Origin: a virus
UHGV virus genome: UHGV-1688525
Length of the DNA stretch: 10,903 bases
Direction: 5' to 3' (one strand)
In this document: positions 1-10,903 of the stretch, one piece after another
Numbering within the stretch: the first letter of the stretch is position 1
How the letters are laid out: each line of letters begins with the position of its first letter
Program-made: the position numbers and the translations under genes
The notes under the pieces: generated by a model
Database searches by the model: none
Told to the model about the DNA's origin: nothing
What the model saw: the letters and a program-made list of their open reading frames with translations, nothing else

Positions 1-552
1 ATAACCGCACTCATCACCGCGATAGGTCCAGGTGCAGGTGTTGGCCAGCATGATGCGCCCCGGAAAAACAGCACCATCCGTTTCCGTCGGTGTGGAGAGC
101 ACAAAGGAGGCACTGACCGCACTCAGTTCGCTGCACTGCTCGATGCGCCAGCGGCTGATCACCTCCTGCTCCGGATCGGCGTCGCTGTTTCCGTTGACGA
201 AGTTCACCGCATCCAGAAAACGGGCGTAAACCTTACGCCTGACCACCGTTCCGCCGACCAGACTCTGCAGGTCTTCCGCCATCCCGGTGACCATGCCGTG
301 CAGGTTAGAGACCGTCAGTGTCGGACGGGTAGCACTACCCTTACCGTTCAGTTCAAATCCCGTCCCCTGAATAGGGTATACCTGATACTGCCGCCCCTGC
401 CAGGTGACCGGCTCACCTTTTTCGTTCTGCTCATTACAGAAAAAATAACGTTCACCACCGACCTCTGTCAGATCGATTTCCCAGAGCACCACCTGGGCTG
501 ACTGAGTAAGGCGTGTCGTCTCATGATGTGTTTCCTGTCGTATGTCCTGCAT
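1..552 (-). CDS. L: Minor tail protein L (tail tip assembly), 3'-truncated by the window edge; 184 codons visible
   Basis: Reverse-complement translation from ATG at 552..550 reads [57 protein letters not shown]..., which matches phage lambda gpL as I recall it nearly residue for residue. The start overlaps the M stop by one base (TGATG). Open to position 1. The plus-strand ORFs 32..229 and 298..501 are antisense artefacts. Confidence 0.88.
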   Translation of the reverse strand, partial: MQDIRQETHHETTRLTQSAQVVLWEIDLTEVGGERYFFCNEQNEKGEPVTWQGRQYQVYPIQGTGFELNGKGSATRPTLTVSNLHGMVTGMAEDLQSLVGGTVVRRKVYARFLDAVNFVNGNSDADPEQEVISRWRIEQCSELSAVSASFVLSTPTETDGAVFPGRIMLANTCTWTYRGDECGY

Positions 553-890
553 CAGATCACCACTTCGTCAAACTGACACGAAAAATCGGTATAGGTGATA
601 TGTTCTGTCGCTGACCACGTTCGACACACCACTCTGATTTTTCTGTTAATACCCGGCGGGCGCCAAAAAAAAGATTTATAGCCTCCATGCCGAGCCAGAA
701 ACAGTTCAAATGAATTACGTTCATTCGCCTCAACCCTGAAATCACAGGTAAAAACACGCAGAGAATGATTAAGTCCGTTTGGGCTTCGTTGTTCATAACC
801 ATCGCCAAATCTTACAGTTTTTATCGATGGCTTATTTTCTGTTTTCATTCCATCCTCTGGTAACCAGTAAAATTCTTCCGTATTAGCCAC
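552..890 (-). CDS. M: Minor tail protein M (lambda gpM-like), 112 aa
   Basis: Motifs [28 protein letters not shown] and C-terminal FDEVVI match lambda gpM as recalled (VRFGDGYSQRAPAGLN, HGGWKSFLWTPP, FEQVVN). Position between the tape measure gene and L fits. GTG start at 890 has a strong SD (GGAGGA, 7-nt spacer); an alternative ATG at 848 would give 98 aa. Confidence 0.82.
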
Positions 891-3800
891 TTAACATTCC
901 TCCATCACGTCGCATATTTAACAGAGCGCCCTGCACCCGCTGATCAACCATCCCCATAAGTGCTTTTATTGCCTGAGGACCAATCTCTCCATTCTGGCCG
1001 TCATTTTGAATAGTGATTTGGTATACAGGGGCATAAGTAATATCTCTGCCTCCATTACCACTTTTACTATTAATAGCTCTGACACCAAGAGAACCATCGG
1101 AAGTTCGCGTTAATGGCATAATAGCTTCCGGTCCAGCCTCACCAAAAACACCAGCTCCTTTTGCAAAAGCAAAAAATTGCGGGGAGTCATAAATACCGTT
1201 CGAATATGTACTCAATGACGGAGACTCATAAACACCGCCCTTTGCATTCGGAATAAATTTACTAATAGCACTCCCGATAGTTCCTAAAATACCCCCAGAA
1301 GAACTGTTACTAATGCTGTCGAAAATCCCAGTAATTGAAGCCTTTAATGCAATTCGACTAAGATCTGAAATCACGGAAGTAGCGAAAGAACGAAAATTTG
1401 CCTTGCCTGTCGTGACAAAATCACCTAGCGCATCGGTCATCCCATCAAACATCTGAGTCGTGGTTGATTTTATTTGCGCACCGATATCCTTAGTGTCATC
1501 CAGCCAGTTATTGAATCCCTGGGAGGCACCACTAATCCAGTCTCCTGCCTGAATATCGAGCTGCTCGTTTTTCTGGCTGACAATTTCTTTTTCTCGCTCC
1601 AGAGCATCATTCAGAGCCTGCATTTTCTCCTGAAAAACATGATTTGACATTCCACGGGATTTATCTGCATAGTCACGTTCAAGTTGCAGACGCTGATTGT
1701 TATATTCACGTTCAATCCGCAGTAATTCCTGCTGGCGTTGCTGATTTTTATCGCCAACCCCATAACCAGCAATCTGAATATCATACCCCTGCTGACGATT
1801 ATCAATCGAAGCCTGCAATGAATCACGCCATGCGGCTATTTCGGCGGATTCTTTGATTAGCCTGTTATTTTTTTCAATCGCAACATTTTTCTCCATCAAC
1901 GCGGTTATTTCTTCCCGGTGTAAGAGAAGCGATTTCTGATCCTGGGTTAATTTCGATGACGGTCGTGACTCCAGGTCGGCAATCTGCTGACGCCACTTAA
2001 CCAGTTCCTGTTCAGAGGAACTTAATTTAACGGTCAATTCAGCTTGTGAACTTAGTAACGCATTCTGTTGATTCAGATGATCAATCATTCGTTGGGCAGC
2101 ATCATCCGAATAACCTTTCGCCTTTGGTTGCTTTGGATCTTTATAACGCTCATTTATTTGAGCGATAAGATTATTATATTCTTCCTTTGAATACTGATTC
2201 TTTAGCTTTTCCAGTTTTGCAAGTTCACTAGCTCTCTGCTGCTCCCGGGTCTGATATTGTTTTGAAAAAGCATCTGCTCTCTGTCTGAGTTCAATTCCTT
2301 CCTGTTGTCGCTTGTTGTAATCGTTTATTGATGAATTTAGTACGTCCTGAGCAATTTTTTCTGCTTGAAGTACGCCCAATTGCTGCTTTAATCGTGCCAG
2401 CTTTTTATTTTGAGCTCCGCCATCTCCAATGCCACCTAACCCGAAAACTCCGGGTCGGGTATTTTTTTCTATTTCATCAATTTGACGGAGAACATCTGAG
2501 ATTTTTTGATCAAGAGAGGCCTCACGGCCAATATCCAGCATGGAATCCCATGCCCATTTTGCGGAGTCTGCGACAGCTTTCCATGCAGTCTCAAGATAAC
2601 CAAGATTTTCTTTAATCTGGTTGGTGCGCTGGATCATTGAGGATGAGTATGCTTCTGTCGCAATGCGGGCGGCCTCCTGCTGGTTCCCTTCATCCTGTAG
2701 CGCCTTAATCTGGTTATAAGTCGCAAGTGTCAGAAAATGGTACTGATCATTAAGTTTTGATATAGCACTGACAGGATCCTTTGCAATTTCATTGAAGTCA
2801 TTAACCAGTTGTTCGGTTGATATTCCTGTTACTTCGCTCGTTTTTACTATCGCTGTCGTCACTTGCTCCAGCGAACTGCTCGCTACCTTTCCCGAACGCA
2901 CAAGCTGGTTTAATACTGCCGCCGCAGCGCCAGTTGTCGAATCAGCCGCATTCCCGGCACGTTGAGCTATATCGGCCAATTGCCCGCTGGTTGTCCCCAA
3001 CTGATTTCCGGTAAGAATAAGAGATTTATTAAATTCGTCCTGCTCCTGAGAGCCTTTATAGTAAGCCAGCCCTAAGACGCCAACGGCTGCTGCGGCCAGG
3101 GTAAAAGGATTAATTAATCCCAGCACATAAGAACCTACACCTTTGATCGCCGGGCCAATCCCACCGAACATATCTTTTAGCTGGCCGCCCTGCTGCATTA
3201 ACACCATAAATGGCGACTGACCAGTGGACAACCCAACAACAATATCCGTCATTTGTGCAGGCAACATGCGCATAGCAAAAGCCGTTTGTTTTGCCGACAT
3301 TCCGGTTTTGCTTAATTGCGATTGAGTAACCTCAAGCTCACTCCGCATAGCACGAAGTTTTCCAGAAAGCTCCTCATACATTTCAGGAGAAAGCATCCCC
3401 TTAGCTTTTGCTTCATTGAGCTGTTTCTGTTGTTCTACCAGACGATTAAAAGCAGTTCCGACAGGATCAAGTTGAGCAATCAGACGTTGCAAAGCAGCAA
3501 CCTGTTCATCATGTGCTTTTGCTGCTTCTCGCTCTGCCTGAGCCTCTCCGGTAAGCTCTCGCCGTGTTTCCTGTATTTTTCGGCTATAATTCTCAAACTG
3601 AGAACCATTTATTTTCCCGGATGCAAACGCAGCATTAAGTTCATCCTGCTGTTGTTCAAGATTTCTTAGCGCCGCAGCCAGAGGGTCGATCTTGTCCAGC
3701 ATTCTTTGAAAGACCTGAGCCTGCGCTTCCTGCTGGGCGGCAGCAAGTTTTCCGGCCCTCTCGGCTTCTCTCTGCGCTTGCGCAACCCCGCTCAATTCCT

Positions 3801-4116
3801 CTGTGGTTTCATTAAGTTTACGGACAAGAAATTCATATTCTTCTTTATCAATAAGCCCTTTATCGAAAAATTTCTTTAATTCAGAATAGCGTCGACCGAC
3901 AGTATCAATTGCGGCACCAACTGGATCAATAGCTGCTTTTAATTTTGCGAGCGCGTTCTTCTCATCTTCTGTTGCCTTAGTCACTTTCCCTGCGCTATTT
4001 GCAGCAGTTTCCCCAGCCTGCGTCATTTTGACTAATGAGGAGGCCAGATTGTCAGCATTATTTTTCGCTCCAGTGCTATCAATAATTATTGCGAGACGCG
4101 AGGTTTGCTCTGCCAT
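883..4116 (-). CDS. Tail tape measure protein, 1077 aa
   Basis: Single long ORF lying between the chaperone pair and M. N-terminal half is Ala/Gln/Glu-rich predicted coiled coil. Central hydrophobic glycine-rich segment ([22 protein letters not shown]...[14 protein letters not shown]). C-terminal region resembles the lambda gpH C-terminus ([20 protein letters not shown]...RDGGMLSG). ATG at 4116 is preceded by AGGAG. Confidence 0.9.
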
Positions 4117-4130
4117 TCATTAAAACTCCT

Positions 4131-4160
4131 GACAACAAAAAACCCACCGAAGTGGGTTTC
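4131..4160 (-). terminator. Intrinsic terminator-like hairpin on the minus-strand transcript, immediately upstream of the tape measure SD
   Basis: Minus-strand RNA reads AAACCCAC-UUCG-GUGGGUUU followed by UUUGUUGUC: an 8-bp stem, UUCG tetraloop and U-tract. Read directly from sequence; no folding energy computed. Confidence 0.5.
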
Positions 4161-4279
4161 AGGCGACATAATAGTAGATATAGCGATTACGAGGCCACGC
4201 AATGCTTTTCTCCAGGAGCATCATCGATTTAATTAAAGACACCATCACATCTCTGTAACAGAGTGTACGTAATTAACAA

Positions 4280-5037
4280 CTACACACACTGCTCCTGAAA
4301 ATACTGGTCATCCAGTGCAAAGATCACTGCTTCAAATTCATCGCGCTCAATCAATACCGGATGAGTGGCTAAATATTCATTTATCTCTGTCAGAGATAAA
4401 GGCAAAGGCACCCCAGTCATTCCAGCATAACGTCGGGCACGGGATATTACCGAATAGGCGTACAACAATTCCTTAAGCACCGGGTCTATTTCTGGTTCCG
4501 GTATCGGTGGCAACCTGAGTTTTTCTCGCTTCCATCTTGCCTTTTCACCCTTTTCTCCCCCGAACTCCGATAACCACCGCTGGGCGGCTATGGCTTTTTT
4601 ATCGTATCCTGCTTCTGCTGCTCTTTACCCTGGGCGATGCTGACTGCTTCTGCAAGGATCTGCCAGTACAACTCCGGATTCTGCTTAAGCAGCGCGATCC
4701 CTCGTTCTGGCGTATATTCCAGTGCAACCTCAACACCATCAACCAGTTCACCAACCCCTTTCCAGTCTTTCAGCAGATAACGAGCAGCATTATCAATGAG
4801 TAAATCATCAACAGAATCCACCTCGGAAACCTTTGCAATATCAAACTCCTTCGTTCCGACGTGCAAACTGGCATCCATTTTCTCAATGTGGCGACGGATT
4901 AATGCATTACGGGAGCGATACTGATCGTTATCGCTGCTTGCCACCAACAGTTTTAACCCGTCTACAGGTTTTAAGTCCTTCATTGGGGTAAACCAGCGTT
5001 CACCACCGATGATAATTTTCTGATTAAGAATAAACAT
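4280..5037 (-). CDS. Tail assembly chaperone GT-type fusion made by -1 programmed ribosomal frameshift; T-like extension is the 4280..4513 ORF
   Basis: The -1 frame after the heptamer A_AAA_AAG (4600..4594) is open with no stop and continues KKAIAAQRWLSEFGGEKGEKARWKREKLRLPPIPEPEIDPVLKELL... into the 4280..4513 ORF. That ORF has no ATG or SD of its own; its listed start is a TTG. Confidence 0.65.
4588..5037 (-). CDS. Tail assembly chaperone (lambda G-analogous), zero-frame product
   Basis: Sits directly upstream of the tape measure gene and downstream of the tube gene. ATG at 5037 has a GAGG SD 6 nt upstream (the track's ATG at 5049 has no SD). Ends with a slippery heptamer two codons before its TAG stop. 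Confidence 0.72.
   Translation of the reverse strand: MFILNQKIIIGGERWFTPMKDLKPVDGLKLLVASSDNDQYRSRNALIRRHIEKMDASLHVGTKEFDIAKVSEVDSVDDLLIDNAARYLLKDWKGVGELVDGVEVALEYTPERGIALLKQNPELYWQILAEAVSIAQGKEQQKQDTIKKP
4594..4600 (-). other. -1 frameshift slippery heptanucleotide A_AAA_AAG
   Basis: Minus-strand codons GAT ACG ATA AAA AAG CCA TAG; the X_XXY_YYZ motif is A_AAA_AAG, the same heptamer used by E. coli dnaX. Confidence 0.65.
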
Positions 5038-5058
5038 CCATAACCTCATTCAATGCGC

Positions 5059-5085
5059 CCCCCTGTAGTGCAGTACCACAGGGGG
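5059..5085. repeat. GC-rich perfect inverted repeat (8-bp stem, 11-nt loop) between the tube gene stop and the chaperone start
   Basis: Plus strand ccccctgt-agtgcagtacc-acaggggg. No U-tract follows on either strand, so it is not a classical intrinsic terminator. Confidence 0.45.
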
Positions 5086-5097
5086 AATAACGGAAAA

Positions 5098-6060
5098 TCA
5101 ACTAATCGCCTCAGCACTGGCTTTTGCGATCACGGCAGCCGGGGAGGCTTTTTTTCTGGTTATCGTAGGTGCTTCATCTGCTGCGGTAATGCTCAATTGA
5201 ACCTGGATAATGTCGGTATTACCCCCATCAGGCCATTCACCTGACACCTGAACCTTCGGGAAACTGAAAGTGTATGCCCCCTCTCCATTCGAAAGCGTGA
5301 AGCTGAACGGAACTGTTTCTCCAGTCAGTGTTTTACTCCAGATTTCCCACGCGGCTTTAGACCATGAAAGCGTCACCGTACCGGACGGTGTAAAAGTAGT
5401 CGGAATATTTGCTCCTGCATAAGGCGAGCCAGTCCCGATACAACGCTGTGTCTGGAGTTTGTTATCGAACTGAATATCAAAACTGTCGATACAAAAACCG
5501 TTACCTCCGGCAACACCATTCAGGCTTACTGCTGAAACCTCCTTAAACGAATAACGTAGCTTTCCTGCACTATCCACAGGTTCGCCTTTGATAAAATTCG
5601 TATCATCGGCCTTTGATTCCCAGTCCAGCCCGGCAAAGGTTACGGTCGCCGTAATATCGCCGTCGTTAGGGATCTGCATTTTCCATGAGCCAACCTGCGC
5701 TCCTCTGACAACAGAGGCAATTCCGACATCGGACGCATAGGTCGCCAGAGAAAATGTTATTCGCTCATTCCCCATTGTCAGAGAATCACCTGACCATTCC
5801 GCGCCGAAACAGGATGCAAGAAAATCATCATGTTGACCCCAGCGAAATTTGGTACCAACATCACCGCCAACATCCACAGTGCCAGGCGTCGCCCCCTGAG
5901 CCATCCGGGAGCCACCAATCTCATTATTTTCGCCTTTATTCTGGGTGGGTTTTACTCCCCAGCTTGTGCGTTTTAATAAACTCCAGTCACCACTTGCTGG
6001 TGTGGCGCCTGCAACTGTCTCCCGGATAAATGCCGAGATAACCTTTGCACCTGAACTCAC
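5098..6060 (-). CDS. Major tail (tube) protein, 320 aa
   Basis: Synteny: sits between the tail terminator-like gene and the chaperone pair. GTG start at 6060 has a strong SD (GGAGG, 5-nt spacer). No recognisable similarity to lambda gpV as recalled, so the call is positional. Confidence 0.62.
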   Translation of the reverse strand: MSSGAKVISAFIRETVAGATPASGDWSLLKRTSWGVKPTQNKGENNEIGGSRMAQGATPGTVDVGGDVGTKFRWGQHDDFLASCFGAEWSGDSLTMGNERITFSLATYASDVGIASVVRGAQVGSWKMQIPNDGDITATVTFAGLDWESKADDTNFIKGEPVDSAGKLRYSFKEVSAVSLNGVAGGNGFCIDSFDIQFDNKLQTQRCIGTGSPYAGANIPTTFTPSGTVTLSWSKAAWEIWSKTLTGETVPFSFTLSNGEGAYTFSFPKVQVSGEWPDGGNTDIIQVQLSITAADEAPTITRKKASPAAVIAKASAEAIS

Positions 6061-6086
6061 AGGAGCCTCCTATGTCATTAATTGCG

Positions 6087-6479
6087 CTAGAGCGCGCGAT
6101 ATGGAATTTGAAGATTAAGCTGGAACCAGCCATTCTTTTCGCCAACGGTTATTGAGGAAACAGCCTGGTAACTGAGACGGTCGTCATCCTGAAACTCAAA
6201 CAGTTCCCGCAATTTATCGGCTGTCTCAGTAATGAGTTTTGAACCAGAACCTGCGGGGACAAATAACTGAATAATGATTATCCCCGTGCGATAAACAACC
6301 GGCCCCGCGCCAATTTCATTAACTCCAGCCTGCCCGGGAATATTACTTAACCGCGCCCAGATTAACTTACCGGAAGGATCGAACGTTGGCCCGTTCGGAT
6401 ACAATACGTCTTTTCCATTAATAACCGTCTGTGCCGTCATTCTGGAAATGACCGTATTTCTGATTTCAGTAAACGTCAT
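6087..6479 (-). CDS. Tail terminator protein (lambda gpU-analogous by position), 130 aa
   Basis: Position immediately upstream of the tube gene. ATG at 6479 overlaps the stop of the preceding gene (ATGA), indicating translational coupling. Size typical of the family. Confidence 0.5.
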   Translation of the reverse strand: MTFTEIRNTVISRMTAQTVINGKDVLYPNGPTFDPSGKLIWARLSNIPGQAGVNEIGAGPVVYRTGIIIIQLFVPAGSGSKLITETADKLRELFEFQDDDRLSYQAVSSITVGEKNGWFQLNLQIPYRAL

Positions 6480-6856
6480 TTGTAAGCCTGTAAAACACCA
6501 TGAAAAGCGTTGGCATACACGCCAGTTGGCGCTTGTTGTGAATGACCGTTTTCAAGAGCCTCTGCATAAGGAAGGTTATTCTGGATATAAATAATTCCGT
6601 AATTTGCAGCTTTCGAAATAACCCCGATCCCACGCTGAACCGCAATCGTACCGTTCGGATCCACGTTATCAGATATACCAAAATCGGGATGCTGTAACGA
6701 CACCATGTTGTTATTTCTGAAACGCCCGGTATCAACCGGAGCAGCAATATCGATAGCAGTAAGAATCTGAATAGCGATGTAGCGAATTTTCAGCCCCACA
6801 TCTTCCTCAATCATCCCGGCAAATATTGACGGTTCGATATCCCATGCCTTTGCCAT
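6476..6856 (-). CDS. Tail completion / neck protein (HK97 gp10-like or lambda Z-analogous by position), 126 aa
   Basis: ATG at 6856 with AAGGAG SD; directly abuts the previous stop (TAAATG). Synteny only. Confidence 0.48.
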   Translation of the reverse strand: MAKAWDIEPSIFAGMIEEDVGLKIRYIAIQILTAIDIAAPVDTGRFRNNNMVSLQHPDFGISDNVDPNGTIAVQRGIGVISKAANYGIIYIQNNLPYAEALENGHSQQAPTGVYANAFHGVLQAYK

Positions 6857-7243
6857 TTACGCTCTCCTTAACTGGATTGAGTAAACTGATGCGGAAGGAT
6901 CTACACTCGCTGTAATTACCTCGTATCGTTGCAACTGCCTTGATACAGGATCATAAATCTCAATAATATGGCCGACAGCGGGTTTATCCGTAACCTCGCA
7001 TACCAGAGCTGTTAATTTAAGGTCACCATGCAAAATATTAATCCCATCAATTCTGCCCAGCTTATAACGCGTCAACACGCCTCGCCCGGTATAGGTTGCT
7101 GTGGATTCGCCGCCAGTTTCCGTCACAGGATCCCAGTTCCGGTGCGTAACGTAAGAACCAGAAAAATCACTCACGGCGTCTGCTAAATCCTCATCAAAAG
7201 CAGCGGCAACCTCTGACTGAATCTCTTCACGAAGCCCCATCAT
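6857..7243 (-). CDS. Head closure / head-tail joining protein (by position), 128 aa
   Basis: ATGATG start at 7243 overlaps the upstream stop (ATGA); G-rich SD upstream. Synteny only. Confidence 0.48.
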   Translation of the reverse strand: MMGLREEIQSEVAAAFDEDLADAVSDFSGSYVTHRNWDPVTETGGESTATYTGRGVLTRYKLGRIDGINILHGDLKLTALVCEVTDKPAVGHIIEIYDPVSRQLQRYEVITASVDPSASVYSIQLRRA

Positions 7244-7635
7244 CCCCCCCTCACAACCCTGACTTGTGAGCGACTAAGTCCGTACGGTTTCAGCAGTGCT
7301 ATCGCAAGCTGTAAATCGGGTTCAAGCAATGCAGTGCTGTTTGCTGGCAATTCAGCAAATGATTTCGATACACTGACCCCGTCAGCCGACACGGTTTTAC
7401 TGATAACAACGCCAGAATCATTTTTCTGCTGAAACAACTTACCGACAGAGGCAATTCTGGCTGCATATGCTCCCGCAAGTTTTACCTCTTCCGGAATACG
7501 GGATGGGTTAATTTTCAGGCCGAAGCCATTAAGCCAGGCATTAGCCATTAAAACAGCTTTATTTTTAGCGTTCTCACTCGTCCAGGCGTTCCCAAACGCA
7601 TTATCAACGTCATCACAGGTCACGTAAGTGATCAT
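7240..7635 (-). CDS. Head-tail connector / adaptor protein (gp6-like by position), 131 aa
   Basis: ATG at 7635 with AGGAG SD at a 6-nt spacer. First of the neck genes after the capsid gene. Confidence 0.48.
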   Translation of the reverse strand: MITYVTCDDVDNAFGNAWTSENAKNKAVLMANAWLNGFGLKINPSRIPEEVKLAGAYAARIASVGKLFQQKNDSGVVISKTVSADGVSVSKSFAELPANSTALLEPDLQLAIALLKPYGLSRSQVRVVRGG

Positions 7636-7638
7636 GTG

Positions 7639-7863
7639 TTACTCCTGAGTTTTCCAGCCCAGAGCCTTCCAGTTGTCAACTTCATCAGGATGAACATTAG
7701 CGATAGTTGGTGCGCCGGGAAACATCTGATAATCGGTCACCATAACCACTAACTCAATTTGCGTTTTTTGTGGCTCCTGAATTTGCTCCACATTTTGCTC
7801 CACCACTGCATTTTTTTGCGCGGCTTCACGCTGTGCTCTTTGCTCTTTAGTTAATCCGGCCAT
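7639..7863 (-). CDS. Small hypothetical protein, 74 aa, unknown function
   Basis: ATG at 7863 with GGAGG SD (short spacer); sits between the capsid-downstream terminator and the connector gene. Charged Gln/Glu-rich N-terminus (TKEQRAQREAAQKNAVVEQNVEQIQEPQ). No family recognised. Confidence 0.5.
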   Translation of the reverse strand: MAGLTKEQRAQREAAQKNAVVEQNVEQIQEPQKTQIELVVMVTDYQMFPGAPTIANVHPDEVDNWKALGWKTQE

Positions 7864-7872
7864 ATACCCTCC

Positions 7873-7899
7873 ATTAAAAATGGGGCCGAAGCCCCGTTT
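7873..7899 (-). terminator. Intrinsic terminator-like hairpin directly downstream of the major capsid gene
   Basis: Minus-strand RNA GGGGC-UUCG-GCCCC followed by AUUUUUAA; the stem can extend with A-U pairs. Begins 10 nt after the capsid stop, and its U-tract overlaps the SD of the next gene. Confidence 0.5.
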
Positions 7900-7905
7900 G
7901 GATGT

Positions 7906-9045
7906 TTAACCAAGAATCAGACAACCATGTGCCGGTTTCACTGACGAAACACCCCATGCCAGTCCAACTTCATAGCGCACCTGGCGATACTGACGATACA
8001 GTGCAATCTGGAACGTAATCCCTGAAATCGGGTCCGTAACATTCATTACATCATCAGCATTATCGCCACCTTCCGGCATTGCCGGAGTACGGGATGCCAG
8101 CAGAAACGCGTTGCGATCAAACGCCATATTTGCAGTAAAGGAGCCAACAACTGTGATTGCAGTATCATCGGCCAGATCCTGACGCAGTCCCGGTGCTGCA
8201 AGAGTAATCAGATTGCTGGTCGCTGCTGCCACAACATACTGATTCGGATCGCCAGCGAACGTAACAATCTGACCTGCAGAAATACTCCCCGAACCTGTAT
8301 CAATGGAAATAAGAACATCGCCTTCTTTTTTCTCGCCATTCACGAGATAACCAGTTGCTGCAACCTTTGGCGCTCGTTTTACACCTGCCGAACTGTGAAT
8401 ATTGAATCCCTCCAGACGCCCCAACACGCCCTCACGCAGTAGCTGTTCAGTGCCGGATTCATTCACTTTAAACAATACAGACTGTTTTCCGCGCAAATTA
8501 GCAATGGCAGTGGAACCAAGCACCATCTGCAGATCTGTTGTCGGTGCGCCGTTATCCTCCAGAACCTGACGAGCCAGAGCAGCATCAGAAAGATCATCTT
8601 TAACACCAAACGGCGTTGTCCCTGCGGTTCCCACGGCGCGGGAAGCACCGAAATACAACACACCAAGATCAGCCTCAACCTCGTTTGCAAGGGCGCGAAA
8701 AGCCTGCTTGAACTGATCAGCCAGAATGGTGTTGTAAGTCCCTGAAGGGCCAAGAGCCAGTTGTTCTTCACCATTCCATTTAACCGGCGCCATTTTGGAT
8801 TTAGTAATTTTTACATCAACAGTGCCAATATTTTGATCACCGGTATTCGGAGCTGACGGCCCCGGTACGATATCTTCGGTTTTCGCCTCAGGCGCAACTG
8901 GCGCGGTTACCGTCTGATCTTTTGCTGCGGCGTCAGCTTTTGCGTTTTTTGCTACCGCAGGGATAAAACCTACCTGCTCACGGGATACAACATCCAGGGC
9001 GGTGTAAATAGTCGGGATCAACCCGGTCAGGGTATTTCCAGCCAT
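7906..9045 (-). CDS. Major capsid protein, about 379 aa from ATG 9045
   Basis: Largest head ORF, downstream of the scaffold and followed by a terminator hairpin. The track's 9138 start is a TTG; the first ATG (9045, MAGNTLTGLIP...) has an AAGGA SD upstream. Family not verified by search. Confidence 0.78.
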   Translation of the reverse strand: MAGNTLTGLIPTIYTALDVVSREQVGFIPAVAKNAKADAAAKDQTVTAPVAPEAKTEDIVPGPSAPNTGDQNIGTVDVKITKSKMAPVKWNGEEQLALGPSGTYNTILADQFKQAFRALANEVEADLGVLYFGASRAVGTAGTTPFGVKDDLSDAALARQVLEDNGAPTTDLQMVLGSTAIANLRGKQSVLFKVNESGTEQLLREGVLGRLEGFNIHSSAGVKRAPKVAATGYLVNGEKKEGDVLISIDTGSGSISAGQIVTFAGDPNQYVVAAATSNLITLAAPGLRQDLADDTAITVVGSFTANMAFDRNAFLLASRTPAMPEGGDNADDVMNVTDPISGITFQIALYRQYRQVRYEVGLAWGVSSVKPAHGCLILG

Positions 9046-9143
9046 AATTAAATATTCCTTAAAAATTTGCGTAATTGTGAATGGATTGAGTAGTGAGCTA
9101 TCCAGCCCTGACACCAACTCCCATCCGGAAGCTGGCAAATGTA

Positions 9144-9908
9144 TTAATCAACGATTGTGATACCGTCTTTCAGTGCGTTTTGCTTACCTGCAACATCCAG
9201 TGCATCAAAAGCAGAGCGTTTCATCGTTTTCTGACCAATATCATGCTGTGTCGGACGGGAACCGCCGCCATTGTTGCCACTGGCTTTCAGGATGTAGTCT
9301 TTCTGAGGGTAATTTTCGACGAGGAACTCCAGCGCCTCATCAAACTGCGCCAGTTCTCCTGGCTTCGCGCGGGAATAAATTTTGTTGCCGGAAGCGTCAT
9401 AAGCAACGATCTTCCCTTCTTCCACTTTGAATGCCTGTCCGAAGCGGGCTTGTAATAAATCTGCCGGGATCGCAATTTTATCGGCAATATATTTTGAACC
9501 CGCAAAACTACCGCCAATCATAGAATCGTAAAGCTGCTTCTCCAGCATCTGAGAGCGTTGCTTTTCTTCATCTAATTGCTGCTGAAAATTTTTCGTAATT
9601 TCAGCCTTAACCTGGTCAACCTGTCCCGCATCGATCAGCTTTTTCTGGTCGATTTTTGACAGCATTTCCAGTGCCTCGATCGCCTTCTTCGGGTCTTCGA
9701 TAGCGGCAAACTTAGCCAGTTTTTCCTCTGCAGCTTCTTTAGCCAGGCGATGATTTTTTGCCTCGCCATTAAGTTCTGTAATTTTTTTTGTCGCCAGCGG
9801 TGCATCGAAGCCGATTTCTTTACCATCGTCGTGCACATAAACTGGCAGGCCAGCAGTATCAATTTCTGCGTATTGTTTTCCGTTAATCTCGACCGTTTTC
9901 AGTTTCAT
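9144..9908 (-). CDS. Capsid scaffolding protein (by position and composition), about 254 aa from ATG 9908
   Basis: Immediately upstream of the capsid gene. Charged, predicted helical central region (LAKEAAEEKLAKFAAIEDPKKAIEALEMLSKIDQKKLIDAGQVDQVKAEITKNFQQQLDEEKQRSQMLEKQLY). The track start at 9980 is a GTG that lies inside the terminator hairpin, so ATG 9908 is preferred. Confidence 0.58.
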   Translation of the reverse strand: MKLKTVEINGKQYAEIDTAGLPVYVHDDGKEIGFDAPLATKKITELNGEAKNHRLAKEAAEEKLAKFAAIEDPKKAIEALEMLSKIDQKKLIDAGQVDQVKAEITKNFQQQLDEEKQRSQMLEKQLYDSMIGGSFAGSKYIADKIAIPADLLQARFGQAFKVEEGKIVAYDASGNKIYSRAKPGELAQFDEALEFLVENYPQKDYILKASGNNGGGSRPTQHDIGQKTMKRSAFDALDVAGKQNALKDGITIVD

Positions 9909-9965
9909 ATTAGTACCTGGTTTAAGTCTTCCGACAGTTACGCTGCTCACCATCCGGATCGCAGC

Positions 9966-9993
9966 AATAAAAAAGGCCACCCGAAGGTAGCCT
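9966..9993 (-). terminator. Intrinsic terminator-like hairpin between the Mu F-like gene and the scaffold gene
   Basis: Minus-strand RNA AGGCUACC-UUCG-GGUGGCCU followed by UUUUUAUU: 8-bp stem with one G-U wobble. The same position is a C-A mismatch on the plus strand, so the structure is minus-strand specific. Confidence 0.55.
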
Positions 9994-10012
9994 GTTGTAA
10001 TAAATGATTTAT

Positions 10013-10903
<891 letters not shown>

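What the first reader, a model, noticed from the sequence alone, without database searches (positions are those of the whole stretch)
4280..5037. Programmed -1 frameshift (A_AAA_AAG) joins the tail chaperone to a T-like extension
The chaperone ORF ends two codons after a canonical slippery heptamer (4600..4594). The -1 frame is open from that point into the 4280..4513 ORF, which has no ATG or SD of its own. This is the conserved G/GT recoding arrangement of long-tailed phages and explains the otherwise orphan 77-aa ORF. It is expected biology rather than novelty, but a sequence-only annotation will miss it.
Basis: partly seen in the sequence, partly recalled or inferred. Interest (0 to 1): 0.45.

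Follow-up and report, generated by a model that had tools for sequence, protein, structure and literature searches.

The report
Phage tail chaperone -1 frameshift site
A Rac-type E. coli prophage carries the usual long-tailed-phage arrangement in which some ribosomes are predicted to slip back one base at A_AAA_AAG near the end of the tail-chaperone gene (YdaY family) and make a longer fusion protein; the signal is real and conserved but ordinary biology, and the genome records I opened do not annotate it.

Summary
On the minus strand, the 149-aa ORF 5037..4588 lies between the tail-tube and tape-measure genes. It carries A_AAA_AAG at 4600..4594 in X_XXY_YYZ phase, followed by CCA and a TAG stop. 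The -1 frame is open only from 4624 and runs 104 codons from the heptamer to a stop at 4282..4280.

The heptamer alone is not rarer than chance. The comparative evidence is what decides it. All 53 distinct relatives (E. coli to Tatumella and Pantoea) have an in-phase slippery heptamer at the same codon. It is either A_AAA_AAG or G_GGA_AAG (lambda's own), never a mixture. The zero-frame stop wanders from 7 to 112 nt downstream, while the -1 extension stays at 100-119 codons.

The 26 codons right after the heptamer lie upstream of any possible internal start. They are under purifying selection only in the -1 frame (pN/pS 0.22, against 1.3 in the other two frames). The fused product matches PHROG 313 (tail assembly chaperone) colinearly.

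No conserved stimulatory RNA structure was found. There is no sequence homology to lambda G or T.

Verdict: this is a G/GT-type programmed -1 frameshift in the YdaY chaperone family. It is inferred, not shown experimentally, and it is a new member of a well-known kind. Interest is low.

The parts
4588..5037 (-). G-like tail assembly chaperone ORF (YdaY family), 149 aa, zero-frame product. ATG 5037, stop TAG 4590..4588.
4594..4600 (-). Slippery heptamer A_AAA_AAG in X_XXY_YYZ phase of the G frame. Proposed site of tandem -1 tRNA slippage.
   Evidence: Same codon position in all 53 distinct relatives, as A_AAA_AAG or G_GGA_AAG.
4588..4624 (-). G/T overlap: the only stretch where both the G frame and the -1 frame are open. 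The -1 frame has a TAA stop at 4627..4625 and the G frame a TAG stop at 4590..4588.
   Evidence: the -1 frame translation shows '*' just upstream...HRPG*RAAEAGYDKKAIAAQ.
4280..4594 (-). T-like -1 frame extension: 104 codons (AIAAQRWLSEFGGEKGEKARW...DDQYFQEQCV) plus stop TAG 4282..4280. Predicted GT fusion = 148 G-frame codons (5037..4594) + 104 codons = 252 aa.
   Evidence: Protein alignment A5 has invariant residues from codon 4 onward. pN/pS 0.22 in this frame for the first 26 codons, against 1.31 and 1.38 in the other frames. PHROG 1189 E=1.7e-36, and the fusion covers positions 20-246 of the 258-position PHROG 313 profile in one stretch. Weak Pfam Phage_TAC_18 hit, 20.4 bits against a cut-off of 27, seen in 14 of 17 relatives.
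4567..4593 (-). Local hairpin directly 3' of the heptamer (11 bp, loop CAGC). Probably not a conserved stimulator.
   Evidence: MFE about -14 kcal/mol, z = -0.6 to -1.35 against shuffles. No consensus structure across 19 relatives, RNAalifold -0.81 kcal/mol. By my reading of the sequences, two stem positions are mismatched in the L062 lineage.
4607..4610 (-). SD-like AGGA 6 nt upstream of the heptamer. A possible weak upstream stimulator, confounded by coding (Gln-Asp/Glu).
   Evidence: Sequence. Present in most but not all relatives (absent in L091 and L096). Not tested further.
5098..6060 (-). Tail tube (major tail) gene, upstream neighbour.
   Evidence: Annotated 'phage tail tube protein' in the identical RefSeq record.
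883..4116 (-). Tape measure protein gene (1077 aa), downstream neighbour.
4139..4160 (-). Terminator-like hairpin GAAACCCAC-TTCG-GTGGGTTTT followed by a T-run. It lies in the 163-nt gap between the T stop and the tape-measure start. Context only, not part of the recoding signal.
   Evidence: Analogous hairpins of different sequence occur after T in several relatives.

Best explanation
The region encodes the tail assembly chaperone pair of a Rac-type siphovirus prophage, expressed by programmed -1 ribosomal frameshifting.

Most ribosomes translate 5037..4588 and terminate at TAG, giving a 149-aa G-like chaperone (YdaY family). A minority slip at A_AAA_AAG (4600..4594). The P-site tRNA on AAA and the A-site tRNA-Lys on AAG both re-pair one base back. 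These ribosomes then read GCC ATA GCC... in the -1 frame for 104 more codons. The result is a 252-aa GT-like fusion (...QDTIKK|AIAAQRWLSEF...).

By analogy with lambda, the shared G part would coat the tape measure protein and the T part would recruit the tail-tube protein. Neither would end up in the virion, and the slip frequency would set a fixed G:GT ratio.

Shown here:
- the sequence anatomy;
- its conservation;
- coding selection in the -1 frame immediately after the heptamer;
- family assignment of both parts.

Inferred:
- that slippage actually occurs, and its level. It is probably low, a few per cent or less, because no conserved stimulator was found;
- the protein partners.
For: 1. 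Anatomy. The heptamer is in phase, the overlap is 37 nt, and the -1 extension is 104 codons. The pair sits between the tube and tape-measure genes.

2. Conservation. 95 loci (53 distinct) from IMG/VR and GTDB genomes all carry an in-phase heptamer at the homologous codon: A_AAA_AAG in 48 distinct sequences and G_GGA_AAG in 5. There are no mixed forms. The G-frame stop lies 7, 10, 28, 82 or 112 nt after the heptamer start, and the -1 extension is 100-119 codons.

3. Equivalence of the two heptamers. Published E. coli reporter data give 0.29% and 0.28% slippage without a stimulator, 4.3% and 3.8% with the IS911 stimulator, and 39% and 43% with the IS3 stimulator. A_AAA_AAG is also strongly avoided in this phase in E. 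coli genes, z = -10.1 (PMC4066793 Table S3).

4. Switch of coding frame. Variable sites fall at G-frame third positions up to about nt 420 of the ORF and at -1 frame third positions after the heptamer at nt 437. For the 26 codons after the heptamer, pooled pN/pS is 0.22 in the -1 frame, 1.31 in the G frame and 1.38 in the +1 frame. A4, Q5, W7, G13, G16, W21 and L26 of the extension are invariant, and all lie upstream of the first start-like codon.

5. Family assignment. The fused sequence matches PHROG 313 'tail assembly chaperone' in one colinear stretch (positions 20-246 of 258), at 174 bits against 159 for G alone.

6. Distant relatives. Klebsiella, Erwinia, Pseudomonas and Acinetobacter phages at 32-66% identity match the fusion in two pieces. 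The -1 relation of the two frames was confirmed directly for Acba_3, Aurca01 and Gungnir39.

7. Transcriptional slippage is unlikely. The G_GGA_AAG variants have only an A3 run.
Against: - There is no experimental evidence for the trans-frame protein in this family.
- No conserved stimulatory structure exists. The local hairpin is not significant and not conserved. The bare heptamer gave only about 0.3% slippage in reporters, so the level here is unknown.
- There is no detectable sequence homology to lambda G or T: hhalign probability 0.1-0.2% and no Pfam PF06894 or PF06223 hit. The functional roles of the G and T parts rest on analogy and position.
- 3 of 98 loci have premature stops in the T frame (L037, L039, L057).
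- In this particular genome an IS3 element sits in the head module. The prophage may no longer assemble virions, so the signal may be intact but idle.
- The pairwise pN/pS comparisons are not phylogenetically independent.
Confidence: 0.9

Rival explanations
1. T is an independent small gene translated from its own start (TTG 4513, GTG 4480 or TTG 4465). The heptamer is incidental.
For: Start-like codons exist in the T frame. TTG 4465 has AAGGA 4 nt upstream, duplex -6.1 kcal/mol. Gene callers do call short T ORFs of 60-138 aa.
Against: The 27 codons upstream of TTG 4513 are conserved as protein in the -1 frame and under purifying selection there only. The called starts differ from record to record. 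TTG 4465 is not conserved: relatives read E-I-L rather than E-L-L at that position. The first ATG is codon 59. The in-phase heptamer is kept in every relative, and changes only to another slippery heptamer.
Confidence: 0.04
2. This is a decayed gene. A once-continuous chaperone ORF was broken by a 1-nt indel in the A run (or by a sequencing error), so the two-frame layout is damage rather than design.
For: The host prophage carries an IS3 insertion. Homopolymer runs are indel-prone. One database protein, P0001 (240 aa), is an in-frame G-T fusion.
Against: The same two-frame layout occurs in all 53 distinct relatives across many genera and in isolated phages. P0001's sequence is what a 35-nt deletion between two GCAGAAGCAG repeats would give, not a change in the length of the A run (repeat coordinates). 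The G_GGA_AAG variants have no homopolymer to blame.
Confidence: 0.02
3. The longer product arises by transcriptional slippage of RNA polymerase on the A6 run, not by ribosomal slippage.
For: A-runs can cause transcript realignment. PMC3711429 discusses poly-A sites used in this way.
Against: The known cases cited there use runs longer than 7 A, and this run has 6. Relatives replace the site with G_GGA_AAG (A3 only) while keeping the arrangement. The exact X_XXY_YYZ phase is conserved, which matters for ribosomes and not for polymerase.
Confidence: 0.03

Closest known systems
Bacteriophage lambda G/GT (Levin, Hendrix & Casjens 1993; Xu, Hendrix & Duda 2004, 2013, 2014; as summarised in PMC5009743)
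   Same: Two overlapping ORFs lie between the major tail gene and the tape-measure gene. The downstream ORF is in the -1 frame with no start of its own. The slippery heptamer sits near the end of G. Some relatives of this locus use lambda's exact heptamer, G_GGA_AAG. No conserved RNA stimulator was found in this family.
   Different: No detectable sequence similarity of either part to lambda G or T. The heptamer here is A_AAA_AAG. The T extension is shorter: 104 aa, against a 144-aa annotated lambda T ORF. A 163-nt gap with a terminator-like hairpin separates T from the tape-measure gene, whereas lambda T overlaps H.
E. coli O157 Sakai prophage Sp9 tail assembly chaperone ECs1801 (cluster A_AAA_AAG_25 of Sharma et al. 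2014, PMC4066793; marked 'true')
   Same: Same heptamer, A_AAA_AAG, placed at the very end of the chaperone ORF (AGA AAA AAG TAG). The frameshift product is longer than the zero-frame product. It is an E. coli prophage.
   Different: Unrelated protein family: hhalign probability 0.2% against the YdaY-family profile. The YdaY family is not among the five prophage clusters of that survey.
HK97 tail assembly chaperone (PDB 2OB9) and other structurally characterised tail assembly chaperones
E. coli dnaX gamma/tau frameshift
   Same: Identical heptamer A_AAA_AAG, decoded by the same tRNA-Lys (PMC3711429).
   Different: dnaX has an upstream SD-like element and a strong downstream hairpin, gives about 50% slippage, and its frameshift product is the shorter one. 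Here there is no conserved hairpin, only a doubtful AGGA 6 nt upstream, and the frameshift product is the longer one.

Membership tests
G/GT-type tail assembly chaperone with programmed -1 frameshift (Xu, Hendrix & Duda 2004 definition) | Pair of overlapping ORFs located between the major tail (tube) gene and the tape-measure gene | tested here: met
   Tube 6060..5098, G 5037..4588, T frame to 4280, tape measure 4116..883.
G/GT-type tail assembly chaperone with programmed -1 frameshift (Xu, Hendrix & Duda 2004 definition) | Downstream ORF in the -1 frame relative to the upstream ORF, without a credible initiation site of its own | tested here: met
   The frame relation was checked. There is no ATG before codon 59, SD matches are weak, and the starts are not conserved.
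G/GT-type tail assembly chaperone with programmed -1 frameshift (Xu, Hendrix & Duda 2004 definition) | Slippery X_XXY_YYZ heptamer in zero-frame phase inside the overlap | tested here: met
   A_AAA_AAG at 4600..4594, within the 37-nt overlap 4624..4588.
G/GT-type tail assembly chaperone with programmed -1 frameshift (Xu, Hendrix & Duda 2004 definition) | Slippery site and two-frame layout conserved among diverged relatives | tested here: met
   53 of 53 distinct relatives carry A_AAA_AAG or G_GGA_AAG at the same codon. -1 frame pN/pS is 0.22.
G/GT-type tail assembly chaperone with programmed -1 frameshift (Xu, Hendrix & Duda 2004 definition) | Both G and the GT fusion are made, at a fixed low ratio | not testable with these tools
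   Needs protein-level detection or a frameshift reporter.
G/GT-type tail assembly chaperone with programmed -1 frameshift (Xu, Hendrix & Duda 2004 definition) | G part binds the tape measure, T part binds the tube protein; both are needed for tail assembly and absent from virions | not testable with these tools
   Inferred from lambda (PMC5009743).
Lambda gpG / gpT sequence families (Pfam PF06894, PF06223) | Significant match to the family profile or to lambda G or T | tested here: not met
   No Pfam hit to these families. hhalign probability 0.1-0.2% against lambda T and G.
PHROG 313, tail assembly chaperone | Significant profile match | tested here: met
   G alone E=3e-46. The fusion gives E=8.9e-51 and covers profile positions 20-246 of 258 in one stretch.
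Pfam Phage_TAC_18 (PF23812), for the T segment | Score above the gathering threshold (27 bits) | tested here: inconclusive
   20.4 bits, E=5.8e-4, profile positions 12-78 of 79. 14 of 17 relatives match weakly.
Tail assembly chaperone fold (HK97 chaperone, PDB 2OB9) | Clear structural similarity of the G domain | tested here: inconclusive
dnaX-type stimulated A_AAA_AAG frameshift | Conserved downstream stem-loop and upstream SD-like stimulator | tested here: not met
   The hairpin is not significant and not conserved. AGGA 6 nt upstream is only partly conserved.

The most novel reading that the evidence does not exclude
Two readings are not excluded.

(a) In this chaperone family only the A-site tetramer A_AAG is strictly required. 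At the homologous junction, Erwinia phage Gungnir39 has C_GCA_AAG and Pseudomonas phage Aurca01 has G_GAA_AAG. GT synthesis there would depend on single-tRNA-Lys slippage without P-site re-pairing, which implies that very low GT levels suffice for tail assembly.

(b) The hairpin plus T-run that recurs just after the T stop, in unrelated sequence forms, may be a functional attenuator or mRNA-stability element. It would lower tape-measure expression relative to the tube and chaperone genes. The T|tape-measure junction also appears to be a preferred insertion site for small accessory genes.
Probability: 0.2. Interest if true: 0.35.

Novelty: new member of a known kind. Interest (0 to 1): 0.2.

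Why it matters
The main value is for annotation.
- It identifies YdaY, an unexplained Rac-prophage protein name propagated through more than a thousand E. coli genomes, as the G-like tail assembly chaperone of Rac-type phages.
- It assigns the orphan ORF downstream of YdaY as its frameshift-encoded T extension.
- It corrects the G start to ATG 5037. PGAP calls a 119-aa protein in this genome; I assume, without checking, that this follows the truncated K-12 ydaY.
- The K-12-like Rac remnants in the set (L088, L089) still carry the heptamer and an intact 104-codon T frame.

The clean A_AAA_AAG to G_GGA_AAG replacement within one family is a neat natural illustration that the two heptamers are interchangeable in enterobacteria. 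It adds nothing conceptually new to recoding or tail assembly.

Tried and rejected
- Downstream stimulatory RNA. The 27-nt hairpin at 4593..4567 folds at about -14 kcal/mol but is no better than shuffles (z -0.6 to -1.35). RNAalifold on 19 diverse relatives gives essentially no consensus structure (-0.81 kcal/mol). I checked an apparent compensatory change in the L062 lineage by hand. The changed bases are not partners, so it weakens the stem rather than preserving it.
- Rfam scan of 3900..5300 at E<=1: nothing.
- Homology to lambda G and T, and to the Sakai Sp9 chaperone ECs1801: none by hhalign.
- PDB sequence search with the G profile: nothing meaningful.
- NCBIfam: no hits.
- AlphaFold on the natural fusion P0001 with a mixed alignment: pLDDT 57.5 and about 50 over the T part, too poor for fold search. 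The T fold therefore stays untested.
- Literature: a full-text search for 'ydaY' with 'frameshift' returned two papers whose titles and abstracts do not concern this recoding; I did not open them. I could not read Xu et al. 2004, so I cannot say whether Rac-type prophages were in their survey.
- Heptamer enrichment in the window: not significant. The two other minus-strand AAAAAAG (5154..5148 and 8331..8325) are in AAA_AAA_G phase and are not candidates.

Full report
**What the window is**

The 1.2 kb around the finding is 100% identical to the chromosome of E. coli 2009C-3133 (NZ_CP013025.1). It is 95-99% identical to sequence in most of the roughly 1,070 other complete E. coli genomes with a match, including the Rac remnant of K-12, where the gene is called ydaY. 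It is also 98% identical to ten GenBank phage records.

In 2009C-3133 the element is a nearly complete Rac-type prophage carrying recE, kilR, ydaT/U/V, trkG, terminase, portal, capsid, tail genes and tail fibres. A cdtABC operon lies next to the fibre genes, and an IS3 element is inserted in the head module. All genes of the window run on the minus strand: capsid 9138..7906, tail tube 6060..5098, the finding, then the tape-measure gene 4116..883.

**Checking the observation**

- The ORF 5037..4588 ends ...ACG ATA AAA AAG CCA TAG. AAAAAAG at 4600..4594 is therefore in exact X_XXY_YYZ phase, and the stop is the second codon after it.
- The -1 frame has a TAA at 4627..4625 and is then open. From the heptamer's last base it reads GCC ATA GCC GCC CAG... 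for 104 codons to TAG 4282..4280. This is in frame with the 77-aa ORF 4280..4513.
- The two frames are both open for only 37 nt, and the heptamer is the only slippery motif in that stretch.
- The heptamer as a string is not enriched: 5 found against 4.0 expected. On its own it proves nothing.
- A 104-codon open frame has a probability of roughly 0.007 in random sequence (my arithmetic).
- Start-like codons exist in the T frame (TTG 4513, GTG 4480, TTG 4465, ATG 4420), but with weak or badly spaced Shine-Dalgarno matches.

**Comparative evidence**

I collected 80 IMG/VR loci and 17 loci from GTDB species genomes. The genera are Escherichia, Shigella, Citrobacter, Raoultella, Siccibacter, Scandinavium, Dryocola, Pantoea and Tatumella.

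- 95 loci (53 distinct sequences) have an in-phase slippery heptamer at the homologous codon, followed by a -1 extension of at least 95 codons.
- Three loci have the heptamer but premature stops in the T frame, and one short contig was not resolved.
- The heptamer is A_AAA_AAG in 48 distinct sequences and G_GGA_AAG in 5. G_GGA_AAG is the lambda G/GT heptamer. No half-changed form such as G_AAA_AAG occurs.
- In the window the X base is supplied by ATA. This is a rare Ile codon in E. coli (from established knowledge, not tested here).
- The G-frame stop lies 7, 10, 28, 82 or 112 nt after the heptamer start. The G-frame tails after ...KKP are dissimilar low-complexity strings.
- The -1 extension stays at 100-119 codons and aligns from its first residues.

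Published reporter measurements in E. coli show that the two heptamers are equivalent. Slippage is 0.29% and 0.28% without a stimulator, 4.3% and 3.8% with the IS911 stimulator, and 39% and 43% with the IS3 stimulator. A_AAA_AAG is also strongly avoided in this phase in E. coli genes, z = -10.1 (PMC4066793 Table S3).

**Coding signal**

Variable alignment columns fall on third positions of the G frame up to about nt 420 of the ORF. After the heptamer at nt 437 they fall on third positions of the -1 frame.

I ran Nei-Gojobori-type counts on the 26 codons directly after the heptamer, upstream of the first start-like codon. These compare the window with 29 relatives of 36-93% G identity:

| Frame | pN | pS | pN/pS |
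|---|---|---|---|
| -1 (T) | 0.168 | 0.777 | 0.22 |
| 0 (G) | 0.305 | 0.232 | 1.31 |
| +1 | 0.321 | 0.232 | 1.38 |

. The pairs are not independent, but every single comparison points the same way. Residues A4, Q5, W7, G13, G16, W21 and L26 of the extension are invariant in 17 diverse sequences. So this stretch is translated in the -1 frame, and that cannot come from an internal start.

**Protein families**

- G matches PHROG 313 'tail assembly chaperone' at E=3e-46.
- The T segment matches PHROG 1189 (unknown function) at E=1.7e-36.
- The conceptual 252-aa fusion matches PHROG 313 in one colinear stretch, positions 20-246 of a 258-position profile, at 174 bits against 159 for G alone.
- Pfam gives only a sub-threshold Phage_TAC_18 hit on T (20.4 bits against a cut-off of 27), repeated in 14 of 17 relatives.
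- NCBIfam gives nothing.
- Database homologues of G carry a precomputed PF27119, which is not in the local Pfam copy. They are nearly all named 'hypothetical protein' or 'YdaY'.
- T-frame ORFs appear as hypothetical proteins of 60-138 aa with inconsistent starts and no Pfam domain.
- One protein, P0001 (240 aa), is a natural in-frame fusion. Its sequence is what a 35-nt deletion between two GCAGAAGCAG repeats would give, not a change in the A run (repeat coordinates).
- Neither part resembles lambda G or T, nor the Sakai Sp9 chaperone ECs1801, which uses the same heptamer.

**More distant relatives**

A tblastn search of the fusion against 50,697 phage records finds 47 records. The matches to Klebsiella, Erwinia, Pseudomonas and Acinetobacter phages are at 32-66% identity and come in two pieces. 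Direct reading of three of them confirms that the two parts are in G and -1 frames.

The records I opened annotate two separate ORFs or only G, never a joined CDS. At the junction:
- Acinetobacter phage Acba_3 has G_GGA_AAG.
- Erwinia phage Gungnir39 has C_GCA_AAG.
- Pseudomonas phage Aurca01 has G_GAA_AAG.

Beyond the close family, only the A-site A_AAG is invariant.

**Stimulators**

- A hairpin starts directly after the heptamer (4593..4567, about -14 kcal/mol). It is not better than shuffled sequence and is not conserved.
- Rfam finds nothing.
- An AGGA lies 6 nt upstream and is present in most but not all relatives. It cannot be separated from the Gln-Asp/Glu coding.
- I therefore expect a low frameshift level, as in lambda, where the G:GT ratio is about 30:1 (PMC5009743). 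This is inference.

**Rivals**

- An independent T gene is contradicted by the conserved, selected codons upstream of every candidate start.
- Gene decay is contradicted by the universality of the layout and by the G_GGA_AAG variants.
- Transcriptional slippage is contradicted by the short A run, by its replacement with A3, and by the conserved ribosomal phase.

**Verdict**

This is a G/GT-type programmed -1 frameshift in the YdaY family of tail assembly chaperones. It is well supported by sequence and comparative evidence and unproven at the protein level. It works like lambda G/GT and is a member of the positional and functional class, but not of lambda's sequence families.

I found no record or paper that states it for this family. 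The five prophage clusters of Sharma et al. 2014 do not include it. The phenomenon itself is textbook, so interest is low.

Noticed in passing
window 4139..4160 (-), within the gap 4117..4279: A terminator-like hairpin (GAAACCCAC TTCG GTGGGTTTT plus a T-run) sits between the T stop and the tape-measure start. Relatives with unrelated intergenic sequence also have a GC hairpin plus T-run right after T (L070, L084, L094 types, and L006). It could be an attenuator or mRNA-stability element inside the late operon.
   Followed up: partly
L075, L078, L080, L086, L090, L093, L095: the first 200-400 nt after the T stop: In several relatives, small ORFs that look like lipoprotein or membrane proteins (for example MKKMIVVAFVVLLAGC...) are inserted between T and the tape-measure gene. 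This junction appears to be a hot-spot for accessory-gene ('moron') insertion.
   Followed up: no
window 4609..4653 (-); protein P0001: Two 10-nt direct repeats GCAGAAGCAG lie at 4653..4644 and 4618..4609. One E. coli database protein (P0001, 240 aa) has the sequence expected from a 35-nt deletion between them, which fuses G to T in frame. It may be a natural 'GT-only' mutant or an assembly artefact.
   Followed up: partly
L103 (Erwinia phage Gungnir39) about 1985..1995; L102 (Pseudomonas phage Aurca01) about 1880..1890: At the homologous G/T junction these phages have non-canonical heptamers, C_GCA_AAG and G_GAA_AAG. Only the A-site A_AAG is kept, which suggests single-tRNA slippage may suffice.
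   Followed up: partly
window 4588..5049 (-): PGAP annotates this gene in the identical RefSeq genome as a 119-aa hypothetical protein and does not annotate T at all. I assume the 119-aa call follows the truncated K-12 ydaY, but did not check this. The conserved start is ATG 5037, where M1 is invariant in 67 homologues. Some gene callers use ATG 5049.
   Followed up: yes
window 5148..5154 (-) and 8325..8331 (-): [quoted passage not shown] Both are in AAA_AAA_G phase, not X_XXY_YYZ, so they are not -1 frameshift candidates.
   Followed up: partly
window about 10013..10903 (-): The upstream end of the window holds a ParB/Srx gene fragment (10013..10111) and the 3' part of an IS3-family transposase inserted in the prophage head module. 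The IS3 element's own annotated frameshift pseudoknot lies just outside the window. The prophage may be assembly-defective in this strain.
   Followed up: partly
L054-type relatives, 30 nt upstream of the main heptamer (homologous to window 4630..4624): Some close relatives have GGA instead of GGT here. This creates a second in-phase heptamer, G_GGA_AAA, and removes the -1 frame TAA, so the overlap is longer. In the window this site reads G_GGT_AAA and is not slippery.
   Followed up: no
L104 102..2202 (NZ_CP013025.1 4990101..4992201): A cytolethal distending toxin operon (cdtABC) lies about 900 bp beyond the tail-fibre assembly gene, as likely cargo at the end of this Rac-type prophage.
   Followed up: no
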